DNA of 64,000 bases, taken from positions 40,340 through 104,339 of the forward strand of contig CAYMZD010000001.1 of NCBI GenBank assembly GCA_964394855.1, written 5' to 3'. The translations under genes were made by a program, and so were the position numbers. The notes beneath the pieces were generated by a model. That model worked only from the letters and a program-made list of their open reading frames with translations. It did not search any database and was not told the DNA's origin. Numbering within the stretch: the stretch's first letter is position 1; each line of letters opens with the position of its first letter. Positions 1-64,000 of the stretch are shown here, one piece after another. The DNA is from an uncultured Gammaproteobacteria bacterium (lineage in GTDB: Bacteria; Patescibacteriota; Microgenomatia; Daviesbacterales; UBA10151).

Positions 1-655
1 AACCAAAGAAGGCATCACTTGTACCTTTACCAATCAACTAATTCCACCCACCTTGCTTTTAACTAAAACCAATAACAGGTTAGGTTCCAGTATCGGGCCT
101 GGGGGAGATGTCATCTATACCCTGACAGTGACTGCCAAAGGTAGCCCCATGAGCAATGTGAGCGTAACAGATCTTTTGCCTGCTGGTTTTGTCTATCAAA
201 CAGGCTCTTGGACAGCTAAGTCTAGTGTTCGGGGAGATCTCAAGGCTTTGGGTATTACCACCGAACCTACCTATGCCTCTCCTGGCGTTTGGCAATTGGG
301 AAATATGATTGTAGGTGAGGTGGTTACTTTAACTTTGCTAGCCAAGACGAGTGACAATATTGATCTGGGACTTTATAAAGATCTGGCTTGGGCCAAGGGT
401 ACTGGGGCAGATGAAAGTCGGGTTTTGGCTAATGCCTTAAGTGGTATTTTCGTCGGCACAGAAGTTAACGTGGTACGGGATGACCAGGGAGGAAAAGATG
501 TGAGTATCACTAAAGAAGAAGAGGTGTTGGGAGCCTCAATAGAGCTGCCAGCCACCGGAGCAAATGCTGGTTGGTTAGTACTGGCTTTTGTCCTGCTTTT
601 AACTGGAGTAGGTTTGGTGGCAACTGGTATTACCTTAAGGAGAAAATATGACTAA
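1..655 (+). CDS. Cell-surface protein with DUF11-like repeat and C-terminal LPATG sortase signal. The 5' end is truncated by the window edge.
   Basis: The frame is open back to base 2. The C-terminus has LPATG, then a hydrophobic stretch and an RRKYD tail. The body has DUF11-like LTVT...VSVTDLLPAGF segments. Confidence 0.65.
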   Translation, partial: TKEGITCTFTNQLIPPTLLLTKTNNRLGSSIGPGGDVIYTLTVTAKGSPMSNVSVTDLLPAGFVYQTGSWTAKSSVRGDLKALGITTEPTYASPGVWQLGNMIVGEVVTLTLLAKTSDNIDLGLYKDLAWAKGTGADESRVLANALSGIFVGTEVNVVRDDQGGKDVSITKEEEVLGASIELPATGANAGWLVLAFVLLLTGVGLVATGITLRRKYD

Positions 656-1604
656 ATTTTTATCTAAATTATTGGCGACTGCGGTGATGTTTTTATTCTT
701 GGCAGGGTCAGTTTATGCCAGCGATTTATCTGTCAGATTAGAACAACCCAAAACTCCCACCACTCTATCAAGTTTTAAGATCACCTTTGTGGCCTTAGAT
801 GTACAAGATAGAGCTGTGACTGTTAAATGTTTCAAAAAAGCACCAGGGGACGCTAGTTTCTCTCAATACGGAAGTGATATTTCTCTGCCGGCAGGAGGAG
901 ATACAGGCACTTGTGAAGTGACCTCTGCCATCCTCAATCAAGATGGCAACTTTGACTTTTATGTTTCTGCCCAGGCGAACGGTGACACAGAGCAAAGTTC
1001 CATAGTCACACTGAAGCGTCAAACTAGCAGCCCAGGTACTCCCCAAAGTTACAGTAAGGAAAAACTTGCCTCTGGTTGTGAATACAAAATTAGTTTTAAA
1101 ACTGCTGATGATAATGGAGAAACTTCCAAGGTAGAAATTTACCGATCAGACCAAACTAGTTTCAACGCTGATTCAGGTACCAGAGTGGGCACTGTTTCCA
1201 TAGGTTCAAATCAAGAAGGCAGTTTCACTAACAGCGTACCAGATTGCGGCAAGACTTGGTATTTTGCCATTCGCGCTTTCAATGGAGTGGGAAATGGTTC
1301 TGGAGTAACTGGTGATAGTGAAACTGTGGTGGTCACTAAAATTGCAGAAACATCCCAGCAGGCAATACCGGTGACAGAGTCGCAAGTTTCCCAGGGCAGT
1401 ATTTTAGGCCAAGCCATATCCGAAGGTGGGGAAGGCCAAACCCTGGGTGAGGCCACCAAGGAGGCCCAAGAGGAAATCACACCATTACCCAGTTCAGAAC
1501 CAACAGGAGCCGGGGGTCTTTTGACAGGACGCAATTTCTTCCTGGCACTTCTTGTTATAATAATCCTGGGCGGGATATATTTCTACCGCAAATCCAGAGT
1601 CTAA
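648..1604 (+). CDS. Secreted surface protein with signal peptide and C-terminal membrane anchor, a probable sortase substrate.
   Basis: N-terminal signal peptide (cleavage near VYA-SD). C-terminal PLPSSEPTG, then a hydrophobic segment and an RKSRV tail. The body is Ser/Thr/Gly-rich. Confidence 0.5.
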   Translation: MTKFLSKLLATAVMFLFLAGSVYASDLSVRLEQPKTPTTLSSFKITFVALDVQDRAVTVKCFKKAPGDASFSQYGSDISLPAGGDTGTCEVTSAILNQDGNFDFYVSAQANGDTEQSSIVTLKRQTSSPGTPQSYSKEKLASGCEYKISFKTADDNGETSKVEIYRSDQTSFNADSGTRVGTVSIGSNQEGSFTNSVPDCGKTWYFAIRAFNGVGNGSGVTGDSETVVVTKIAETSQQAIPVTESQVSQGSILGQAISEGGEGQTLGEATKEAQEEITPLPSSEPTGAGGLLTGRNFFLALLVIIILGGIYFYRKSRV

Positions 1605-1612
1605 CTTATTTT

Positions 1613-2203
1613 ATGAAAAAACTCTCCTCTGTCCTGATTATTTTAGGTGGAGTGACCTTTTTTGCCTCCCTGACCATATTTATATTGACTTTTTACCCTG
1701 TGATATCAACAGAGGTTAGCTACCAGCTAAATAAAACACAAAATAAGCCCCTTGAGCTAAAACCTGTGGATACCAATTTTGGGGTGGTGATACCCAAAAT
1801 CACTGCCAATGCTAAAGTTATAGAAAACGTGAGTCCCTTTAATCAGCAGGAATATCAATGGGCCTTAACAAAGGGGATAGCTCACGGCTTGGGTAGCTCT
1901 TTCCCTGGCCAAGTGGGTAATGTTTTCTTGTTTTCTCACTCATCTGTTAATTTTTATGAAGCACAAAGGTATAATTCAATTTTTTATCTTTTAGATAAGC
2001 TGGAAAAAGGTGATGTTATCTATCTTTATTTTAAAAATGAAAAGTTTCAGTATCAGGTCAGCGAAAAAAAGCTGGTTTGGGCAAACGAAGTCAACTATTT
2101 AAAGGGCCAAGGTTTTACTAAAACAGTCACTCTGATGACCTGCTGGCCTCCCGGAACAACTTTTAAAAGGCTGTTGGTGCTGGCGGAAATAGTCAACAAA
2201 TAG
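1613..2203 (+). CDS. Sortase family transpeptidase
   Basis: N-terminal TM anchor, an FLFSHS catalytic His region and the TLMTC active-site Cys motif. It sits directly downstream of two cell-wall-sorting-signal proteins. Confidence 0.75.
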   Translation: MKKLSSVLIILGGVTFFASLTIFILTFYPVISTEVSYQLNKTQNKPLELKPVDTNFGVVIPKITANAKVIENVSPFNQQEYQWALTKGIAHGLGSSFPGQVGNVFLFSHSSVNFYEAQRYNSIFYLLDKLEKGDVIYLYFKNEKFQYQVSEKKLVWANEVNYLKGQGFTKTVTLMTCWPPGTTFKRLLVLAEIVNK

Positions 2204-2214
2204 CATTAAAGCAT

Positions 2215-3198
2215 ATGAATAATCTGCAATCTCTTCACAGTCACACCATTTTTTCAGATGGACTTCTTAACCACCTGCAGGTTTTGGATGAGGCGGAGAA
2301 AAGCGGCATATCAGTTATAGCTTTTACAGACCATGATGTTTTGCCTGATCAAAAAATCATTAACCAGTTAAGAAAGAAGAATCATCCGGTCAAATGGATT
2401 TTAGGGGTAGAACTAACCTGTGGTGAGGTGGAGATGTTTCACATTGTCGGCCTTTTTATTGATCCCAAGAATATTGCACTGCAAAATCATTGTCAAAAAA
2501 TTCTCAAACAGCGAAGAAAAAGAGCCAAAGATACCATCAGTCATTTACAAAACCTGGGATTTGATATTTCCTTTAAAGAAGCCTCCAGTTTTGCCAAGGG
2601 TCCATCTATTGTCTGGCCTCATATAGTATCGGCACTTTTGGCTAAACAGCAAAATCATCAGTTGATGGAAAAATACAGGGAAAAGGCTGCACAGCTTGGC
2701 AAAAAAAATTCCAACTTAGAACTAAAATATCAGGCTATGATTGATCAAGGTTCTAACCAGTATCCTTACAGATTATTCCTGCGGGAAGATAGCTTTTTTC
2801 CTCCACACCATCAAAAAAGCGATTATCCAAATCTAGATAGGACGGTTTCTTTGATTAGAGGAGCAGGGGGTTTGGCTGTAATTGCTCACTATTCTACTAT
2901 CAGGGAAAAAGTTTCCCTTTTGGATATTGAAAAACTACTAAAACAAGGGAGAATTGATGGTTTAGAGGTGGTTTTTGGTTTTTGGGCCTATGGCACAGTG
3001 GAAGAAAAAGATATTGAACAAGATAGACAAGCTATAAAAAAGTTGGTTAAAAAATATAACAAGGTGGCTGCCGGCGGAGGCGATTTTCACAAAAGAGAGG
3101 ATTTTCAAAAATATACAGAGGCTAAATGGTATTCAAGGGATAGTATTGGGCTTTTTGAAAAAATTATCCAAAAATATCCCCAATTTGATAAAATATAA
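2215..3198 (+). CDS. PHP-domain metal-dependent phosphoesterase
   Basis: HSHTIFSDG and FTDHD motifs typical of the PHP (polymerase/histidinol phosphatase) fold. Confidence 0.55.
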   Translation: MNNLQSLHSHTIFSDGLLNHLQVLDEAEKSGISVIAFTDHDVLPDQKIINQLRKKNHPVKWILGVELTCGEVEMFHIVGLFIDPKNIALQNHCQKILKQRRKRAKDTISHLQNLGFDISFKEASSFAKGPSIVWPHIVSALLAKQQNHQLMEKYREKAAQLGKKNSNLELKYQAMIDQGSNQYPYRLFLREDSFFPPHHQKSDYPNLDRTVSLIRGAGGLAVIAHYSTIREKVSLLDIEKLLKQGRIDGLEVVFGFWAYGTVEEKDIEQDRQAIKKLVKKYNKVAAGGGDFHKREDFQKYTEAKWYSRDSIGLFEKIIQKYPQFDKI

Positions 3199-3205
3199 CT
3201 TAAGA

Positions 3206-3277
3206 CGGGGTGTAGTTCATCGGTAGAACGCTCGCTTTGGGAGCGAGAAGTAGTGGGTTCAATTCCCTCCACCCCGA
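3206..3277 (+). tRNA. tRNA-Pro (anticodon TGG)
   Basis: Cloverleaf drawn by hand. Acceptor CGGGGTG/CACCCCG, D stem GTTC/GAAC, anticodon stem CTCGC/GCGAG with loop TTTGGGA, T loop TTCAATT. Confidence 0.75.
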
Positions 3278-3284
3278 CTTAAAA

Positions 3285-4130
3285 ATGAGGAGATTAATTT
3301 TTTTAAGTTTAATACTATCAGTGGTGTTTTTAGTTTTTATTTGGCAACTGACTGCTTCAGGCATGGTCCAAAAAGCCCCGCCTTCAACTCCCACCAATAC
3401 TATATCCACCCTGGCAGCCCAGAAAACTGCTCCGTCTCTTCCTCCTCAAACAGGCAGGCAATCAAGGGTCCCCATTTTGCTTTATCACTACATTGGTAAC
3501 AATCCTATCCCATCAGATAAAACCAGGGATGCCCTAGAGGTTACACCTCAAAAATTTGACGAGCAAATGGGCTACCTTTCCCAAAATGGTTACACCCCCA
3601 TTACATTGGACACCATGGTGGCAGGTTTAACAGGCGCTATTTCACTTCCTCCAAAACCGGTAGTTATTACCTTTGATGACGGTTATGTGGATTTATATCA
3701 TAATGCCTTCAAAATCCTGCAAAAATACCAGTTTAGAGCCGTAGCTTTTATACCGACCGGATTAATTGGCACTAGCTATTATGCCTCTTGGGATATGCTT
3801 TCGGAAATGCAATCAAGCGGACTACTTTCTTTCGAGTCACACGCTGTTTCCCACTCCAATTTAACTAGTTTGACAAATGAGCAAATTACCAGGGAGCTAT
3901 CAGAAAGCAAAAACACCTTACAGGCCAAGTTTGGTATTCCTGTTAATTTTTTAGCTTATCCTTATGGAGCTTCCAATGGAGTAGTTTGGGAAAGCTTAAA
4001 AAAAACCGGCTATGTGGGAGGATTAGGAACTTGGAGCTCTAATATTCAAAGCGAGGGCACCATGTATAATATGCCCAGAATTAAAGTTTCTGGCAGTTGG
4101 ACCCTACCTGAATTTGCCTCCAGATTATAA
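3285..4130 (+). CDS. Polysaccharide deacetylase (NodB homology domain). The start was moved downstream of the tRNA to MRRLIF.
   Basis: ITFDDGY motif and a HAVSH region. N-terminal TM or signal segment. Confidence 0.65.
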   Translation: MRRLIFLSLILSVVFLVFIWQLTASGMVQKAPPSTPTNTISTLAAQKTAPSLPPQTGRQSRVPILLYHYIGNNPIPSDKTRDALEVTPQKFDEQMGYLSQNGYTPITLDTMVAGLTGAISLPPKPVVITFDDGYVDLYHNAFKILQKYQFRAVAFIPTGLIGTSYYASWDMLSEMQSSGLLSFESHAVSHSNLTSLTNEQITRELSESKNTLQAKFGIPVNFLAYPYGASNGVVWESLKKTGYVGGLGTWSSNIQSEGTMYNMPRIKVSGSWTLPEFASRL

Positions 4131-4144
4131 GGAATTGATTTTCC

Positions 4145-4399
4145 CTAGTTTTCCCTTGGTCTGGCGATATTAACCACGATCTTTCGATCATCAACATCTA
4201 GACCATTTAAATTTTTAACAGCCGTTTCAGCTTCCTCATCTGTTGACATTTCCACAAAACCAAAGCCACGAGAACGACCTGTGTCGCGATCTTTAACCAC
4301 TTGAGCCGAAACAACAGTTCCTGCTTGGGAGAAAATCTCTGCTAGCCTGGCATCATCAACTGCCCAGGGAAGAGAACCGACGAATAATTTTTTAGCCAA
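4145..4399 (-). CDS. RRM-type RNA-binding protein (TTG start)
   Basis: RNP-1 and RNP-2 motifs (LFVGSL and RGFGFVEM). The size, 84 aa, is typical. Confidence 0.75.
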   Translation of the reverse strand: MAKKLFVGSLPWAVDDARLAEIFSQAGTVVSAQVVKDRDTGRSRGFGFVEMSTDEEAETAVKNLNGLDVDDRKIVVNIARPREN

Positions 4400-4520
4400 A
4401 AAATATCACCTCACTTTCTTTCTATGCGCGAGGTGATTTTAAGTTAAATTAAAGTTCACTCTACACACTCTAGTCTTAAGTATGACACAACTTCTTTAAA
4501 AATGCAAGCACCAAAAGTAG

Positions 4521-4545
4521 CGCAATAATCGCGCAGGAAATCACG
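4521..4545. repeat. 25-bp direct repeat copy A (CGCAATAATCGCGCAGGAAATCACG), just 3' of fic
   Basis: Identical 25-mer found again at 5654-5678. Confidence 0.9.
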
Positions 4546-4549
4546 CAAA

Positions 4550-5608
4550 TTATTTATTAAGGATATAATATGTGCTGGGGCCCTTGCCTTGAGGTTTCAA
4601 TAAACCATTATCCACCAGTCTTTTAAGCTTCAGTTGAACCGAGCGTTTGGCCAGCTTTAAAATATCCACCACATCGCCGGAGGTAATCCTGCCTGTGGTA
4701 GACAAGAAATCCATAATCTGCATCTCATCCCGATCCAGGAAAATTTGCTCCGAGCGTTTACTGACCCTGCCAAAACCAATGGATTGAACCTGTTCCAGCA
4801 CTTTTCTGGCCTCAACTAAAAATCCTGTGGTGAAGTATTCCAGCCAATTGGTGAAATCTCTGCCTTGGACATATTCTTTACCTTCCTCCAAGTGCTCGGC
4901 ATTATAATAGGCCAGTCTACCTCGATTGTAATAATCTTCCAACACTAATATTTTTCTAAAATCCCAACCCATTCTGTAAAGTAGGAGTTGAGTAAAAAGT
5001 CTGGCCAAACGTCCATTACCGTCTGTGAAAGGATGCACTGACACAAATTCCAAATGAAAAACTCCTGCAATAATAATCGGGTGAGTGCCAGAATTTCTTA
5101 CCTTTTGCATCCAATCTAACAGATCACTAATAAGCTTGGGAGCTTTCTCGGCCGCAGGTCCTTTAAAGCGCAGCATTTCTTTTCCTCCTCCCAAATCATC
5201 CAAAACATAAATATCCCCAGGCCTAAGCTTACCCACCTTATCTTTTTCCACCAGACCATCCATCACTGTTTTGTGCATGAAAAGGATCTCTTGAAGAGTA
5301 AGATCGCTCTTCCGAAGAGCCATTTCATCCAGTAACTTCAAAGCTCTAAGATAATTTTCAACTTCCAAAATATCTTTTTGAGGAGCACGAACGCTTTTTC
5401 CTTCGGAAACTTTTCCCACTTCAAACTGCGCTAATTTATTACCCTCTATGGAGGTTGAGGTATGAGCCATTCTTAAAATTGCCTGACGACGCAGCTGGGC
5501 CTCATTTAATGGTAAAACGCGGGAGCGCTCCACTGCCGCTTTAATCTCGGCGATCTCCGCTATACGGGATAAAATGGTAGAGGTAATAAGGTATTTTGGT
5601 TCAAACAA
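4550..5608 (-). CDS. fic: Fic family protein (AMPylator), class II with intramolecular inhibitory motif and C-terminal winged HTH
   Basis: Canonical HPFTDGNGRLARL active-site motif. N-terminal STSIEGN inhibitory helix motif (S/TxxxEG/N). Confidence 0.85.
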   Translation of the reverse strand: MFEPKYLITSTILSRIAEIAEIKAAVERSRVLPLNEAQLRRQAILRMAHTSTSIEGNKLAQFEVGKVSEGKSVRAPQKDILEVENYLRALKLLDEMALRKSDLTLQEILFMHKTVMDGLVEKDKVGKLRPGDIYVLDDLGGGKEMLRFKGPAAEKAPKLISDLLDWMQKVRNSGTHPIIIAGVFHLEFVSVHPFTDGNGRLARLFTQLLLYRMGWDFRKILVLEDYYNRGRLAYYNAEHLEEGKEYVQGRDFTNWLEYFTTGFLVEARKVLEQVQSIGFGRVSKRSEQIFLDRDEMQIMDFLSTTGRITSGDVVDILKLAKRSVQLKLKRLVDNGLLKPQGKGPSTYYILNK

Positions 5609-5653
5609 TCGGAGCGCGCCTCCTTTCTACAGTTATATTATACCACAATATCA

Positions 5654-5678
5654 CGCAATAATCGCGCAGGAAATCACG
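5654..5678. repeat. 25-bp direct repeat copy B, just 5' of fic. It lies immediately upstream of a TATAAT -10 element at 5683-5688.
   Basis: Identical 25-mer to 4521-4545. Confidence 0.9.
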
Positions 5679-5680
5679 TA

Positions 5681-6409
5681 GTGTATAATGATCTTGTGAA
5701 AGCTATTTTGGTCATGCCTAAATCCTTAATGGTATTGGCACTTTTACTGGCAGCTTTATCTTCTATTATCTACTTTCCATCTTCAGATAGAATTCTGGTT
5801 ATTATTTTGGCTGTTGCTACTGCTTTAATCTCTGATTTGATTTTTACTAAAGTTAGGGGAGTGCCGCCGTTTTTAATGTCGGCTGCTTTAGTTTCCGGAT
5901 TAATCATTGGTCTTTTGGTATCTCCATCTTTGCCTTGGTACATACCAGTTGTAGCTGCTACCGCTGCCATGGGAATTAAAAATTTCTTTAGGGTAGGGGA
6001 CAACCATATTTTTAATCCTGCCGCCTCTGGTCTATTGGTGGCGCATTTAATTTTTAACCAGCATGTTTCCTGGTGGGGAGTTTCCTGGCAACAGTCTATC
6101 TTACCAGTAGCTATTCTTTTAACCCCGGTTCTAGTCTCGGCTTATTACCTGAAGCGTTACTCAATAATCTTGCCATTTTTGCTGGTTTATGCCATCCTAA
6201 ACAGGGTAATTTTTGATCCCACGGTGATTTTTTTTGCCATAGTGATGTTGCCTGAACCTAAAACCTCTCCTAATGAACTTATGCCACAGATTGCTTTTGG
6301 CTCTTTAGTGGCCCTGGGTTCATCATTTATCTTATTTGCAGATCCGCTCATAACTTCGCTCCTTCTGGCAAATTTACTATTTTACTTAGTCAAAAATTTT
6401 AAATTGTAA
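5681..6409 (+). CDS. Polytopic membrane protein, possibly RnfD/NqrB-like. The true start is probably at MPKSLMV near 5720.
   Basis: Multiple TM segments. An HIFNPAASGLL segment is reminiscent of the FNPA motif of the RnfD/NqrB family. The assignment is weak. Confidence 0.3.
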   Translation: MYNDLVKAILVMPKSLMVLALLLAALSSIIYFPSSDRILVIILAVATALISDLIFTKVRGVPPFLMSAALVSGLIIGLLVSPSLPWYIPVVAATAAMGIKNFFRVGDNHIFNPAASGLLVAHLIFNQHVSWWGVSWQQSILPVAILLTPVLVSAYYLKRYSIILPFLLVYAILNRVIFDPTVIFFAIVMLPEPKTSPNELMPQIAFGSLVALGSSFILFADPLITSLLLANLLFYLVKNFKL

Positions 6410-6416
6410 GCTCAAT

Positions 6417-6920
6417 ATGATTGAAGACGAAAATAGACTGTACATTCCACCAAGATATATTAAGGATCAAGAAAGACCAGTCATCTTTTTAGCAGGACCA
6501 ATTGTGGGGGCTTGGGATTGGCAGGCTGAAGCTACCTCAAGACTACTTAAAGAAAACTCCCACATTTTGGTGGCCAATCCCAGAAGACCAGAGCTAAATG
6601 CTGATTTTGATTATGCAACCCAAGTTGAGTGGGAAACTGACCATTTAAAAAGAGCTAGCCAGCTGGGTGTTATTTTATTTTGGCTGGCTAATGAGGTTAA
6701 CCATTATCATGAAAGACCATTTGGCCAAACTACCAGAATAGAGCTAGGAGAGTGGATGGTCAGACACGTCTATGAAAGGACTCGGATAGTTTTAGGGATT
6801 GATTGGAGATTCCCAGGAGCTAAATATATCAGGGACAGATTTCAAGCAGAATGTCCCAATGTGCCAATTAAAAACACTTTGGCTCAAACTTGTTTAGAAG
6901 CTTTAAAGTTACTTAAGTAG
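6417..6920 (+). CDS. Nucleoside 2-deoxyribosyltransferase-like protein
   Basis: N-terminal VIFLAGPI...W region resembling the Rossmann-like core of this family. Motif-level only. Confidence 0.35.
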   Translation: MIEDENRLYIPPRYIKDQERPVIFLAGPIVGAWDWQAEATSRLLKENSHILVANPRRPELNADFDYATQVEWETDHLKRASQLGVILFWLANEVNHYHERPFGQTTRIELGEWMVRHVYERTRIVLGIDWRFPGAKYIRDRFQAECPNVPIKNTLAQTCLEALKLLK

Positions 6921-6937
6921 TTTTTTCTTCTTATTAT

Positions 6938-7396
6938 TTAGGACTTAAGTGGAAAATTAGGGAAGAATTCAGGATGAGTTAATTCCGCCAAAATCATATG
7001 GTCACTGACTGGAGCCATAAACGCTAGTCTTTTTACTCTACGTACAGATGTTAATTTTTCGGAAACCGATTCGCCCAAGCTTTTTGATAATGGTCTGCCT
7101 GATCGGAGTCTGTCTTCACATCTACTAGCAACTCCTCTAGCAACCCTCTCCAGAGGTGGAGCCACAATCAGCCGTTCTTCCCTTAAAAGATCTTTCAAGG
7201 TCATCTCAAATCTGACTTTTGCTTCAGTTCTAGTAAATATTCTAGTAAATAAAGGTATTCCAAAAACTACAGTTATAACTGCATAAACATAGATAAGTTC
7301 CTCTAGCCTGTGATTAATACTGGCTTGCTCTCGATTAAAATATCCAGATTCTAAAAGCCTTTCTAGTGCAATTTGTCCGGGTGTTCTTTCTGGCAT
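6938..7396 (-). CDS. Hypothetical protein
   Basis: ORF only. One predicted TM helix. Confidence 0.4.
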   Translation of the reverse strand: MPERTPGQIALERLLESGYFNREQASINHRLEELIYVYAVITVVFGIPLFTRIFTRTEAKVRFEMTLKDLLREERLIVAPPLERVARGVASRCEDRLRSGRPLSKSLGESVSEKLTSVRRVKRLAFMAPVSDHMILAELTHPEFFPNFPLKS

Positions 7397-7507
7397 ACAG
7401 ACGGTATTTTAACTCATTATGAAGCAGGTTTCAAACTATGAGTGCTAATTCAAATAGAAGCCATAGCCGTGAGCGATGGTGAGTTTGTCGAACTAGAGTC
7501 GAACTGC

Positions 7508-7577
7508 TGCGGGACTAGGAGTCGGACCTAGATAGACAGATCCAAAGTCTGTCGTCCTACCATTAGACGATCCCGCA
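7508..7577 (-). tRNA. tRNA-Gln (anticodon TTG)
   Basis: Reverse complement reads GCGGGAT...ACAGA-CTTTGGA-TCTGT...CTAGG-TCCGACT-CCTAG-GTCCCGC-A. Acceptor, anticodon and T arms all pair. Confidence 0.6.
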
Positions 7578-7624
7578 ATACAATGCTAAAATTATATCAT
7601 GAAGTTTAAGCGAAAAGTGGATAT

Positions 7625-8203
7625 TTAAGTCTTACCAGTTAACAAGGCATCTATAATATCATGAGGTAGTGCAGCAGTGTTAAGCAAGGCTTTTCTGGCT
7701 AAGCTGCCAGCTTCTGAACCAATCTCATCTGCCGCCTTAAGGGTACCGACCACCGCATCCTTGGCCAGCTCACCCGTATCTACTCCTATTTCATGAGCTG
7801 CTTGGATAGCTCCTTCCACTGCAGAAACAGCAGCTTCTCCCACATCTCCACCTACCAAAGATACACTTTTTACCACACTGCGCGCTGCTTCAGTAGTAGC
7901 GGCACCGACATCTCCACCTACCTCCTTAACACCGGCAATGACCCCTGTCACTAAACCAGAAGAGGCTTGAGTGGTTGATACGCCTGCCCCTGAAGCCACT
8001 TTCACTCCTTCAGTAATAACCTGACCTACTGCATCTACCGAAGACGCTGCTACTTCACCACCGGCTTGGAGAGTTTGAACTATATTATCCTTGGCAATGT
8101 CTCTGCTGGTTGCCACCACATCTCCCACACCAGACACCACCGCAGATAAAGCATTTTTTAAATCATCAGCAATATTGGCCATTGATATTAACATAATACA
8201 CAT
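7625..8203 (-). CDS. Ala/Gly/Val-rich repetitive protein of unknown function
   Basis: About 20-residue periodic repeats of the form GGDVG..AA..AV..; no catalytic motifs. Confidence 0.45.
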   Translation of the reverse strand: MCIMLISMANIADDLKNALSAVVSGVGDVVATSRDIAKDNIVQTLQAGGEVAASSVDAVGQVITEGVKVASGAGVSTTQASSGLVTGVIAGVKEVGGDVGAATTEAARSVVKSVSLVGGDVGEAAVSAVEGAIQAAHEIGVDTGELAKDAVVGTLKAADEIGSEAGSLARKALLNTAALPHDIIDALLTGKT

Positions 8204-8244
8204 ACACTAAATTGTCAATACCAACAAAATCCAAATGACTTAAA

Positions 8245-8817
8245 CTAATCTGATTTGTAGATGGCCAATGTCAAGTTATCATTTTCCAGCCCAAACCTAA
8301 ACTCCACCGGATATGGCTTATTGTTGGTAATATATAAGTTTTGCACTGCATTAGTTAAGACCCGGCCGGGATAGCTGTAAATAGACACCCCATATTCCTT
8401 GGGAATATCAGGAATCTCGGCAAAATTATGGTTGGTGGGAGCTTCCACCTCCAGCCCGGCATTTTTGGCCACTAAATTCATCAAAGAAGCCAAGTGGCAC
8501 ACTCCATCACCTATTAAATATCCATCAGATTTAAAACCTTCTTGGAAGTTAAAATGAGCATTGGTGGTTTTGACAACTTTACCGTGGTATTTCTCAAAGG
8601 TATCTTCATGGAAGGCAAAAGTCTCACCTGGGTTAAGGGTAAACTTATAAGCTCCCAGATATTTTAAGGTCAGCAGGATGTTATCTCTAAAAACAGAGTT
8701 GACAAATCTATCAGGCTGTCTGTTGGTTAACGACATGGTATAAGAGGTTATTGCCTGCTCTGGTATAGGCCCTAGTAAGGAAATGGTGGCCATGATGGCC
8801 AGAATATGGTTTAACAT
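8245..8817 (-). CDS. VanW-like domain protein
   Basis: GDGVCHLASLMNLVAKNAGLEVE...NH segment resembles the VanW core (GGVCQ...NH). Confidence 0.4.
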   Translation of the reverse strand: MLNHILAIMATISLLGPIPEQAITSYTMSLTNRQPDRFVNSVFRDNILLTLKYLGAYKFTLNPGETFAFHEDTFEKYHGKVVKTTNAHFNFQEGFKSDGYLIGDGVCHLASLMNLVAKNAGLEVEAPTNHNFAEIPDIPKEYGVSIYSYPGRVLTNAVQNLYITNNKPYPVEFRFGLENDNLTLAIYKSD

Positions 8818-8887
8818 ATCGGCCTATTATATCAGACTATAAGCTAACTTGCAAATCTAGTACCGTTGGTGTTATATAATTTAGGTA

Positions 8888-9538
8888 ATGCCCAAAATAA
8901 TTTTGTTAGGTTTAGCAGTGGCTGCTGTGGTATTTTTTTCCAAAACTTTAAATTTAGATTTTTTAAAAAAGCAGCCCAATTTAACTTCTCCTGCCACATC
9001 TTTCACTTCACAAAAAAGTCAGCTTTATACCAATAAAGAGGTGGGGATGACGCTAGAGATTCCCACCGGCTTCACTATATTTGAAGAAAGTGAAGCAGAT
9101 TATTATCAGAAAAGTAAGGCAAATTTTAGAAAAAACTTTACCGGGTATGTCGGTTTCGCACCCCCCCAAGTTATTAAAACTTTCTACTTAAAAGGTCATA
9201 CCGATAACCTGGCCAGTCTTTATGACTCATCTCATTTTAGTCTATGGGTATTTGAAAATGCTGATAATTTAACCATCGGCGAGTGGTATAAAAACTTTTG
9301 GTATTATCCCTTTGTGTGGGGGGAATTTACCGAGCCGATGAAAGGTAGTCATGGCCCAAATCTAGAAGCCACCATTGCCGGACAATTGGCCAAATATAAT
9401 ATAATTTCCTACCAGCCTGGTAAACCAAAATTCTATTATCTAGCCACCAAAAACAGGATGTTTTTATTTAGAATTTTAGATTCCCAGGAAAAAGATATCG
9501 GTTTTAAAGTTTTATCTAGTTTTAAGATGGGGGAGTAA
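8888..9538 (+). CDS. Hypothetical exported or membrane protein
   Basis: N-terminal hydrophobic segment. No recognisable motif. Confidence 0.4.
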   Translation: MPKIILLGLAVAAVVFFSKTLNLDFLKKQPNLTSPATSFTSQKSQLYTNKEVGMTLEIPTGFTIFEESEADYYQKSKANFRKNFTGYVGFAPPQVIKTFYLKGHTDNLASLYDSSHFSLWVFENADNLTIGEWYKNFWYYPFVWGEFTEPMKGSHGPNLEATIAGQLAKYNIISYQPGKPKFYYLATKNRMFLFRILDSQEKDIGFKVLSSFKMGE

Positions 9539-10523
9539 AAGTGGCAATGGCAGCCCCCAAATAATCCCCAGGCATGTACCCTTTTCTTCGCACATCAGGA
9601 ATCCAAAATTCTTGTCCATCCTTATCTGGTTCAATAAAGCCTGCTTCCACTTGATACACCCAATATGCTTCTTCCCTCTTTTCATCTACCACCAAGATAG
9701 GTTCTTTTAGCACCCTGACCAAGTCTCTATTTCTAACATAAGGCCAACTAGGATCTTTGTCTGAACTGGAGCTAGGTCTTAATAACACCCCAAAGGTTTT
9801 GGGGTCATAGCTTTCCTCATCATCCTCCACTTTTATAATTGAGTTCACCAGATACCTTCTCAATTCTTTGGGAATGGCCTTAATGGAGAAATCAGCTCCC
9901 AGGAAACTACCCATAAAATCATACCTTGCCTGCAAAACCGAAGCTTCGCCTTGATAGCCTGTGGCTTGAAGATAAAGAATTCTTCTTCTAAACCAAGTAC
10001 CGTTATCAAGATATTTACTGAAAGTCCAAGCAAAATTATCCCAATCCATGATAAAGGGAGCAAGAAAACTATCCACTTCAGTCAGTCTGGTATTTCTAAT
10101 AGAGGCGGCATTTTTAAAGATAGCCTCATCAACTGCTTTTCTGTAGCCATCCAATAATGCTGGCTCCTGTCTTAAATAATACCAACCTAAAGAAACAAAG
10201 GGGTGAGCATTTATTCCCAGATGTAAAACGTCCACATCGGCAATGGGCATTCTGTAATCAGCTACCACCACAGTCTCACCAGGGACTTGCTTACCTGTTT
10301 GTTCCAAAGTTTGTAAGGCTTGCCGAAGAAGTGTTAAATATGTAGCCAGAACAGTTGGTTTTTGGTCAACAGATTGTTCCGGTGGAGTAGGGGTCACTGG
10401 AGCTGCGGGGTGAGTTTGGGCTGGAGGTATACCCTCATTTGGTGAATGAAGAAGCCACACTGTACCTGCGGCCAAAGCCAAAGTACCAAGCGCGCCCCAT
10501 TTAACTTTTGCTTCAACAGCCAT
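9522..10523 (-). CDS. Hypothetical secreted protein
   Basis: Signal-peptide-like N-terminus and a Pro/Thr-rich linker. No motif recognised. Confidence 0.4.
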   Translation of the reverse strand: MAVEAKVKWGALGTLALAAGTVWLLHSPNEGIPPAQTHPAAPVTPTPPEQSVDQKPTVLATYLTLLRQALQTLEQTGKQVPGETVVVADYRMPIADVDVLHLGINAHPFVSLGWYYLRQEPALLDGYRKAVDEAIFKNAASIRNTRLTEVDSFLAPFIMDWDNFAWTFSKYLDNGTWFRRRILYLQATGYQGEASVLQARYDFMGSFLGADFSIKAIPKELRRYLVNSIIKVEDDEESYDPKTFGVLLRPSSSSDKDPSWPYVRNRDLVRVLKEPILVVDEKREEAYWVYQVEAGFIEPDKDGQEFWIPDVRRKGYMPGDYLGAAIATFTPPS

Positions 10524-10540
10524 AATTTGAGCAGATTATA

Positions 10541-11284
10541 TCATACCCCTAAATATTGGGCCAAAAACCTGCGGAAAATTGCCTGGCGATCAAACATTAA
10601 ATAAGCTAAACGCAGCATTTCTTTCCTTTTTCTGACCTGCAACTCCTCTGAATGGCTAAATCTGGCTATTACTGGTTTAAAACGGCCGTCTCTGCTCAAT
10701 AACACATCTTCTGCCAGCAAAGGAGTCACCTTCAAACCAAAACTTTCTGTCAAATACAAGGCAGCCCTCATATGATATCTGCTGGTCAAAAGCAAAATTT
10801 TTCTCCACTCATATTCTCTGGCTAACCTGGCTAGTTCTATTATATTGGTGTCTGTGTGTTGAGATCGTTCCTCTACAACTATCGCTGGCAAGGGTATTTG
10901 ACTAAAAGCTCCCTCTGCCGCCAGATATTTTCTTCCTAGGAAAGTTTGCATCACCCCTGCAGCAGAAGGAGACAAAGGATCTACCCTACCTCCCAAAAAG
11001 ACCAGATTTTGAGCTAGTCCTTGTCTATATGCTTCTGCAGCCGCTATCGCTCTCATTTTACCCACAAAATCAGGTTCAGCTTCAACTTTATTATTTTTCC
11101 TGGCACTACCTGCACCTAAAGTAGCTATCACATCAAAGTCAGCTTCTTTAGGGGAACTGCCTATTTGACCATCAACTGATGCTAAAGCCAGATAGTTACG
11201 GGCAATGTGAGGAAGAGTTACCCCTAAAATAGTACCTGCAGCTGTTAATTTAAAAAGCGTTCTTCTTGATAACCGTTCCATCAA
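10541..11284 (-). CDS. DUF218 (YdcF/ElyC-like) family protein
   Basis: Tat/Sec-like N-terminus. The SRYHMRAALYL motif is characteristic of DUF218. Confidence 0.5.
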   Translation of the reverse strand: MMERLSRRTLFKLTAAGTILGVTLPHIARNYLALASVDGQIGSSPKEADFDVIATLGAGSARKNNKVEAEPDFVGKMRAIAAAEAYRQGLAQNLVFLGGRVDPLSPSAAGVMQTFLGRKYLAAEGAFSQIPLPAIVVEERSQHTDTNIIELARLAREYEWRKILLLTSRYHMRAALYLTESFGLKVTPLLAEDVLLSRDGRFKPVIARFSHSEELQVRKRKEMLRLAYLMFDRQAIFRRFLAQYLGV

Positions 11285-11326
11285 TACATACCATCTTAGC
11301 CAAAAATCAAGTAAAATTAAATAGTC

Positions 11327-12208
11327 ATGAAAATATTTTTCTTAGCTTTTTTAATAATAATATTTTTAGTGCTGGCTATAACCTCTTATCCCATCTCCTT
11401 TTCCCGTTGCGATCAACCAGTTCGCTTTAAAATTGAATTTGTTGACAAAAGATTTAATTTATCACGGGATGAATTTTTGGCTCGTGTCCAAGAAGGAGCA
11501 GATATTTGGAACAGAGCCTTTGGCAAAACTTTATTTACCTATTCCCCTCAAGGACCCTTAAGAATAAGCTTGGTGTTTGATGAACGCCAAGCCTTAACCA
11601 ATCAAATCAACCAACTGGAAGGTGAGCTAAAAAGCAATCAAAACGTACTTCAACCCCAAGTGGCAGAATATGAGCAAAAAGCTGAAAAATTTAAAAAACG
11701 CCTGGCCATTTTAAATGAAACTATTGATACCTGGAATAGACAGGGTGGAGCACCGCCAGCTGAATATAACAAACTGATAAAAGAGCAGGAAAGCTTAAAA
11801 AAAGAGGCAGAAAGTTTAAATGCCATGGCTAAATTGTTAAATCTTTCAGCTGTCACTTATAATGCCCAGGTTGATAAACTCAATCAGACAGTTGATACTT
11901 TTAACCAAACACTGGAGGATAAACCAGAGGAAGGTCTTTTCGACCCGGAAACTAAACAAATTAAGGTCTATTTTAACAGTAACTCCCAAGAACTCCTGCA
12001 TACCCTGGCTCACGAATTTGGTCATGTTTTGGGCTTACAACATCTGTCCAGCAAAAGCGATATCATGTATGCTTTTAGTACCAAAGTAACACAACCTTCT
12101 GAAAATGATCTCCTGGCCTTAAAAAATATCTGCCGTCCTTTCAATGTCAGGGAAATTATTCAGTTTAATCTTTTTAATCTGCTTACACCACAATATCGTC
12201 TATATTGA
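11327..12208 (+). CDS. Secreted zinc metalloprotease (metzincin-like) with central coiled coil
   Basis: HEFGHVLGLQH (HExxHxxGxxH) zinc-binding motif followed by a Met-turn candidate (DIMY). Signal/TM N-terminus. Confidence 0.65.
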   Translation: MKIFFLAFLIIIFLVLAITSYPISFSRCDQPVRFKIEFVDKRFNLSRDEFLARVQEGADIWNRAFGKTLFTYSPQGPLRISLVFDERQALTNQINQLEGELKSNQNVLQPQVAEYEQKAEKFKKRLAILNETIDTWNRQGGAPPAEYNKLIKEQESLKKEAESLNAMAKLLNLSAVTYNAQVDKLNQTVDTFNQTLEDKPEEGLFDPETKQIKVYFNSNSQELLHTLAHEFGHVLGLQHLSSKSDIMYAFSTKVTQPSENDLLALKNICRPFNVREIIQFNLFNLLTPQYRLY

Positions 12209-12264
12209 CTTTTAACAAAAGTTTGTGTCTACAATGGAGGTAGGGAGGAGGTGGTAAAGACAAA

Positions 12265-12459
12265 ATGGCGACAGTTGATCAAGTAGCAAATCTTTTAGTG
12301 GTGGTTGGTGCCTTGAATTGGGGTTTGGTAGGTTTATTAAACCTAAATTTAGTGAGTAGTTTATTGGGAGCTGGCTCAACTTTGGAAAAAGTTGTCTATG
12401 TCTTGGTAGGAGCGGCTGGACTTTGGGTGCTTTGGAAATGGTTTGGCGGAAAGAAATAA
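12265..12459 (+). CDS. Small membrane protein, DUF378-like
   Basis: GALNWGLVGLL motif and two TM helices. Strong GGAGG RBS upstream. Confidence 0.5.
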   Translation: MATVDQVANLLVVVGALNWGLVGLLNLNLVSSLLGAGSTLEKVVYVLVGAAGLWVLWKWFGGKK

Positions 12460-12503
12460 TTTAGGTTAATGTTATTATTTTTGCAGATTAAGTTCTGCTT
12501 TTA

Positions 12504-12532
12504 AAATCCCTCGCATTGGGCGGGGGATTTTT
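12504..12532. terminator. Bidirectional intrinsic terminator hairpin (AAAATCCC...GGGGATTTT)
   Basis: Perfect 8-9 bp GC-containing inverted repeat with flanking A/T runs. It lies between convergent DUF378 and tRNA-Gly genes. Confidence 0.55.
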
Positions 12533-12536
12533 ATGG

Positions 12537-12608
12537 AGCGGGCGATGGGACTCGCACCCACGACCTTCTCGTTGGCAACGAGACATTCTACTGCTGAACT
12601 ACGCCCGC
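12537..12608 (-). tRNA. tRNA-Gly (anticodon GCC)
   Basis: Acceptor GCGGGCG/CGCCCGC, anticodon stem TCTCG/CGAGA with loop TTGCCAA, discriminator U. Confidence 0.8.
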
Positions 12609-12626
12609 ACTGAGCATGTCGAAGTG

Positions 12627-12699
12627 TGCCGAAGCGGTGAATCGAACACCGATAAGACGCTCTTCAAGCGCCCGCCTTGACCACATTGGCAACTTCGGC
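12627..12699 (-). tRNA. tRNA-Phe (anticodon GAA)
   Basis: Acceptor GCCGAAG/CTTCGGC, anticodon loop TTGAAGA, T arm CGGTG-TTCGATT-CACCG, discriminator A. Confidence 0.8.
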
Positions 12700-12715
12700 T
12701 TGAGCATATTTTAAA

Positions 12716-12919
12716 CTATTTCCTGAAAAAATTAAAGAACATGGTTAAAATTACCGAAATGATAATTGAGGAAACCCAGGGGATGTAGACTTTTACACCT
12801 GGGCGATCAATATAAATATCCCCGGGGATTTTGGGTAACCCTCCCACTAAATTCCACAGCAACCCCAACAGTAGAAATACCACTCCCAAAAGCGTCAAAA
12901 TTTTACCAATATCTTCCAT
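12716..12919 (-). CDS. Small membrane protein, DUF2905-like
   Basis: 67 aa with two TM helices and an LPKIPGDIYIDRPGVKVYIP motif. Confidence 0.45.
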   Translation of the reverse strand: MEDIGKILTLLGVVFLLLGLLWNLVGGLPKIPGDIYIDRPGVKVYIPWVSSIIISVILTMFFNFFRK

Positions 12920-12989
12920 TAATAAATTATATCATGCCTGACTTGACATGGGTAATTTAGTTTCTTTATAATAATACTATACTACTATT

Positions 12990-13370
12990 ATGCCGACTGA
13001 TAATGAGGGGAGAGACAACGGAGCTGATCTACCTCTTCCAGAAACGGCCCCTGCACACAAAGCGCCTCCAATAAATGTCATAGCAGAGGATGATAGAACA
13101 ATCACCTTGCAATATCCCAATGGTGATCAAAGAAGAGTCAGTAAAGAGTGGCTTCAAGCAGAATTACAAAATAGACGGCCAATATTGGCGCAAACCAAAG
13201 GAGTTTTTGTTGTTCAAGAACTAGACGGTACTACCTCGGTAGTACCGAAGAAGCAGGAACTAAAACCAGCTGAAATCTATCCCGGGGAAATAGTGGCGGG
13301 ACAAACACCTACCCACTGGGTTATTGACTCTAACGGCTCTCAATTTCTTCAACCAAAACGTTTTTATTAA
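12990..13370 (+). CDS. Hypothetical protein
   Basis: ORF only. Confidence 0.35.
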   Translation: MPTDNEGRDNGADLPLPETAPAHKAPPINVIAEDDRTITLQYPNGDQRRVSKEWLQAELQNRRPILAQTKGVFVVQELDGTTSVVPKKQELKPAEIYPGEIVAGQTPTHWVIDSNGSQFLQPKRFY

Positions 13371-13372
13371 TA

Positions 13373-13449
13373 TGGTGGACTCGAGAGGACTTGAACCTCT
13401 GACCTTCTCGGTGTAAACGAGACGCTCTAGCCAACTGAGCTACGAGTCC
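13373..13449 (-). tRNA. tRNA-Val (anticodon TAC), CCA encoded
   Basis: GGACTCG acceptor, anticodon loop TTTACAC, T arm GAGG-TTCAAGT-CCTC, 3' CCA present. Confidence 0.85.
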
Positions 13450-13450
13450 T

Positions 13451-13536
13451 TGGTGCCGGGGACAGGACTTGAACCTGCACGCCTTTGGGGCACAGCCACC
13501 TCAAGGCTGCGTGTATACCAATTTCACCACCCCGGC
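13451..13536 (-). tRNA. tRNA-Leu (anticodon GAG), long variable arm, CCA encoded
   Basis: Acceptor GCCGGGG/CCCCGGC, anticodon stem CAGCC/GGCTG with loop TTGAGGT, long variable arm. Confidence 0.8.
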
Positions 13537-13585
13537 TTAGGTTTACCCCGAGCACTTCGGTACACTCAGTGTAAACTTGTCTAGG

Positions 13586-13670
13586 GGTGCCCAGGAGAGG
13601 AGTCGAACCTCCACGCCATTGCTGGCACTGGTTCCTGAAACCAGCCTGTCTACCATTCCAGCACCTGGGC
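13586..13670 (-). tRNA. tRNA-Leu (anticodon CAG), long variable arm
   Basis: Acceptor GCCCAGG/CCTGGGC, anticodon stem CTGGT/ACCAG with loop TTCAGGA, T arm GGAGG-TTCGACT-CCTC. Confidence 0.8.
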
Positions 13671-13726
13671 TTAACTTTCATATTTTAGCGTATTTTGACA
13701 TTGTATGCTATTCTTTAAATACAAAA

Positions 13727-14725
13727 ATGGACCAGCAAAGAATTGTCACCTTGGGAGGAGGAACTGGTCAATTTTATCTACTGTCCGGTTTAAGAGAACT
13801 GAATTCCCCATCCTTAATCACAGCCATTGCCGGTAACTGGGATTCGGGTGGTTCATCCGGCAGGTTGCGAACCGAGCTGGGAGTACTGCCTCCGGGTGAT
13901 ATCAGAAGATGTGTGCTGGCCTTAATGGAAGATGAGCAGCAGCGCAGGATAGCCCAAAGCCTTTTTGATGATCGTTTAGAAGAGGTCAACGGCCCCTTAA
14001 AAGGACACAGTCTGGGAAATTTAATCAGTGTCCGCTTAGACCATATTTTCCGTGGCCAGGATCGTGGCACTGATGCCCTAAGAAAACTTTTTCGCATTCA
14101 AGCTCAAATTTTACCGGTCAGCCTTAATGATTTACAGCTTTTAAGCACAACCCAAAAGGGGATTGTTATTGAAGGTGAGGCCAATTTGGACCTAAGAAGA
14201 AAAAGGCAGGATTTTGATCCTCAAGATAGAATCATCAGAATTTATTTTAATACCAGAGCCGATCCCAACCCGGCAGCTCTTCTGGCCATTCAAAAAGCCG
14301 AGAAGATTGTTTTCTCGGCCGGTGATTTATACACCAGTGTTTTACCTCACCTGCTGGTTGATAAAATAGCCAAGGCTATTTTGAAATCTAAAGCCAAGTT
14401 AATTTTTGTGCTTAACTTGATGACCAAAAAGGGGGAAACTGATTTTTACAAAGCCTCTGACCATTTAAAGACTTTTCTTTTTTACTTGGGAGATAGAAAT
14501 AGGTTAGATTATATAATTACCAATAGCAAGCATTTAGAAGAAGAGATCTTACAGATTTACGAGCAGGTTGATCAGGAACCGGTTCAACTGGATGTGAGAA
14601 ATTGCCTTGATCTGGCACCTCGGGTCAAGATTATCAAAAAACCTTTGGCTAGGTATTTACACAAAGAGCACTTGTTAAGACATGACCCAGCAAGATTAGC
14701 CAGGGCAGTTTTAGAACTAAACTAA
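13727..14725 (+). CDS. YvcK/CofD-like (UPF0052, gluconeogenesis factor family) protein. The start was moved past the tRNA to MDQQRIV.
   Basis: N-terminal LGGGTGQFYLLSGL glycine-rich motif typical of the YvcK/CofD family. Confidence 0.6.
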   Translation: MDQQRIVTLGGGTGQFYLLSGLRELNSPSLITAIAGNWDSGGSSGRLRTELGVLPPGDIRRCVLALMEDEQQRRIAQSLFDDRLEEVNGPLKGHSLGNLISVRLDHIFRGQDRGTDALRKLFRIQAQILPVSLNDLQLLSTTQKGIVIEGEANLDLRRKRQDFDPQDRIIRIYFNTRADPNPAALLAIQKAEKIVFSAGDLYTSVLPHLLVDKIAKAILKSKAKLIFVLNLMTKKGETDFYKASDHLKTFLFYLGDRNRLDYIITNSKHLEEEILQIYEQVDQEPVQLDVRNCLDLAPRVKIIKKPLARYLHKEHLLRHDPARLARAVLELN

Positions 14726-14783
14726 TATCCTGTAGTATTTGACTTTCTGCTTAAAATTTGTTATAATTCCCCTTACAAAAATT

Positions 14784-15359
14784 ATGAATAAACTTAAATT
14801 ATTATTAATACCAGTATTACTTTTGACTTTAAATATACTTCCCCCAGAAAGGCCAGTTTCGCCTCTTCAAAATAGCAAAAATATTGAGGCTAAAAAGCTA
14901 GATCAAAGAGCCAGAATTTTGGCTGATTATTTTGCCTCTTATAATTCACCCTTGCAGTACCAAGCACAGGATTTTATTGAAGCTGCCGATACTTATGGAG
15001 TGGATTGGAAACTAGTTCCGGCTATTTCCGGAGTGGAGTCAACTTTTGGTAGGAAGGCTTATGGATATAATGCTTGGGGATGGGGGATTTATGGAAATCA
15101 GGCTTTGGGGTTTAAATCATGGAAAGATGGCATTTATACAGTGACTGGCGGTTTGAGGAAAAACTATCTTGACAAGGGCTTAAAAGATCCTTATGCCATT
15201 AATAAGATTTATGCTGCCTCTCCTTCTTGGGGATGGAAGGTATCATATTTTATGCAAGATTTGGAAAACTTTATTCAAAAAAAACAACCACGGGCCACTG
15301 GTACTAATCAGCTGGTAAAAACAGCAGCCCCTTCGGCCACGCTGGCATATCAGAATTAA
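14784..15359 (+). CDS. Secreted peptidoglycan hydrolase-like protein (glucosaminidase-like)
   Basis: Signal peptide. AISGVESTFGRKAYGYNAWGWG resembles the AxxESxxG core of glucosaminidase/FlgJ-type muramidases. Weak. Confidence 0.3.
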   Translation: MNKLKLLLIPVLLLTLNILPPERPVSPLQNSKNIEAKKLDQRARILADYFASYNSPLQYQAQDFIEAADTYGVDWKLVPAISGVESTFGRKAYGYNAWGWGIYGNQALGFKSWKDGIYTVTGGLRKNYLDKGLKDPYAINKIYAASPSWGWKVSYFMQDLENFIQKKQPRATGTNQLVKTAAPSATLAYQN

Positions 15360-15376
15360 ACTGCTATAATTTCAGC

Positions 15377-16666
15377 ATGAGATTACTCATCGCAATTCTA
15401 TTGGGAAAATTAATAGCCATCACTGTCCGAGGTTTTAGAATTGGTGGCGGTTCTGCTGCACCTGGACTTTGGGCCTTATTGATTGAACCTCATCTAGTTG
15501 AAAAGCTAATCAAGCAGATTCCCAAAAATGTGGTTATTACAGGCACCAATGGTAAAACCACCACAGCCAGAATATTGGCTCATTTGGCTAAAGAGGCAGG
15601 ATTAAAAGTTATCAGAAACCACACCGGCTCAAACTTGGAACGGGGCATTGCCTCTACACTAATTTCTAACTACCAGCTACTAACTACTAACTACCCACCT
15701 GATTTAGGGATTTGGGAACTGGATGAGGCGGCTTTTAACTCTGTTGTCCATAAAATCAAACCACAGGCGGTGGTTTTTTTGAATGTTTTCCGGGATCAAC
15801 TAGATAGATATGGCGAGATTGACACAGTGGTAAAAAATTGGTGTCAAACCCTGAAGTCTCTGAATAAAAAAACCGCGGTTTTAGTAAATGGTGATGATGC
15901 CAATACTTTGAAACTTCAGTCATGTTTTAAAGGCCAGGTGGAAACTTTTGGAGTGGAAGATTATAAAATTCATGGGGAAAACTTGGAACATAAAACCAAA
16001 AACTTGAAACTGGATTTTGAGGCTAAAGATGTTCTGGCAAATGGATTAAATAGCTTATCATTTCACATATCAAAATTTCTCGATCGAAGAAAAATGATAA
16101 ACATTTACGTAAAACTCCCTCTACCAGGATTTTATCATGTTTATGATGCCCTAGCTGCTATCGCTTCGGCCCATCTTTTGGGTTTCTCCACCCCTAAGTT
16201 AGTTAAGTCACTTAAGAATTTTTCTCCTGCTTTTGGCAGGGTGGAAAAATTACCATTTGGATTTATTTTTCTTATTAAAAATCCAGCCGGAGCAACCCAA
16301 GTTTTTGAAACAATTGCCCCAAATATCAAACAGGGAGATAGAGTTTTACTGGCTCTCAATGATAACTTGGCTGACGGAACAGATGTGTCTTGGATCTGGG
16401 ACAGCCAATTCGAACATCTTCCAAAGACTTATACTGTTGCATCAGGTAAAAGAGCCCATGATCTGGCTGTCCGCTTAAAATATGCCGGATTTGATCCTAA
16501 ACATATCCTAGTTGAACCTAACCTAAAAAAGGCTCTCAAAGAGGCTAGGACAGGCTTAAAAGGCCAGTTATTTATCTTACCTACTTATACTGCCATGCTG
16601 GAATTACAAGGTATTCTTGCCAAATCAGGCTTAAAGCCTCATTATTGGGAGGAAAACTTAAAATGA
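15377..16666 (+). CDS. murT: Lipid II isoglutaminyl synthase subunit MurT (Mur ligase central domain plus a DUF1727-like C-terminal domain)
   Basis: GTNGKTTT Mur-ligase P-loop. Sized and placed as the partner of the adjacent GatD homolog. Confidence 0.7.
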   Translation: MRLLIAILLGKLIAITVRGFRIGGGSAAPGLWALLIEPHLVEKLIKQIPKNVVITGTNGKTTTARILAHLAKEAGLKVIRNHTGSNLERGIASTLISNYQLLTTNYPPDLGIWELDEAAFNSVVHKIKPQAVVFLNVFRDQLDRYGEIDTVVKNWCQTLKSLNKKTAVLVNGDDANTLKLQSCFKGQVETFGVEDYKIHGENLEHKTKNLKLDFEAKDVLANGLNSLSFHISKFLDRRKMINIYVKLPLPGFYHVYDALAAIASAHLLGFSTPKLVKSLKNFSPAFGRVEKLPFGFIFLIKNPAGATQVFETIAPNIKQGDRVLLALNDNLADGTDVSWIWDSQFEHLPKTYTVASGKRAHDLAVRLKYAGFDPKHILVEPNLKKALKEARTGLKGQLFILPTYTAMLELQGILAKSGLKPHYWEENLK

Positions 16667-17391
16667 AGCTTATTATTGGTTATTTATATGGGAACTTAAT
16701 GAATATTTATGGAGACATGGGCAATATAATTGCTCTTAAAAAAAGGGCCCAGTGGAGAGGAATTGAGGTGAAAGTAGTTAATATTTCCTTAGGTGTCAAG
16801 CTATCCCACCCTCCAGGTGGGATAAAACCTGATATTTATTTTTTCGGAGGAGGGCAGGACCAGCAACAGGAAATAGTGGCAAATGATTTAAAAACAAAAG
16901 GTAAAATTATTAAGCAGGAGGTGGAAAGGGGAGTACCGCTTCTCTCGATTTGTGGAGGCTATCAACTGCTTGGAGAATACTATAAACCACACAAAGGACC
17001 AAAACTACCGGGCGTAGGACTATTTCCGGCTTATACCGCGGCCGGAGACAAAAGAATGATTGGCAATATTGTCATAGATTCTCAATTTGGAAAATTAGTC
17101 GGTTTTGAAAATCATTCAGGAAAAACATTTCTTAAAAAAGGAGCTCAATCTCTAGGGAAAGTAGTTAGGGGTTTTGGTAATAACGGAGAAGACCAAACAG
17201 AAGGCTGTATTTACAAAAATGCCATTGGCTGTTACATGCACGGCAGCTTACTTCCCAAAAATCCCCAGTTGGCTGACTGGCTACTACAAAAAGCCTTAGA
17301 AATTAAATATGGCCAGGAAATTGAGCTTCAACCCCTAGATGATATTTTAGAACTCCAAGCCCACCAAACAGCTATCAGCAAATTTGCTTGA
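16663..17391 (+). CDS. gatD: Lipid II isoglutaminyl synthase glutaminase subunit GatD (CobQ-type GATase)
   Basis: NLYGDMGNIIALKKRA, ICGGYQLLG, GFENHSGKT, GFGNN and YMHGSLLPKN segments parallel S. aureus GatD as recalled. Overlaps murT by 4 nt. Confidence 0.75.
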   Translation: MKLIIGYLYGNLMNIYGDMGNIIALKKRAQWRGIEVKVVNISLGVKLSHPPGGIKPDIYFFGGGQDQQQEIVANDLKTKGKIIKQEVERGVPLLSICGGYQLLGEYYKPHKGPKLPGVGLFPAYTAAGDKRMIGNIVIDSQFGKLVGFENHSGKTFLKKGAQSLGKVVRGFGNNGEDQTEGCIYKNAIGCYMHGSLLPKNPQLADWLLQKALEIKYGQEIELQPLDDILELQAHQTAISKFA

Positions 17392-17866
17392 CAACACCAA
17401 ATTCCACTGCTATTATCAAAACATGGCTGCTGAACAACAGGAAGCTGAATTAAAAGTTTCCAGGCAAAGGCTTCAGGATATTGTTAATACCCGTGTAGAA
17501 ATCCCAGCTCAAACCCTTTTTGAATCCGTACAGGAAGTTTTACAAGTCCGGGGAGGAGAAAGGTGGAACCTACTCGATGAACTGATGCTCTTAACACCAG
17601 CAGGAATAGATGTATTTGTGGGCTGGAGAGAAAAATCGCCAGCATATCCATGGGATACCACCAATATAGGAACATACGATGAGGGTGCAGCACATAATTA
17701 TGAAGTAAGGCATGAGGAGGGCCAATCTGAAGTTTATATGTTATATGAAATAACCAATTTAGATACAAGAGAAGGAAACGCGGTTAGCAATTCCGGTAAC
17801 CTGGCTCCAGCCAGGCTCTTGAGTATTCTAGCTGATGCCCACATGCATACACCCTTGGAATCCTAA
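17384..17866 (+). CDS. Hypothetical protein
   Basis: ORF only. Confidence 0.35.
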   Translation: MLDNTKFHCYYQNMAAEQQEAELKVSRQRLQDIVNTRVEIPAQTLFESVQEVLQVRGGERWNLLDELMLLTPAGIDVFVGWREKSPAYPWDTTNIGTYDEGAAHNYEVRHEEGQSEVYMLYEITNLDTREGNAVSNSGNLAPARLLSILADAHMHTPLES

Positions 17867-17870
17867 AAAG

Positions 17871-17951
17871 TGCCCAGGAGAGGAGTCGAACCTCCACCCC
17901 TTGCGGGACATGGTCCTAAACCATGCGCGTCTGCCATTCCGCCACCTGGGC
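17871..17951 (-). tRNA. tRNA-Leu (anticodon TAG), long variable arm
   Basis: Acceptor GCCCAGG/CCTGGGC, anticodon stem CATGG/CCATG with loop TTTAGGA. The T arm is identical to that of tRNA-Leu(CAG). Confidence 0.8.
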
Positions 17952-18013
17952 TTAAGTTATATTTTACACCAAATTTGACTTCTTGACTAAAAGTTGTAAA
18001 ATAAAGCTCATAA

Positions 18014-18670
18014 ATGAGCAGTTTAACCAAAAACCCTACCAAAAAAATTCCCGGCTGGAAGCTTCCAGGTGCTATTGGCTGGGAAGGATGGCCTGATGCT
18101 GTTGACGTAGAAACTGAAATCTCCAGAGAACCAGAACCTGTTCTTGATCCTGCTAAAAAGGTCTTGGGAACCTTATTTTTTAACACTCCTACTGTTTTTG
18201 ACGCAATTTTGGATATTATTCCTTCCTATATATTACAAAAAGAACCGGCTCCACCTCCCAGCCCAGAAGCAGAGCAGAAAAGAGCAGAAGGAAGTTTTAT
18301 GAGAGAGAGAACCCAAAGATTGACCGCAGAAATTAGAGAGGTGAAAGTAGCTAAACACCAAGAAGTGGCAGCAACAGCCCAACGGGTTTCCGACGGAGCA
18401 ATAAGTTATCTAGATGTACTTAGGGAGGTTTTTGTTAACACTGTACCACTTCAACCAAGCCAACCAACTAATGAAGGTCCAGCAAGTATTGGAAAAAATG
18501 AAGTAATGGTGGTTTGGCAAAAAAGACAAGCTCAAATGAAAGAGGCAGAAAAAGCACAGCAGACAGAAAAATTGGTTTCAGTAAAGCCTAGTAGAGGATT
18601 TACCATGGGTCAAGGAGAGCTGCTAAAGGGTGGAGAAAACCCACAACACTTTACCAGAAGTGCTGGCTAA
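18014..18670 (+). CDS. Hypothetical protein
   Basis: ORF only. Pro-rich middle, charged C-terminal half. Confidence 0.35.
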   Translation: MSSLTKNPTKKIPGWKLPGAIGWEGWPDAVDVETEISREPEPVLDPAKKVLGTLFFNTPTVFDAILDIIPSYILQKEPAPPPSPEAEQKRAEGSFMRERTQRLTAEIREVKVAKHQEVAATAQRVSDGAISYLDVLREVFVNTVPLQPSQPTNEGPASIGKNEVMVVWQKRQAQMKEAEKAQQTEKLVSVKPSRGFTMGQGELLKGGENPQHFTRSAG

Positions 18671-18681
18671 TTTTCCCTGAT

Positions 18682-18758
18682 GGACTCGTAGCTCAGTTGG
18701 CTAGAGCGACCCCTTGACGTGGGGTAGGTCAGAGGTTCAAGTCCTCTCGAGTCCACCA
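18682..18758 (+). tRNA. tRNA-Val (anticodon GAC), CCA encoded
   Basis: Same acceptor, D and T arms as tRNA-Val(TAC). Anticodon stem ACCCC/GGGGT with loop TTGACGT. Confidence 0.85.
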
Positions 18759-18785
18759 AAATGTGATATGTGATAAGATATTTAT

Positions 18786-19022
18786 ATGACAGAGGAAATT
18801 GAAAAACATTTATCTGCCAATATGAACTTAAGTAAAAAACAGATTATGCTGGCCAATTTTTTGGGAGGATTTTCCTGGGGAGTAGGATCAGTCATTGGCG
18901 CTTCAGTGGTAGTGGCCATTATCGGGACCATTTTGACCAAAATGGGAGTTTTCTCTGCTATTGGGGGGTTTTTTGAACAATTAAATGCTTTAAAAAACCT
19001 GCCTCAAGTCCCGAATTTATAA
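18786..19022 (+). CDS. Small membrane protein (hypothetical)
   Basis: 78 aa with two TM helices. Confidence 0.35.
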   Translation: MTEEIEKHLSANMNLSKKQIMLANFLGGFSWGVGSVIGASVVVAIIGTILTKMGVFSAIGGFFEQLNALKNLPQVPNL

Positions 19023-19031
19023 ATAGTAAAA

Positions 19032-19517
19032 ATGGTTACTGAAGAAGAAAAACTAATAAAATTAAATTTAGGCGGTTTGGGGAATAGAGAAAAATTAGTA
19101 CTACAACAGGTATTTAGTGAAGATCAATCAGCAGCACAAGCAGCCAGAATCAGATTACAAATGGCCTGTATTACCAATCAAAAAAGAGTGGTGGAAAAAC
19201 TGGCCAGTAGCCTGACACCGAAAGAGATAGAAGAATTAACAGCCAAGGCCAAAGCTAATCTGCACCATTTAGCAACAGCAAATCAATTGTTGGTTGTTCA
19301 GGCTCACAGGAGAGAAGAACCACTACAGCTAAGTGAAGCTGGGAGGCCAATTTTTGTCCAAGCAGTCACCCTAGATTTAGATCGGGGGTTAGTCCATGTG
19401 AACCCAAGAAACCCAAATTTTGAAGCTGCTAAGTATGGTCAAATCGCCAAAGTCCTACAAGCTCTTGGCCTAGCCCCTTACCAACAAGCGCAAGTTAATG
19501 ACCTCACAAGTGTTTGA
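19032..19517 (+). CDS. Hypothetical protein
   Basis: ORF only. Confidence 0.35.
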   Translation: MVTEEEKLIKLNLGGLGNREKLVLQQVFSEDQSAAQAARIRLQMACITNQKRVVEKLASSLTPKEIEELTAKAKANLHHLATANQLLVVQAHRREEPLQLSEAGRPIFVQAVTLDLDRGLVHVNPRNPNFEAAKYGQIAKVLQALGLAPYQQAQVNDLTSV

Positions 19518-19546
19518 CAAATGATGCAGGATGAAGGGATTTTCTG

Positions 19547-20770
19547 ATGGATAAAAATCTAAAAGACCATAAACAAATAGGTCAAGAATTAGAATTATTT
19601 TTTACCCATGATATAGCTCCTGGAGCTCCTTTTTGGCTTCCTAGGGGTATGGTAATTTTTAAGGAGTTGGAAAAATATATCCGAGAACTAACTGAAAAAG
19701 CAGGATATTTGGAAACTTCAACACCAATTATGGTGAAATCCGAACTTTTTAGGCAGTCAGGTCATTGGGAAAAATTTGGTGAGCACAATATGTACAATCT
19801 TCAACTTTCGGATGAAGCAGATGACTCAAAACCAGTGGGTTATACTTTAAAGCCAATGAATTGCCCGGAGTCGACGATTATTTATAGATTTCGGCCCAGA
19901 AGTTATAAAGAATTACCTCTTAGGCTTTCGGAAATAGGCAGACTTCATCGCAGGGAAAAATCAGGCGAGGTTAACGGGTTGTTGCGGGTCCGCCAGCTAA
20001 CCATGGATGATGCACATATTTATGCTACAGAGGATCAGATTTTTGATGAAATTTCCAATATTTTAGATATGATGATGGAGTTTTATAAAAGCTTTGGATT
20101 TGAATACGAGTTTAGATTGGCAACAAGACCAGAAACAAGAGCCGGAACAGATGAAATGTGGGAGAAAGCGGAGAAGGCTCTTGCGGATGTTTTGAAGAAG
20201 AAGAGTATCAAAGCTGGAGATAAAATGGGTGACGGAGCATTTTATGGTCCTAAAATAGATGTGCATATTAAAGATGCTCAAGACAGGGAATGGCAACTTG
20301 CCACAGTTCAGCTTGATTTTCATCAGCCGGAGGCATTCAAATTAGAGTATATTGATGAAAAAGGCGGCAAACAAAGACCGGTGATGATCCATCGAGCCAT
20401 TTTCGGTTCTTTTGAAAGATTCATTGCTATTTTAACTGAACATTTTCAAGGGGCTTTTCCGGTGTGGCTTTCACCGATACAGGTGATGATAATTCCCATC
20501 ACAGAACGAAACAACGCCTATGCTAAAAAAATAGCTGATTCTCTAGTACATGAGAGTATTAGAGTAGAGGTAGACGAAAGAGCTGAAACCATGCAGGCTA
20601 AAATCAGGGACGCCCAGATGCAAAAAGTGCCTTACATGTTAATTGTGGGTGATAGGGAAGAAATTAAACAGAAGGTGGCTGTTCGCACCAGAGATACACA
20701 AGATCTGGGGACTATGCAACTTAATAAATTTTTAGATAAAATTAACAAGGAGGTTGAATCAAAGTCCTGA
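19547..20770 (+). CDS. thrS: Threonyl-tRNA synthetase, catalytic plus anticodon-binding domains only. The N-terminal TGS and editing domains are absent.
   Basis: Class II motifs (FRPRSYKELPLRLSEIGRLHRRE, RVRQLTMDDAHIY, FYGPKIDVHIKDAQDREWQLATVQLDF). Conserved thrS-infC-rpmI-rplT synteny. Confidence 0.8.
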   Translation: MDKNLKDHKQIGQELELFFTHDIAPGAPFWLPRGMVIFKELEKYIRELTEKAGYLETSTPIMVKSELFRQSGHWEKFGEHNMYNLQLSDEADDSKPVGYTLKPMNCPESTIIYRFRPRSYKELPLRLSEIGRLHRREKSGEVNGLLRVRQLTMDDAHIYATEDQIFDEISNILDMMMEFYKSFGFEYEFRLATRPETRAGTDEMWEKAEKALADVLKKKSIKAGDKMGDGAFYGPKIDVHIKDAQDREWQLATVQLDFHQPEAFKLEYIDEKGGKQRPVMIHRAIFGSFERFIAILTEHFQGAFPVWLSPIQVMIIPITERNNAYAKKIADSLVHESIRVEVDERAETMQAKIRDAQMQKVPYMLIVGDREEIKQKVAVRTRDTQDLGTMQLNKFLDKINKEVESKS

Positions 20771-20811
20771 ATCTGTTAAACTTAAGGCCAATTGATGGGA
20801 TAAAGCTCGTG

Positions 20812-20867
20812 ATGGACGATCCGATAGAGTATGCTGATCAGAAGAAAAAGGAGAGTTAGGATCGTCC
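20812..20867 (+). promoter_or_regulatory. Stem-loop with a 10-bp perfect stem (TGGACGATCC...GGATCGTCCA) in the infC leader. Candidate L20-type or IF3 autoregulatory element.
   Basis: Perfect 10-bp inverted repeat seen directly. A 36-nt loop carries AAGGAG. The stem ends 8 nt before the infC start. Confidence 0.4.
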
Positions 20868-20874
20868 AAAATAA

Positions 20875-21432
20875 ATGGGTAAGTTTTATAGACTAAACGA
20901 GCATATTCAGGCTTCAAAGTTAAGGGTTATTGACGGCGAAGGTACTCAACTGGGCCTTTTGACCAAGGACGAAGCGCTGAAAAAAGCTAAGGATCAGGAA
21001 TTGGATTTGGTTGAAGTAGCTCCTAATGCTGACCCACCTGTTGCTAGGATTGTAGATTTTCAAAAATTCAGGTATCAGGAAAATAAAAAAGAACACGCTG
21101 CCAAAAAGGGTGGAGAGGGGGAGTTAAAAGAGTTGTGGCTCTCACCCAGGATAGCAGAACATGATTTAAAAATTAGGTTAGATCATGCGCTTGAATTTTT
21201 GAAGGAAGGGCATAAGGTCAAGCTGACTGTCAAATTTAAAGGGCGGGAAATGGCCCATCCGGAATTCGGCCATTTAGTTCTGCAAAAAGCACTGGATTAT
21301 TTTGGCAGCAGTGCGGTGGTGGAAAGAGAAGCAAAATTCGAGGGAAGAAAACTGTCGATAATTGTGATAAAAAGTAAAAAATCACCAAAGGAGGAAGATG
21401 AAACAGCGATCCAAGATAAAACAAAAAACTAA
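20875..21432 (+). CDS. infC: Translation initiation factor IF-3
   Basis: RLNEHIQASKLRVIDGEGTQLG...DLVEVAPNADPPVARIVDFQKFRYQ matches the IF-3 N and C domains. Confidence 0.85.
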   Translation: MGKFYRLNEHIQASKLRVIDGEGTQLGLLTKDEALKKAKDQELDLVEVAPNADPPVARIVDFQKFRYQENKKEHAAKKGGEGELKELWLSPRIAEHDLKIRLDHALEFLKEGHKVKLTVKFKGREMAHPEFGHLVLQKALDYFGSSAVVEREAKFEGRKLSIIVIKSKKSPKEEDETAIQDKTKN

Positions 21433-21610
21433 AAAAGCAGTTGAAAAAAGAATAAAAATCACCTCTTCGGGAAAGATTTTAAGAAGACATCAGCTTGGTG
21501 CGGGGCATTTAAAAAGAAAAAAGACCAAAGGAGCACTACTCCGCCATAAAAAGATGAGGGAATTTTCCAAGGGAGATTTAAAGTCATTGAAAAAATTATT
21601 AAATCTATAA
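21398..21610 (+). CDS. rpmI: 50S ribosomal protein L35
   Basis: MKQRSKIKQKTKKAVEKRIKITSSGKILRR signature. Confidence 0.8.
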   Translation: MKQRSKIKQKTKKAVEKRIKITSSGKILRRHQLGAGHLKRKKTKGALLRHKKMREFSKGDLKSLKKLLNL

Positions 21611-21757
21611 CAGAAAAGATGGGCAGACAAACAAAAAATTTTAGACAAAGCGCCAAATCAATGTCAGGCTCAAAAGGAGCTCAAAATTTTGCCAAAATAA
21701 ATAGGAATGCATGGCATATGAAAGTTATAAATTTCCTAAAATTTAGAGGAAAAAATT

Positions 21758-22105
21758 ATGGCCAGAGTTAAACGAGGCGTTACATCACATCGAAGGCATA
21801 AAAAAGTTTTACAGCTTACCAAAGGTCATCGGGGTGGCCGGAGTAAGTTAATCAGGGAAGCAAAATCTTCGCTGTTACATGCCGGAGAGTACGCTTTTGC
21901 CGGCAGGAAACTTAGAAAAAGAGACATGAGAAGGCTTTGGATTTTGCAACTGGGAAATGCAGTTCGGGCAGAAGGCTTGAGCTATTCCAAATTCATTGCC
22001 TCCCTCAAGCTTAAAAATATTCAGCTTGATCGCAAGATCCTGGCTGATTTGGCAGTCAACCATCCAGAAGATTTCAAAAAAATAGTGGCTGTAACTAAAG
22101 AGTAG
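21758..22105 (+). CDS. rplT: 50S ribosomal protein L20
   Basis: MARVKRGVTSHRRHKKVLQLTKGHRGGRSKLIREAK signature. Confidence 0.9.
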   Translation: MARVKRGVTSHRRHKKVLQLTKGHRGGRSKLIREAKSSLLHAGEYAFAGRKLRKRDMRRLWILQLGNAVRAEGLSYSKFIASLKLKNIQLDRKILADLAVNHPEDFKKIVAVTKE

Positions 22106-22126
22106 ATTATGCTAATCTGGTAATTA

Positions 22127-23320
22127 GTGTTCTATCGCTCAATCTTGCATCACCGCCAATTTAGATACCTGGGTGCTTTTTATCTGCACTCCATAGTTCG
22201 TTTATTCGCTGTTTCAATTTTTCAGATTTTTAGTAGCATTTATATTTATCAATCTTTACGGGGATATGGTACGGAGACCCCCCAAGCCTTGGCGCTTACC
22301 TCGCTTTTTTTTGCTCTTACTTTTTTGGTACATGCTCTATCTATAGCACCATCGCTTTGGTTGATTAACAAAAAGGGGTTGCGTTTTTCCGTTTTTTGGG
22401 GCAACATTTTTCTGATCGGCTTTTTTCTGCTACTGTATTTGGGAAAATTTGATCCCATTTTTTTCATCATAGCCGCGGTTTTGGGAGGTTTGCAAATCGG
22501 ACTTTACTGGACCGCTTATCATATTTATTTTGCCGAACTAAGCGATGATTCAAAACAGGGAGAAGAAATCGGTATTAGTGTTTCTTTGTCTGCCATCGCC
22601 TCAATCGGCGGTCCAGCTTTCGGGGGTCTCCTGATCGGTTATGCTGGTTTTGGGGCGACTTTTCTGGTGATGACAATTTTAATCGGGCTGGCAGTTCTAC
22701 CTCTAAAATATCTACCCAAACAAAAAGATATTATCTCCATAGATATCCTGCAGACAGTCTTGGCCCTGGCTCCCAAAAAGGAAGCACGCAGCTACTTTGC
22801 TCTTTTCGGTTTTGCGGTAATTGATCTAGTGGGCGGTAATTTCTGGCCGCTTTTTGTCTTCCCTGCCTTGGCTGGATTTATCGGGGTTGGATTCATGGGT
22901 TCGCTGGTGGCCCTGGTGGCTACCGTTACCACCATTACTACCGGTTTCGTTATTGACCGATTAGGTGTAAAAAAAGTCTTGACTGTCTTATCTTCGCTGG
23001 ACTCCCTTACATGGATCATTAAACCCTTTGTGGTTACCCCCCTCCATATCTTCTCGGTAGCCGGTATCTCTGCTTTCACCACTGCCGGGCAGATGATGTC
23101 AGTTGATACCTTAGTTTATGAACGAGCCAGACATGAAAATCTGGTGGCCTATATCGTTCAGAGAGAAGTGGGTCTGGCTTTGAGTAAATTTATTTTTCTG
23201 CTTTTGATGGGTATATTATTTTGGTTTGGATTACCACTGGTATTCATTTTTGTGATGGCGGCTTTGGCCGCCCTGGGAACCAGATTATATCCAGAAGAAC
23301 CGCTGGCTACCATAAAATAA
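22127..23320 (+). CDS. MFS-type transporter
   Basis: About 12 predicted TM helices. No soluble-domain motif. Confidence 0.5.
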   Translation: MFYRSILHHRQFRYLGAFYLHSIVRLFAVSIFQIFSSIYIYQSLRGYGTETPQALALTSLFFALTFLVHALSIAPSLWLINKKGLRFSVFWGNIFLIGFFLLLYLGKFDPIFFIIAAVLGGLQIGLYWTAYHIYFAELSDDSKQGEEIGISVSLSAIASIGGPAFGGLLIGYAGFGATFLVMTILIGLAVLPLKYLPKQKDIISIDILQTVLALAPKKEARSYFALFGFAVIDLVGGNFWPLFVFPALAGFIGVGFMGSLVALVATVTTITTGFVIDRLGVKKVLTVLSSLDSLTWIIKPFVVTPLHIFSVAGISAFTTAGQMMSVDTLVYERARHENLVAYIVQREVGLALSKFIFLLLMGILFWFGLPLVFIFVMAALAALGTRLYPEEPLATIK

Positions 23321-23344
23321 CGAATTTGTGCTAGAATCAAGGCT

Positions 23345-24391
23345 GTGGAAGAAAAAATTTCTCAAATTCAAAAAAAGTTTTTAGAAAAGATTAAAGTGGC
23401 CCAGACTCTAAAAGAGCTGGATGAAATTTTTCTTGGACTTTTTGGGAAAAAAGGAGAGTTAACACTGCTGCCCAGGGAATTTCCCAAATTATCAGACGAG
23501 CAGCGCCGTAGTGTTGGACCTTTATTTAATTCTGTAAAGCAAAATTTGGAAGAAGAAATAGAAAAACGAAGGCAAGAAATTAGAGAAGAGGGATACAAAA
23601 AACTGGAAACAGAAAAGTTTACGCTGCAACCCTTAAGGTTGCCAGTTAAAAAAAGAAAAGGATTGATTCACCCCCTTGATCAATTTGAACAGGAAATTGT
23701 GGAACTATTTGCCAAAATCGGTTTCCAGCAATTTAGCGATGCTCCGGAAATTGACACTGATGAATATAACTTTGAGCTTCTCAATATACCAAAGGATCAT
23801 CCTGCAAGAGATCTCCAAGATACTCTGTATATAGCTACAAAAACTCAACAAGGCAAAGTACTTCTTCGAACCCAAACTTCAAATTCACAAGTCAGGATTT
23901 TAAGAAAGTATAAACCGCCCATTAGAATGATGGTTTTGGGTAGATGTTTTAGACATGAAAATCTGGATGCCAGACATGAGCACACCTTTGATCAATTCGA
24001 ATTAGTTTATGTTGATAAAAATTTAAGCATGGCTAATCTACAATATCTTTCGGAGTATTTTTTAAGGCATTTTCTAGGCAAAGATATTAAAGTTCGACTG
24101 CGCCCAAAATATTATCCTTTTGTGGAACCTGGAGTTGGCATTGATGGCTTGTGTATTTTTTGTAAAGGTCAAGGTTGTAAAGTCTGTGGAGGAGTGGGTT
24201 GGTTGGAAGTAGGCGGAGCCGGTATGATTCATCCTCAAATTTTAAGAAACGGTGGAATTAATCCCGATGAATATACCGGCATTGCATGGGGACCGGGACT
24301 GGAGCGAATTTTAATGCTAATGCATGGGGTAAACGATTTAAGGCTTTTTAGAAACGGAAATTTAAAGTTTTTGGAGCAATTTAAAAAATGA
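23345..24391 (+). CDS. pheS: Phenylalanyl-tRNA synthetase alpha subunit
   Basis: PARDLQDTLY, FRHENLDARHEHTFDQFE and YYPFVEPG...GWLEVGGAGMIHP motifs. Carries a Cys4 (CxxC-x4-CxxC) knuckle. Confidence 0.85.
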   Translation: MEEKISQIQKKFLEKIKVAQTLKELDEIFLGLFGKKGELTLLPREFPKLSDEQRRSVGPLFNSVKQNLEEEIEKRRQEIREEGYKKLETEKFTLQPLRLPVKKRKGLIHPLDQFEQEIVELFAKIGFQQFSDAPEIDTDEYNFELLNIPKDHPARDLQDTLYIATKTQQGKVLLRTQTSNSQVRILRKYKPPIRMMVLGRCFRHENLDARHEHTFDQFELVYVDKNLSMANLQYLSEYFLRHFLGKDIKVRLRPKYYPFVEPGVGIDGLCIFCKGQGCKVCGGVGWLEVGGAGMIHPQILRNGGINPDEYTGIAWGPGLERILMLMHGVNDLRLFRNGNLKFLEQFKK

Positions 24392-26034
24392 AAGTAAGTA
24401 TTAGTTGGTTAAAAGAATTGGTTGATTTAAAAGTTCCTGTTGAAGAACTGATAAGACTTTTGCCTCTTCGGACTATTGGCACCAAAGAAATTACAGATGA
24501 TTTTATAGAGCTAGATATGAAAGGCTATAACAGGGCTGATTTACTTTCCATGAGAGGAGTGGCTAGGGAAGTCGTTGCGATAACAGATTCAAAATTAAAT
24601 CTTAATGATGAGAAAACTGATTTTCCCGGTTTGCCAACAGTAGATGTAGATGTGCAAGATAAAAACCTTTGTCCTGTTTACTGCGTAGCAGCAATCGAAA
24701 ACCTTAAAGTTGAACACTCAAATGAGACATGGGTAAAAAAGTTATCCGACTGTGGAATACGCTCCATTAATAATGTGGCTGATGTTACCAATTTAGTGAT
24801 GCTGGAATATGGTCAACCCTTGCATGCTTTTGATGCCAGGGGGGTAAAAGACCAGGCAATTATTGTCCGGACAGCCGAAAAAGGAGAGAGAATAACTACA
24901 TTAGACGGGAAAACACGGGATTTAGATATTAGTGATTTATTAATAACTGATTCACAAAGTGCTTTAGGTTTGGCCGGAGTGATGGGAGGAAAAGATTCGG
25001 AAGTTTCTGATTCAACCACCGCAATTTTACTGGAAGCGGCCATTTTTGACCCGGTGTCTATTAGAAGAACCGCCCAAAGACATGGGCTTCCGTCTGAAGC
25101 TGCTAAAAGATTCCAGCATGGACTGACTAAAACTAATTTACTGCAGGCTTTAGCAGCAGCCATCAAAATGTATGAAAGCTTGGGTGGAAAATTAACCGCT
25201 ATCACGCTTATTGGTGACCTTGAAGATAAACCAAAAACCGTTAACCTCACTCAAGCAAAAATTAATTCTTTAATTGGGGTGGAAATATCACCCGAGCAGG
25301 TTGAAGAATACTTAAAAAGAGTGGGTGCCAACGTATCCCACCTGGAGGGTGGGTTAGCTTGGCACATTCTACCCCCTTATTGGAGGTTGGATATAGAAAT
25401 TGAGGAGGATTTAATTGAGGAGGTAGCCAGGATGTACGGGTATGAGAAAATTCCACCGCGAGAACTAGAAGGAGAGCTGCCCGAAAAAATTGACCAAAGT
25501 TTACCTAATTTCATTTATGATCTTAAAAAAACTCTCGCTGATGTTGGTCTAACTGAAGTACAAACCTATTCATTTTATTCAACAGATGTACTGAATAATC
25601 TGGAATGGAATAAGGAAAACTTGGTCAAAGTGGCTAATCCCATCTCATCTGAAACGCAGTATTTAAGAGATAATCTTTGGCCTAATCTTTTAGAAGTTGT
25701 GGCCAAAAATATCAAAAATGGTTTTAGGGATGTGGCCATTTTTGAAATAGGAAAAGTTTACCAGCCCCAACAAGATGATTTACCAAAAGAAAATTACAGA
25801 TTGTCCATAGCCGTAATGAATGGAACCGATAATCCATTACAAGAATTAAATCAAATTTACCAAGGTGTGAAGCTAGCACACCTCCAGGGTGTGCAGATGA
25901 AGAAAGAATATTTCCACCCGGTGAGGTTTTCTCCACCCCTAGCCGAAGTTCATCCCAGAATGGTTAATAAATTTGGTACAGACCAGCGAGTGGCCATTTT
26001 AGAGGTGGATTTTAATTCAATGATAGCGGCGTGA
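24388..26034 (+). CDS. pheT: Phenylalanyl-tRNA synthetase beta subunit, domain-reduced (548 aa). It lacks the N-terminal OB-fold and the C-terminal FDX-ACB domains.
   Basis: B3/4 region with NRADLLSMRGVAREV, B5 region with PPYWRLDIEIEEDLIEEVARMYGY, core region with FEIGKVY and HPRM. Coupled to pheS by a 4-nt overlap. Confidence 0.8.
   Translation: MKVSISWLKELVDLKVPVEELIRLLPLRTIGTKEITDDFIELDMKGYNRADLLSMRGVAREVVAITDSKLNLNDEKTDFPGLPTVDVDVQDKNLCPVYCVAAIENLKVEHSNETWVKKLSDCGIRSINNVADVTNLVMLEYGQPLHAFDARGVKDQAIIVRTAEKGERITTLDGKTRDLDISDLLITDSQSALGLAGVMGGKDSEVSDSTTAILLEAAIFDPVSIRRTAQRHGLPSEAAKRFQHGLTKTNLLQALAAAIKMYESLGGKLTAITLIGDLEDKPKTVNLTQAKINSLIGVEISPEQVEEYLKRVGANVSHLEGGLAWHILPPYWRLDIEIEEDLIEEVARMYGYEKIPPRELEGELPEKIDQSLPNFIYDLKKTLADVGLTEVQTYSFYSTDVLNNLEWNKENLVKVANPISSETQYLRDNLWPNLLEVVAKNIKNGFRDVAIFEIGKVYQPQQDDLPKENYRLSIAVMNGTDNPLQELNQIYQGVKLAHLQGVQMKKEYFHPVRFSPPLAEVHPRMVNKFGTDQRVAILEVDFNSMIAA
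25864..25893. repeat. REP-like element copy inside the pheT CDS (GGTGTGAAGCTAGCACACCTCCAGGGTGTG)
   Basis: About 28/30 identity to the REP at 40332-40360. Its 17-mer core is identical to 38744-38760. Confidence 0.7.
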
Positions 26035-26394
26035 TCTTCTCATTCTTAAACCCTCTATATTCCTGGAAGTATTAAAAGTATGAGTAACTGCTGGTAAAAT
26101 TTCTTCCAATAAACTTCTCTGAGGCCCATCAACCGAACTTAGTTCAGACACCACCAGATCATTAGCTTCTCTAGGGGAAGCTTGACCTGAAAATACTATC
26201 ATTCTTATTTTAAAAATTCTCTCCACCGGGCCTAATACCTCAATAAATCTATCGGGGAAGCCTTCAATTTTACCATTCAGTATTTGCTGAAAACGAAGCC
26301 ATGCGCTTTCCGGATTTGACTCTTCGTCTCTAAGCCTATCCAGCTCTTGAGCTAAACCGGTTTCTTTCAATCTACCAAATCTTTCAGTAACCAT
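26017..26394 (-). CDS. Hypothetical protein
   Basis: ORF only. Confidence 0.35.
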   Translation of the reverse strand: MVTERFGRLKETGLAQELDRLRDEESNPESAWLRFQQILNGKIEGFPDRFIEVLGPVERIFKIRMIVFSGQASPREANDLVVSELSSVDGPQRSLLEEILPAVTHTFNTSRNIEGLRMRRSRRYH

Positions 26395-26400
26395 TATTTT

Positions 26401-28920
26401 CTATAAAGCCACTGTTACTCCAATAGAGGCGGAAAACTTACCTCCATTTTGATCCTCCAAGGTGGCGGTGATAGTGTGGGAACCTTTATCACCCACTGGA
26501 AACTCCACATGCAAAGCAAAGGGTGAACTAGTTTGATTTGTTTTTTCACCCCCATCAATAAGCCAAGTTACTTTCTTCACTCCAGCCGGAGAATTAACGC
26601 TAGCCAAAACATCAAACACTCTCGGCACATTAGCTCCATTGGCCACATTGACAATTTCAATCACTCCACCTCCTCCTGTGGTAAATCCGGGAATACCACT
26701 ACAGCCCTTGGTTGCTCCCACCAAACGGGGATCAGGAGAAGTCAACACCCACTCATCTATGCCCCGCTGCCATTTATCAGCTCCCGTGGGATCATTTTCT
26801 TTCAATATCACCACATCTTTATCATCACCCTCCTCTCCATCTCCAGCCAGACGGTGAGGGTTTTGCCGGCAAACTTTAGCTCGCTGGTAGGCATTTGATT
26901 CACCCTTGGGTTCGGTTCCAGTAATAAAATATTCTTTTCTGGTGGGTGAACCGGCGTGGGGTGCACCAAAAATCAAGCCGTCTGTATCAACCTGAATAAC
27001 ATTACCAGATCTTTCAAATGGCTCATTGGGCAAATCCTTTAACGCAGTTTTCATTATTTTATTCCAAATCGGAGAGGCACCTGTGACACCTGATGCTACC
27101 TTTGGATCCATGGGGGAGTTATCATTATTTCCCACCCATACTCCCACCACTCTGGAGGGAGTAAAACCGATGGTCCAATTGTCCTTTTTTTGATCTGTAG
27201 TGCCGGTTTTTACCGCCACAACCTTACCAGCAATGTTAAGTATGGAATTGGAGCCAAACACGGCAGTTCTAGCTCCGTTATCTGATAAAATATCAGAAAT
27301 AATAAAAGCTATACCTTCATCTAAAACTTTCCTACCATCAGTTGGTTTATATTCAAAAAGAGTTTTACCTTTACTGTCAGTTACTTTTAATATGGCCACT
27401 GGATCAACTTGTTTACCCTTATTGGCAAAGACAGCAAAGCTAGAGACTAAATCCAACAGTCTGACTTCTCTTCCCCCCAAAGTTAAAGATAACCCTACAG
27501 AATTGACATTTTCCGTACTAGGCTCCCAAGTAGTCAAACCCATTCTATAACCTAAATCCAAAACATCTTTGACTCCTACCAAAGCTAACATTTTCACAGC
27601 TGCAATATTAATGGAATTACCCAAAGCATATCTTACTTGCATTGGTCCGCGATATTGACCATCATAATTAACAGGAATATAGGTTGGTTTATTACCGCCA
27701 GGAAACTCTGTTTTGACATCCATTAAGGTATAGCTGGCGGTGTAACCTTTTTCTAAACCTTTGGCATAATTTATTGGTTTGGTGGCAGAGCCTGGTTGAC
27801 GAATGGACAGGGTAACATTGACATTACCATCGTAGTCCTTGGCAAAATAATCTTTAGAACCAACCATGGATAAAATTTCCCCGGTTTTAGAGTCTAAAAC
27901 CAAAGCCGCACCATTACCTACCTTAGCACTCGCCAGTTTGGTCACTTCTTCTTTGACTTGTTTTTGGGCTTCTTCTTGCAGTTTATAATCTAAAGTGGTG
28001 GTTACTCGCAATCCTCCTTGTTCCACCAATTTATCCCCAAATTGTTCTATCAATTTTTCTTTGACATAAAGGACAAAATGAGGCGCTTTAAAACCAACTT
28101 CATTTTGCGATGTTCTGTAGGTTAACTCTTCCTTTTCAGCGTCATCTTGCTGTTTTTTGCTGATGTAACTATCTTCTACCATCCGGCGCAATACCTCTTT
28201 TTGGCGAACTCGAGCTAGCTCCGGTCTTGAACCATATGGGGAATAGACAGAAGGTCTCTGGGGAAGCCCAGCCAAAAGAGCTGCTTCGGCCAAGGAAAGT
28301 TCACTGGTATGTTTACCAAAATACAAATTAGCTGCTGCTTCAATTCCATAGGCTGTTCCACCATAAGGAATTTCATTTAAGTACATTTCCAAAATTTGAT
28401 CTTTAGAATAAGCTCTCTCCACTTGGATGGCCAAAATAAATTCTTTTATTTTTCGCGGCAGGGTTCGCTCACCAGAAAGGAGGGCATTTTTAACTAGTTG
28501 TTGAGTCAGAGTAGAACCGCCTTGAATACGCTGATGTATTACCAGTTCAAAGAGTGAACGAATAATACCAGGGATGGAAAACCCACCATGTCTGTAAAAT
28601 TCTTTATCTTCTATGGCTACAGTGGCTTGTTTGACATAGTCAGGCACATCTGAAAGCTTAATGGGGGTACGGTTTTGATTTTGATAAATATCATACAAAA
28701 GCTCACCACTGCGGTCATAAATTTTGGTGGATTGGGCTACCTCTCTACTAGTAAGCTCCTCCGGAGAGGGCACTTGGGTGGCAAAAAAAACCACTGACCC
28801 AAAAAGCAGCAACAAAAATCCCACCACTAAGAAAAGCATACCAGTGGAAAGATTGGTTAAAAATTTAAAGCGCCATAGCGACGAATATTCCTTTCGCGCC
28901 CGCCATGAACCAAGGGACAT
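26401..28920 (-). CDS. Class A penicillin-binding protein (PBP1A-type transglycosylase-transpeptidase) with C-terminal beta-rich extension
   Basis: N-terminal TM. Glycosyltransferase GGSTLTQQLVKN motif. Transpeptidase SATKP (SxxK) and KTGTT motifs. Confidence 0.85.
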   Translation of the reverse strand: MSLGSWRARKEYSSLWRFKFLTNLSTGMLFLVVGFLLLLFGSVVFFATQVPSPEELTSREVAQSTKIYDRSGELLYDIYQNQNRTPIKLSDVPDYVKQATVAIEDKEFYRHGGFSIPGIIRSLFELVIHQRIQGGSTLTQQLVKNALLSGERTLPRKIKEFILAIQVERAYSKDQILEMYLNEIPYGGTAYGIEAAANLYFGKHTSELSLAEAALLAGLPQRPSVYSPYGSRPELARVRQKEVLRRMVEDSYISKKQQDDAEKEELTYRTSQNEVGFKAPHFVLYVKEKLIEQFGDKLVEQGGLRVTTTLDYKLQEEAQKQVKEEVTKLASAKVGNGAALVLDSKTGEILSMVGSKDYFAKDYDGNVNVTLSIRQPGSATKPINYAKGLEKGYTASYTLMDVKTEFPGGNKPTYIPVNYDGQYRGPMQVRYALGNSINIAAVKMLALVGVKDVLDLGYRMGLTTWEPSTENVNSVGLSLTLGGREVRLLDLVSSFAVFANKGKQVDPVAILKVTDSKGKTLFEYKPTDGRKVLDEGIAFIISDILSDNGARTAVFGSNSILNIAGKVVAVKTGTTDQKKDNWTIGFTPSRVVGVWVGNNDNSPMDPKVASGVTGASPIWNKIMKTALKDLPNEPFERSGNVIQVDTDGLIFGAPHAGSPTRKEYFITGTEPKGESNAYQRAKVCRQNPHRLAGDGEEGDDKDVVILKENDPTGADKWQRGIDEWVLTSPDPRLVGATKGCSGIPGFTTGGGGVIEIVNVANGANVPRVFDVLASVNSPAGVKKVTWLIDGGEKTNQTSSPFALHVEFPVGDKGSHTITATLEDQNGGKFSASIGVTVAL

Positions 28921-28962
28921 ATAATGAAATTATACCAGAAATTAGGTATAATAAGTTTTATC

Positions 28963-29045
28963 CCGGAGGTGGCAGAGCGGCCAATTGCACCAGACTGTAA
29001 ATCTGGCGGGTTTTCCCTGCGGAGGTTCGAATCCTCCCCTCCGGA
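28963..29045 (+). tRNA. tRNA-Tyr (anticodon GTA) with long variable arm
   Basis: Acceptor CCGGAGG/CCTCCGG, anticodon stem CCAGA/TCTGG with loop CTGTAAA, variable arm CGGGTTTTCCCTGC, T arm GGAGG-TTCGAAT-CCTCC. Confidence 0.8.
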
Positions 29046-29165
29046 CCCTACATCTATAAGCAAATAAAAAATCGCTTGTCAAGACTACAAGATATTGAGC
29101 TTTACTTATATCCGCGAGCCTGCAGATTAAACATGGTGGCATATTGACCATAGCCATTGCTTTAA

Positions 29166-30359
29166 TTGTACTGCAAATATTATAATCAAACCATGACTAG
29201 TGAGGAAAAATTTAAGCTAATCACCAGAAATCTGGAAGAGGTGCTGACAGAGGAGGAACTACGGGCACTTTTAGAAAGTGGCCAACCACCCAAACACTAC
29301 ATTGGTTTTGAAATTTCCGGCAAACTGCACATTGGCTATCTTTTCACCTGCTTGAAAGTTAAAGATTTGCAGGACGCGGGCGCAGAAACTATTATTTGGT
29401 TGGCAGATTTACATTCGGCCATCAATGACAAACTTGACGGCAACATTGAAACCATCAGAAAAGTGGCCAGGGGATATTTTACTGACGCTTTTAAGGCGCT
29501 TTTTCAGTGTGTTGGAGGAGATCCGGAAAAACTGCAGTTTAAACTGACTTCGGAAGAGTATGCCAAAAATCCCGACTTTTGGCTGACCATGCTAGAAATT
29601 GGTAAAACTACCACTCTGGCCCGCACCAAACGCTCCGTGACCATTATGGGCAGGGAAGAATCAGATGATATTGATACCGCTAAACTTTTTTATCCCATCA
29701 TGCAGGCAGCTGATATTTTTCTTTTGGGAGTCAATATTGCTCATGCCGGAGTGGACCAGAGAAAAGTGCATGTGATTGCCCGCGACAGCGCTTCTGCATT
29801 GGGAAAACCAAAACCCGTAGCCATTCATCATCCCATTCTTTTGGGGTTAACACCCTCCATTCTAAAAATATCAGTCCATGAAGAAATTAAGGTTCAAGGC
29901 AAAACTTCTGTTTCTTTAGATCAGGGAGAAATTATTCCGAACGAAGAAGAAGATATTAGAGATAAAATTGCAATGAAATCTAAAATGAGCAAGTCAAAAC
30001 CGGGCAGCGGCATTTCTATTCACGACAGTCCCGATCAAATCAGACAAACCATCAACGGGGCCTATACCCCGGAGGGCCAAATAGAAAATAACCCCATTCT
30101 AAACTGGACCAGATATTTAATTTTCTATGGTGAAGGATCACTAACCATCTCCAGAAAACCGGAACATGGGGGAGATATTACCTACAATTCTTATGATGAT
30201 TTGGAAAAAGATTATGTAGAAAAAAACTTGCATCCACAGGATTTAAAAATGGCAGTGTCAGAATGGTTAATCAAAAAACTTGAACCAGCAAGGGACTACT
30301 TTGAAGATCCCAAAAGAAAATCTGCTTTGGAAGAAATTGAAAGATTAACTTCTGCGTAA
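29166..30359 (+). CDS. tyrS: Tyrosyl-tRNA synthetase, archaeal/eukaryal-type class I, with an insertion before KMSKS
   Basis: IGFEISGKLHIGYLF (HIGH region) and ADLHSAIND parallel archaeal TyrRS. KMSKSKPGS motif. Adjacent to tRNA-Tyr. Confidence 0.65.
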   Translation: MYCKYYNQTMTSEEKFKLITRNLEEVLTEEELRALLESGQPPKHYIGFEISGKLHIGYLFTCLKVKDLQDAGAETIIWLADLHSAINDKLDGNIETIRKVARGYFTDAFKALFQCVGGDPEKLQFKLTSEEYAKNPDFWLTMLEIGKTTTLARTKRSVTIMGREESDDIDTAKLFYPIMQAADIFLLGVNIAHAGVDQRKVHVIARDSASALGKPKPVAIHHPILLGLTPSILKISVHEEIKVQGKTSVSLDQGEIIPNEEEDIRDKIAMKSKMSKSKPGSGISIHDSPDQIRQTINGAYTPEGQIENNPILNWTRYLIFYGEGSLTISRKPEHGGDITYNSYDDLEKDYVEKNLHPQDLKMAVSEWLIKKLEPARDYFEDPKRKSALEEIERLTSA

Positions 30360-30701
30360 TAAACTTGGACTTTTAGGATGAAGTTTACGCCCTATAACGA
30401 TATCTTCTCTAAAAACATTAAAATATTGAACGAGTAAACATGACAAACCCAAACCAAATGTTCCAGCAGCTCCAACTCCTACACTTCTCAACCCCAAAGT
30501 TTCCACAGCTACTTGTGTATCAAAAAGTCTAAAGACTAGAACACCACCCAAAACACCTATTGCCGTAAGACCAAGTGTTAATAACAAACTTTTCCAAGGT
30601 AATCTTCTTGACCCTCTTTCAGAAAATTCAGGAGGAGTAGTTTGCAAAAATCCCTCTAGGGCATAAGGTCCACCATCTAATTCCATACCCCATATATACA
30701 C
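30345..30701 (-). CDS. Small membrane protein (hypothetical)
   Basis: Predicted TM helices only. Confidence 0.3.
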   Translation of the reverse strand: MYIWGMELDGGPYALEGFLQTTPPEFSERGSRRLPWKSLLLTLGLTAIGVLGGVLVFRLFDTQVAVETLGLRSVGVGAAGTFGLGLSCLLVQYFNVFREDIVIGRKLHPKSPSLLRRS

Positions 30702-30791
30702 CTTTTCCCATTAGATTTGCAAACTGATAAAATCAGTCTACAAATAGGCAAAAAAGAAGTCTAAAGTTTTTTAACCGTTTTCAAATGGGTA

Positions 30792-31097
30792 TCAGCGGAT
30801 CAATAGCCTGATCCACTTATTTTTATCTTCCACCCCCCAAATTCTATCTGTAATAAGATAGGTGGCTGAAGCCAAAATGGTAATACCAACACATGCCCCT
30901 AGTACAATCATGGCTGAAGCATTTTCTTGATCTTTAGACAGTAAATAACCTATCCACCCACCCACACCTGCTCCTACCATCCAAGCCAGGGAGTGCATGG
31001 GTCTTCGCAAAAAATGCCATCTTTGATGACCTTGCTCGGGTTGAGGTGGAACTTCTAAAGGTTGAATCAATTCACCATCTAATTCTGGTCTTGGCAT
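30792..31097 (-). CDS. Small membrane protein (hypothetical)
   Basis: Predicted TM helices only. Confidence 0.3.
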   Translation of the reverse strand: MPRPELDGELIQPLEVPPQPEQGHQRWHFLRRPMHSLAWMVGAGVGGWIGYLLSKDQENASAMIVLGACVGITILASATYLITDRIWGVEDKNKWIRLLIR

Positions 31098-31098
31098 A

Positions 31099-31560
31099 TT
31101 AATAAAATCTTCCTCTTGATGATATTACCGGTGAACTGATAGCAACTTCACCTATTTTTGAAATCAATTGTCCTGCTGTATTTACTGCCGGCTCGGCCAA
31201 TGCTCCTGCGCTAACCCCTGCAGCCAAAAGTCCAGCAGCCAAAGCAAATGCAATTCTGGCCGAACCTCTTTGTTCTTTTGCAATGTCCAAAAATCTTCTA
31301 TCAATTTCACGTAACCTGGAAGGGGTTGACCTATATGCATCAGGCCGAAAAAACCCAAACAAACCAATAAATCCCGCGGGAATTAACCAAGAAGCTACAC
31401 TGATAATGGGGTTTTGTAACGATTCCGAAATAAAATTTCTAACATGTTCCGGCCAATTAGAAGTAATCACCAGATATTCGCCGGCTGCACGAAGAGCCAA
31501 GCCCAACGCTACACCCCCTCCAGTCCATATTAATTTTTCTCTCATGCCTGGATAATACAT
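31099..31560 (-). CDS. Membrane protein (hypothetical)
   Basis: Predicted TM helices. Adjacent to the previous ORF, so likely co-transcribed. Confidence 0.3.
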   Translation of the reverse strand: MYYPGMREKLIWTGGGVALGLALRAAGEYLVITSNWPEHVRNFISESLQNPIISVASWLIPAGFIGLFGFFRPDAYRSTPSRLREIDRRFLDIAKEQRGSARIAFALAAGLLAAGVSAGALAEPAVNTAGQLISKIGEVAISSPVISSRGRFY

Positions 31561-31732
31561 CTTTATTTTTCAAATTTCAAGATGTATCATATTCTTATGA
31601 TGTATTCGCCGAAATTTAAAATTTTCTGGATTATTTTATCGCTTATTGCCGGATTGGCCATTTTGATCTTTTCCCTGCTACCGCTTCTAACCACACTTTA
31701 GCGTTAGACGCATTTCGTGCTAAAATACCTAC

Positions 31733-33754
31733 ATGAAACTTGACAGTCCCTTGACCAAACTGCCGGGGGTGGGTTTTACCATGGCCCAAAGAGTTAAAAG
31801 ATTAAATCTTTTGACAGTTGAGGATTTAATTAACCATTATCCCTTTAGGTATGATGATTTTTCTCAAGTTCAGCCAGCCGCCGAAGCTCAAATAGGGGAA
31901 AATGTCACTTTACAAGGAGAAGTCTGGTCCATCAAAAATGTTTACACCCGCTTTGGCAAAATCCTAACTCAAGCTATTTTTAATGATAGTTCATCCCCCA
32001 TAACCTTAACCTGGTTTAACTCCCCATGGTTAATAAATCAAATGAAGGTAGGGGATGGGTTACAAATTTCAGGCAAGCTGACTAAATACAAAAATAAGCT
32101 ATCAATCATGGCACCTGTCTGGGAAAAACTGTCTTCCCAACTACCCGCTTCACTACCAACTCTCCATACCGGCAGATTAGTCCCGGTTTATCCAGAAACT
32201 TACGGGGTAACCTCCAAATGGCTTCGGACCAAAATAGCTTATTTATTACCCCAAGTGCTGGATAAAATTTCGGACCCGCTGCCGAATGATATCAGAAACG
32301 GTATGCTGCCACTTAACAATGCTCTGGCGCAAATCCATTTCCCGGCCAATTGGGAAGAAGCTGAAACAGCCAAAGAAAGGTTGGGTTTTGATGAGCTTTT
32401 TTATATCCAGCTGGCCACTTTAAAAACCAGGCAAGCTTGGCAAAAAAAACAGGTCACTGATCCATTAGAAATTGATCAAAAAAAGATTGACCAATTTATT
32501 AGAAAGCTTCCCTTTAAACTCACCAACGCCCAGGAAAAAGTTTTGCAGGAAATCATTGCAGATTTACAAAAAAATATTCCCATGAACAGACTTTTACAAG
32601 GAGAGGTTGGCTCGGGTAAAACTGTGGTAGCAGCTATTATCAGTTATTTAGTCTACTTAAATGGCCTGAAAACATTATTTATGGCTCCCACGGAAATTTT
32701 GGCCTTTCAACATCATGATACTCTAAAAAATCTTCTTGAACCCCATGGAATCACTGTGGGGATTTATACGGGAAGCAAAAAGAGTTCAGAATTAAGCATT
32801 AAGAAGGTTGTTGTTGGTACTCATGCACTTCTATCTAAAAAATTATCTATCGAGGATGTCGGATTAATAGTCGTGGATGAGCAACAAAGATTTGGGGTAG
32901 AGCAACGCACACTTTTGCGCTCCAAAGCCAAAGTCCCACATCTTTTAACCATGACTGCCACCCCAATCCCGCGAACAGTGGCCCTAACTTTATATGGGGA
33001 TTTGGATATGTCAGTGCTTGATGAGCTCCCCAAAGGCCGCCAAAAAGTTAAAACCTATTTAGTACCGGAGAAAAAAAGATTGGATTCTTATAAATTTATA
33101 GAGAGTCATGTTAGAGCAGGGGAACAAATTTATATTATCACTCCCTTGATTGAACCCTCTGAAACTCTGATAACAGTCAAAGCAGTAAAGCAGGAGTTTG
33201 AAAAATTAAAAAAGATTTTTCCCAATTTTGGGCTTGGTCTTTTGCACGGCCGGATGAAAGGGAAAGATAAAGAAAGCATTACGGCAGATTTCCGCCAGGG
33301 TAAGACCCAAATTTTGGTTTCCACCTCGGTGGTGGAAGTGGGCATGGATAACCCCAATGCCACCATCATAGTTATTGAAGGAGCCGAACGCTTTGGCCTG
33401 GCTCAACTTCACCAGCTGCGGGGTAGAGTTGGCAGGGGGGTAAAAGAATCCTTTTGCTTACTCTATACATCAGATCCGTCAGCAGACAGCCAGAGATTAA
33501 AGTATCTGGAAACTACTTTTGATGGATTGAAACTGGCGGAGCTAGATTTAAAAATTAGAGGTTCGGGTGAGCTTTTCGGCACCAAACAAGCAGGTAGATT
33601 TGAGCTTAAAATTGCCTCTTTATCTAACTTAAGTTTAATTGAAAAAGTAAGAATTGCTGCCCAAAAATTACTAGAGGATAGTCCCACTCTTGACAAATAC
33701 CCACTCATACAGGCAAAATTACAAAGTATTACATCAGAAGTAATGCCTGATTAA
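31733..33754 (+). CDS. recG: ATP-dependent DNA helicase RecG
   Basis: Wedge/OB N-terminal domain. Helicase motifs GEVGSGKT, DEQQRFGV and QLRGRVGRG. Confidence 0.85.
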   Translation: MKLDSPLTKLPGVGFTMAQRVKRLNLLTVEDLINHYPFRYDDFSQVQPAAEAQIGENVTLQGEVWSIKNVYTRFGKILTQAIFNDSSSPITLTWFNSPWLINQMKVGDGLQISGKLTKYKNKLSIMAPVWEKLSSQLPASLPTLHTGRLVPVYPETYGVTSKWLRTKIAYLLPQVLDKISDPLPNDIRNGMLPLNNALAQIHFPANWEEAETAKERLGFDELFYIQLATLKTRQAWQKKQVTDPLEIDQKKIDQFIRKLPFKLTNAQEKVLQEIIADLQKNIPMNRLLQGEVGSGKTVVAAIISYLVYLNGLKTLFMAPTEILAFQHHDTLKNLLEPHGITVGIYTGSKKSSELSIKKVVVGTHALLSKKLSIEDVGLIVVDEQQRFGVEQRTLLRSKAKVPHLLTMTATPIPRTVALTLYGDLDMSVLDELPKGRQKVKTYLVPEKKRLDSYKFIESHVRAGEQIYIITPLIEPSETLITVKAVKQEFEKLKKIFPNFGLGLLHGRMKGKDKESITADFRQGKTQILVSTSVVEVGMDNPNATIIVIEGAERFGLAQLHQLRGRVGRGVKESFCLLYTSDPSADSQRLKYLETTFDGLKLAELDLKIRGSGELFGTKQAGRFELKIASLSNLSLIEKVRIAAQKLLEDSPTLDKYPLIQAKLQSITSEVMPD

Positions 33755-33828
33755 TCGCCCTTGTCAAAAATTGCTCATTTGCAATTTTTGCAAGCGATCT
33801 CGCGCCAAAGGAAAGGAGGGCGCTCCGA

Positions 33829-34026
33829 TTGCCGCAAGAACCAAAAAGAAGACATTCTAAAGCCAGAAAGCGAACTAGACGCTCTGCCATCAAACTAGCT
33901 AGCGTTTCTCTTATTGCTTGCAAAAATTGCGGAAAGCCCACCCGTCCCCACATGATGTGTGTAGAATGTGGCTTTTATGCTGGTAAGCTTGTTGGCAAAC
34001 CAAAAGCTAAGGTGAGTACTGCTTAA
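33829..34026 (+). CDS. rpmF: 50S ribosomal protein L32 (zinc-ribbon type, TTG start)
   Basis: [15 protein letters not shown]-terminus and [20 protein letters not shown] zinc ribbon. Confidence 0.75.
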
Positions 34027-34364
34027 TGAAAACCTCTCGTGATCCTAGACACCAAAAACGTGTTCGTTTAATACAACAACTGTTTTCCTGGGATTTGAAT
34101 AAAACAACTCCAAAATCAACCCTAAAAGATATTGTTGACAAACTAGCTGAAATTGATGAAAGAATAAAGAAAGCGGCACCACAGTGGCCGATTGAAAAAA
34201 TTAATCGCATTGATTTAGCTATCTTGCGTTTGGCCGCTTTTGAGTTATTATTAAAAAAGACCCCACCAAAAGTGGTGATTGATGAAGCAGTCGAGCTAGC
34301 CAAAAAGTATGGCAGTGACTCTTCTTCTGCCTTTGTTAATGGGGTTTTGGGTAAACTAATTTAA
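34026..34364 (+). CDS. nusB: Transcription antitermination factor NusB-like
   Basis: [17 protein letters not shown]-terminal motif and a [12 protein letters not shown] helix. Right size. Confidence 0.6.
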
Positions 34365-34367
34365 TTT

Positions 34368-34610
34368 ATGTCAAACGAAAAAGTGCAAGAAGAAGTTATT
34401 ACTTTGATAGCCCAGTTTTTGGGATTATCTCCCCCAGATTTGGATAAACACTCTCTTTTGGAAGAAGATTTGGGCCTAGCCCCCATTGAGTTAAATGATC
34501 TATTGGCAGAACTGGCTGACCATTTTAAAATTTCTTTCAATTCAGAAGAGGTTTCAAATCTTAAAACCATTGACGATATCATTTTTTTAGTGGAAGATAA
34601 TTTAATTTAA
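34368..34610 (+). CDS. Acyl carrier protein homolog lacking the phosphopantetheine-attachment serine
   Basis: ACP-like 80-aa acidic four-helix pattern. The ACP DLGADSLD motif is replaced here by DLGLAPIE (Ser to Pro). Sits upstream of rnc as acpP does in Firmicutes. Confidence 0.55.
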   Translation: MSNEKVQEEVITLIAQFLGLSPPDLDKHSLLEEDLGLAPIELNDLLAELADHFKISFNSEEVSNLKTIDDIIFLVEDNLI

Positions 34611-34613
34611 GTT

Positions 34614-35303
34614 ATGTTAAATGACCAATTCGAGCCGCTCCTTAAAAGAATAGGTTTAAAATTCACCAATTTAAAGTTACTGCGCACTGCATTTACCCAT
34701 CGTTCGTATTTGAATGAAAACAAAAAAGTAGACGAGTCAAATGAGAGAATGGAATTTTTAGGGGACGCTGTTTTATCTTTTATAGTTTCCAGCTATCTTT
34801 TTCAGCTGCGGCCAAATGATCCAGAGGGAGATTTAACTAATCTTCGCTCCTATATTGTTCAGACCAAATCTTTGGCAGAGGTGTCAGAGAAATTAAATCT
34901 GGGACATTATTTGCTTTTATCAAAAGGTGAGGAGATTTCCGGGGGGAGAAAAAACACTCAACTCTTAGCTAATACCTTTGAAGCTTTATTGGGGGCAATA
35001 TATTTAGACCAGGGGCTTGGTACAGCTGCAAAGCTAATCCATAAATTCTTATTACCTATTTTTGAAAGAGAATTACAAAAAGGCCCCCCTAAGGATGCTA
35101 AGTCTCGTTTGCAGGAGTTAGTACAAACTCAAACTAAAAAATCTCCTCTCTATAAAATTTTAAAAACTTCTGGTCCAGATCATGCCAAAAAATTTTTGGT
35201 GGGAGTTTTTGTGAAGGGTCAAAAACTAGGCGAGGGAAGTGGTAGTAGTAAACAGGAGGCAGAAGAAATAGCTGCAAAAGAAGCTTTGAGAAAATTGACC
35301 TGA
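34614..35303 (+). CDS. rnc: Ribonuclease III
   Basis: ERMEFLGDAVL RNase III signature and a C-terminal dsRBD (GEGSGSSKQEAEEIAAKEAL). Confidence 0.9.
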   Translation: MLNDQFEPLLKRIGLKFTNLKLLRTAFTHRSYLNENKKVDESNERMEFLGDAVLSFIVSSYLFQLRPNDPEGDLTNLRSYIVQTKSLAEVSEKLNLGHYLLLSKGEEISGGRKNTQLLANTFEALLGAIYLDQGLGTAAKLIHKFLLPIFERELQKGPPKDAKSRLQELVQTQTKKSPLYKILKTSGPDHAKKFLVGVFVKGQKLGEGSGSSKQEAEEIAAKEALRKLT

Positions 35304-36677
35304 TTAAACTCGTACGCTCGTGGGTTGGCTAAGTTCCACCTCAATTCTTCTTTTAATGAATTTAGGAAGTTTAAGAAATTCAGATTCAAGGGCATCTTTT
35401 GGTCTAACATGCGGTTTGACAAAAGTATAACCTTCTGGCAAGTTCTCCAGCACTCTAATACCTGTTCGAGTTTCAAATTCTCTAATTCTTCGGATTTGGT
35501 TCGGGGTAATATTACCTATCCTTTTAAATCCTGAAACTTTATGTGGCCTAGGGGGCATTCTATCTATTATTACGTCCCCATCTCCTTCTTTCTTTCTGGT
35601 TGGTATTCTTTTCACTCGAGGAATGTACACCCATTGATATTTTTTAGGTTTTTTGTCTTCGTCTCCAGCGTCACCCCTACCACCATCCCTTATTCTGAAA
35701 GGGGTTAAAATGTTAATAGATATTACCATGTCTCTATAAACTTCTGCCAAAATCTTACCCAATTTATCCTCAGCTTTTTCGGACGCTTCGGATGGTAAAA
35801 GTAGAAACTGCCTTGAATCAATTGATCCCTCGTCTAAATCTAATCCCAAAAGATATTCGCCTTGTCTGGTCATAGCTTTACCCCACAGCATTTTTCCTCT
35901 TTCCATAATGGTAAATTTTTCTAAATCCCCGCCATGCTTAATAAAAATCTCTGCTCCTTCTGGTGGAACTATGAAGTGCTTTCGAAAAAAAGCCTCTTCC
36001 AAAGATTCTTCAATCTCTCTTGCAGGCTCTGGAATTGTTAAATCAGCGAGATCATCGACTGCGAGAAAATATTCTGGGATAACGATTGTTGTTTCCGAAT
36101 AAAAGTCATGAAGCCTGTAGGGGATGCTGAACTGCATAGCTATATTTTGTCTTGCCCATTCCTCAATCGTCCCTTGCTGAAGATAGCGTGGTTTCCAAAT
36201 AGGGGTCTCTTTTGCACAAACTAAAATTCTTTCAGGACCACAAATTAAAGAGTACATAAATAAATAAGGGGACTGATAGATGTTTCTGAACACAAAATTA
36301 CCGGCATTAATAACTTCTCTAATGCTCCTTGATAAAGAATCTAAAAAGGCATAATCGTTTCGATTTCTTATACTTTTTATTATTTGGCCAACTTCTTGAA
36401 CATAATAATCGACAAAAGTATTCTCATACAAAGCTCCACGTCTTTGCAGCGTCTGACACAATGTATGCATGTTGGCAAGGAAGGAGTTTTCTCTTGTCAT
36501 TACCATCCTGGGCCAGTCTGGTATTGTAGGAAAGGAAGGTCCTAAAACTTGACTAGCTAAAGTACTGGCGGCTATCTCTAGAGTTTGTCTCTCGCCTTTG
36601 GGTTTACCCCCACTGCCAATTTTTTGATATCCACCAAACGCTTCTATTGGTGCCCAATTGGAACTTTCTTTATCCAT
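35304..36677 (-). CDS. Hypothetical protein (457 aa) with no recognisable motif and a basic C-terminal region
   Basis: Long ORF with consistent codon usage. Antisense-strand ORFs in the same region are short. Confidence 0.5.
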   Translation of the reverse strand: MDKESSNWAPIEAFGGYQKIGSGGKPKGERQTLEIAASTLASQVLGPSFPTIPDWPRMVMTRENSFLANMHTLCQTLQRRGALYENTFVDYYVQEVGQIIKSIRNRNDYAFLDSLSRSIREVINAGNFVFRNIYQSPYLFMYSLICGPERILVCAKETPIWKPRYLQQGTIEEWARQNIAMQFSIPYRLHDFYSETTIVIPEYFLAVDDLADLTIPEPAREIEESLEEAFFRKHFIVPPEGAEIFIKHGGDLEKFTIMERGKMLWGKAMTRQGEYLLGLDLDEGSIDSRQFLLLPSEASEKAEDKLGKILAEVYRDMVISINILTPFRIRDGGRGDAGDEDKKPKKYQWVYIPRVKRIPTRKKEGDGDVIIDRMPPRPHKVSGFKRIGNITPNQIRRIREFETRTGIRVLENLPEGYTFVKPHVRPKDALESEFLKLPKFIKRRIEVELSQPTSVRV

Positions 36678-36773
36678 AATGAGAGATATTATATAATAAC
36701 CTATATTTAGAAATCCAGGGTGGATAAGTTTGATGGTTGACGTCGCACAAACTCTCCTTTATACTTAATCTCC

Positions 36774-37256
36774 ATGGTAAAAATAAGGTTGATGAGAATA
36801 GGCGCCAAGAAAAGACCCTTTTATCGGGTAGTGGCAGTGGATGAAAGAGCTAAAAGAACAGGAGCTTATCTTGAACTTTTGGGAACCTATAATCCCTTGA
36901 CTCATCCTCATGAGATAAACTTAAAACAAGACAGAATTGATTATTGGGTCAAACAAGGAGCAAAGATGTCAGATGGATTTTTAAGGATCATCGGCAAAGC
37001 ACCCCAGAGACCACCAAGAAAGCCCAAAAAGACAAAGGCCCCACAGGAAGAAAAAACAGAAGAAGCGACCGAAGTGAAGTCTGACGCAGCTTCTCGACTG
37101 TCCGAGGCAGGCGAGAGTGGTGGCGAGAGCACAAGCTCTGACGTGCACGAGCCCGCTCGAGCCGGTTCCGAACCGCAAGCCGGCAGCGAGGAAGCCGAGT
37201 TGGAGAAGCAAGACCAGACCAACGAAGGAGCAGCCCCCGATGAAAGACCTACTTGA
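36774..37256 (+). CDS. rpsP: 30S ribosomal protein S16 with an approximately 75-aa acidic, GC-rich C-terminal extension
   Basis: MVKIRLMRIGAKKRPFYRVVAVDERAKRTGAYLELLGTYNPL S16 core. The extension is Glu/Ser/Ala-rich. Confidence 0.8.
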   Translation: MVKIRLMRIGAKKRPFYRVVAVDERAKRTGAYLELLGTYNPLTHPHEINLKQDRIDYWVKQGAKMSDGFLRIIGKAPQRPPRKPKKTKAPQEEKTEEATEVKSDAASRLSEAGESGGESTSSDVHEPARAGSEPQAGSEEAELEKQDQTNEGAAPDERPT

Positions 37257-37479
37257 ATTTATTGTCACCAATCTAGTTTCTAAACCAGAAGCTGTCAATA
37301 TTGACGAACAAAGAAATAATGGAGAAGTCAATTTAACTCTAACTGTTGATCCAGCTGATATGGGTTTGATAATTGGTAAGGGGGGTCAAACCATCAGAGC
37401 AATTAGAAAATTATTAACCGTTAGATCTATTGCGGAAAATGTCAGGGTGAATTTGCAACTGGTGGAACCAAATTCTTAA
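37240..37479 (+). CDS. KH-domain RNA-binding protein (YlqC/UPF0109-like)
   Basis: GLIIGKGGQTIRAIR KH GxxG motif. The start was moved to MKDLLEF. Conserved position between rpsP and trmD. Confidence 0.7.
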   Translation: MKDLLEFIVTNLVSKPEAVNIDEQRNNGEVNLTLTVDPADMGLIIGKGGQTIRAIRKLLTVRSIAENVRVNLQLVEPNS

Positions 37480-37483
37480 TTCT

Positions 37484-38146
37484 ATGCGAATTAGCATCAT
37501 CACTTTATTCCCGGAAGTTTTTGACCCTATCTTACACTCATCTATTTTAAAAAGGGCTCAAAAAAAGGGGCTGGTTGAATTTGAATTAATTAATCTGCGT
37601 GATTTTGGGGAGGGAAAACACAAAGTAGTTGATGACCGCCCCTTTGGTGGGGGAGCAGGCATGATTTTGCGGGCAGACATTTTAACTAAAGCATTAAAAT
37701 CAATTAATCAGGGAAAAGTTATCTTAACCTCTGCATCTGGAAAAACATACAAACAGGCAGTGGCGCAAAAACTATCTAAGTTGGATCATATCATTATAGT
37801 TTGCGGTCATTATGAAGGGGTGGACCAAAGGTTTATAGATATTTATATTGATGAGGAAATCAGCATAGGGGATTATGTGTTAACTGGCGGGGAAATTCCT
37901 GCTATGGTGATAGTCGATTCTGTTGTTAGATTAATCCCCGGAGTTTTAGAAAAACCGGAAGCTACCCAAAATGAATCCTTTTCCCAGGGACTTCTAGAGT
38001 ACCCACAATATACCAGACCAGAGGAATTTGAAGGAGAAAAAGTACCCAAAGTTTTACTTTCCGGAAACCACGCTGAAATTGCCAAATGGCGAAATAAAAA
38101 ATCATTGGCAAAAACTAAAAAAATCCGCCCTGATTTACTCAAATAA
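37484..38146 (+). CDS. trmD: tRNA (guanine37-N1)-methyltransferase TrmD
   Basis: MRISIITLFPEVF N-terminus, a GGGAGM-type SAM region and ILTSASGK. Confidence 0.9.
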   Translation: MRISIITLFPEVFDPILHSSILKRAQKKGLVEFELINLRDFGEGKHKVVDDRPFGGGAGMILRADILTKALKSINQGKVILTSASGKTYKQAVAQKLSKLDHIIIVCGHYEGVDQRFIDIYIDEEISIGDYVLTGGEIPAMVIVDSVVRLIPGVLEKPEATQNESFSQGLLEYPQYTRPEEFEGEKVPKVLLSGNHAEIAKWRNKKSLAKTKKIRPDLLK

Positions 38147-38190
38147 ATACATATAGTTGTATAATTGTATAATGTAGTATAATATAAAAA

Positions 38191-38739
38191 ATGTCGAGAA
38201 TAGAGGATTTAGTCAAATATCAAGATAAAACAGCGAAGTTAAGCCTTCAAATTCAAAAAGGTATTAGAACTGGGGATACTGATTCTACATACGACGCACT
38301 GGCGCAATATACAGTACTAATGATCGCCGGGGGAGAATCCGTTAGAGATAAATCTGCAGAAGTACTCAATTCTCAATTATTTGCTCAAACCCTACAAGAA
38401 GCTATTGATTCAATCAGACAAGACCAACCAAGAAGAGGTCTTTCGGAATTATTGAAGTGGAATTCTCGGTGGGATGACTTAACGCCGGAAACAGTAGCAA
38501 CGGTACTTTTACCACCCCATCTTATGCCAATAGCAGTGCGTGCTATACGCGTTTGCAGAGATGCTTTTGACGATTCTGCTCAATTTATTTCCCCGCGCTT
38601 TAGGAAAAAACAAGCACAGGCTGTCTTGGGTTACCTAGATTGGGCACACGGACACATTAAAGATCCCACAAAACCTGTTAATCCAGGAGAAGCTTTTGAT
38701 GATTTTGGGTTGCAATCTATGCTCCCATTTAGACAGTAG
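38191..38739 (+). CDS. Hypothetical protein
   Basis: ORF only. AT-rich promoter-like region upstream (38147-38190). Confidence 0.4.
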   Translation: MSRIEDLVKYQDKTAKLSLQIQKGIRTGDTDSTYDALAQYTVLMIAGGESVRDKSAEVLNSQLFAQTLQEAIDSIRQDQPRRGLSELLKWNSRWDDLTPETVATVLLPPHLMPIAVRAIRVCRDAFDDSAQFISPRFRKKQAQAVLGYLDWAHGHIKDPTKPVNPGEAFDDFGLQSMLPFRQ

Positions 38740-38743
38740 TCTT

Positions 38744-38760
38744 CACACCTCCAGGGTGTG
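38744..38760. repeat. REP-like hairpin (CACACCTCCAGGGTGTG)
   Basis: 6-bp stem CACACC/GGTGTG around a 5-nt loop. Same family as 39590, 40344 and 25877. Confidence 0.7.
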
Positions 38761-38818
38761 GTAGTTCGAGGAGATCTGCTAACTTGACAATTATAAAATC
38801 CCATAATATAATTCCCTC

Positions 38819-39571
38819 ATGCCTGAAGTACTTTCATTTAAAACTCAATTAGAAGGGTTTGCCAAAAATCCTCTAGAGATAAGTGGACCCTCTGGTGTTG
38901 TGGCTGTACTTGCTTCCATGACACCTGATAATATCAATCCTCAAACATTACGTGATTTAATGGTTTCATCTCCGGTTGATGTACCTACTATTGTGGAAGA
39001 AACTCTCAGGGGATTATTTTTAATTGATCCTGATCAAGGAACAACTATGAGAGCTTTCACTGAGGAAGCTACGGTACTAGTATTTAACAATGGATTACCC
39101 GTTGGATATTACGAAATGGCTGACGGAGAGGTTCATAGAAACCACGGGGCTAAAGAATATGGGTACACCTTACTACCATATGCTGCTCGTAAAGGAGCAC
39201 GGAGATGGCATATGGAATTAAAAGGACCTGATTTAGGAGGAATGATGGGACTGTTTTGGAGTACTTATAGTATAAGAAAAAATTACGCGTATTTTAAAGA
39301 GCTTGGTCCTGAAAACGTTGGTGTTTTTATCGGAGATGCTGCTGTGAATCTAGATTCACATAGGTTGGTTATTGGAGTTAGCGGAGCCCAAATGACAGAG
39401 GAATTTTTAAGGTTTTTAACTGGAGGAAATGTAAAAGAACATACAATAGAACTTTTTGCTGGGATAGGCGATGAGGTTTTGGCTGAAGGAATAGCACAAA
39501 GAATTAAAGATCCACGGCTGGTAGTAGCTCGAATCCATCCTGACATACGGCAAATTTCCACTTGGCACTAA
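38819..39571 (+). CDS. Hypothetical protein
   Basis: ORF only. Bounded on both sides by REP-like hairpins. Confidence 0.4.
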   Translation: MPEVLSFKTQLEGFAKNPLEISGPSGVVAVLASMTPDNINPQTLRDLMVSSPVDVPTIVEETLRGLFLIDPDQGTTMRAFTEEATVLVFNNGLPVGYYEMADGEVHRNHGAKEYGYTLLPYAARKGARRWHMELKGPDLGGMMGLFWSTYSIRKNYAYFKELGPENVGVFIGDAAVNLDSHRLVIGVSGAQMTEEFLRFLTGGNVKEHTIELFAGIGDEVLAEGIAQRIKDPRLVVARIHPDIRQISTWH

Positions 39572-39589
39572 ACACACACCTTCATGTTG

Positions 39590-39606
39590 CACACATCCAA
39601 GGTGTG
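39590..39606. repeat. REP-like hairpin (CACACATCCAAGGTGTG) upstream of the RAYT gene
   Basis: Same motif family. Preceded by an additional CACACACC half-site at 39573-39580. Confidence 0.7.
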
Positions 39607-39647
39607 ATAGGTTGACACCTTAGTATTTTTACCATATTATTTTATTT

Positions 39648-40316
39648 ATGGCCTACAGAAAAACCCCAGTTGTAAATGGAGAGATATACCATGTTTACAA
39701 CAGAAGTAACGGACAACAAGAAATATTTTTATCCGCAAAAGATTATCAAAGAGCAATGGAAGTTTTTAGGTTCTACCTCTTTGGAAAACCATCTCTTCGC
39801 TTCTCCTTCTATAACCGTTTACCAAAAGACCAGAAACCTAAATACTTAGAAGGGTTATATTTAGGCAAGCCAATCGTAGATATAATCGGCTTTTGTTTAA
39901 TGCCTAATCATTTCCATTTTTTACTAAAGGGGCTGGAAGGAAAAGGAATAAATCAATTCATCAGCAATTTCCAAAATAGCTATGCCAAATATTTCAATAT
40001 TAAAATGACTCGTACTGGATCACTATTTCAGCAAAATTTTAGAGCTGTAAGAATTGAATCAGACGAACAACTTATTCACGTTTCCAGATACATTCATCTT
40101 AATCCTATTACAGCTTTTCTGGTTAGAACAATGGAGGAACTAGAACATTATCAATGGTCATCTTATCCTGATTATATACAAAGAGGGAAAACTTATATTA
40201 AAAAAGGTGTCGTTTTAGATCATTTTAGATCTATTGCAGATTATAAACAATTTATGGCCAACCAGATAGACTATCAAAGAAAATTAGACCGGATAAAGCA
40301 TTTACTAATGGAATAG
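39648..40316 (+). CDS. REP-associated tyrosine transposase (RAYT, IS200/IS605-like Y1 HUH transposase)
   Basis: GEIYHVYNRSNG beta-strand motif, MPNHFHFLL HUH motif, and RYIHLNPITAF...HYQWSSY carrying the catalytic Tyr. All parallel the RAYT/TnpA-REP family. Confidence 0.75.
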   Translation: MAYRKTPVVNGEIYHVYNRSNGQQEIFLSAKDYQRAMEVFRFYLFGKPSLRFSFYNRLPKDQKPKYLEGLYLGKPIVDIIGFCLMPNHFHFLLKGLEGKGINQFISNFQNSYAKYFNIKMTRTGSLFQQNFRAVRIESDEQLIHVSRYIHLNPITAFLVRTMEELEHYQWSSYPDYIQRGKTYIKKGVVLDHFRSIADYKQFMANQIDYQRKLDRIKHLLME

Positions 40317-40331
40317 TGCAGTTTTACTAGC

Positions 40332-40360
40332 GTGTGAACGTAGCACACATCCAAGGTGTG
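40332..40360. repeat. REP-like element (GTGTGAACGTAGCACACATCCAAGGTGTG) downstream of the RAYT gene
   Basis: Three-arm GTGTG/CACAC/GTGTG element, near-identical to the copy inside pheT. Confidence 0.7.
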
Positions 40361-40371
40361 TAATGACTACT

Positions 40372-41073
40372 CTATTCAAAGGGGTTGGATTTGCCGCGCG
40401 GTAAAGGCACATTTTGGCTGATACTACCTGTAGTTTTTTGAGCTTGAAACAATCTCACCAGTATCTTTTGCTCTTCATCAGAAATTTTTGGCAATGCCGC
40501 TTCTACAGAACCCAATTGCTGGGGATTGGAAGCAAAGAAAACTTCAATAGTTAAGTTGGCAGTAACTCCCCCAAATCCTTTAGCTGCTGACAAATCTATG
40601 GAACTAACTTTCATCACCCTAGAAGCTTTTTCTATACTCTCTACCAAACTTTCTAGGCCACTTTTTGAACCGAAGACTTCCAGTTTCATAGTGTAATTTG
40701 ATACTGCAGCAGCAGTGTTGGTTTGTACTTGTCCCAACTGAATTGTATTCAGACTTAAACCTGAACGGACAGTCAGATCTTGTAAAACCCCCACGATATC
40801 AGCAAAATCTTTATCTGGGGGTAGCGCGATAACGGAAATTTGCAATTGTTTTTTTAGCTCCTCTGTATTAATATTATTTAACTCTGCAGCTTTTACTTCT
40901 AGATTTTGCAGGCGTTGGGAAGAATTTTCCAGATTTTCTCTCTCTTTTAAATAACTTTTAAGCTGTGGCAAGATAACTGCTGCAATTAAAAACAAGCTAG
41001 CCACACCAATCAATACCGGGTAAATAATTATTTTATATTTAAGATAAAAGTTTATTAAACTTTCTTTTCTCAT
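40372..41073 (-). CDS. pilO: Type IV pilus assembly protein PilO-like
   Basis: Single N-terminal TM helix, a coiled coil and a periplasmic domain. Position after pilN. Confidence 0.5.
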   Translation of the reverse strand: MRKESLINFYLKYKIIIYPVLIGVASLFLIAAVILPQLKSYLKERENLENSSQRLQNLEVKAAELNNINTEELKKQLQISVIALPPDKDFADIVGVLQDLTVRSGLSLNTIQLGQVQTNTAAAVSNYTMKLEVFGSKSGLESLVESIEKASRVMKVSSIDLSAAKGFGGVTANLTIEVFFASNPQQLGSVEAALPKISDEEQKILVRLFQAQKTTGSISQNVPLPRGKSNPFE

Positions 41074-41612
41074 CTTGCCACCATTTTTAAATTAGCCCTA
41101 AAAATGCCATCTTTTCCCCTAGAAAGACTCTCTATATCTATCTTAGCTACCTTTTCAAAAACCTGATCTGAAGTTAAATTAGTAACTAGATTACTTAAAC
41201 TGGCAGAATTAGAGGCAATTAGAGAGATTAGAATATTAGCAGATTTATCTACTGTCAGAGCGGTGACTACTATTGATGGAGGAATTGTTTTATTAATTAA
41301 ACTATATACTGATGCTTGTTTGGAGGGGGGACTGCTCACTTTAGCGATACTGATTAAGCGGTTTTTTAAGTAGACTAGGCTCACTTCTTTATCTTTAAGT
41401 TGACCAATTTTTTCCTCTGCGGCTTGAGCCTGAATATTCGCTTTGGTAATATTTTGTGATTGAAATATCCGCAAACCGGCAGTGGCTGATGATAAAAAAA
41501 CTAAAACTAGTAGGGCAGAAGTAGATAAAAACTGGACCAAGTGAAATTTAGCTAGTTGTTTTTGACGCTCGGCATCCTCTCTGGGCAACAAGTTAATGCT
41601 TATTTTTTCCAT
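41070..41612 (-). CDS. pilN: Type IV pilus assembly protein PilN-like
   Basis: N-terminal INLLP motif followed by a TM helix. Confidence 0.6.
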   Translation of the reverse strand: MEKISINLLPREDAERQKQLAKFHLVQFLSTSALLVLVFLSSATAGLRIFQSQNITKANIQAQAAEEKIGQLKDKEVSLVYLKNRLISIAKVSSPPSKQASVYSLINKTIPPSIVVTALTVDKSANILISLIASNSASLSNLVTNLTSDQVFEKVAKIDIESLSRGKDGIFRANLKMVAR

Positions 41613-41615
41613 AGA

Positions 41616-42668
41616 TTAGTCCTCTCGCAGAGCCAATCCCACAGCTACAGAATATAAAGATGCATCTTTAGCCAGCTTGACCTTGACATTACTTTCTTTG
41701 GCCAAAAAATACCAAGGATCAGCTTCTTGCACTTCTAGCCCCAAATTACTGGCTAAGTATTGAACTAGCCCGGGAAGTTTAGCCCCTCCACCAGAAAGCA
41801 CCACTCTTTTTATTTGATTTTGAGGGTTTTTCGTTTGGAAAGCTTGAGTGACTCTTCTGGCCTCCTCCACCATCACATCTGTGACTGGTTTTAGCGCTTG
41901 GTAAACCTGTCCCTCCAGCTGATCTGGTAAAATCCCGTAAACTTTTTTGTATTCTTCTGCCTGCATCATCTCAAAATTAAAGTGTCCTGCTATTGCCCTG
42001 GTTAAAGCTAAACCTCCAGTTGAAATAGACCTTGTCAAAAGAATTAAACCTTTTGACACCACTGCAAAATCAGTCGTGGTCGTACCCATCTGAACAATCA
42101 ATGTAGTAGGAGAAAAAGGATTATTACCCACTAATGCCCTGGTGGAGGCGATAATCTCTGTTTCTAAAGCACGGACTTTAACTCCGGCCATCTCCAGCAC
42201 TTTAAGATATTTATTGATAATATTTTTAGGGGATGCCACCACAAATACCACTGTTCGACCACTCTTATTAATTCCTGGGCCTCGCTCACCTTTGGCTCGA
42301 GAAAGAACTTGCCAATTCAAGTTCACCTCGCTGACAGGCAGTGGAATAAATTCTTCTGATGCATATCTAATGGCAGGGGAGAGTTCGGAATCTGAAAGAT
42401 AAGGAAGATCATCAATCACTCTGGTAAAAACTTTTGATTCTGGCAGAGCCGCCACTACTTCTTTATATTCAATCCTGGCAGCTTGAAAAAGTTTTTTAAT
42501 AGCCACAGCCACAGCTTCCAAGTCCAAATCACCATCAGAACTTAAACCTGGCTGTGGTGAACCTATCATCCCCAGGGAGAGTAGCTTGGGAGGGTTATCG
42601 GATATAGACAAAGCCACTGCCTTAATGGAAGAAAAACCAATATCTAAACCAACAGAAGACTTACTCAT
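41616..42668 (-). CDS. pilM: Type IV pilus assembly protein PilM (actin-like ATPase fold)
   Basis: VGLDIGFSSIKAVAL N-terminus and an FtsA/PilM-like architecture. Confidence 0.7.
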   Translation of the reverse strand: MSKSSVGLDIGFSSIKAVALSISDNPPKLLSLGMIGSPQPGLSSDGDLDLEAVAVAIKKLFQAARIEYKEVVAALPESKVFTRVIDDLPYLSDSELSPAIRYASEEFIPLPVSEVNLNWQVLSRAKGERGPGINKSGRTVVFVVASPKNIINKYLKVLEMAGVKVRALETEIIASTRALVGNNPFSPTTLIVQMGTTTTDFAVVSKGLILLTRSISTGGLALTRAIAGHFNFEMMQAEEYKKVYGILPDQLEGQVYQALKPVTDVMVEEARRVTQAFQTKNPQNQIKRVVLSGGGAKLPGLVQYLASNLGLEVQEADPWYFLAKESNVKVKLAKDASLYSVAVGLALRED

Positions 42669-42720
42669 ACGTATTGTTACCTTATTCCATTGTAAATTGA
42701 AACTCTAAGATTGTAAATTG

Positions 42721-44511
42721 TTATTTTATTTGATAAGTTCCTTTAACAAGCGAAAATGAACCGCCGGGGCCTGATGAGAAAAGAGTACTAGATAAACCCT
42801 GCTCATAGTTAATGATTGAGTTGTTGGTCAACGTTATTTTCCAGGCCGTCAGTTCTTTAAACTGATTGTCATTTCCAGGATTAATTATTCCTTTATCAGC
42901 ATAAAAAACTCCACTGTTACCATTGTTGCCAATAGCAATGGCATCTTCGTTGTTGGTCCTTGAATCAAAAGTAGCAAGAGCCATCAGCAGGCTACTTCCT
43001 TGACCAGTCCCTTCTAAATCATTGTTATTCCCCAAAGTTACTTTACCGTCAACCACCACCACTCCAGAGGTGACGCCATACTCTGGAGATAACCTCAATC
43101 TATTATTATTTCCTAGGCTTAAATTACCAGTAATCCAAATTGGAGATTTGACTGTCACAGTACAATTACTATTAAAGCTGACGTTACCGACAATTTTCTT
43201 ACTTTCCAGTACGGAAACACAATTGGTAATATCGCCTAAACTTGTGCCGGCTGCTGCTGCTTGGTTTTTCCACTCTGTAATGTTAGCTTCGGAGATGGGG
43301 AAAACCTTGGGGGGAGAATCAGCTGAACCTGGATGACACTTAGGATTATTACTGCAACTTTGCCCTGAAACTGTGGAATTAATAATTGTCTGATAAAAAG
43401 CTTCATCTATAATAGTTATATTCTCAATGGTATTGGCATAAACATCATTTTGGACTTGAAAATTATTACCTCCCCTGATAGACGTGACAGTACCGCCCAT
43501 ATAGGTCTTAAAGCTTAATTCTCCACTAAATGCATTCCAAGTGGGATTTCCTGTTGACCAGTTGGGGGACCAAAGTGGTAAGCCCCTGGCATAACTTTGG
43601 GCCAGATCATTTTGCCAAATCCAAAAATTGCTGTTATCAGAGGATGTATCAATCATTAACCAATAGCTGGTATTAGCCAGAAGTTGGGGAGAGCTGGAAA
43701 ATGTCACGTCAATCCAGCCGAAACTCGATGTCACCAAACTACCAAATAGAGTACCTGTGGTGATGACTCCATTTTTATCTGGTTTACCATCGTCGTCGCG
43801 CATTATTCTGACTATGACATCAGCAGGGTTCCCTTGTTTTTTGATTTTGAGGGAAATTTTATTGATGGTAGATGTTAAGCTTGGTTTAAAACTTTGAGCC
43901 ACATCTAATCTGACTTCACCGTTAACAGATTTGCCAAAAATAAAGTCATTACAATTACTTCCTTCACAATCCGTCTGTTGATCTGGGTTTGGTTGTATTC
44001 CTCCTGCCACCCAAGCATCTCCCGTAATGACATTATTATTACCAGCAATAATATTACCATTGGAATAAATGGTCCCCTGAACCTGATTATTATTACCAAG
44101 CTCTAAACCCCCTTCGCCAACTTGAATACCATAAACAAAAGATACGCCCACTCCTTTTGAGGCTTCTATTTTGATCGTTCTTTTGACCTTGGGGTCTTCC
44201 TTATTGGGGATATACCCTGTTGCCTCAATAATTTTAGTGACCGTATTTTTGGTAGTAATATCAACAGCATATGCACCACCCCCCAAAGAAGTTTCTGGCT
44301 CACCACTGTAACTGTCACCAGTTTTATTAAGTGAAACTATGGCTTTATCTATACCTGCTTCTGCTAGCGCAGCAGCTTTTTCAGCTTCATAAGAATAGGT
44401 GGTGTTATTAAAGTAAAGTGTGGCTCCGCCAATAAGCGATAAAGAGAAAACAAGCACCACCGCCACTACAATAATAACCAACACAAAAGCTTCTCCTCTT
44501 TCCTTAATCAT
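42721..44511 (-). CDS. Large PilX/PilY-like pilus-associated protein with parallel beta-helix-like GNNN repeats
   Basis: PilX_N-like hydrophobic N-terminus (ERGEAFVLVIIVVAVVLVF). Repeated LGNNN/AGNNN/IGNNG beta-helix-like segments. Confidence 0.5.
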   Translation of the reverse strand: MIKERGEAFVLVIIVVAVVLVFSLSLIGGATLYFNNTTYSYEAEKAAALAEAGIDKAIVSLNKTGDSYSGEPETSLGGGAYAVDITTKNTVTKIIEATGYIPNKEDPKVKRTIKIEASKGVGVSFVYGIQVGEGGLELGNNNQVQGTIYSNGNIIAGNNNVITGDAWVAGGIQPNPDQQTDCEGSNCNDFIFGKSVNGEVRLDVAQSFKPSLTSTINKISLKIKKQGNPADVIVRIMRDDDGKPDKNGVITTGTLFGSLVTSSFGWIDVTFSSSPQLLANTSYWLMIDTSSDNSNFWIWQNDLAQSYARGLPLWSPNWSTGNPTWNAFSGELSFKTYMGGTVTSIRGGNNFQVQNDVYANTIENITIIDEAFYQTIINSTVSGQSCSNNPKCHPGSADSPPKVFPISEANITEWKNQAAAAGTSLGDITNCVSVLESKKIVGNVSFNSNCTVTVKSPIWITGNLSLGNNNRLRLSPEYGVTSGVVVVDGKVTLGNNNDLEGTGQGSSLLMALATFDSRTNNEDAIAIGNNGNSGVFYADKGIINPGNDNQFKELTAWKITLTNNSIINYEQGLSSTLFSSGPGGSFSLVKGTYQIK

Positions 44512-45070
44512 TTCTTAAATTTGCCTCCGTTGTAGCTGTACTTACCTCAAAACTAGCTCCTGCTTTTTGTTTTAAAGTTAAACTTAAACTAACTTTCACT
44601 GCCGCTGTTGGTAAAACTTCCTGACCGTTGGAAGCAAAATATTGAAAAAGTATGCTGTCAACATTGTTTGTTAAAATTAGGTCGGCTGATTTTCTAGAAC
44701 TTTGACTATTGGGTAGTAATTGATAGCGTAGCTTATCAGTCTCTTTTGTATAAACAGCATAATCAAAAAAATCAGTCAAAACAAAACCTGATGCATCAAT
44801 GGAGGGAAGTTTTAAAACTAAGGTGGTAGCAGAACTGGTGTAGCTTTGAGGTGGAGCTTCTGGGAAACCCGAGGCAACTGACTGCGCTCCCTTAATTACC
44901 TCTCTGATATTCTCCATGGAATCATTTAAACCTAAACCTTGAGAAACTCGAGAAGACTGTTGATAAAATAAACCAGTATTATTGACCAAAATTGAAACCA
45001 ACAGCACCGCTACCACTGTCCCCACCGCCATAATGGTCAGGACTTCTACTAAGGTAAAACCACGACTCAT
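44504..45070 (-). CDS. Prepilin-type N-terminal cleavage/methylation domain protein (minor pilin)
   Basis: MSRGFTLVEVL class III signal peptide (G|FTLxE). Confidence 0.7.
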   Translation of the reverse strand: MSRGFTLVEVLTIMAVGTVVAVLLVSILVNNTGLFYQQSSRVSQGLGLNDSMENIREVIKGAQSVASGFPEAPPQSYTSSATTLVLKLPSIDASGFVLTDFFDYAVYTKETDKLRYQLLPNSQSSRKSADLILTNNVDSILFQYFASNGQEVLPTAAVKVSLSLTLKQKAGASFEVSTATTEANLRND

Positions 45071-45465
45071 TGCCCTAAACCCCCTTCAGAAATTAAAGTT
45101 TTTAAAGATATCTCCTGATTCTTACCTTCATTTTTCCAACTAACTTTAACGGTTATTTGTTTAGTATTTTCTCCTTGTGTGCAAATTAAGGGATTGCAGT
45201 CCTCAACTAAAACGCTGCCACTACCAGATGGTAAAAGATTTATTCTGGAATCAGTAATGACAGTTTCCCCATTGGCTAGATTAACAAAACTGATAGCACG
45301 TTTATCTTCTATCTGTTTGGTGGCTATCTCGCGAGCCAAACTCTGATGATTAGCCTTACCAATAAGATTAATAGAGTTGGGAAGATTACCTATTAAAAGT
45401 ACTAAAAATCCCACCAGCACAGTTACTAGTAATATTTCAATTAAAGAAACACCGCGTGAATTCAT
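45067..45465 (-). CDS. Prepilin-type protein (minor pilin)
   Basis: MNSRGVSLIEILLV (G|VSLIE). Confidence 0.65.
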   Translation of the reverse strand: MNSRGVSLIEILLVTVLVGFLVLLIGNLPNSINLIGKANHQSLAREIATKQIEDKRAISFVNLANGETVITDSRINLLPSGSGSVLVEDCNPLICTQGENTKQITVKVSWKNEGKNQEISLKTLISEGGLGQ

Positions 45466-46328
45466 TTAGTAATTTCTCCAGCCGAAAAAATGGCATAGTC
45501 AAAATAAAAAGGTACTACCTTATCCAACTTAAAAACCTGAACTTTCCGCTGTGTTTCCCCTGCAGTACCGGTGGAGGTGACTATTCTGGCTTGAGGCGGC
45601 AGAGAACAGGCATTAGTACCACAACTTCCACCCCACGGCAAAACCGCAAAGGCTTGAGAGGTACTGCTATATAAAATTCTAGCTCTTAGCAGTATTAGGG
45701 TGGGGGTAATCCCAGACAAACTTAAAGAATTACGACAATAAAAGACTCTGTTTGGCCCCATGGTGGTAGAAATTGTTGGCAGAGAATTTGAACAGTTGGC
45801 AGACACGTCCTGAAAACCATTGGTACTGGCTCTTCCGGAATTTGAATCAAAATAAAACTTTTTGCTCTGGTAAGCTCCGGCGACAGAGTAAATAACAGTC
45901 ACCTCTATAGCCGGTCGCTCCTGCGCATTTTGAATATTTGGCATACCCCAGGCAATCTCCAGCCATGGTTGATCATAATATTTAATTAATGTGACAGGAT
46001 CTGCCAGCCAAACCTGCGCAATTTCTTCTTTGCTAATAGGCGGATATTCCAAACTCTGATTTGCTGCTGGCAAATTGGCTTTAATATCTACTCCAGCTGT
46101 AGCATTGGATAAATCAGCTACTTGGAAACTGGAATCAGAGGTAAAATTTTGTCTCAAAGCCCGTTCCAGACCTGCTTCAGCCGCAGAAAAGGCCCTGGAA
46201 GATTGTTCAACTTTGGATGACGAAGATATATCTAGCAGACTTCTTTGAATGACAGAAATGCCTATGGCCAAAGCTACTGTCATCACCAAAACTAGTATTA
46301 AAATTATCTGACCGTTTTGTTTTGCCAT
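45462..46328 (-). CDS. PilX_N-like pilus-associated protein
   Basis: MAKQNGQIILILVLVMTVALAIG hydrophobic N-terminus. Located within the pilin array. Confidence 0.45.
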   Translation of the reverse strand: MAKQNGQIILILVLVMTVALAIGISVIQRSLLDISSSSKVEQSSRAFSAAEAGLERALRQNFTSDSSFQVADLSNATAGVDIKANLPAANQSLEYPPISKEEIAQVWLADPVTLIKYYDQPWLEIAWGMPNIQNAQERPAIEVTVIYSVAGAYQSKKFYFDSNSGRASTNGFQDVSANCSNSLPTISTTMGPNRVFYCRNSLSLSGITPTLILLRARILYSSTSQAFAVLPWGGSCGTNACSLPPQARIVTSTGTAGETQRKVQVFKLDKVVPFYFDYAIFSAGEITK

Positions 46329-46332
46329 ACTA

Positions 46333-46896
46333 TTATCTTAGCTCAATTGTGGTAGTAAATGTAACTTCATCTGTTTGAGCCAAGATTGCCTGTGCTGCTT
46401 CCACGGCTGGACCTAAAATAAAATTAATTGTCACTAGATCCTTGTAGCCAGGAGCCTTGTCTCTTTTAAAATAGCCTGATCTCACTGACACCCCTTTTTT
46501 AGGATCATTATCTGTTAAAAGCTCTGGTGACACAGATACATCGGTACTGCTACACCAAGTGCTACTTGATACGGCTGTGGGTTTATCTCTTTCAATAAAA
46601 CCATTTGCACTGGGGGGTGATTTAAAACGGAAGCGCTCATACAGTCCATTTTTGACAATTATGACTGTATCAGAGGGAGTACTGGTTAGCGGACAAACAA
46701 CCAAGTCAGCACCTCTGATAGTTTTATCCATTATTTCCAAAGAGGCCTGACCGTTTTGTTTTATAGAGGCCAAAACCTTGGCCTTGTCGCCTCCACGAAT
46801 TGAGCTGATAAAAATTTCCGTGATCACTATACCCATAATGGCCACTACCGCAGTCACCACTAAGATTTCTACCAGAGTAAATCCCTTTTCACTCAT
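46333..46896 (-). CDS. Prepilin-type protein (minor pilin)
   Basis: MSEKGFTLVEILVV. Confidence 0.7.
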   Translation of the reverse strand: MSEKGFTLVEILVVTAVVAIMGIVITEIFISSIRGGDKAKVLASIKQNGQASLEIMDKTIRGADLVVCPLTSTPSDTVIIVKNGLYERFRFKSPPSANGFIERDKPTAVSSSTWCSSTDVSVSPELLTDNDPKKGVSVRSGYFKRDKAPGYKDLVTINFILGPAVEAAQAILAQTDEVTFTTTIELR

Positions 46897-47438
46897 AATT
46901 TTCTTAAAACTGTGATCAATCTAGATTCATGTGGTCCAGCAAAATCAGTCCATTGAACTACCGCAGTGACCTTTTTTTCTTTATCAAAATTTAAGGGTTC
47001 ATCAGATAAAATGATTATTCTTTTAAAGAGCATCTTTTCTGGGGGAGGTGGAACAGGTTCAGCGGCAGATTCAGGAAAGGTGGTGCTCGAAGCAACCCAA
47101 ATTAGGTCACTACTGGTTGCATTGAGCTTAAAATAACAATCTCCGGCACTACCACAACCACTATAGATGGGATACTCCCAGATAGCTCCAGAGGGATTGC
47201 CATTCCAGGAATTAACTGCCCCGGGTATTAAAACAGTACTATTTCTATCCCTACCAGTTCTGACCTTTTCTATCCCTTCTTGAGCCAATTTAGTAGCCTG
47301 TGCTTGATTTTTGGCAATTTGAGCATTGCGTAAACTAAAAATGGCCGCAAAGACCAAGGCCCCCACTACCAAAATAGCTACCGCTATAACTATGATCACT
47401 TCCAATAAACTTTGTCCCTTTTCCCTGCTACTGAACAT
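46893..47438 (-). CDS. Prepilin-type protein (minor pilin)
   Basis: SSREKGQSLLEVIIV (G|QSLLE). Confidence 0.65.
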   Translation of the reverse strand: MFSSREKGQSLLEVIIVIAVAILVVGALVFAAIFSLRNAQIAKNQAQATKLAQEGIEKVRTGRDRNSTVLIPGAVNSWNGNPSGAIWEYPIYSGCGSAGDCYFKLNATSSDLIWVASSTTFPESAAEPVPPPPEKMLFKRIIILSDEPLNFDKEKKVTAVVQWTDFAGPHESRLITVLRKL

Positions 47439-48018
47439 AAACTCTACCTCCTTTTTCTATTATCACCTGTTTGGTGGAGGTTGTCTTGGTATTTTTTAAC
47501 TGAACTTGAAATTGATTACAAGTTTGATAAGTCACCCGGTCAATAGACGACTCAAAATAAATAGCATTAGTTAAAGGTTTAAAAATAACCGCCGCATATG
47601 AGGTAACATCAGTGGGGAAAGTATTTTCACAACCCGCACTGCCACTGTCAAAAATCTTTTCAATAATGATACTTGAGGGTAATTCATATTTATTGATCAC
47701 TGATTGAGTGAGCACAGCTCCATTGAAATAATAACAGTGGGTTTGAACTATATACTTGCCTTGCTGTTTATAAAAATCAATTTTCCATTGGTCAACAGGC
47801 TGATTAGCACATTTAAGATTAGTTGAAGCATTAGTTTGGGCTGTTCTTAAATTGCTCTGCAAATCTAACAGTGCATTATTTAGAGCTTGTTCCTCTCCAA
47901 AATTCCTAAAACTGGGAATGGCCACCACTCCCAGTATGGCTACCACTGAAATCACCACCAAAAGTTCAATTAGAGTAAAGGCATTCGGGGCAGCTTTGCC
48001 CATATTTCCATTGTACAT
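47428..48018 (-). CDS. Prepilin-type protein. The start was moved to MYNGNMGKAAPNAFTLIELL.
   Basis: NAFTLIELLVV class III signal. Confidence 0.6.
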   Translation of the reverse strand: MYNGNMGKAAPNAFTLIELLVVISVVAILGVVAIPSFRNFGEEQALNNALLDLQSNLRTAQTNASTNLKCANQPVDQWKIDFYKQQGKYIVQTHCYYFNGAVLTQSVINKYELPSSIIIEKIFDSGSAGCENTFPTDVTSYAAVIFKPLTNAIYFESSIDRVTYQTCNQFQVQLKNTKTTSTKQVIIEKGGRVYVQ

Positions 48019-48043
48019 TGTGCAAGTATCCATTGTACACTCC

Positions 48044-48544
48044 CTAGGGAGCTGTGACCGCCAGGTTATATCCTGCTGGTAAAGGAGAGGCGCAATTTGT
48101 CGGATTAGAAATCCCGGTAGGATTCTCCAGATTGGCATACAAACAATAGCCGTTACAGATTGTGATGTCATTATCGCAGCCAACACCAGAAGAAGAATTG
48201 TATGGCACATAGAGATATTGAGAATTTGAGGAAAGAGGATCGACCGGCACCCTGTTCATGTAAGTTTTAGCACCCACCGGATCTGTCAAGTTGCAGGGAC
48301 TGGTGGTATTAAAGGCCACTTTTCCGGCGCTACAGGTCCCACCGTTAAATAACGAATAATTAGATTGATCGTTATGATATTGTTCCAAGGCGGATTGGAT
48401 GGTTTTTAAATCAGATTGCCTCTTGGCATCTCGGCCCTGCCTCAAAACTGTTTGATAGGAAATAAATCCAATCACAGAAAGGATGGCAATAATACTGATG
48501 GCTACCAAAAGTTCAATTAGGGTAAAACCACCATTTTTACTCAC
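48044..48544 (-). CDS. Prepilin-type protein, probable GTG start giving a VSKNGGFTLIELL leader
   Basis: GGFTLIELLVAISIIAIL. The first ATG would give an atypical 24-aa leader. Confidence 0.6.
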   Translation of the reverse strand: MSKNGGFTLIELLVAISIIAILSVIGFISYQTVLRQGRDAKRQSDLKTIQSALEQYHNDQSNYSLFNGGTCSAGKVAFNTTSPCNLTDPVGAKTYMNRVPVDPLSSNSQYLYVPYNSSSGVGCDNDITICNGYCLYANLENPTGISNPTNCASPLPAGYNLAVTAP

Positions 48545-48548
48545 AGCT

Positions 48549-49013
48549 CTATTGTTGGTTGGCCTTGCAGTATGTTCCACCAGCTTCCAAGGTGGCACAA
48601 ATTATCCAGGTATTTTGGTTATATGGTGGTTGGCCAGGCCCCAGAGCAGTACCAGTAGAGTTATTACAAGTTCCACTAGCAGTCCAGCAATACCTGACAG
48701 AAGCAGCAGTCTGTGGATCTAGGGGTAGTGAACTATCAACAAACCAGTCTGGATTAGAACAATTATAACTATATGTGGGAAAGGGCGAGTTGGCACACAG
48801 GCCTGGATATTTCCCGACATCAAACTTACCATAATGAACTTCCATGGCTTTAGATATAGCATCAATATCTCCTCTCCTTTTGGCATCTCTGGCATTTTTT
48901 TGGACACCGCTAAATACGGTGATGCCAATCACAGAAAGAATGGCAATAATGGAAACTACGACTAACAGTTCAATCAGAGTAAAGCCCCTTGAAGTGGGCA
49001 GAAATTTTCTCAT
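48549..49013 (-). CDS. Prepilin-type protein
   Basis: SRGFTLIELLVVVSIIAIL. Confidence 0.7.
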   Translation of the reverse strand: MRKFLPTSRGFTLIELLVVVSIIAILSVIGITVFSGVQKNARDAKRRGDIDAISKAMEVHYGKFDVGKYPGLCANSPFPTYSYNCSNPDWFVDSSLPLDPQTAASVRYCWTASGTCNNSTGTALGPGQPPYNQNTWIICATLEAGGTYCKANQQ

Positions 49014-49060
49014 CTATAACTATTATTTAGGAAAAATTAATACTTTGTCAAGTGCCAATC

Positions 49061-49951
49061 CTAAAATATCAACTTAAGTATTTGGTTGCCCCAGAAAAGA
49101 ACCGTTAGCGAGCCCAATACTAAAAACGGCCCAAAGGGGATGGTTTGTCCAAAACTTTTTTTACCCATGATGACTAAACCAACCGCCACCACTGCTCCTG
49201 ATAAAAATGCCAAAAGAACTGCCAAAAGGGCTAAAGGAAAACCCAATCCCAGTCCTATAAAAGCCCCCAACTTCACATCACCCCCACCCATACCTTTTCC
49301 CCGGGTTAACATAATTAGCAGTAAAAAAAATCCAGCAATACCTATCCCTAAAAGAATCGACCAAAAGATAGGTTCTATAATCATGACTATATGCCTTTTT
49401 AGGTAATCGTTGTGAGGAGGCAAAAGAAACCTGCCCAGAGAATCACCCGCCAGATAGTAGTAGAGATACCAGATTTTATAAACAGTCACTGCTACCAATG
49501 AGGCAAAAGTGATAATAATAGCCGGTATCATCACTTTATCTGGAATAAGGTTTTTCTTTAAATCAGTCAAGGTGACTACTGCTAAAACAGTGATAAAATA
49601 TATTTTAAAGACTAGCTCATAGAAAAAAATGGTTAGTTTAAATTGATTACCAAGAGGTGGTGAGTTGGTCAAAGATTGTCCAAAAAGCATTGCTATTAAA
49701 AGGCCCAAAAATATCTCCACCCATAAATAGTTCACGCCTATTTTTTGGTGGCAAAAACGACATCTGCCTTTGAGCAAAACATAGGACAAAACAGGAAAAA
49801 GGTCGTACCACCTAATAGCATTCTTGCATTTAGGACAATACGACCTTCCTAAAAAAGATACTTTTTTTAGACTTCTCTCGGCCAAAGCTTGCGCTAAACT
49901 TCCTATGATACTACCTATAATAAATCCGAAAAAAAGCCAAAGTACTAACAC
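49061..49951 (-). CDS. pilD: Prepilin peptidase (A24 family) PilD
   Basis: N-terminal CPKCKN...CRFCHQ zinc-binding tetracysteine and polytopic membrane domain with GGGDVKL. Confidence 0.8.
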   Translation of the reverse strand: MLVLWLFFGFIIGSIIGSLAQALAERSLKKVSFLGRSYCPKCKNAIRWYDLFPVLSYVLLKGRCRFCHQKIGVNYLWVEIFLGLLIAMLFGQSLTNSPPLGNQFKLTIFFYELVFKIYFITVLAVVTLTDLKKNLIPDKVMIPAIIITFASLVAVTVYKIWYLYYYLAGDSLGRFLLPPHNDYLKRHIVMIIEPIFWSILLGIGIAGFFLLLIMLTRGKGMGGGDVKLGAFIGLGLGFPLALLAVLLAFLSGAVVAVGLVIMGKKSFGQTIPFGPFLVLGSLTVLFWGNQILKLIF

Positions 49952-49957
49952 TTAAAT

Positions 49958-50491
49958 TTAGTAAGCACACCCAGCCACTACTCCAATCAACTTGAGATTG
50001 GAACCGACTTCATACTTGGTATCATCATCACCGCCATCTTTAGTCATCTTATCTTTTTGTTGATCAGATTCCAAGATAGCATTGATTTCCCAAGCGTCAT
50101 TATCGGCACAATAAGCATAATGAGCGGTAGCATCATTAGTTGGATCAGCTGGTAGGGTTGGTACCGAAACGCTCTTTTGGCTACCTAAATTCACCTTCAC
50201 CCATCCTGTACCATCAGATGGTCTAGAGTTTGCATCCGAACTCTTCCCAGAGCAGGGATAGGCTGCTCCACTACATAAGATTGCGCCACCGGAGGTAGTT
50301 GCCTCTTGGACAGCCACATTGATGGCTTGTTGCAAATTAGCTAAATCAGTTAACCTTGCAGAGTCACGACCACGCCGAGTTAACTCGAGCGGGTTAATAA
50401 TAAGTACTACTACTGCTGCCAAAATAGCGATGATAGCTATCACCACCAAAAGTTCTACTAAAGTGAAACCACGGGCAGATTTTCTAGTCAA
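49958..50491 (-). CDS. Prepilin-type protein (candidate major pilin)
   Basis: SARGFTLVELLVVIAIIAILAAV. Its position beside pilC and pilD suggests the major subunit. Confidence 0.65.
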   Translation of the reverse strand: MTRKSARGFTLVELLVVIAIIAILAAVVVLIINPLELTRRGRDSARLTDLANLQQAINVAVQEATTSGGAILCSGAAYPCSGKSSDANSRPSDGTGWVKVNLGSQKSVSVPTLPADPTNDATAHYAYCADNDAWEINAILESDQQKDKMTKDGGDDDTKYEVGSNLKLIGVVAGCAY

Positions 50492-50609
50492 ACCTTCTCA
50501 CCTCCTTACTTTTTGTTTATGACTAAATCTATTGTAGACATATCTTTATTAAGTTAGTCAAGAGGGAAAAATTAAAATAACGTTGTCAGCTTTAGACGAA
50601 GTCGCAAGC

Positions 50610-51812
50610 TTAAAACGAAGTTGTAAGCTTATAAATGGGCAAAATGATAGAGAGCACCAAAAATGTCACACCAATACCCAAAACTATCAAAATAATTGGT
50701 TCAATAGCCACAGTTAAGTTCTTCACTAAATGGTCTGATTCCGACTCAAAATATTCGGAAAGTTTATAAAATATTTCATCAACTTTTCCTGTCTCTTCTC
50801 CCACCCGCACCATTTGTCCCACAATTTTGGGGAAAACCGGTAAACTCAAAAGTTGAGCGGAAAAATTCAAACCTCGTTCTACTCCAGAATAAGATTCTTT
50901 GAGAGCCTGTTTAAAAACACTATTTTGAGTGACGTTTTCCACAATGTTAATAGATTCCAGCAGGGGGATGCCAGCTGCAGTTAAAAGACCAAATGTACGA
51001 GTGGAGGTGGTTAAAGTAACATTAGTGATAACCTTACCCACAATGGGAATACGAAGATAGAGTCTATCCAAGGCAAATCGGCCTTGGGGAGTTTGAGCCC
51101 ATCTTTTTAGTGCTATGATAGAAACAATTAATAAGGCCAACATGACCCACCAATAATTAATAAATAAATTTGATGTGGCTATTAATATTTTGGTGGGTAA
51201 GGGAAGATCCAAAGTTGATTCTTTATAGAGAGATGTCAGTTTAGGAATAACAAAGGTCATCATAATAATCACCACCGCCACCATCATAGAGACTACTACT
51301 ATTGGATAAATCAATGCTCCTCTCACTCTGGCGCGAAATTCTCGATCCTTTTCCAAACTATCTGCCATTTTAAGTAAGACTTCATCTAATTTTCCAGATG
51401 CTTCACCGCTTTTAACCAGATTAATGTAAAGAGGAGGAAAAATGTCTTTGTGTCGGGAAAGCGATAGGGCAAAAGGAAATCCTCCTTTGATATCATTGGA
51501 AATTTCCCCCAAAATCTTTTTTAATTTTTTATTAGTTTGTTGCTCCTCTAAAATATCCACAGATTCTGAAAGTGTTAGGCCGGCACTAACCATGGTAGCT
51601 AGTTGTCTGGTCATGGTCACTAGTTCCGAGAAGCTGACTCTATCAAAAAGTCTGGCCAAAAAATTATCTCCACTTTCAGCTTTAGGAGTCACAGAGATAA
51701 CCACCAAACCCCTTTTACGAAGCAATAAAACTGCCGTGTGTAAATCAACTGATTCTATGACACCTTGATGTTCCTCCCCCTGTTTATCTTTGGCTTTATA
51801 AAAAAAATTCAT
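50610..51812 (-). CDS. pilC: Type IV pilus platform protein PilC (GspF family)
   Basis: Two GspF-type repeats and three TM segments. Typical size, about 400 aa. Confidence 0.8.
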   Translation of the reverse strand: MNFFYKAKDKQGEEHQGVIESVDLHTAVLLLRKRGLVVISVTPKAESGDNFLARLFDRVSFSELVTMTRQLATMVSAGLTLSESVDILEEQQTNKKLKKILGEISNDIKGGFPFALSLSRHKDIFPPLYINLVKSGEASGKLDEVLLKMADSLEKDREFRARVRGALIYPIVVVSMMVAVVIIMMTFVIPKLTSLYKESTLDLPLPTKILIATSNLFINYWWVMLALLIVSIIALKRWAQTPQGRFALDRLYLRIPIVGKVITNVTLTTSTRTFGLLTAAGIPLLESINIVENVTQNSVFKQALKESYSGVERGLNFSAQLLSLPVFPKIVGQMVRVGEETGKVDEIFYKLSEYFESESDHLVKNLTVAIEPIILIVLGIGVTFLVLSIILPIYKLTTSF

Positions 51813-51830
51813 ATATAAAATAAAGTGATT

Positions 51831-52883
51831 TCAGCCAAGTAGCTTATCTAATAAATCTGGTCTTAGGGCATATCGCATGGCCACTTCTGCGGAGATCTTC
51901 CCAGCCTTGACCAAAGTTGCCAGAGAATATTCTAAACTCATCATACCCAACTCGGCAGAGGTTTGAATTAAATTATCCAAAAGATAAGTCTTTCCTTCCC
52001 TGATGATATTTCTGGTAGCTGGCACACCAAATAAAATTTCCGTGGCCAATGTTCTACCGGGGGATAGGGTAGGCACCAGTCGTTGTGATATAATTGCTTC
52101 CAAAGTGGCAGCCAGCTGCAAGCGGATTTGTGGCTGCTGATTTTGTGGAAAGACATCAATAATACGATCAATACTTTGAGAGGCGGAATTAGTGTGTAAG
52201 GTGGCAAAAACTAAATGACCAGTTTCAGCAATAGTCATGGCAGAGGAGATAGTTTCCAAATCGCGCATCTCGCCAATTAGTACCACATCTGGATCTTCTC
52301 GCAAGATTGCCTTTAAGGCATTGCTCCAAGATTTTGTATCTGAATAAATTTCTCTTTGGGAAACTAAAGCTTTTCCTCGAGGATAAACATATTCAATGGG
52401 GTCCTCCACAGTAATGATATGAGCTGGCCTCTGGTGATTAATACTGTTAATGAAGGCGGCTAAAGAGGTAGATTTTCCCTGACCAGTGGGGCCTGTCACC
52501 AGAATAAAACCCTGTTTTAAGTCAGTAATCTTACTCAATACCTGCGGCATACCTAACTCCGCCAGACTGCGAATAGTCAGAGGTATCATTCTCAAGGCTG
52601 CCGCAGGATAATTTTTTTGTTTGTAAAGATTGACTCGGAAACGTCCTTTTCCCTCAAAATCAAAAGAAAAATCTAGTTCCCAATTTTGAAAAAAAATATT
52701 TTTTTGTGTTTCTGTCACTAACGAGGTAATCATGCTTTCCACACCGGATGGGGAAAGCAGGTCTTCACCAGGAACAGGAAAAAGTTCTCCCTGAATTCGC
52801 ATCAAAGGAGGAAAACCAACCACTAAGTGCAGATCTGAAGCATTCTTACTGATAGTTAGCTCAAGTAATTGTTGAATAGTCAT
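51831..52883 (-). CDS. pilT: Twitching motility retraction ATPase PilT
   Basis: VTGPTGQGKSTSLA Walker A and AETGHLVFATLHTNSA His box. No N-terminal GSPII_E N domain, which separates it from PilB. Confidence 0.8.
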   Translation of the reverse strand: MTIQQLLELTISKNASDLHLVVGFPPLMRIQGELFPVPGEDLLSPSGVESMITSLVTETQKNIFFQNWELDFSFDFEGKGRFRVNLYKQKNYPAAALRMIPLTIRSLAELGMPQVLSKITDLKQGFILVTGPTGQGKSTSLAAFINSINHQRPAHIITVEDPIEYVYPRGKALVSQREIYSDTKSWSNALKAILREDPDVVLIGEMRDLETISSAMTIAETGHLVFATLHTNSASQSIDRIIDVFPQNQQPQIRLQLAATLEAIISQRLVPTLSPGRTLATEILFGVPATRNIIREGKTYLLDNLIQTSAELGMMSLEYSLATLVKAGKISAEVAMRYALRPDLLDKLLG

Positions 52884-52884
52884 G

Positions 52885-54606
52885 TTATTCTTCTGCCACC
52901 CTTAAGACCTCTTCCAAAGAGGTCACCCCTTCTAAAACTTTTAAATAACCGTCTTGTTTCATCGTCATCATGCCAGTCTGGCTGGCTGATTCTTCTATCT
53001 CTTGGGAGGTGGCGTGTTCTAAAATCTGCTTGGCGATGTTTTCCGAAATAACTAGCACCTCAAAAATACCAATCCTCCCCAAATAGCCAACATGATTACA
53101 CTGCACACATCCTTGGCCCTTAAATAATTTTAAGTAAGGTGCATCTTTAGATTGAGGAAGTAAACGACCCAGTACTGCTTTAATGTTCTCCACCACTTCA
53201 GGTGGTGCCTCAAACTCAATGCGACAGTTGGGGCAAATCTTTCTCACCACCCTTTGAGCAGCTATGGCATTAACTGCAGAAGCCAACAAAAATGGCTCTG
53301 CTCCCATATCTAAAAGTCTGGGTAGTGCCCCGGCAGCAGTGTTGGTATGTAAAGTGGAAAAGACCTGATGACCAGTTAGAGCAGCCTGAATTGCCAAATC
53401 AGCAGTTTCACTGTCACGAATTTCTCCCACCATAACAATATTTGGATCTTGGCGCAGAAATGAGCGCAGGGCCGAGGCAAAAGTTAAACCAATAGCTGGG
53501 TTAACCTGAACCTGATTAACGCCAGGAATTTGATATTCAACTGGATCTTCAATAGTTAAAACATTAACCGATGTCTTAGAAATTTTGGTCAAGACAGAAT
53601 AAAGGGTGGTAGTTTTACCTGAACCAGTTGGGCCGCAGACTAAAATGATACCATGAGGCCGAAGCAGCTGGCTTTCCAGATTTTTTAAGGCTAAACCCCG
53701 CAGCCCTAACTCTTGTAGGGTGGGGGCGGCCACGCTTTTGGGAAGAAGTCTCATCACCACTTTTTCTCCAAAAACCGTAGGAATGGTGGAGATACGCAGA
53801 TCTACCACATTTTTGTTATAAGTAAAAGTAAAACGACCATCCTGGGGTAGGCGTTTTTCATCTATTTTTAAAACTGCCAAAATCTTGATGCGGGAAACTA
53901 GGGCATCATGTACTCCTTTGGGTAAAATTATTTTTTCATGCAAAATGCCATCAATCCGAAAACGTACTCTGGTTTTCTCCTCCATTGGTTCAATGTGAAT
54001 ATCTGAAGCGCGAGTTTTAATGGCATATTCTAAAAGTTGGTTAATAATATTGGCCACCGGTGCTTCTCTGATAACCTCGGGAGCTTCTATGGCCACTTCT
54101 TGAGGATTAATGGCCGAAACTTCTTTTAGGGCTGATGTCACCTCTGTGGTTAAATTTTGAGCATATTGGTCGCTGACCGCTTTTAATATATCCTCCGGTA
54201 AACCTAAAAATGGTTTAATCCTCATGCCGCTTTTTTTCTCAATAAATTGAATTACTTGTAAATCTAGAGGGTCTGCCATGGCTACATAAAGCTCCTCACC
54301 CTTGCGATCAAAAGGAACTAAAATATATCTTCTGGCCACTGGTTCTGGAATATAATTAAGAATATCAGCGGGGATGGCTTTACCTTCAAGTTTGACAAAG
54401 GGAACATTCAAAAGTGTTGCTCTGGCTGCAGCTATTTTTTCCGTCGGCACCAAATTATGTTCAACTAGGATTTTTTCCGTAGACTGACCCGTATTGATAC
54501 TCTCCAATTTGATGGCTGAAAGTTGGTCTTGAGTCAAAAGACCCTGTTGAAAAAGAATATCGGCAATGGAGGGATTTTCCTGTGTTTGAGCAGTTTGGTT
54601 GGGCAT
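52885..54606 (-). CDS. pilB: Type IV pilus assembly ATPase PilB (GspE family). The start was set at MPNQTAQ.
   Basis: N-terminal GSPII_E N domain. VCGPTGSGKTTTL Walker A. CPNC...C tetracysteine motif. Confidence 0.8.
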   Translation of the reverse strand: MPNQTAQTQENPSIADILFQQGLLTQDQLSAIKLESINTGQSTEKILVEHNLVPTEKIAAARATLLNVPFVKLEGKAIPADILNYIPEPVARRYILVPFDRKGEELYVAMADPLDLQVIQFIEKKSGMRIKPFLGLPEDILKAVSDQYAQNLTTEVTSALKEVSAINPQEVAIEAPEVIREAPVANIINQLLEYAIKTRASDIHIEPMEEKTRVRFRIDGILHEKIILPKGVHDALVSRIKILAVLKIDEKRLPQDGRFTFTYNKNVVDLRISTIPTVFGEKVVMRLLPKSVAAPTLQELGLRGLALKNLESQLLRPHGIILVCGPTGSGKTTTLYSVLTKISKTSVNVLTIEDPVEYQIPGVNQVQVNPAIGLTFASALRSFLRQDPNIVMVGEIRDSETADLAIQAALTGHQVFSTLHTNTAAGALPRLLDMGAEPFLLASAVNAIAAQRVVRKICPNCRIEFEAPPEVVENIKAVLGRLLPQSKDAPYLKLFKGQGCVQCNHVGYLGRIGIFEVLVISENIAKQILEHATSQEIEESASQTGMMTMKQDGYLKVLEGVTSLEEVLRVAEE

Positions 54607-54631
54607 ATCTCCATTATGGTAAAATTGCGCT

Positions 54632-57245
<2,614 letters not shown>

Positions 57246-57249
57246 TAGA

Positions 57250-57996
57250 ATGAGTAACTATTCAAAAATAGCTGCTATAGTTTTAGCTGCCGGCAAAGGC
57301 ACCAGAATGGGCAGTAGTATTCCAAAAGTTTTGTTGCAAATTGGGGGTAAAACTTTAGTAACCCACACTTTGGACAAATTACAAGTTGTCGGCATAAATC
57401 ATATTTACATTGTAGTAGGTTTTCAAAAAAATGAAGTTAAAAAAATATTAGACAAAAAATGGAACTTTATTGATCAAAAGAAGATGTTAGGGACAGGAGA
57501 CGCAGTCAAGAAAGCTCTTCGCCATATTCCAAAAGAAGTAGATAAAATTTTAGTGATAAATTCTGACGATGCTCTTTTTTATCAACCTAAAACATTAACT
57601 GAAATCATCCATAGATATCTAAAATCCAAGGCTAAGATGACTATTTTAACCTCTATTCAAAAAGGGGTTGACATTTCCGGCCGCGTTATCAGAAATGAAA
57701 TTGGCAAAATAATTGAGATTAAACCAAATTCCCAAATGAGCGAAGAAGAGTTGAAACAAAATAATGAGGTAGTTTGTGGTTTATATATTTTTGATCGCGA
57801 TTGGTTGGAAAAAGAACTTCCCAAGATAAAACCGGGTAAAAAAGGCGAATACAATATTACATCACTAATAGATATAGCCTTGCAATTTAACTTACTACAG
57901 GATATAATATTATCTAACCCAGACGAATGGCGAAGTATTAATACTCCCAGAGAGTATAAAAATGCCAAAAATCTGTGGCAAAAATTATATGACTGA
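57250..57996 (+). CDS. Sugar-phosphate nucleotidyltransferase (GlmU N-terminal-like)
   Basis: AIVLAAGKGTRMGSSIPKVL (GxGTRM) nucleotidyltransferase signature. Confidence 0.65.
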   Translation: MSNYSKIAAIVLAAGKGTRMGSSIPKVLLQIGGKTLVTHTLDKLQVVGINHIYIVVGFQKNEVKKILDKKWNFIDQKKMLGTGDAVKKALRHIPKEVDKILVINSDDALFYQPKTLTEIIHRYLKSKAKMTILTSIQKGVDISGRVIRNEIGKIIEIKPNSQMSEEELKQNNEVVCGLYIFDRDWLEKELPKIKPGKKGEYNITSLIDIALQFNLLQDIILSNPDEWRSINTPREYKNAKNLWQKLYD

Positions 57997-58972
57997 ACAT
58001 AAAAACGGTAAAGAGAGAGCAGATTTTCATGTCCATCTAGGCGACAGGGAAGATGCTGATATTGTTAGAGAAGCCTTGGATAATCACGTTACTGTGGTGG
58101 CCGTAATGGATAGAGGCATTGTCCGTATTGAAAAAGTGAGGAGGTTAGTTGCCTTGGGTGAAAAAGCCGGAATAATAATAGTTCCTGGGGTAGAATGTTT
58201 TACGGAAATACAAGATAAGAGCGGTAAAACAGCTCCTTTTGAACTTATTGGCCTAGATTTTAATCTGGGTTCGCCTACATTATTTAATGATTTTGACCCT
58301 CGAGGAGAAGTTTATTCAGGAAGACATGATGTTAAGGTAACTTTCCAACGAGAGTTTCTGGAGAATCAGGGTTTTAATATGACCCCCAACGAACAAACTC
58401 AATCAATGTGGGACATAGTTAATTCTGCTCAGATACTTGATACTGCAGTTAGACTTTGCGGTATTGCGGCTCAAGACAAAGCTACTATATCCAGATTGAT
58501 ACAATCTACAAAGTTCCAGAGCGAACTTGAATCGCACCATTCCCACCGACCACAAGATAGGGGGGACCTAGCCAAATTCCTTTACTGGAAATATTTCGCT
58601 TATGGTACTCCCGGATATAAAAAATGGCATCCAGAACCTAAAACTATTATAGATTCCATTAAAAAATCCGAAGGAGTGGTTTTATTGGCTCATCCCAGAT
58701 TTCAGCATGTTCAAGGAGATCTTACTATTTTAGATGTCATGGCAGATATCTTTAAATTGGGTATTGACGGTTTAGAAGGATGGGATCATGGTAACCTAGA
58801 TATAGAACTTGCTATAATGGCCAGAAGAAGAGGATTGTTGGTTCTGGGGGGAAGCGGTAGGGATATCTCATATAACAATAGAATCCTTGGTAGAGGCGCG
58901 GTTGGAGAGGAAGAAATGTTTATCTCCCCCAGGAGATTAAAGGAGCTAAAAGCTTATCCAAGAAATCGTTAG
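57962..58972 (+). CDS. PHP-like metal-dependent phosphoesterase (hypothetical)
   Basis: DFHVH N-terminal His pair and a later HP...GSG region. Weak. Confidence 0.35.
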   Translation: MPKICGKNYMTEHKNGKERADFHVHLGDREDADIVREALDNHVTVVAVMDRGIVRIEKVRRLVALGEKAGIIIVPGVECFTEIQDKSGKTAPFELIGLDFNLGSPTLFNDFDPRGEVYSGRHDVKVTFQREFLENQGFNMTPNEQTQSMWDIVNSAQILDTAVRLCGIAAQDKATISRLIQSTKFQSELESHHSHRPQDRGDLAKFLYWKYFAYGTPGYKKWHPEPKTIIDSIKKSEGVVLLAHPRFQHVQGDLTILDVMADIFKLGIDGLEGWDHGNLDIELAIMARRRGLLVLGGSGRDISYNNRILGRGAVGEEEMFISPRRLKELKAYPRNR

Positions 58973-59015
58973 TATAAATTGTCCGGCTTTAATTTATCAC
59001 AAGCCTTTTCTAAAA

Positions 59016-59660
59016 CTAAAAACAAACCAATCCATCTGGATCGGTTTGTCGGCGTATTTCAATTGCTCTTTTACCACTAAAGGGCATTTGTAATATTTTC
59101 TTTTGAGCGTCATAAGCCAACCTAGCTGCATCCTTTGGAGTTAACAACAACATGGGAACTCTACGATCAGCTTGAGGCGTTAACCCCTCAATGATAATAG
59201 GAAAATGATAATTAGCACTTCCTTCAGGAAAAGGCCTTTCAAGATGACTGACTGACACACTCCCCAACTTAACATCTGGTTGGCGAATCACTCGGGCCAG
59301 CGGTCCCTCCCCAGTATATAATCTCTCTACGATATCCGGTAGGGATGGGGAGGAATTTAGGTTTCGCAACTCAAGTTCTCTTAATCTTCGTTGTAACCTG
59401 GGAAGTAAAAGCTTTAGATCATCCATACTCATGGCAGCCAAAAACCGTTTTTTACAATCATCGCCTGCAAAACTCATCCCATAAATTACCACTTCCAGAT
59501 CAAGCATATCCACATATTCTCTGACACCATCAAAAAGTCTAATTCCCACTAAGCCAGCAGGTAGGGGATGCTCAAGGCCTTTTTCAGGGATCTGGGTACA
59601 ATAATTAGCCACTAGACCAGTGACTAAACGAGGTTTTATCATCTGCTCCAAAAGCGCCAT
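59016..59660 (-). CDS. Hypothetical protein
   Basis: ORF only. Confidence 0.35.
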   Translation of the reverse strand: MALLEQMIKPRLVTGLVANYCTQIPEKGLEHPLPAGLVGIRLFDGVREYVDMLDLEVVIYGMSFAGDDCKKRFLAAMSMDDLKLLLPRLQRRLRELELRNLNSSPSLPDIVERLYTGEGPLARVIRQPDVKLGSVSVSHLERPFPEGSANYHFPIIIEGLTPQADRRVPMLLLTPKDAARLAYDAQKKILQMPFSGKRAIEIRRQTDPDGLVCF

Positions 59661-59673
59661 TTTTTTAATTGTA

Positions 59674-60693
59674 TCACAATCCGCGCTTTAATTTGCGCCA
59701 TCTTTCTAAAATATAGATAGGTAGATATTTCCATTTCTTGAAGGGATAATCTTGAGCGTGAACAAAATCAATTTGTTTTCCTCCAAAGCCTTTTTTGAAA
59801 AGAGATAAACCATACCAAGGATGTTTGGGGGAGTTGGTAGGAGCAATTCCCCAAAAGTTATAAAAGTTGCACCTGCGAGAGCGGGCTTCTTTGATGGCTT
59901 CCCACTCTGCTAAATATGAGGCGCTTTCACCGCTGCGGTGAAGCGTGGCTCCCTGATGATAAAAAGCTCCTTTGCCATAAAAAATAACCATTAAGGCAGC
60001 TACATACCTTGTCTGGTGTTTTTCCAAAAAAAGCATAGCCTGGTTTGTTTTTACAAAAGTTTTAAATTCTTCCTCCAGATATTTATCAGAAAAAGGCACA
60101 AAATTTTCTCTTTCTACGGTTTGATGGTAAAGCTTTAAAAATATTTTCATGTCTTTTGGATCGGTACTTTTCTCTACTTGCCAACCACTCTTGATAGCTT
60201 GGCGAATTTCATAGCGAGTAGTTTTTCTCATCTCGGCCAGAAGCTCTTCCTCCGATCTCCCCTCCAAATCCAAAATCCAAGAACTTTCTGCACTCATGTG
60301 AATAGGAGCATTAATAAACATCTGTTTCTTAAACATAAGCAGATATTTTGGACTGTTCGGTAAAACAGGAGAAATTCTAACAAAATCCACTCCTAAATCC
60401 TGACCCATTTTTTTTAGGAACTTTAAGAAAAATTGCCAGTAACTAGCTTCATCTTTCTGAAAAATTGGTCCATGTGGACAAAATAAAAAGGTGCCTCTTT
60501 TGGCAAAAACTTTCACCACCAGAGCCACACCTGCTAACTTTTCTCCATCAAAAATTCCCAGCCTAAATATTTCATCACCCATGTTTTTATTAAACTCACC
60601 CCAGTTCCATGACTGGAAAAAAGTATAAAGGGGAGAGCGAGCAATAAAGCTGTCCCAAATCTGTTGATTTTTGACTTCAGTGATTTTTAACAT
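59674..60693 (-). CDS. FemAB-family peptidoglycan aminoacyltransferase-like protein
   Basis: N-terminal FFQSWNWGEF motif and a two-GNAT-like-lobe size, about 340 aa. Confidence 0.5.
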   Translation of the reverse strand: MLKITEVKNQQIWDSFIARSPLYTFFQSWNWGEFNKNMGDEIFRLGIFDGEKLAGVALVVKVFAKRGTFLFCPHGPIFQKDEASYWQFFLKFLKKMGQDLGVDFVRISPVLPNSPKYLLMFKKQMFINAPIHMSAESSWILDLEGRSEEELLAEMRKTTRYEIRQAIKSGWQVEKSTDPKDMKIFLKLYHQTVERENFVPFSDKYLEEEFKTFVKTNQAMLFLEKHQTRYVAALMVIFYGKGAFYHQGATLHRSGESASYLAEWEAIKEARSRRCNFYNFWGIAPTNSPKHPWYGLSLFKKGFGGKQIDFVHAQDYPFKKWKYLPIYILERWRKLKRGL

Positions 60694-61867
60694 AAAAATT
60701 TCTGACCACCTTGATAATTTTTTCTATATCTTTAGAAGACATATTGGGACTAGTTAAAAGATTGACTGATTTGACAGCCACTTTTTCTGCTACCGGACAT
60801 GAACTTATTCTGTAGCCTATTTTTTTAAGGTCTGTATCTTTAGGAGCCACTACCGAATCATACCAGTTCCCCAAATATAAACCTCTTTTCTTGGCATATG
60901 CCAGCAACTTTTGGGGTTGATCAACCAAAATGGTATAACGAAGCAAGGGGAAACCTTGGGGTGGATGTTTAATGGGTAAATCTTTCAGCTGCCAGCCGTA
61001 AAGCCGGCAAATTTCCAACCGCTTCTGATTAAACTTGTTTAGTCTTTCAAGTTGTAAAAGGGCCAGGGAAGCCAAACTACCAGACATTTTCCTGGGGAAA
61101 ATTTTTGGTTGCTGGCCTATTTTTTCCTGATTTAAAACTGCTTTTGAAAGCAAATTCAACTTTTGTAGGATAAAATGCAGCAACCTTCCCAAACCGAAAT
61201 CATAGGTTTTAATAATAAAAAACATCGCCGGGTTAAAAAAGAGCTGTTGAATAGTCCATAATATTGATGGCTCATCCAAACTACTTTGAAATTGCATAAT
61301 TTTTTTAGCTAAATTCATACTGCCAGTTACAGCCATACCTCCAAAAACGCAAGATATAACTTTATCCCTGCCAAAACTAAAAAAAGCGGCGTCTCCTGTT
61401 ATTTTATCCGGCCAACCATGAGCAAAGTCTTCCACCACAAATAAATTATGTTTTTTAGCCAAGGCCATGATCTTATCTATGGGGGCAGGAATGCCAAAAG
61501 TATGCTGAACTACCACCACTTTAGAGTGGGGAGTAATTTTTTCTTTTAAATCTTGAGGGTCCATATTAAAAGTTTGTTCTTGAATATCCACAAAGACCGG
61601 TTTTAAACCAGACCATAAAACTGCATCTGGCACTGCCACACAGGTATAACTTTGAATTAATACTTCCGCTTCTGGGGGTAGCTCAAGAGACTTTAAAATA
61701 GCCATCATGGCTACCCTGCCGGCATTAAAAGAAATTGCATTGCCATATTTTTTGGCAAATAATTTTTCCAAAACTGCCACGGCTTGACCTCTTTTGGATG
61801 GACTCACCAAAAGTTTTAAGGACAGTGCTGCATCTTGCCAAAAAATATTAGGTCCCAGCGGTGTCAT
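60677..61867 (-). CDS. DegT/DnrJ/EryC1/StrS-family PLP-dependent aminotransferase-like protein
   Basis: FFSFGRDKVISCVFGGMAVTG segment matches the family Lys-containing motif (SFHPTKNLG). Size fits. Confidence 0.45.
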   Translation of the reverse strand: MTPLGPNIFWQDAALSLKLLVSPSKRGQAVAVLEKLFAKKYGNAISFNAGRVAMMAILKSLELPPEAEVLIQSYTCVAVPDAVLWSGLKPVFVDIQEQTFNMDPQDLKEKITPHSKVVVVQHTFGIPAPIDKIMALAKKHNLFVVEDFAHGWPDKITGDAAFFSFGRDKVISCVFGGMAVTGSMNLAKKIMQFQSSLDEPSILWTIQQLFFNPAMFFIIKTYDFGLGRLLHFILQKLNLLSKAVLNQEKIGQQPKIFPRKMSGSLASLALLQLERLNKFNQKRLEICRLYGWQLKDLPIKHPPQGFPLLRYTILVDQPQKLLAYAKKRGLYLGNWYDSVVAPKDTDLKKIGYRISSCPVAEKVAVKSVNLLTSPNMSSKDIEKIIKVVRNFYVKNH

Positions 61868-63345
61868 ATTAGTTCCTCCAAAAACTTCTTGGCATTTTTA
61901 CCCTCAAATAAAATCACATAACCTTTTTGATTAAATTCCCTTATATCATGACCCTTGGTAGTCCATACTAATTTGTCCACCACTTCTTTAGCCCTTTTTT
62001 CTACCTCTTCATAAGCTTCTTCAGTTTCCTCTCCCAACTCAATCATGGGGGAGAGAACCGCCACTTTTTTCATATTTTTGTATGATGTCAGATAATCCAG
62101 CGCCGCTTTCACACCTTCCGGATTAATATTGTATGTATCATCAATTAAAATTACTCCATCTTTAGATTTGATAATCTCCATGGTACCTTCAGCCGGCTTT
62201 AGGGTTAAACAGGCTTTGACTATTTCTTTCAAACTCATCCCCAGCTCCAAGCACACTGCAAATGAGGACAGAAGATTGGGTACATTTTGTCTTCCCAAAA
62301 GATTACTCAAAATATGCTGTTTTTGGCCTTTTGTATAAACATCAAATGACAAACTTTGCGTTGAAATTTTTATATTGGTGGCATAAATATCCCTTTTGTT
62401 TTTAGCAGAGTAGAATATTTTCTTAACATGGTATTGGGAAGCATTTTTGACAATATATTCATTGTCGGCATTTAATACAGCTAGTCCGTTTTGGGGGAGT
62501 GATTCAACCAGTTCAAACTTAGTTTTGATGATATTTTCCATTTTGCCGAATAAAGATAAATGCTGACTGGAAATGGCAGTTAAAATACCAATTTGGGGCT
62601 TGACTATCTTACACAAAGCTTTTATCTCACCAAGTTTATACGCTCCCATCTCCACAATTAAAATCTGATGCTTTGGGGTTAAACTTTTTAAAATAAATTG
62701 GGCCACACCCATTTCTGTATTCACATGACCGGGTGTAGCCAAGCATAAAAATTTATTCTCTAAAATTTGTCTTAAAAATTCTTTGGTGGAAGTTTTACCA
62801 AAACTGCCGGTCACCCCAATCACTGTTAGATTTTTGCTGGCAACAATCTTTTGCTCGGCTAATCTTACAACCCGCGCTTTGTAAATCTTCAGTAAACCTC
62901 CCATCAATAAAGTGGTGGCAGCGGCAGTTAAGGGAATCAAACTATCAACCAAAGCCAGAACCAGGTAAGCATCGGTTTTAAACAGCCAAACGTTCACAGC
63001 AATCATCAAAACCAGTGTTTGCCATATTCTCAAGGTAAGCTTGGGAAGAAGCAACCTCTTCCTGATAATATCGAAGGTCAATTTCACAAATAACCCTCCA
63101 TAAAGAAAAGCAAACAAGGGATAACCTATTAAAGGATTTACCCAAAGTTCAACCAGCACGAAGACCTTAATCAAGACTAGCGGACCAAAAAATAACCGCC
63201 TGCCCTCCTTAGTTTCCAGATGAGCAATCATCCGATCCAACCGGTATTCTTTAATCTGCCACCAAAAAAGATGTAAGAAGGCATTTTTCAAGGTCACAGC
63301 CAAGCCAATAAGGAAAAAGAATAAAAACAACCAATTTATATCCAT
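61864..63345 (-). CDS. murF: UDP-MurNAc-tripeptide--D-Ala-D-Ala ligase MurF-like, with an approximately 160-aa N-terminal polytopic membrane domain
   Basis: VIGVTGSFGKTSTKE P-loop and C-terminal DDTYNINPEGVKAAL (MurF DDSYNANP-type). The N-terminus has 4-5 predicted TM helices instead of the usual MurF N-domain. Confidence 0.6.
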   Translation of the reverse strand: MDINWLFLFFFLIGLAVTLKNAFLHLFWWQIKEYRLDRMIAHLETKEGRRLFFGPLVLIKVFVLVELWVNPLIGYPLFAFLYGGLFVKLTFDIIRKRLLLPKLTLRIWQTLVLMIAVNVWLFKTDAYLVLALVDSLIPLTAAATTLLMGGLLKIYKARVVRLAEQKIVASKNLTVIGVTGSFGKTSTKEFLRQILENKFLCLATPGHVNTEMGVAQFILKSLTPKHQILIVEMGAYKLGEIKALCKIVKPQIGILTAISSQHLSLFGKMENIIKTKFELVESLPQNGLAVLNADNEYIVKNASQYHVKKIFYSAKNKRDIYATNIKISTQSLSFDVYTKGQKQHILSNLLGRQNVPNLLSSFAVCLELGMSLKEIVKACLTLKPAEGTMEIIKSKDGVILIDDTYNINPEGVKAALDYLTSYKNMKKVAVLSPMIELGEETEEAYEEVEKRAKEVVDKLVWTTKGHDIREFNQKGYVILFEGKNAKKFLEELI

Positions 63346-64000
63346 TTTTTAATCTCCTCGGCCACCAATTTGGCTTTCACCAAGGGCAGATTGTGTCTTA
63401 AATCTTTAAAGATTTTTAATTTTGAGTTGGGGATTTTTTGGTGGATAAGATAGGCTTGAGGCAGAGAAGTATAGCTATCTTTCTCTCCCCACAAAATCAG
63501 GGTGGGGGATTTTATTTGAGTCAACTTTTGAGTTAAATCTTCCTGTAAAACTTTATTCATTATTTTTTTCATTTGAGGGGAAGCTTTTTGGTAATCCGAG
63601 CGTCTCATCAAAAAAGATAGAATAAGAGGAAAGGGGGTGTTTTTTAGAAGCTTGGCTGTTTTAATCTTCAGCTTTATCAGTCCACTCTTTTTCCTCACCA
63701 CAGCAGCTCCGCAAAGAATTAATTTTTTTAATTTGTCAGGATCACTCAAAGCTACTTGGGCAGCCACCTGACCGCCAAAAGAATGGCCAAAAAGATGAAA
63801 GTTGTAAGCTCCTTGTTTCTGGGCTTGTTCTACCACATACTTGGCGTAATCTTTGATTCCCCAAACGAATTTGGGCTCTTGGGTATCTCCAAAACCTGGC
63901 AGTTCCAGATTTAAAACATTAAAACTTTTCTTTAGTTCATCTGCTAGCGCTGCCAATGATTTTTTTGATCCGCCCCAGCCATGAAGCAGGACTATTGTTT
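63336..64000 (-). CDS. Alpha/beta hydrolase. The 5' end runs off the window.
   Basis: HLFGHSFGG nucleophile elbow. The frame stays open upstream to the window edge and encodes VLLHGWGGS. Confidence 0.65.
   Translation of the reverse strand, partial: TIVLLHGWGGSKKSLAALADELKKSFNVLNLELPGFGDTQEPKFVWGIKDYAKYVVEQAQKQGAYNFHLFGHSFGGQVAAQVALSDPDKLKKLILCGAAVVRKKSGLIKLKIKTAKLLKNTPFPLILSFLMRRSDYQKASPQMKKIMNKVLQEDLTQKLTQIKSPTLILWGEKDSYTSLPQAYLIHQKIPNSKLKIFKDLRHNLPLVKAKLVAEEIKKWI

Follow-up and report, generated by a model that had tools for sequence, protein, structure and literature searches.

A perfect direct repeat placed tightly around a single toxin-like gene may be read as the scar of an insertion or as a regulatory site, and in the second case it has to be asked which gene the site serves. 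This question is raised by a fic gene on the stretch of DNA analysed here (64 kb, hereafter called the window), which is bracketed by two copies of the 25-mer CGCAATAATCGCGCAGGAAATCACG (Table 1). The two + strand copies match with 0 mismatches and their identity ends at 25 nt; a search of the 64 kb allowing up to three mismatches found no further copy, and 100 shuffles of the window gave an expected copy number of 0. The preliminary description of a class II Fic gene enclosed by a perfect 25-bp direct repeat was thus confirmed, as was the TATAAT beside one of the copies, which lies on the + strand 5 nt past copy 2. Only the distances had to be adjusted: the copies are 4 nt (4546–4549) from the gene on the stop side and 45 nt (5609–5653) on the start side, where 5 and 46 nt had been given. 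Since both copies were also recovered in the NCBI MAG contig JACQJA010000003.1 (GCA_016198215.1) and in Logan assemblies made independently from six sequencing runs, an assembly artefact is ruled out. Comparison of 218 loci revealed that the exact 25-mer is restricted to the source population.

Fic protein, flanking arrays and promoter signals

The deduced protein scored 63 bits against the Pfam Fic domain (cut-off of 24). Its catalytic motif HPFTDGNGRLAR spans residues 192–203, with HPFTDGNGR at 192–200, and an inhibitory motif (S51-T-S-I-E55-G56-N57, residues 51–57), which was invariant in 18 homologues, sits 137 residues ahead of the catalytic His. Since HPFTDGNGR and an N-terminal inhibitory motif are thereby found on one chain, motifs and fold identify the protein as a class II Fic, for which AMPylase activity is predicted. 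Foldseek matched Fic structures with E values of 4e-16 to 1e-9, including full-length matches to the Fic-wHTH structures 8cil and 7xux, with alignments extending to residues 340–348. At the N-terminus, where Fic_N-Fic-wHTH autoregulators have the dimerisation helix Fic_N (DUF4172), the Pfam Fic_N match reached 21.4 bits, under the cut-off of 26.7, and the AlphaFold model displayed a predicted helix at residues 10–28 (pLDDT 91). At the C-terminus, weak Pfam matches to Penicillinase_R and MarR_2 covered residues 292–348, and the model showed helices at 293–305, 310–317, and 321–333, followed by a beta hairpin at 337–350 (pLDDT 78–89). According to the model, the C-terminal domain is a winged helix, a feature of Fic_N-Fic-wHTH autoregulators. 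No separate small antitoxin ORF co-oriented with fic was found at the locus. A type II toxin-antitoxin system of the class I kind (FicT/FicA) was therefore rejected, the inhibitory motif residing inside the Fic chain itself.

Read on the fic strand, the 25-mer makes up most of one array of three units, and in the window this motif cluster was found only at the two flanks of fic. The upstream array includes copy 2, and the downstream array, which begins 2 nt past the fic stop codon, includes copy 1. The fic promoter was missed by a simple consensus scan because it has no -35 hexamer. For the divergent RnfD-like gene, a transcription start about 7 nt past its TATAAT would leave the GTG at 5696 leaderless. 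The promoter-like site of the RRM (RNA-recognition-motif) gene was likewise absent from the consensus scan output; it starts 9 nt past the downstream array, and in relatives TTGC-type -35 and GGGACAAT-type -10 boxes come after the array in the same way. A search for known RNA families between 4100 and 5800 found none. An antisense promoter at the 3' end of fic was also considered and rejected: the TATAAT at 4564–4569 represents Tyr-Tyr-Ile codons, an antisense TATAAT was present in 9 of 78 loci, and there was no Tyr codon bias.

Table 1. Positions of the fic gene, its flanking arrays, and neighbouring features in the window
Feature	Position	Strand	Details
25-mer, copy 1	4521–4545	+	CGCAATAATCGCGCAGGAAATCACG
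25-mer, copy 2	5654–5678	+	CGCAATAATCGCGCAGGAAATCACG
fic ORF	4550–5608	minus	352 aa, TTG start; Pfam Fic 4e-17
Upstream (promoter) array	5650–5680	minus	TACGTGAT-ttcc-TGCGCGAT-tat-TGCGTGAT on fic strand
Upstream array units	5673–5680, 5661–5668, 5650–5657	minus	start-to-start 12 then 11 nt
Downstream (3'-end) array	4517–4547	minus	TGCGTGAT-ttcc-TGCGCGAT-tat-TGCGCTAC on fic strand
Downstream array units	4540–4547, 4528–4535, 4517–4524	minus	three direct-repeat units
fic -10 box, TG-extended	5637–5645	minus	TGgTATAAT; 7 nt from upstream array edge
fic Shine-Dalgarno	5620–5625	minus	AGGAGG; follows -10 box
-10-like box, divergent RnfD-like gene	5684–5689	+	TATAAT; 3 nt from opposite edge of upstream array
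RnfD-like membrane gene	5681/5696–6409	+	Pfam NQR2_RnfD_RnfE 3e-16
RRM promoter-like site	4479–4507	minus	TTGCAT (4502–4507), 17-nt spacer, CATACT (4479–4484)
RRM gene	4145–4399	minus	Pfam RRM_1 3e-22

Conservation of the arrays and the insertion reading

For comparison we used a set of 80 loci, namely 79 species-level genomes and the window, the relatives being Daviesbacteria, Amesbacteria, and Gottesmanbacteria with Fic identities of 41–79%. In this set, the array consists of three direct repeats with a unit consensus of about TTGCGYGAT and unit starts 12 and then 11 bp apart; a strict spacing of 11 and 11 bp matched almost nothing and was discarded in favour of 12 and 11 as the true spacing. 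Calling an array at a core score of at least 13 of 15, we detected the upstream three-unit array within 140 nt before fic at 79/80 loci, with the same score reached in 4 of 409 background windows. A 3' array, located between -10 and +60 nt of the fic stop, was found at 65/80 loci, and the 15 loci that lack a clear one indicate that it is dispensable. The bracket marks this gene family throughout a bacterial superphylum. In the relatives, a TGnTATAAT comes after the array, a few nt ahead of the ATG. One clade displayed the whole array flipped relative to the promoter; an invertible segment was rejected as the explanation, with the -10 box still located between array and fic and no conserved recombinase present.

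The exact array sequences differ from genome to genome and are lineage-specific. Upstream and downstream arrays nevertheless resemble each other more within genomes (identity of 25.2/31) than between them (22.7; 0 of 10,000 permutations reached the observed value), and exact shared runs of 20–31 nt were seen at 8 of 64 loci. The 25-nt identity in the window belongs to the high end of this within-genome similarity. Related genomes that carry fic without the repeat, a case raised in the preliminary description, were thus found in one sense only: long exact identity is confined to the 8 of 64 loci mentioned, but both arrays are nearly always kept.

Starting from the DNA instead of the protein, a scan of metagenome contigs with a two-unit 20-mer resulted in 141 matches. 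Of these, 48 had flanks of 1.3 kb or more on either side; 39 of the 48 were located directly at fic, 34 of them at its start and 5 at its stop, and the remaining 9 had no recognisable fic adjoining. A few extra arrays were also identified ahead of other genes (loci L073, L083, L019, and L074), so that the site is not strictly private to fic. A link to phages was considered, as two viral contigs carry the two-unit 20-mer, and was dropped since neither contains fic.

These comparisons bear on the proposal that site-specific recombination brought in fic as a single-gene cassette and that the 25-mers are a duplicated att core (attL/attR). A perfect 25-bp direct repeat tightly around one toxin-like gene is what such an event might leave, a tRNA-Pro gene lies 1.2 kb away, and the neighbour next to the fic promoter varies between relatives. 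However, nearly all of the 79 species-level relatives have fic flanked by two arrays, whose sequences are lineage-specific, and the repeat is internally triple, built from 11–12-bp units, and is not a junction sequence. The pair of fic and RRM is conserved (33/80 loci), the nearest relatives (82% identity) share either the RnfD-fic or the fic-RRM-deacetylase context, and Fic identity declines with taxonomic distance, as vertical descent predicts. The GC content of fic (0.41–0.43, against about 0.40 in the flanks) revealed no compositional anomaly. No recombinase or integrase was found near fic, whose neighbours encode RRM, polysaccharide deacetylase, PHP, sortase, RnfD-like, and deoxyribosyltransferase-like proteins. 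An empty site with one copy of the 25-mer between the RRM gene and the membrane-protein gene had also been envisaged; contigs of the source population, collected via exact Fic, RnfD-like, and RRM proteins, all carry fic, the short ones simply terminating within it, and the nearest relatives keep the gene in the same context. Altogether, we abandoned the cassette proposal and regard an insertion scar as extremely improbable.

Assignment of the arrays to fic, its neighbours, or another factor

If the arrays are operators, they could serve the neighbouring genes as much as fic. In the window, each array adjoins a promoter-like site of a neighbour (Table 1), and RRM, the commonest downstream neighbour in the clade, directly follows fic at the 33 loci mentioned above; at two further loci (L019 and L074), RRM is separated from fic and has its own array. 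These observations would fit an operator that mainly co-regulates fic with the downstream RRM and the upstream RnfD-like gene. Against this, the 3' array is kept at the fic stop where the next gene is unrelated or convergent and just 10–60 nt off, which assigns it to fic and not to an RRM operator, and 16 of the 18 RRM genes separated from fic by another gene carry no array, so that RRM was rejected as its owner. On the promoter side, the neighbouring gene comes from at least 30 different families among the relatives, the RnfD-like gene not being conserved, and its co-regulation is therefore proposed for the window genome only. By these findings, control of a neighbour is at most a local side effect, and a mainly shared operator is improbable. 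Of the shared operator offered in the preliminary description as the alternative to insertion, the operator part stands, but its owner seems to be fic itself, probably by way of Fic's own winged helix, and the 3' copy does not belong to the neighbour.

The 3' copy might also act at the RNA level as a terminator hairpin, formed by pairing of the GCGC cores of adjacent units, or as a protein roadblock, in place of a looping operator. The array is always located exactly at the gene end, and the downstream array of the window contains, on the fic strand, two weak sites of a hairpin with a T-tract (GCGCGATTATTGCGC then TACTTTTGGT, and GCGCTACTTTTGGTGC then TTGCATTTTT). Two such sites do not exceed chance expectation (1.6), however, their stems measure 4–6 bp, and T-tracts past the array are, by eye, not conserved in relatives. 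Moreover, transcription from the fic promoter does not include the same sequence upstream, which lies ahead of the -10 box, and the units covary with protein residues (see below). We therefore consider this explanation very unlikely. A roadblock formed by bound Fic is compatible with the operator model and no true rival to it.

A more general objection is that a different transcription factor, encoded elsewhere, owns the arrays and that Fic is a mere member of its regulon, its winged helix doing something else. The 9 of 48 well-flanked matches away from a recognisable fic and the arrays upstream of other genes can be cited in its favour, as can the fact that binding by Fic is deduced from sequence. 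We compared operator variants with the protein, scanning all 352 alignment columns. The top predictors of the two operator variants were residue 320 at the recognition-helix N-cap (MI/H 0.87), and residues 339, 343, and 344 of the wing (0.83–0.89), which map to the helix 321–333 and the hairpin 337–350 of the AlphaFold model. Residue 320 tracks base 2 of the unit, and the wing residues track its GAT half. With Ala at position 320, base 2 was G in 276/291 units, and with Thr it was T in 39/48; units ended in GAT in 280 of 366 cases with GP at positions 343–344 and were of the non-GAT kind in 52 of 54 with TT, these counts spanning few independent lineages, with perhaps three origins of T320 and a TT-wing group that may be one old lineage. 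Out of sample, the two closest relatives combined T320 with TTCG units (P0004) and S320 with TGCG/TACG units (P0002).

Comparison of the two parts of the protein pointed in the same direction. When proteins were compared by operator type, identity of the N-domain was nearly the same for B-B (0.737) and B-A (0.731) pairs, whereas identity of the C-domain was 0.753 versus 0.651. The operator type thus follows the C-terminal and not the catalytic domain. Together with a motif that is overwhelmingly fic-linked in the DNA-first scan and with homologous Fic-wHTH proteins that bind their own promoters, these results make a separate owner unlikely, and the arrays are most likely read by the C-terminal DNA-binding tail of Fic itself.

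Proposed operator model and comparison with known systems

Based on these data, we propose that the two 25-mers are matching parts of two conserved operator arrays bracketing fic, that Fic represses its own promoter, and that the 3' array is an auxiliary operator, a reading to which we assign a probability of roughly 0.75. That Fic binds the arrays and represses fic, and what the 3' array does, we infer from the sequence patterns described above. With unit starts 12 and 11 bp apart, consecutive units come to lie on roughly the same side of the double helix. In each unit, the TKCGY half would be contacted by the recognition helix and the GAT half by the wing. The upstream array, ending just before the extended -10 box, covers the -35 region of fic, and its occupation would repress fic transcription and keep a potentially toxic AMPylase low, i.e., by negative autoregulation as demonstrated in experiments on the homologous Fic-HTH protein CccR. 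In the window genome, the occupied upstream array probably represses the divergent RnfD-like gene as well. As an auxiliary operator, its most likely role, the 3' array could raise the local repressor concentration or loop over 1.1 kb to the promoter array; it could also stop transcripts from running on into the next gene. Occasional homogenisation or co-evolution of both arrays, and not an insertion, would then account for the perfect 25-nt identity. Known relatives act as dimers on inverted repeats, so that three direct-repeat units would need a different stoichiometry.

A further-reaching possibility, which we put forward tentatively, is that the bracket, besides repressing transcription, provides a scaffold on the DNA. 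Bridging of the two arrays by three Fic dimers or by a higher oligomer might loop out the 1.1-kb gene and keep the few Fic molecules produced bound to DNA and dimerised, in a deAMPylating or inactive state, the bracket thus serving as a cis-encoded 'antitoxin' to a single-gene toxin. This idea is extrapolated from CbFic2, in which DNA induces a dimerisation switch, and from the occurrence of the bracket throughout the family. If it is true, release from DNA, whether by a signal or by auto-AMPylation, would turn on the AMPylase as well as derepress fic.

The proposed model represents a rare case of a cis-regulatory code inferred for bacteria of the Candidate Phyla Radiation, in which, to our knowledge, almost no transcription-factor sites are known. 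For this large uncultivated branch, the fic locus gives an operator grammar of three direct repeats spaced 12/11 bp, arranged as one array each at promoter and stop codon, and the natural specificity variants point to candidate DNA-contacting residues. The view of Fic proteins with a DNA-binding tail as dual enzymes and regulators is recent (CccR in 2022, CbFic2 in 2023, and SoFic in 2026, with one operator mapped), and DNA recognition by wHTH-Fic proteins, the stoichiometry of binding, and gating of AMPylation by DNA are now testable in vitro. The locus also shows that, when a toxin gene is enclosed by a perfect repeat, the repeat can have a regulatory role and need not indicate mobility.

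The locus resembles attL/attR pairs in that a discrete gene is enclosed by perfect direct copies of about 25 bp; it differs in that it offers no recombinase, empty site, or compositional signal, and in that an internal triple repeat is conserved around members of the family. Another analogy is provided by two-operator looping, known from the tripartite operators OL/OR of phage lambda, which flank the repressor gene region cI-rexAB, and from lac O1/O2. As there, a regulator gene would lie between two multi-site operators about 1–2 kb apart, one over the promoter and the other auxiliary, although the proteins are unrelated, the units in the window are direct repeats and not palindromes, and looping in the window is a proposal.

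Among Fic proteins, CccR of Yersinia pseudotuberculosis, a Fic with a C-terminal HTH, represses its own promoter via repeats near -35/-10, its operator consisting of two inverted 10-bp repeats, 26 bp apart, bound by a back-to-back dimer (PMC9755527). Residues 31–340 of the window protein align to 7xux (Foldseek E of 1e-10, about 20% identity), and repression of its own promoter is the mechanism proposed here for the window Fic by analogy. In contrast to the inverted repeats of CccR, the window displays three direct repeats spaced 12/11 bp and an additional 3' array, and while CccR is a T6SS-secreted effector, the window Fic revealed no sign of secretion. SoFic of Shewanella oneidensis binds its own promoter DNA, namely the 100 bp preceding its start codon (bioRxiv 10.64898/2026.07.09.737422). 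It shares its domain organisation with the window Fic, as does CbFic2 of Coxiella burnetii (identities of 16–21%); the descriptions of the two proteins (bioRxiv 10.64898/2026.07.09.737422; PMC10628234) give no defined operator, repeat array, or 3' site. In CbFic2, for which generic dsDNA was used, binding of DNA by the wHTH causes the protein to dimerise and turns its AMPylation into deAMPylation (PMC10628234), and this DNA-triggered switch makes a DNA-bound control of the enzyme state plausible for the window Fic as well.

The fic gene and its flanking repeats

Scanning of the window revealed two exact copies of the 25-mer CGCAATAATCGCGCAGGAAATCACG, whose identity ends at 25 nt, and no third copy in the window with up to three mismatches (chance expectation zero). 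They are separated by a single ORF encoding a Fic protein (Pfam Fic, 4e-17) with the catalytic motif HPFTDGNGR (residues 192–200) and the inhibitory motif S51-T-S-I-E55-G-N, whose position N-terminal of the catalytic motif places it in class II. Thus, the bracketing of a class II fic gene with an intramolecular inhibitory motif (51–57) by identical 25-mers was confirmed as proposed in the preliminary description, and the TATAAT noted beside one copy is assigned to the divergent RnfD-like gene as its -10 box and directly adjoins the upstream array. The close spacing stood as well, but stop and start codon lie 4 nt and 45 nt from the repeats, each one below the value given previously. Both copies were recovered in independent assemblies of six sequencing runs, so that the repeat did not arise during assembly. 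The window belongs to the Candidatus Daviesbacteria MAG GCA_016198215.1 (contig JACQJA010000003.1).

Features of the fic region (window positions)
Feature	Position	Strand	Remarks
tRNA-Pro(TGG)	3206-3278		overlaps longest-ORF start of deacetylase gene
Polysaccharide deacetylase gene	3237-4130		
RRM gene	4145-4399	-	TTG start
RRM leader	4400-4470	-	conserved 5' leader
RRM leader SD	4405-4412	-	GAGGTGAT (reverse complement), 5 nt ahead of TTG
RRM leader anti-SD	4430-4437	-	ATCACCTC (reverse complement)
Downstream (3') array	4547 to 4517	- (fic strand)	TGCGTGATTTCCTGCGCGATTATTGCGCTAC, begins 2 nt past TAA
25-mer, first copy	4521-4545	+	
fic	4550-5608	-	352 aa, TTG start
fic leader region	5606-5645		leader of c. 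25 nt with AGGAGG
25-mer, second copy	5654-5678	+	
Upstream array	5680 to 5650	- (fic strand)	TACGTGATTTCCTGCGCGATTATTGCGTGAT, then ATTGTGG and TATAAT
-10 box of RnfD-like gene	5684-5689		TATAAT; GTG start at 5696

A cassette inserted by site-specific recombination, with the 25-mer as att core, had been favored for this single gene flanked by identical repeats. This is very unlikely, since the GC content of the fic region equals that of its flanks, no recombinase was found among the fic neighbors (RRM protein, polysaccharide deacetylase, PHP, sortase, RnfD-like membrane protein, and deoxyribosyltransferase-like protein), and the repeat is a three-unit array kept around fic across relatives. 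The search for an empty site yielded no fic-less contig in the source population; every contig has fic. The Fic family is also very large and tightly conserved, with more than 4600 proteins at E below 1e-20, the best 119 non-identical matches of these showing 72–82% identity and nearly all having 352 aa. The two closest relatives (82% identity) revealed the RnfD-like-fic and fic-RRM-deacetylase orders of the window, and relatives at 77–80% identity again carried the RRM gene on the same strand after fic, the gene on the other side varying. Overall, fic was not inserted recently.

With ten tRNA genes in its 64 kb, the window is rich in them. One, tRNA-Pro, overlaps the deacetylase gene, so that the true start of the latter must lie farther downstream (281 aa at NCBI vs 297 aa here).

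Three-unit arrays at fic across Microgenomates

The 25-mer is the stretch common to the two arrays of the window, each consisting of three direct-repeat units (c. TTGCGYGAT). In the first relatives, tandem units such as TTCGCGATAAT, TGCGCGATTAT, and TGCGTGATAAT were found both upstream of fic and between fic and the RRM gene. For comparison, we used 79 loci with Fic alignment from species-representative genomes spanning Daviesbacteria, Amesbacteria, Gottesmanbacteria, and other Microgenomates (Fic identity 41–79%). In almost all of them, three units with start-to-start spacings of 12 nt and then 11 nt directly precede an extended -10 box TGnTATAAT a few nt ahead of the ATG. A simple three-unit pattern resulted in 195 raw matches in 1.32 Mb vs 7–14 in shuffled sequence, with clusters upstream of fic (63), at its stop codon (52), within fic (1), and elsewhere (13). 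At a core score of at least 13/15, the upstream array was present in 79 and the stop-codon array in 65 of 80 loci (79 relatives plus the window), and 4/409 background windows reached this score. Both arrays follow the consensus TGCGYGAT-nnnT-TGCGCGAT-TAT-TGCGYGAT. In one clade, the upstream array is flipped while the -10 box still adjoins fic, an arrangement in keeping with a site bound by a protein and not with an element of the core promoter.

The 3' array tracks fic, not the neighboring gene: the RRM gene directly follows fic in 33/80 loci, but many of the remaining loci have an unrelated gene there, or a convergent one at a distance of 10–60 nt, and still carry the array at the fic stop. 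In addition, 16 of 18 RRM genes parted from fic by another gene have no array. Two short hairpins weakly suggest a terminator at this position, but their number does not exceed that expected by chance, and relatives do not conserve them. A promoter running antisense to the end of fic was likewise rejected for lack of conservation.

Scanning of metagenome contigs with the two-unit 20-mer TTGCGCGATTATTGCGYGAT gave at least 120 stretches. Among those listed and two viral contigs, at least 141 matches were counted, 92 of them just before a fic start, nine at a fic stop, and one farther away; 39 of the listed matches had no fic in the stretch, in many cases since the contig stops at that point. With at least 1.3 kb on either side, 39 of 48 listed matches were located at fic start or stop, and well-flanked matches off fic lay near assorted genes and were often just two units long. 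The viral (IMG/VR) contigs L217 (12926-12956) and L218 (2175-2194) carried the 20-mer and no fic in the examined stretches, L217 with two overlapping matches forming three TTGCGCGAT units 11 nt apart. Metagenome contig L105 (Ga0209515_10009829, 1977-2060) revealed an intact three-unit array and promoter followed by MFKPEYKLT, the first nine Fic codons fused in frame to an ORF resembling type I restriction HsdS by eye, apparently a replaced or truncated fic remnant that retained its operator.

Further variants were observed among the relatives. Several relatives (L027, L055, L077, L079, L080, and L081) harbored two arrays upstream of fic, tandem or back to back, in L027 (5085-5166) a distal TGCG-type and a proximal TTCG-type; such pairs suggest separate control of the divergent neighbor or a higher-order complex. 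Two genomes carried two fic paralogues, CAZFZP01 (L018 and L071, 79% and 60% identity to the query) and CAVTQH01 (L093 and L094, the latter truncated). In L091 and L094, the fic ORF is interrupted and the upstream array perfect. Extra good arrays off the fic ends precede a 1015-aa ORF in L073 (11721-11747), as also in metagenome locus L154, an 83-aa ORF in L083 (13337-13363), and RRM genes separated from fic in L019 (12307-12337) and L074 (11731-11761); these four loci possibly hold additional regulon members. A pseudo-array TGCGCGCGCGATTTTTGCGCACAATAGTGCGC within a conserved ORF of c. 550–600 aa in L033 (12315-12341), L047 (12957-12983), and L058 (13930-13956) is probably a coding-sequence coincidence, though spaced like the operator.

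In most relatives, TATAAT ends 6–8 nt before the fic ATG, implying leaderless mRNAs; in L018–L096, the region of these boxes lies 10–15 nt before the ATG. The window and L026 instead carry AGGAGG in a leader of c. 25 nt, together with a TTG start, and the RnfD-like gene of the window appears leaderless. In the RRM leader, the anti-SD can pair with the SD in a hairpin kept in about 40 relatives with compensatory changes (TTCACCTCC ... GGAGGTGAA), preceded by a conserved GAGTGTATTTAGTG...ACAGTAA block. No Rfam family matched this leader; it resembles a regulatory leader by which CPR RRM genes would have their SD sequestered.

Covariation and likeness of the arrays

The C-terminal region of Fic was modeled as a winged helix-turn-helix (helices 293–305, 310–317, and 321–333, hairpin 337–350). 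Residue 320 lies where the third helix begins. Loci with Ala here have G as unit base 2 in 276/291 units, and those with Thr have T in 39/48. With wing residues G343-P344, 280/366 units end in GAT. Nine loci carry T343-T344 together with R339; in these, GAT is missing from 52 of 54 units, which read TTGCGCAAG, TTGCGCTTA, and similar in both arrays. Among 352 alignment columns, residue 320 ranked first for the base-2 variant (normalized MI 0.87), and residues 339, 343, and 344 led for the GAT variant (0.83–0.89). The operator type goes with the C-terminal, not the catalytic domain. At the sequence level, the residue-320 rule also held outside the derivation set, on the two closest Fic relatives P0004 (T320, TTCG units) and P0002 (S320, TGCG/TACG units). 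Conceivably, another regulator reads the arrays, but this would leave the covariation with Fic residues unexplained.

The two arrays are more alike within genomes (25.2/31) than between genomes (22.7/31; 0/10000 permutations reached the observed value). Their longest common exact run is typically 9–12 nt, with 20–31 nt in 8/64 loci, including L030 (31), L020 (29), L076 (27), and the window (25). The two arrays of a genome have odd spacer letters in common, e.g., TTCC in the window, and in L076 the odd unit TGCACGAT; in the closest relatives, the spacers differ between the two arrays. For some lineages, this points to occasional homogenization of the two arrays or to selection that keeps the sites matched; the perfect 25-mer is no duplication made by insertion.

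Proposed autoregulation and known Fic systems

Fic aligned over nearly its full length with the Fic-wHTH structures 8cil (CbFic2), 7xux (a FIC-domain protein, presumably CccR), and SoFic. The C-terminal HTH of CccR binds two inverted 10-bp repeats near -35/-10 and represses its own promoter (PMC9755527), SoFic binds the 100-bp region that precedes its own gene (bioRxiv 10.64898/2026.07.09.737422), and DNA binding of CbFic2 leads to dimerization and switches AMPylation to deAMPylation (PMC10628234). Based on this likeness and these results, we propose autorepression via the upstream array. By analogy, the window Fic would bind the three units upstream of its own -10 box, and the bound array would repress fic transcription, while the 3' array would be an auxiliary operator that raises local concentration, forms a loop, or acts as a roadblock; we infer binding, repression, and the role of the 3' array from sequence. 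On the side of the RRM gene, a -35-like TTGCAT follows the 3' array at a distance of 9 nt. Both the RRM gene and the RnfD-like gene may be affected in the window genome, which is not a conserved feature.

In the literature searched, we found no description of a triple direct-repeat operator, its duplication at a gene's 3' end, its conservation across Microgenomates, or residue-base covariation of Fic and operator. The arrays provide a clean operator code that can be tested, for a poorly understood class of enzymes/regulators in uncultivated bacteria. Autoregulation by Fic-HTH proteins is already known, and the finding would amount to a new principle only if the DNA-scaffold model were correct.

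Follow-up and report, generated by a model that had tools for sequence, protein, structure and literature searches.

To our knowledge, studies of REP sequences and their RAYT transposases have dealt almost exclusively with Proteobacteria, and REPs are regarded as intergenic. The repeat family analysed here resembles the REP/REPIN-RAYT systems of Pseudomonas and Escherichia coli (Nunvar 2010, Bertels & Rainey 2011, Di Nocera 2013) in the conserved tag that adjoins the stem of a short imperfect palindrome, in the mainly intergenic position of its apparently dispersed copies, in having one Y1/HUH gene with inverted flanking copies and in forming occasional dimers (at site A and in genome L008, see below). 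Intragenic REPs are known from Opitutus terrae and others and from tRNA synthetase genes of X. oryzae, E. litoralis and S. alaskensis, and these REPs, single or dimeric and in frame in presumably functional genes, have been read as neutral decorations of modular proteins (PMC3733652). The same article cites in-frame RPEs in Rickettsia conorii (Ogata et al. 2000). In the literature that we searched, no description of REP/RAYT in CPR bacteria was found. In the family reported here, one conserved head is common to several CPR lineages and some copies are read in frame in essential genes.

We analysed a 64-kb stretch of DNA (the window) and located six copies of the repeat, compared with ∼0.1 expected (Table 1). 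Two degenerate core patterns, CACCYNNNRGGTG and CACAC-N7-GTGTG, recover all six and occur four times each (0.10 and 0.02 occurrences expected, respectively, from shuffled controls). The initial annotation had missed two of these copies, one in a gatD-like gene and one, here called site A, in pheT. A second pheT copy, site B, is probably a RAYT-associated REP that now forms part of the pheT coding sequence and is tolerated in a loop of the protein.

Table 1. Coordinates of the REP copies and associated genes in the window
Feature	Position	Strand	Remarks
REP copy in gatD-like glutamine amidotransferase gene (ORF 16645..17391)	16792..16824	+	In frame, GVKLSHPPGGI
pheT, phenylalanyl-tRNA synthetase beta subunit, 548 aa	24388..26034	+	Intact host gene
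REP copy, site A	25324..25366	.	Inside pheT; 41-nt imperfect palindrome GGTGCCAACGTA-TCCCACC-TGGAG-GGTGGGT-TAGCTTGGCAC; predicted peptide GANVSHLEGGLAWH
REP copy, site B	25864-25893 (30 nt; hairpin to 25894)	+	Inside pheT; predicted peptide GVKLAHLQGV
Site B head	25864-25875	+	GGTGTGAAGCTA
Site B hairpin	25876-25894	+	GCACACC-TCCAG-GGTGTGC
Intergenic REP hairpin	38744..38760	.	CACACCTCCAGGGTGTG, same as site B hairpin
REP copy upstream of RAYT	39584..39619	-	Head GGTGTCAACCTA facing gene; hairpin CACAC-ATCCAAG-GTGTG
RAYT-type Y1 (HUH) transposase gene, 222 aa	39648..40316	+	Pfam Y1_Tnp
REP copy downstream of RAYT	40331..40360	+	25/30 identical to site B; comparison copy of the initial annotation

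The RAYT gene lies between two inverted REP copies, whose heads point toward the gene. Its product matches Pfam Y1_Tnp with 33.6 bits (cut-off 23), and its sole NCBIfam match is NF047646 (REP_Tyr_transpos, 51 bits), below the curated cut-off of 80. The translation contains MPNHFHFLL (HFH) and SRYIHLNP (YIHLNP), which we take to be the HUH and catalytic-tyrosine motifs of the Y1 family. Rfam at gathering thresholds returned only ten tRNAs in the window, and the REP motif is not a curated RNA family.

A window search places the site B 30-mer GGTGTGAAGCTAGCACACCTCCAGGGTGTG on the plus strand, where the reading frame of pheT gives (Q)GVKLAHLQGV(Q), the core GVKLAHLQGV corresponding to PheT residues 493–502. 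The palindrome has a 7-bp stem and a 5-nt loop (single-stranded DNA fold −8.5 kcal/mol, z −2.4). Location and in-frame translation thus agree with the initial annotation, whereas the reported 93% identity with the REP downstream of RAYT does not hold: this copy (CGTGTGAACGTAGCACACATCCAAGGTGTG) is the best match of site B, with 25 of 30 positions identical in an ungapped comparison (83%). Because the nearest copy is only 83% identical, a search of the 64-kb window with the full 30-mer and up to three mismatches returned site B alone and no second copy. The site B hairpin is identical over 17 of 17 nt with the intergenic copy, and the head together with the first stem arm shows three mismatches to 16792–16810 and three to 39601–39619. 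Searching with head and first arm yields three matches in the window, compared with 0.01 expected from shuffled controls. This similarity is far above chance and bears out the earlier proposal that site B is a genuine member of the RAYT-associated repeat family.

We scanned species genomes by the motif alone, RAYT genes not being used in the selection, and found at least 130 strict copies in at least 119 DNA stretches, nearly all of them from Microgenomates. Two parts define the family, a 12-nt head (GGTG-YS-AAGCTA) and, after it, a short hairpin (CACCY-NNN-RGGTG) whose outer stem pairs vary; one head is common to several class-level Microgenomates lineages. The head stands in for the GTAG (or CGTC) tag usual in REPs. 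Only the copy downstream of RAYT has GTAG beside the stem; in the family, AAGCTA-N precedes the stem, where N is A in 52, G in 35, T in 33 and C in 6 of 126 copies. Stem pairs left free by the search pattern covary (z 4–5.6, 132 distinct copies). Among the matches listed, related genomes contain up to 8 strict copies, a full-length RAYT homologue (38–62% identity) lies beside the motif in 27 stretches and partial RAYT matches are found in three further stretches. The arrangement is alike in 26 of the 27, with a copy 38–75 nt upstream on the minus strand and/or 9–78 nt downstream on the plus strand; the exception is L097, whose upstream copy is plus-oriented. Many motif-bearing metagenome-assembled genomes are labelled “Gammaproteobacteria,” a label that we checked and judge doubtful. 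We also considered DNA uptake sequences and set this reading aside: uptake sequences of known systems have a density of about one per kb, whereas we find about one copy per 10 kb in the window and a tight association with RAYT genes.

About one in eight of the strict copies among the matches listed (∼12%) are located inside genes. Of the 130 strict copies listed, 111 lie outside long ORFs or at uncertain 5' ends of ORFs and 19 lie in long ORFs; subtracting two chance matches in non-CPR genomes and one ambiguous copy that flanks a RAYT gene leaves 16 intragenic copies. In 15 of these 16, CAC is a codon, and the frame CAC-CNN-NNN-GGT-G causes the hairpin to be read as an H-(P/L)-x-G-(G/V) turn, which speaks for selection on the peptide. 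The host genes include those for a class II aminoacyl-tRNA synthetase, MurD (at two different sites), MurG, a GatA-type amidase, TGT, a peptidase M1 and a GT2 protein, and the copies map mostly to linkers and loops, some of them between Pfam domains. In MurD, the REP-coded HLRGV stands where HLAGK is native, immediately ahead of the HNxxN motif. Such a replacement is not predicted by plain cut-and-paste followed by drift, and counts against the explanation that we favor.

PheT contains the Pfam domains B3_4, B5 and tRNA_synthFbeta (PheT catalytic-like, CLM), and Foldseek aligns its AF2 model (pLDDT 86) with experimental structures of bacterial PheRS beta chains (2rhs_B, 6oz5 and 1pys_B) at E values of ∼1e-46. 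Pfam finds neither the N-terminal tRNA-binding domain nor a C-terminal domain in PheT. A C-terminal domain of ∼100 aa is found in other CPR PheTs of ∼670 aa and is absent throughout the Daviesbacteria-type group, and the 120 closest PheTs (531–607 aa) have the same three domains, with or without the repeat. The initial annotation had also noted a “domain-reduced” PheT of 548 aa, but this size is normal for the clade and unconnected with the REP, and repeat-free orthologues share the architecture. We considered the REP as the cause of the C-terminal domain loss and ruled this out, REP-free orthologues being built alike. The enzyme looks intact, its short architecture is a clade trait and nothing unusual is implied for pheT itself. 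An error of assembly or binning would be conceivable for a metagenome-assembled genome of an uncultured Daviesbacteria organism, but we regard it as the least probable of all readings, as the pheT frame is unbroken, a 100% identical Daviesbacteria PheT is recorded at NCBI, and the element is found at the same codons in independent assemblies from other samples.

In the AF2 model, site B corresponds to the loop that follows helix 483–493 (pLDDT 66–75), ∼45 residues before the C terminus. Site A maps to the tip of a β-hairpin of the B5 domain (strands 315–318 and 324–328), in a segment that exceeds its counterpart in solved PheTs by just 2 aa. We counted site A as a REP dimer: its full head is on the minus strand, where GTGCC replaces GTGTC, so that a TGG codon appears where TGA would stand. 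The site A fold is −13.3 kcal/mol (z −3.85).

REP-type peptides are present at these two PheT loops in 23 and 41% of the 120 Daviesbacteria-type orthologues, with patchy spread and local turnover; a neighbor-joining tree of these proteins is too coarse for counting gains and losses. Both sites coincide with the two most length-variable regions of the 120 orthologues (13–37 and 19–53 aa, measured over chosen alignment column ranges). We searched for a clean empty site that would mark an insertion junction at the pheT sites and in the MurD pair L055/L059, and found none. At site A, P0008 and P0034 resemble native sequence plus element, whereas the window and P0002 resemble an element with a native part deleted. 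In the MurD pair, as at site B, the element has taken the place of some native residues. The site B loop is hypervariable and its total length is not above that of the outgroups, so the REP-mediated remodelling of the pheT 3' region suggested by the initial annotation is upheld at the level of the loop only, and not as a clean 10-codon insertion.

For the peptide GVKL, the codons GGT GTS AAG CTA would be chosen with P = 0.004 given the codon usage of this genome. Four species nevertheless have precisely these codons, and in a fifth a single base is different (AAT). The initial annotation took orthologues with the same peptide and the same codons to mean chance similarity. Such orthologues exist, yet chance is not implied: because the 12-nt head and the hairpin also flank RAYT genes elsewhere, and because the codons are improbable, the orthologues share the element rather than a coincidence. 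That native pheT sequence merely resembles a REP, by chance or as a conserved PheT peptide, would agree with GVKLxHxxGV being encoded at the same place in orthologues, with L-G-[VI]-x-x-[VF]-x-F, a motif of outgroup PheTs at site B that bears a loose resemblance to it, and with the outgroup-like loop length. We consider this very improbable, as the window has head and hairpin again within gatD, between genes and to either side of RAYT, the many strict copies elsewhere often lie beside RAYT genes, shuffled controls give only 0.01–0.1 expected matches, the codon choice is so unlikely for the peptide, and the majority of the 120 orthologues do not have the peptide.

At synonymous positions, codon identity amounts to 0.75 at site B (five species) and 0.71 at site A (four species), compared with 0.49 in the rest of pheT. 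Among sliding windows along pheT, site B ranks in the top 2% and site A above all others. As the species compared share only ∼65% protein identity, an old neutral insertion should no longer show such codon identity, which counts against a tolerated insertion. Alternatively, an effect at the nucleic-acid level could be preserving the intragenic copies or renewing them time and again. In one version of this reading, a DNA or mRNA hairpin would be selected, for example for binding of RAYT or a host factor or for a translation pause; in the other, RAYT activity or gene conversion would overwrite REP sites with the current variant of the genome (homing). Besides the synonymous-site conservation and the exact recurrence of improbable codons, several comparisons point in this direction. 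Site A is closer to the gatD copy of its own genome (94% complementary over 32 nt) than to orthologous site A copies (74–86% identity over 42 nt). Genome L008 carries one REP dimer at both pheT loops; in its sister L006, whose PheT is 88% identical, only site A has the dimer and site B has another hairpin. In gatD, L003 and L008 carry different hairpins at the place occupied in the window, so that three genomes have three hairpins at a single site; the loop of the gatD-like product exceeds those of L006, L007 and probably S. aureus GatD by 4–5 aa. We still think selection or renewal at this level unlikely: many close relatives retain the gene with decayed copies (L004, P0050, P0037 and P0095) or with none (P0004; in P0003 a hairpin without head), the host proteins are unrelated, folding of the hairpins as DNA is weak (−6 to −13 kcal/mol), and equal codon identity would result if a conserved consensus had recently and independently entered the few permissive loops. 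It is likewise only a tentative proposal that Microgenomates REPs are repeatedly written into, and overwritten in, the same loops of essential enzymes, always in the one frame that yields an H-(P/L)-x-G-G turn and with synonymous sites held. If this were true, REPs would home to REP hairpins in coding DNA, or an intragenic DNA or RNA hairpin would be under selection, and a transposase-linked repeat would be a standing supply of protein loop variation in very small genomes.

The most likely explanation for the site B REP is thus tolerated selfish DNA. The copy may have arrived by RAYT-mediated, IS200/IS605-like single-strand transposition or by conversion from another copy. It would have been retained in pheT because the loop tolerates change and because the frame yields a harmless, turn-forming peptide; neighboring residues were probably trimmed, so that loop length stayed about constant. 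The REP would have no dedicated function in PheRS and would not be the cause of the short protein. Since intragenic REPs were already described in 2013, the pheT case is an event of a known kind. Counted against this explanation are the lack of a clean insertion at either pheT site and a RAYT score below the NCBIfam cut-off. When CPR proteins are aligned or placed in gene-based phylogenies, REP-derived segments can be misleading, and REPs account for some lineage-specific loop “insertions.” Different REP variants in the same loops of close relatives provide a natural system in which to ask whether REPs target existing REPs.

Compared with known REP/REPIN-RAYT systems, a 12-nt head with CTA-N at its end takes the place of the GTAG tetranucleotide as tag, the head spans class-level Microgenomates lineages rather than one species or genus, copy number seems modest (up to 8 strict copies per genome among the matches listed), and a sizeable fraction of the copies (∼12% among the matches listed) are intragenic. 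As in the intragenic REPs of PMC3733652, REPs and dimers are found in frame in known genes; here, however, REP-type peptides recur in two loops of one essential gene (among 120 orthologues, in 23 and 41%), almost all intragenic copies share one frame, and sister genomes can differ in the variant. Descriptions of loop reuse, a near-fixed frame or variant switching were not found in PMC3733652. Like Rickettsia palindromic elements, our REPs are palindromic and probably selfish DNA in frame within genes of a reduced genome, and the host gene is intact, with site B in a low-pLDDT loop and site A at a hairpin tip of the predicted model. RPE-coded peptides are located on protein surfaces. RPE-1 is, as far as we know, ∼100–150 bp long with no known dedicated transposase; in contrast, the units described here are 30–33 nt long and linked to RAYT.

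The plus-strand segment at 25864–25893 (GGTGTGAAGCTAGCACACCTCCAGGGTGTG) is a genuine in-frame copy of a REP, a small palindromic repeat, and is one of two within pheT. As the initial annotation had stated, it is translated as GVKLAHLQGV, residues 493–502. The copy comprises a 12-nt head (GGTGTGAAGCTA) and a hairpin (GCACACC-TCCAG-GGTGTGC) that folds as single-stranded DNA with −8.5 kcal/mol (z −2.4). Its assignment to a REP family holds, as the window contains six family copies against 0.01–0.1 matches expected per pattern in shuffled controls. The 93% identity reported to the copy downstream of the REP-associated Y1 transposase (RAYT) gene amounts to 25 of 30 positions (83%), and a window search with the full 30-mer allowing three mismatches returned no second copy. 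No Rfam family covers the motif. Comparing head and stem (e.g. 25864–25867 and 25879–25882), we noted that the first four bases of the head, GGTG, also occur as those of the 3′ stem arm, and CACC could therefore pair upstream or downstream, giving two alternative hairpins.

REP copies in the window and the genes they lie in or flank
Feature	Position	Strand	Remarks
REP copy in gatD	16792-16824	+	in frame in gatD-like amidotransferase gene; encodes GVKLSHPPGGI
pheT ORF	24388..26034	+	548-aa protein; Pfam B3_4, B5 and PheT catalytic-like domains
REP copy, site A	25324-25366		41-nt imperfect palindrome in pheT; encodes GANVSHLEGGLAWH
REP copy, site B	25864-25894	+	inside pheT; the copy under study
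REP hairpin	38744-38760		intergenic; 17/17 identical to site B hairpin
REP copy	39584-39619	-	upstream side of RAYT gene
RAYT gene	39648..40316		
REP copy	40331-40360	+	downstream side of RAYT gene

Elsewhere in the window, five tRNA genes (Gly, Phe, Val, Leu, and Leu) form a cluster (tRNA features at 12534–13670, 17870–17951, and 18682–18758). Two tRNA-Val genes (anticodons tac and gac) are inverted, about 5 kb apart, and 88% complementary. Four neighboring genes at 47921–50470 (minus strand) have in common a 62-nt segment (61–77% identity, repeat family D1), which, judged by eye, codes for a hydrophobic N terminus like those of type IV pilins or pseudopilins.

The RAYT ORF has a Pfam Y1_Tnp match above threshold and contains HFH and YIHLNP motifs; its sole NCBIfam match, REP_Tyr_transpos, scores below the model cut-off. 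The REP copies on either side of the gene are inverted, with their heads toward it. We scanned one genome per species with the pattern GTGYSAAGCTANNNCACCNNNNNGGTG, for which about one chance match is estimated in the whole genome collection, and retrieved at least 119 DNA stretches on the motif alone, without use of RAYT. Among the matches listed, nearly all are Microgenomates (Davies-, Levy-, Gottesman-, Shapiro-, Woese-, and Blackburnbacteria). A full-length homolog of the window RAYT (38–62% identity) is present in 27 of these at least 119 stretches, and partial matches are found in three more. With the sole exception of L097, all 27 have a copy 38–75 nt upstream (minus) and/or 9–78 nt downstream (plus) of the gene (26/27), and inverted copies around the RAYT gene are what defines a REP-RAYT unit. 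Positions left free by the pattern are also constrained: the base ahead of GTG is G in 114 of 126 distinct copies, and stem positions covary (z 4–5.6, 126–132 distinct copies). In one Shapirobacteria genome (stretches L046, with two copies, and L087), copies with the same head have the loop either way round (CTCCA or TGGAG), suggesting hairpin flips in which the head takes no part. REP and RAYT are also carried by many MAGs of 35–42% GC titled “uncultured Gammaproteobacteria bacterium (binchicken...)” (L010, L016–L018, L021, L054, L055, and many others). The MurD of L055 shares 56% identity with a Daviesbacteria MurD, and the Gammaproteobacteria label on these MAGs is probably wrong.

The motif-selected stretches hold 130 strict copies, 19 of them well within long ORFs. 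Two of the 19 are chance matches outside the CPR, and one that flanks a RAYT gene is ambiguous; the other 16 (about 12% of the 130) are intragenic. Their hosts are ordinary housekeeping proteins, namely a class II aaRS (copy within the OB domain), MurD (two different sites), MurG, a GatA-type amidase, TGT, peptidase M1, and a two-domain GT2, and the copies mostly occupy linkers or loops. The frame CAC-CNN-NNN-GGT-G, encoding H-(P/L)-x-G-(G/V), is used for the hairpin in 15 of these 16 copies and, as the hairpin is palindromic, applies whichever way the element lies. The forward-orientation element is open in all three frames. Most matches in the remaining frames fall at the 5′ ends of ORFs, where translation probably starts only after the element. 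A reversed GTGTC head would read as a TGA stop, and reverse copies instead have GTGCC (or GTGTG), giving TGG or TCA. The near-exclusive frame and the stop-avoiding reverse heads thus indicate that survival of insertions is filtered by selection on the encoded peptide.

The window PheT is 100% identical to the NCBI-recorded PheT of a Candidatus Daviesbacteria bacterium, and its AlphaFold model (pLDDT 86) matches solved bacterial PheRS β chains (E about 1e-46). The 120 closest PheTs (58–70% identity) have 531–607 aa and the same three domains, and 548 aa is thus a normal length for the clade. Other CPR PheTs (about 670 aa) contain an additional C-terminal domain of about 100 aa, which is missing from all Daviesbacteria-type PheTs in our alignment, REP or no REP. 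The window protein ends about 45 residues past the REP. The proposed tie between the REP and a domain-reduced PheT is not borne out, since length and domains are the same in the clade with or without REPs, and the REP is unconnected with the short architecture. A subset of Daviesbacteria-type PheTs, the window's included, is also short of about 10 residues following the FHPxR motif.

The REP-coded peptides of sites A and B fall in the two segments whose length varies most in the 120-PheT alignment (13–37 and 19–53 aa over the column ranges analyzed). REP-type peptides occur in 28/120 orthologs at site A and 49/120 at site B, as single units, dimers, or bare hairpin cores, with more than one junction per loop. 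Their states are patchy on a rough tree: the window's clade includes empty and decayed as well as full versions, with no head in its nearest relatives (P0003–P0005). The site B head (GGT GTS AAG CTA) and CAC...GGTGTG hairpin use the same codons in the window and in the related stretches L001, L002, and L005, and L003 is one base off (AAT for AAG). In L002:6199-6250, the 3′ stem arm is duplicated in tandem after the site B copy, with a 12-nt unit (AGGGGTGTGAGT twice, yielding RGVSRGVS). Site A, which the initial annotation did not report, is kept in reverse orientation at the DNA level in the window, L001, L002, and L004. Its peptide forms the tip of a B5-domain β-hairpin in the AlphaFold model (strand 315–318, turn, strand 324–328), an ordinary hairpin just 2 aa longer than in solved PheTs, and the site B loop has no extra length compared with outgroup PheTs. 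The orthologs P0008 and P0034 look like native loop plus element, and the window PheT and P0002 like element with the native part gone. Two MurD orthologs (L059:5653-7032 and L055:439-1827) carry one REP each, at different sites. In the L059 protein, REP-coded HLRGV stands exactly in place of the native HLAGK of L055, ahead of a conserved HNxxN motif; this element took the place of look-alike native residues and is not a simple addition. REP-mediated remodeling, as suggested for the pheT 3′ region, is therefore a fair description of a loop but not of the 3′ region or the domains, given a gain of just 2 aa at site A, no gain in loop length at site B, and partial replacement of native residues by the element.

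At synonymous positions, codon identity reaches 0.75 at site B and 0.71 at site A, compared with 0.49 in the rest of pheT; among sliding windows, site B ranks in the top 2% and site A above all. Given GVKL, the probability of the observed codons is 0.004 under this genome's codon usage. REP copies within a genome can be more alike than orthologous ones: window site A is 94% identical to the window gatD copy over 32 nt, and 74–86% identical to site A of other species over 42 nt. A simple neutral-passenger picture does not explain the synonymous conservation, codon choice, and within-genome likeness. The pheT of L008 (L008:10001-11701) contains one two-hairpin dimer, CACCTCGAAGGTG-AAAAAATGCRATTA-CACCTYSGAGGTGG, at both variable loops. 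Its sister L006 (L006:10001-11698, PheT 88% identical) has the dimer at site A only and another hairpin at site B, a block that is one of few divergent patches between the two proteins; here a REP site has recently undergone a local replacement. In gatD, three genomes have three different hairpins at one position (those of L003 and L008 being other than the window's), and L006 and L007 have none. These observations would fit three mechanisms. New copies made from a conserved consensus may repeatedly land in the few tolerant loops, resident REPs may attract new REPs or undergo conversion by them, or selection may act on the hairpin itself.

Intragenic REPs, including some in tRNA synthetase genes, have been described and read as neutral decorations by Di Nocera et al. 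2013 (PMC3733652), who also mention the in-frame RPEs of Rickettsia; events of this kind are thus already known. The most likely reading of the pheT copy is selfish DNA that a permissive loop tolerates, and site re-use and synonymous-site conservation would be of more interest if homing or selection were true. Among the papers listed in a literature search, none combined “candidate phyla radiation” with “RAYT”. Compared with the REPs in PMC3733652, where we did not find these features described, the present family resides in a CPR host group, has a 12-nt head, not GTAG, that is common to class-level lineages, keeps a near-exclusive reading frame within genes, and re-uses the same loops with turnover of variants.

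Follow-up and report, generated by a model that had tools for sequence, protein, structure and literature searches.

The gene at 39648–40316 of the window, by which we mean the whole 64-kb stretch of DNA that was analyzed, lies within a compact cassette of ∼0.8 kb (roughly 39573–40362), in which imperfect terminal inverted repeats of 41 nt enclose a single Y1 transposase-like gene. An empty recA–recX site in close relatives of one carrier shows that the cassette inserts as a discrete unit, and the 41-nt unit also exists as solo copies, about half of which lie within housekeeping genes. The reading that we favor, with a probability of about 60%, is that of a TIRYT-type Y1 cassette whose cognate 41-nt units are mobilized by the enzyme. 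The preliminary description of this DNA had called the locus REPtron-like; a RAYT-like gene and a dispersed palindrome are indeed present, but the flanks are 41-nt terminal inverted repeats and not canonical REPs.

The 222-residue product of the plus-strand gene at 39648–40316 is confirmed as a RAYT-like Y1 HUH enzyme by profile, motifs and predicted fold. The translation contains EIYHVYNR, MPNHFHFLL and SRYIHLNP...YQWSSY, the preliminary description having correctly picked out YHVYNR, HFHFLL and RYIHLNP...WSSY in this ORF. The HUH motif corresponds to H88-F89-H90 and the catalytic tyrosine to Y148 in YIHLNP, with F127-Q128 and W170-S171-S172 as further landmarks; H88, H90, Y148, N152 and P153 do not vary in a set of 37 homologues. 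Pfam Y1_Tnp (PF01797), the profile proposed earlier as a check, matches with 33.6 bits (E = 4.7e-8; gathering threshold 23), and the sole NCBIfam match is REP_Tyr_transpos (NF047646) at 51 bits, under its cutoff of 80. A PDB search with the single sequence gave no match and a profile search gave only weak ones (2xm3, E = 0.006; 4er8, E = 0.12), and a fold search was therefore needed. The best Foldseek match of the AF2 model (pLDDT 89.4) is 4er8_A (E = 2e-7, TMt 0.71), a structure of TnpA_REP with a REP hairpin. The TnpA proteins of IS608 and ISDra2 come next (2vjv and 2xma); the set spans E = 2e-7 to 1e-4 at a probability of 1.00. The C-terminal part of the model consists of short helices and one long helix (residues 196–221). 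We found no C-terminal HTH-like domain (Bac_DnaA_C, HTH_23 or HTH_28), the Pfam matches at E ≤ 0.1 being confined to residues 77–150.

The TIRtron/TIRYT of Di Nocera et al. 2013 (PMC3733652) is the subclass 2.1 of Quentin et al. 2018 (PMC6006769) and the RAYT Group 1 of Bertels et al. 2017 (PMC5581495). Its signature comprises NHVH or NH[YF]H, W[EQ] or FQ, YIELNP or Y[IV]HLNP, and SS in the proximal tail, with a median length of 238 aa (PMC6006769, Table 1). With NHFH, FQ at 127–128, YIHLNP, W-S-S at 170–172 and 222 aa, the window protein fits TnpA_Y1 subclass 2.1, an assignment made from motifs rather than phylogeny. Class 2 enzymes carry a Y-x-x-x-N-P motif, whereas the IS200/IS605 proteins carry Y-x-x-x-Q and are core-only proteins of ∼150 aa (PMC6006769).

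The palindrome CACACMTCCARGGTGTG has four exact copies in the 64-kb window, all on the plus strand, at 38744–38760, 39590–39606, 40344–40360 and 25877–25893; by chance, 100 dinucleotide-preserving shuffles predict 0.00 copies. The preliminary description had placed the two that bracket the gene and the one at 38744 correctly and had missed that at 25877. The extra GTGTG and CACAC arms that it mentioned were also found, with GTGTG at 40332 and CACACACC at 39573. The full repeat unit is 41 nt long and consists of a GGTGTS arm, 7–8 nt and the 17-nt palindrome. A 41-nt covariance model (R1), run on the window with filters off, recovers six copies at E < 1e-4, four of which are solo units (16783 in gatD, 25315 and 25855 in pheT, and 38742). 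GC skew in the window tracks gene strand, and no replication direction is visible from it.

The left terminal inverted repeat (39588–39628, minus strand; 55.9 bits, E = 2.9e-19) holds the palindrome at 39590–39606 and the inner arm TTGACACCTTAGTA. An extra outer arm, CACACACCTT, on the plus strand at 39573–39582 is able to form a stem of 8 bp with AAGGTGTG of the left palindrome (−10.7 kcal/mol and z = −3.0 in the ssDNA fold). The left repeat also serves as the promoter of the Y1 gene: the −35 box of a promoter-like site on the plus strand at 39612–39640 (TTGACA-17-TATTAT; 11 of 12 consensus matches) comes from the inner arm of the repeat, TTGACACC. This site ends 7 nt before the ATG, and a leaderless or near-leaderless mRNA is therefore predicted. 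TTGACA(CC) and a TAnnnT −10 box occur at the same distance in homologues L122, L123, L126, L128 and L130. The right repeat (40322–40362, plus strand; 44.3 bits, E = 7e-15) contains the GTGTG arm at 40332–40336 and the palindrome at 40344–40360.

Upstream of the cassette, a solo partial unit at 38742–38764 on the minus strand (22.1 bits, E = 1.9e-6, covering model positions 19–41 only) consists of the palindrome 38744–38760 and GTAG, the palindrome starting 5 nt past the stop codon of the ORFan at 38191–38739. A perfect sigma-70-type promoter on the plus strand (38784–38812, TTGACA-17-TATAAT; 12 of 12 consensus matches) lies 23 nt downstream of this palindrome and ends 6 nt before the ATG of the ORFan at 38819–39571. 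We considered this promoter region as a homologue of the left repeat and make no such claim, as the two have only the palindrome, GTAG and the consensus hexamers in common and their spacers are unrelated.

Inverted 41-nt units flank the Y1 gene in the window and in seven homologues, including L122, L123, L126, L128, L130 and L113. The palindrome variant differs by clade but hardly at all between the two ends of one cassette: CACACmTCCArGGTGTG in the clade of the window, CACCCCnGGGGTG in L126, L128 and L130, and CCACCTCCGAGGTGG in L057. The JACOYD genome has two Y1 paralogues (L122 and L057), each with its own variant. A rule for loop orientation, by which TCCAA would lie on the coding strand at either end, was also considered and was dropped, the loops of L048 (WWE3) being truly inverted.

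In L130 (Levybacterium), an 834-nt insert between recA and recX is the cassette, and the corresponding site is empty in L151 and L153 (8–9 nt), whose RecA proteins are 92–93% identical to that of L130. No target-site duplication is seen at the L130 insert relative to L151 and L153, a comparison that covers one site, where the intergenic spacer is very short. Among homologues that are 55–81% identical, cassettes are found in five different contexts, and none of the eight cassettes examined has a tnpB gene beside it. In Daviesbacteria, three lineages keep the cassette at trmD|pilO, the window being syntenic there with L126 and L128, and the cassette has diverged at the pace of its neighbors: Y1 identity among the syntenic cassettes is 57–67%, within the range of TrmD, PilM, S16 and PilO. 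Between trmD and the left repeat lie zero, one or two unrelated ORFans in the three syntenic lineages, which is circumstantial support for the local gene shuffling that the preliminary description had suggested.

Solo units in the window are found mainly in genes. A full unit (25855–25895, plus strand; 53.7 bits, E = 2e-18) lies in phase 0 on the same strand as pheT (ORF 24388–26034) and encodes YQGVKLAHLQGV; the site is hypervariable among Daviesbacteria PheT proteins, and the syntenic L150 has only a shifted palindrome there. A degenerate pheT unit of the CCCACC..GGTGGG subtype (25315–25355, plus strand; 19.5 bits, E = 1.8e-5) encodes VGANVSHLEGG, also in phase 0; it is present or absent depending on the homologue, and L150 pheT lacks it, the window being longer there by a net 18 nt. 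A unit of the same subtype (16783–16823, plus strand; 39.1 bits, E = 7e-13) encodes SLGVKLSHPPGG in phase 0 in gatD (ORF 16663–17391, identified from PDB entries 5n9m and 6gs2, E = 2e-54). The gatD palindrome is found neither in 24 homologues nor in the syntenic L150, the window having gained a net 12 nt. Whether the copies are mostly intergenic and BIME-like had been proposed as a check; they are neither, they are few, and three of the four solo units in the window lie in frame inside genes.

In the window and related metagenomes together, in-frame units occur at 11 gene-sites, all in one reading frame, and the palindrome is always translated as H-(L/P/I)-x-G-(G/V). The hosts are gatD, pheT (two sites) and genes for MurG-type GT28, MurD-like, MurC-type, MurT, NifU-like, RecO and GT4 proteins and for a membrane protein. 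Codon alignments reject the idea that these copies are clean 41-nt insertions: net length change relative to homologues is 0–18 nt, with zero in MurT and at pheT site 2 (the downstream one). These sites call for replacement, conversion or an insertion with subsequent deletion. Other non-cassette units include one intergenic copy in L128 and several in GTDB CPR loci. Sixteen of 18 strict-pattern matches in metagenomes have no Y1 gene in the DNA examined, many of those contigs being short. Unit density is four solo units in the 64-kb window and one in ∼100 kb of five related loci, and no complete 41-nt unit is present in the 21.6 kb of L150. A scan of genome contigs with the 17-mer matched at least 117 loci, mostly chance singletons; among the matches listed are nine CPR loci and a Bacteroidota repeat family.

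The favored reading would account for these observations as follows. The enzyme would recognize the palindrome as an ssDNA hairpin, as TnpA_REP and IS608 TnpA do, and would cut and rejoin single strands via Y148 and the H88/H90 metal site. We infer that 41-nt units are mobilized in trans by the Y1 enzyme; they would be moved or copied in a REP- or MITE-like fashion, and the whole cassette would occasionally move as well. The palindrome abutting the −35 box would let the Y1 protein regulate its own gene. Selection would retain a copy inside a gene only where it lies in a tolerant loop and in the one harmless reading frame. Several observations weigh against the favored reading: the low copy number, the short hairpins and the stem that lacks covariation (both described below), the small net length changes at intragenic copies, the failure of published surveys to find REP-like repeats for subclass 2.1 and the missing C-terminal HTH-like domain.

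A rather unlikely alternative is that the cassette is an autonomous low-copy IS and that the solo units, instead of being mobilized in trans, are scars or the remains of decayed cassettes, or arose by recombination or gene conversion between copies. The clean empty site shows insertion of the whole cassette as a unit, the five contexts among homologues 55–81% identical are as expected for an IS, and Group 1 is the most IS-like RAYT group apart from Group 6 (Bertels et al., PMC5581495). Intragenic copies that replace host sequence instead of adding 41 nt also fit conversion. However, many unrelated genes hold solo units that amount to one complete cassette end, and several units are nearer to the consensus than the right end of the cassette itself (53.7 versus 44.3 bits). 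A 0.8-kb cassette that decayed in gatD, pheT or murG would not shrink to 41 nt in frame, and stability at trmD|pilO across lineages that are just 57% identical also argues against an IS.

It is improbable that the palindromes serve regulation only, as operators, terminators or mRNA-stabilizing hairpins in DNA or RNA that are conserved in place and unrelated to transposition, although a regulatory role alongside mobility is possible. The left palindrome abuts a −35 box, copies follow the stop codons of three consecutive plus-strand genes by 5, 19 and 28 nt, and REPs elsewhere serve as terminators or stabilizers (PMC3733652). The palindrome is, moreover, kept by sequence and not by covariation: a covariation test of the stem was negative, the stem being essentially invariant with one compensatory cell only, and a double-stranded palindromic binding site is therefore as compatible with the data as a hairpin. 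The hairpins are short and modest in the ssDNA fold (−5 to −9 kcal/mol). Of the repeats whose folding had been proposed as a check, the left one with its outer arm gives z = −3.0, and the right one folds no better than shuffled sequence (z = −0.7). A terminator scan found no terminator and no T-tract at any palindrome copy, and an Rfam scan of 38000–40600 returned nothing meaningful. A purely regulatory role is further opposed by copies with conserved non-palindromic arms in unrelated coding sequences of several genomes, and by the inverted pairs around Y1 genes, which occur in unrelated contexts and were inserted along with the gene.

A canonical REP repeat typically has more than 100 copies per genome, mostly extragenic. 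That the locus is a canonical REPtron, in which a domesticated RAYT of the E. coli/Pseudomonas type maintains many extragenic GTAG-tagged REP/REPIN hairpins, is in our judgment quite improbable. TnpA_REP is the nearest fold and REP_Tyr_transpos the only NCBIfam match, and the single Y1 copy in the window, its conserved position, its co-divergence with its neighbors and the palindromes flanking it are all REPtron-like features. The NCBIfam score, however, falls below the cutoff (51 versus 80 bits), and the motif signature is that of subclass 2.1 and not 2.2 or 2.5. The 5′ GT[AG]G tag is present in one of 18 aligned units, the right end of the cassette in the window (GTAG); the tetranucleotide at the foot of the others is CTAC, CTAT, GTAC, CTAA or TTAC. 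Copies are few in the DNA examined, half of the solo ones are intragenic, the 64-kb window has no REPIN or BIME arrays, and the cassette is itself insertionally polymorphic. Finally, the already disfavored proposal that the intragenic matches arose by convergence on similar DNA under selection for a peptide motif (GVKLxHLxGV) would explain the single reading frame and similar peptides, but is hardly credible given that identity reaches synonymous positions and non-coding copies (the pheT unit equals the intergenic L059 unit at 34 of 41 nt, counted by eye on the alignment) and that the host proteins are unrelated, the sites being variable loops where close homologues lack the motif.

The reading of a mobilized 41-nt unit admits a bolder and doubtful extension, in which enzyme and unit would together constitute an active system of Microgenomates-group CPR that repeatedly writes or overwrites short H-L-x-G-V-type loops in essential genes by ssDNA patching. 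Such patching would, again speculatively, be replacement rather than simple insertion, by a mechanism not described for RAYTs. If so, subclass 2.1 enzymes would be agents of protein-loop turnover in minimal genomes. Its targets would be surface regions of an aminoacyl-tRNA synthetase, Mur ligases, GatD, RecO and a NifU-like protein.

Subclass 2.1/Group 1 is the largest RAYT-like (class 2) subclass, is without known function and was reported to be without cognate dispersed repeats. For a large CPR clade of subclass 2.1-type enzymes we describe a 41-nt cognate repeat and a repeat-borne promoter, together with empty-site proof of duplication-free cassette insertion and solo units in essential genes of very small genomes. 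The locus also shows selfish or domesticated repeats shaping protein loops even in streamlined CPR genomes. Because this Y1 enzyme comes with a defined candidate substrate, the pair of a small protein and a 41-nt oligonucleotide could be tested in vitro. The element type is already known, and the CPR is a group in which it had not been described before: our literature search found no report linking RAYT, TnpAREP or TIRYT to CPR. To that extent the earlier remark that such a locus would be unusual in CPR holds for the literature, but not for sequence data, where over 4000 homologues reach E < 1e-5 and the few best matches that carry a name are from Daviesbacteria, Microgenomates and Gottesmanbacteria. 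The locus extends the known biology of TIRtrons, REPs and RPEs and introduces no new principle.

Rickettsia palindromic elements (RPEs), from the work of Ogata et al. in 2000, reportedly lie in frame within unrelated genes. Like these and intragenic REPs (PMC3733652), the units described here are short palindromic repeats in frame in unrelated, often essential genes, with the same element in different genes and genomes, presumably in tolerant loops. Unlike RPEs, the window unit is tied to an identifiable cognate Y1 gene, is much shorter than RPE-1 (41 nt, 13–14 aa) and brings nearly no net gain in length at several sites. With IS200/IS605 elements (IS608 and ISDra2) the cassette shares the Y1 HUH fold, hairpin-type ends and whole-element insertion without target-site duplication. 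The window protein, however, has YxxxNP and not YxxxQ and is ∼70 aa longer at 222 aa, and the cassette has true inverted-repeat ends, no tnpB and one copy per locus or genome sampled.

E. coli TnpA_REP (PDB 4ER8; Nunvar 2010, Ton-Hoang 2012, Messing 2012) is the best structural match and has the same Y-x-x-x-N-P motif; the E. coli REPtron has a single-copy gene flanked by a palindromic repeat that is also dispersed, with positional conservation and vertical divergence. The Y1 gene described here is likewise flanked by a dispersed palindrome, has one copy in the window and co-diverges with its neighbors in L126 and L128, but the cassette is insertionally polymorphic in Levybacteria and JACOYD has two paralogues. 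The two proteins nevertheless share 15% sequence identity, and that of the window has ∼55 aa inserted between β1 and the HUH strand and a longer C-terminal tail. In contrast to E. coli REPs, the window units lack the 5′ GTAG tag, have stems of 5–6 bp and not long bulged stems, probably number tens of copies at most and not hundreds, and are in many cases intragenic.

Subclass 2.1/TIRYT enzymes were published as being without REPs (PMC6006769, PMC3733652), Quentin et al. finding no REP-like repeats for the subclass (PMC6006769), whereas here there are dispersed cognate units, about half of them in frame in housekeeping genes, and the window repeat carries the promoter of the gene. The host is a CPR lineage (Daviesbacteria) missing from these surveys, and the window protein has no HTH-like Pfam domain at the C-terminus, where one has been reported for subclass 2.1. 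Most published TIRYT repeats contain a GGGGWSAS motif; the window repeat has AGGTGTG (AAGGTGTG) and does not match it, but the orthologue L128 carries GGGGTGAG, which does, and L126 and L130 have the near match GGGGTGTG. The shared features are a Y1 protein of ∼220–240 aa with NH[YF]H, FQ, Y[IV]HLNP and SS, a gene between terminal inverted repeats and not GTAG REPs, repeats that are in some cases partly self-complementary and drawn from moderately abundant dispersed families, and a low copy number with somewhat IS-like behavior. TIRtron is a better label for this locus than REPtron.

The gene at 39648–40316 (+ strand) encodes a 222-aa protein, named in the database as a transposase from Candidatus Daviesbacteria bacterium, and its translation contains EIYHVYNR, MPNHFHFLL and SRYIHLNP...YQWSSY, in agreement with the motifs (YHVYNR, HFHFLL and RYIHLNP...WSSY) read in the preliminary description. 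An HMM search bears out the Y1 transposase proposed there: Pfam Y1_Tnp matches residues 77–150 with 33.6 bits, over the gathering threshold of 23, and H88, H90, Y148, N152 and P153 show no variation across 37 aligned homologues. PDB sequence searches with the protein returned weak or no matches. The AlphaFold2 model is confident (pLDDT 89.4), and its top solved-structure match is E. coli TnpA_REP with a REP hairpin (4er8_A, E 2e-7, TM 0.71 (target)), followed by IS608 TnpA and ISDra2 TnpA. The profile, the invariant residues and the fold of the model therefore identify the protein, at the level of sequence and predicted structure, as a Y1 HUH single-strand DNA enzyme from the RAYT side of the family. 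The family comprises >4000 proteins at E<1e-5; the best-scoring homologues are 220–226 aa long, and the few with a source name come from Daviesbacteria, Microgenomates and Gottesmanbacteria.

Within this family, the signature of the protein (NHFH, F127-Q128, YIHLNP, W-S-S, 222 aa) agrees with that of TnpA_Y1 subclass 2.1 (Table 1, Quentin et al. 2018, PMC6006769) and disagrees with those of both E. coli subclass 2.2 and Pseudomonas subclass 2.5. It thus matches subclass 2.1, an assignment made by motif only; the C-terminal HTH-like domain reported for this subclass was not detected by Pfam. Subclass 2.1 corresponds to Bertels' Group 1 (PMC6006769) and, according to Quentin et al., to the TIRYT proteins of Di Nocera et al. 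2013 (PMC3733652), whose genes are bordered by terminal inverted repeats (‘TIRtrons’) and not by GTAG REPs.

The 17-mer palindrome CACACMTCCARGGTGTG has four exact matches on the + strand of the window: left of the Y1 gene (39590–39606), right of it (40344–40360), at 38744–38760 and at 25877–25893. None is expected by chance (100 dinucleotide-preserving shuffles). An extra arm, GTGTG, stands beside the right palindrome at 40332, and an extra outer arm, CACACACC, beside the left one at 39573, so that the copies and arms first noticed near 38744, 39590 and 40332–40360 were all recovered. We compared these flanks with those of homologues from other assemblies. Both ends of seven homologue cassettes (L122, L113, L123, L128, L126, L130 and L057, with proteins 81, 82, 63, 58, 57, 55 and 43% identical to that of the window) consist of an outer palindrome followed inward by 7–8 nt and a GGTGTS/SACACC arm, giving a 41-nt unit with the consensus AAATACCAAGGTGTCAACCTAnCACACCTCCAGGGTGTG; in L048 (45%) the palindrome part alone recurs at each end. 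The two ends of each cassette are inverted relative to one another. They also vary in concert: the palindrome is clade-specific (CACACmTCCArGGTGTG in the window, L122, L123 and L113; CACCCCnGGGGTG in L126, L128 and L130; CCACCTCCGAGGTGG in L057), yet essentially identical at both ends within each cassette. Two Y1 paralogues in one Microgenomates genome (JACOYD, GCA_016182055.1; L122 and L057) each have their own variant, and this genome also holds a near-consensus solo unit (L059, 1227–1267).

These units differ from canonical REPs, whose hallmark is a 5′ GT[AG]G tag; only 1 of 18 aligned units carries one. The published TIRYT motif GGGGWSAS agrees with GGGGTGAG of L128 and not with AAGGTGTG of the window. 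The earlier reading of the locus as a REPtron (a RAYT gene with its REPs) holds for the RAYT-side enzyme and the flanking palindromes. It fits poorly with the rarity of the tag, the subclass 2.1 signature and the sole NCBIfam match, the REP-associated tyrosine transposase equivalog, which scores 51 bits, under the cutoff of 80. The original observation is confirmed, and its interpretation is partly supported.

Several further features of the palindromes were observed. The C-variant copies at 38744 and 25877 contain CACCTCC (38746–38752 and 25879–25885), the anti-Shine–Dalgarno core of 16S rRNA and the complement of the strong Shine–Dalgarno sequence GGAGGTG; both cassette-end palindromes carry CACATCC instead. 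In all four exact copies this strand is the + strand, on which the host genes are also coded. The same 17-mer, CACACCTCCAAGGTGTG, forms the core of longer Bacteroidota palindromes with stems of ∼12 bp (e.g. GTGTGGCACACCTCCAAGGTGTGCCACAC), several per genome among the matches listed: L018, L051, L064, L103 and L118 in a Saprospiraceae MAG (CAZKBH), L010, L013, L021 and L036 in a Bacteroidota MAG (JAZKFF), and L011 and L107 in a Chitinophagales MAG (JBBRPD). This may reflect convergence or a related Y1 enzyme of equal hairpin specificity. The 82%-identical cassette of L113, with both repeats, lies in a MAG labelled Gammaproteobacteria (contig CAYUJR010000005.1), which suggests a misbinned contig from CPR (candidate-phylum) bacteria; a 1-nt frameshift interrupts its ORF close to the 5′ end and marks either a pseudogene or a mis-assembly.

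At the left end of the cassette, the inner arm of the repeat, TTGACACC, opens a promoter-like site: TATTAT comes 17 nt further on, its end 7 nt ahead of the ATG, and the two boxes match the consensus at 11 of 12 positions. The positions of the TTGACA and TAnnnT boxes are kept in L122, L123, L126, L128 and L130. The repeat itself thus seems to drive transcription of the Y1 gene, yielding a leaderless or near-leaderless mRNA. The left palindrome abuts the −35 box, and autoregulation would thus be possible. Elsewhere, the solo palindrome at 38744–38760 is followed 23 nt downstream by a perfect promoter (TTGACA-17-TATAAT, 38784–38812), and 6 nt separate this promoter from the ATG of an ORFan (38819–39571), a palindrome–promoter–ATG layout that mirrors the Y1 gene; homology to the left repeat is not evident past the palindrome and the consensus hexamers.

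The cassette is both resident and mobile. In the Daviesbacteria loci L126 and L128, the Y1 gene occupies the same position as in the window, with trmD on one side and a convergent pilO/N/M operon on the other. Y1 identities among the three (57–67%) lie inside the span covered by the neighbouring genes (TrmD 66–77%, PilM 66–76%, S16 51–64%, PilO-like 31–45%), and L126–L128 is the closest pair for four of the five proteins compared (all but TrmD); this fits long vertical inheritance. In L122, L123 and L130 the cassette lies in three further contexts. In L130 (Levybacterium) it separates recA from recX as an 834-nt insert after TAATTCCAC that holds both repeats and the Y1 gene. L151 and L153, with RecA 92–93% identical to that of L130, have a recA–recX gap of only 8–9 nt (TAA-ATCCACAA-ATG) and provide a clean empty site; compared with them, the insert has no recognisable target-site duplication. 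Y1 HUH elements insert without duplicating their target, whereas DDE transposons bounded by inverted repeats do not.

The interval from trmD to the left repeat, beside the cassette, varies by lineage, with two ORFans in the window (38191–39571), one in L126 (9189–9866) and none in L128 (6423–6503). These ORFans are mutually unrelated and have no Pfam or NCBIfam matches. For the idea that the locus drives gene shuffling, this slot, holding zero, one or two ORFans in three syntenic lineages, is circumstantial evidence only.

A covariance model of the 41-nt unit, searched against the window with filters off, matched the two cassette ends (39588–39628 and 40322–40362) and four other places. Three of these, all on the + strand, lie inside genes, so that the copies are not mostly intergenic: 16783–16823 in gatD (39 bits; PDB GatD matches, E 2e-54), and 25315–25355 (site 1, 19.5 bits) and 25855–25895 (site 2, 54 bits) in pheT (TIGR00472). 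The fourth is a palindrome-only copy at 38742–38764. The intragenic units lie on the coding strand in one shared phase and encode GVKLSHPPGG, GANVSHLEGG and GVKLAHLQGV, respectively. murT and gatD (lipid II isoglutaminyl synthase; 15377–17391) are neighbours with a 4-nt overlap; the adjacency recurs in L150, a syntenic Daviesbacteria locus. Two palindrome subtypes are present: CACAC..GTGTG at both cassette ends, pheT site 2 and 38744, and CCCACC..GGTGGG in gatD and pheT site 1. The latter is similar to cassette ends in other Y1 clades (L128, L057) and therefore hints at a second cognate enzyme, past or unsampled.

Among the matches listed for GTDB CPR loci, units lie in genes for a MurC-type ligase (L025), RecO (L029) and a membrane protein (L089), and between genes in L059, L088 and L111; L128 has a double-armed intergenic solo unit in its khpA–trmD gap. 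A strict composite pattern matched 18 metagenome loci, two adjoining a Y1 homologue and about nine in long ORFs (GT28/MurG-type, MurD-like, NifU-like, GT4 and MurT). The palindrome is read as H-(L/P/I)-x-G-(G/V) at 11/11 distinct gene-sites, in either unit orientation. At least two frames of the unit are stop-free yet one is used, which indicates selection or insertion bias. Unit density is low: four solo copies in the 64-kb window and one in ∼100 kb of related loci.

How these intragenic copies arose can be judged against L150 (murT-gatD ... pheS-pheT, 70–75% amino-acid identity), whose 21.6 kb contain no complete unit. By codon alignment, the gatD and pheT site 1 units are absent there, with net gains in the window of 12 and 18 nt; at pheT site 2, L150 has a shifted palindrome only (HLGGV) and no net length change. 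GatD gains only 3–4 residues relative to homologues, and a metagenomic MurT has a full unit where the window MurT has unrelated sequence of equal length. Both PheT sites are length-hypervariable among Daviesbacteria, many lineages having HLxGG/HPxGV peptides, sometimes doubled, and some having none. The presence/absence polymorphism is real. Clean 41-nt additions are ruled out by net changes of 0 to +18 nt; with gains so far short of 41 nt, the units arose either by insertion and compensating deletion or by replacement of resident sequence.

By analogy with TnpA_REP and IS608 TnpA (4ER8, 2VJV), the Y1 enzyme would recognise the palindrome in its single-stranded, hairpin form and cleave and religate it with Y148 and the metal site formed by H88 and H90, thereby moving 41-nt units in trans and sometimes the whole cassette; bound at the left palindrome, it may also repress its own promoter. 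Given the weak hairpins and absent covariation, the palindrome may instead be recognised as a duplex. Folding, suggested earlier as a check, predicts ssDNA hairpins of modest stability (−5 to −9 kcal/mol). The left palindrome forms an 8-bp stem with its extra outer arm; the right end does not surpass shuffled controls in predicted stability. The stem, although 87% paired, is essentially invariant and without covariation support.

In the literature searched, no paper names RAYT, TnpAREP or TIRYT alongside CPR or Patescibacteria; published surveys of these proteins are based on complete genomes. In-frame intragenic palindromic elements are already known as the Rickettsia RPEs, and in-frame intragenic REPs have been described (Di Nocera 2013, PMC3733652). 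Among known systems the TIRtron/TIRYT (subclass 2.1/Group 1) comes closest; for it, Di Nocera et al. (PMC3733652) reported terminal repeats that are self-complementary and repeat families of moderate abundance. Relative to these systems, what is new is the CPR host range of a subclass 2.1-type system, an explicit 41-nt cognate unit for one clade of a subclass reported without repeats, a putative promoter inside the terminal repeat, empty-site evidence for cassette insertion, and a large share of intragenic copies, which keep to one reading frame and alter net length only slightly.
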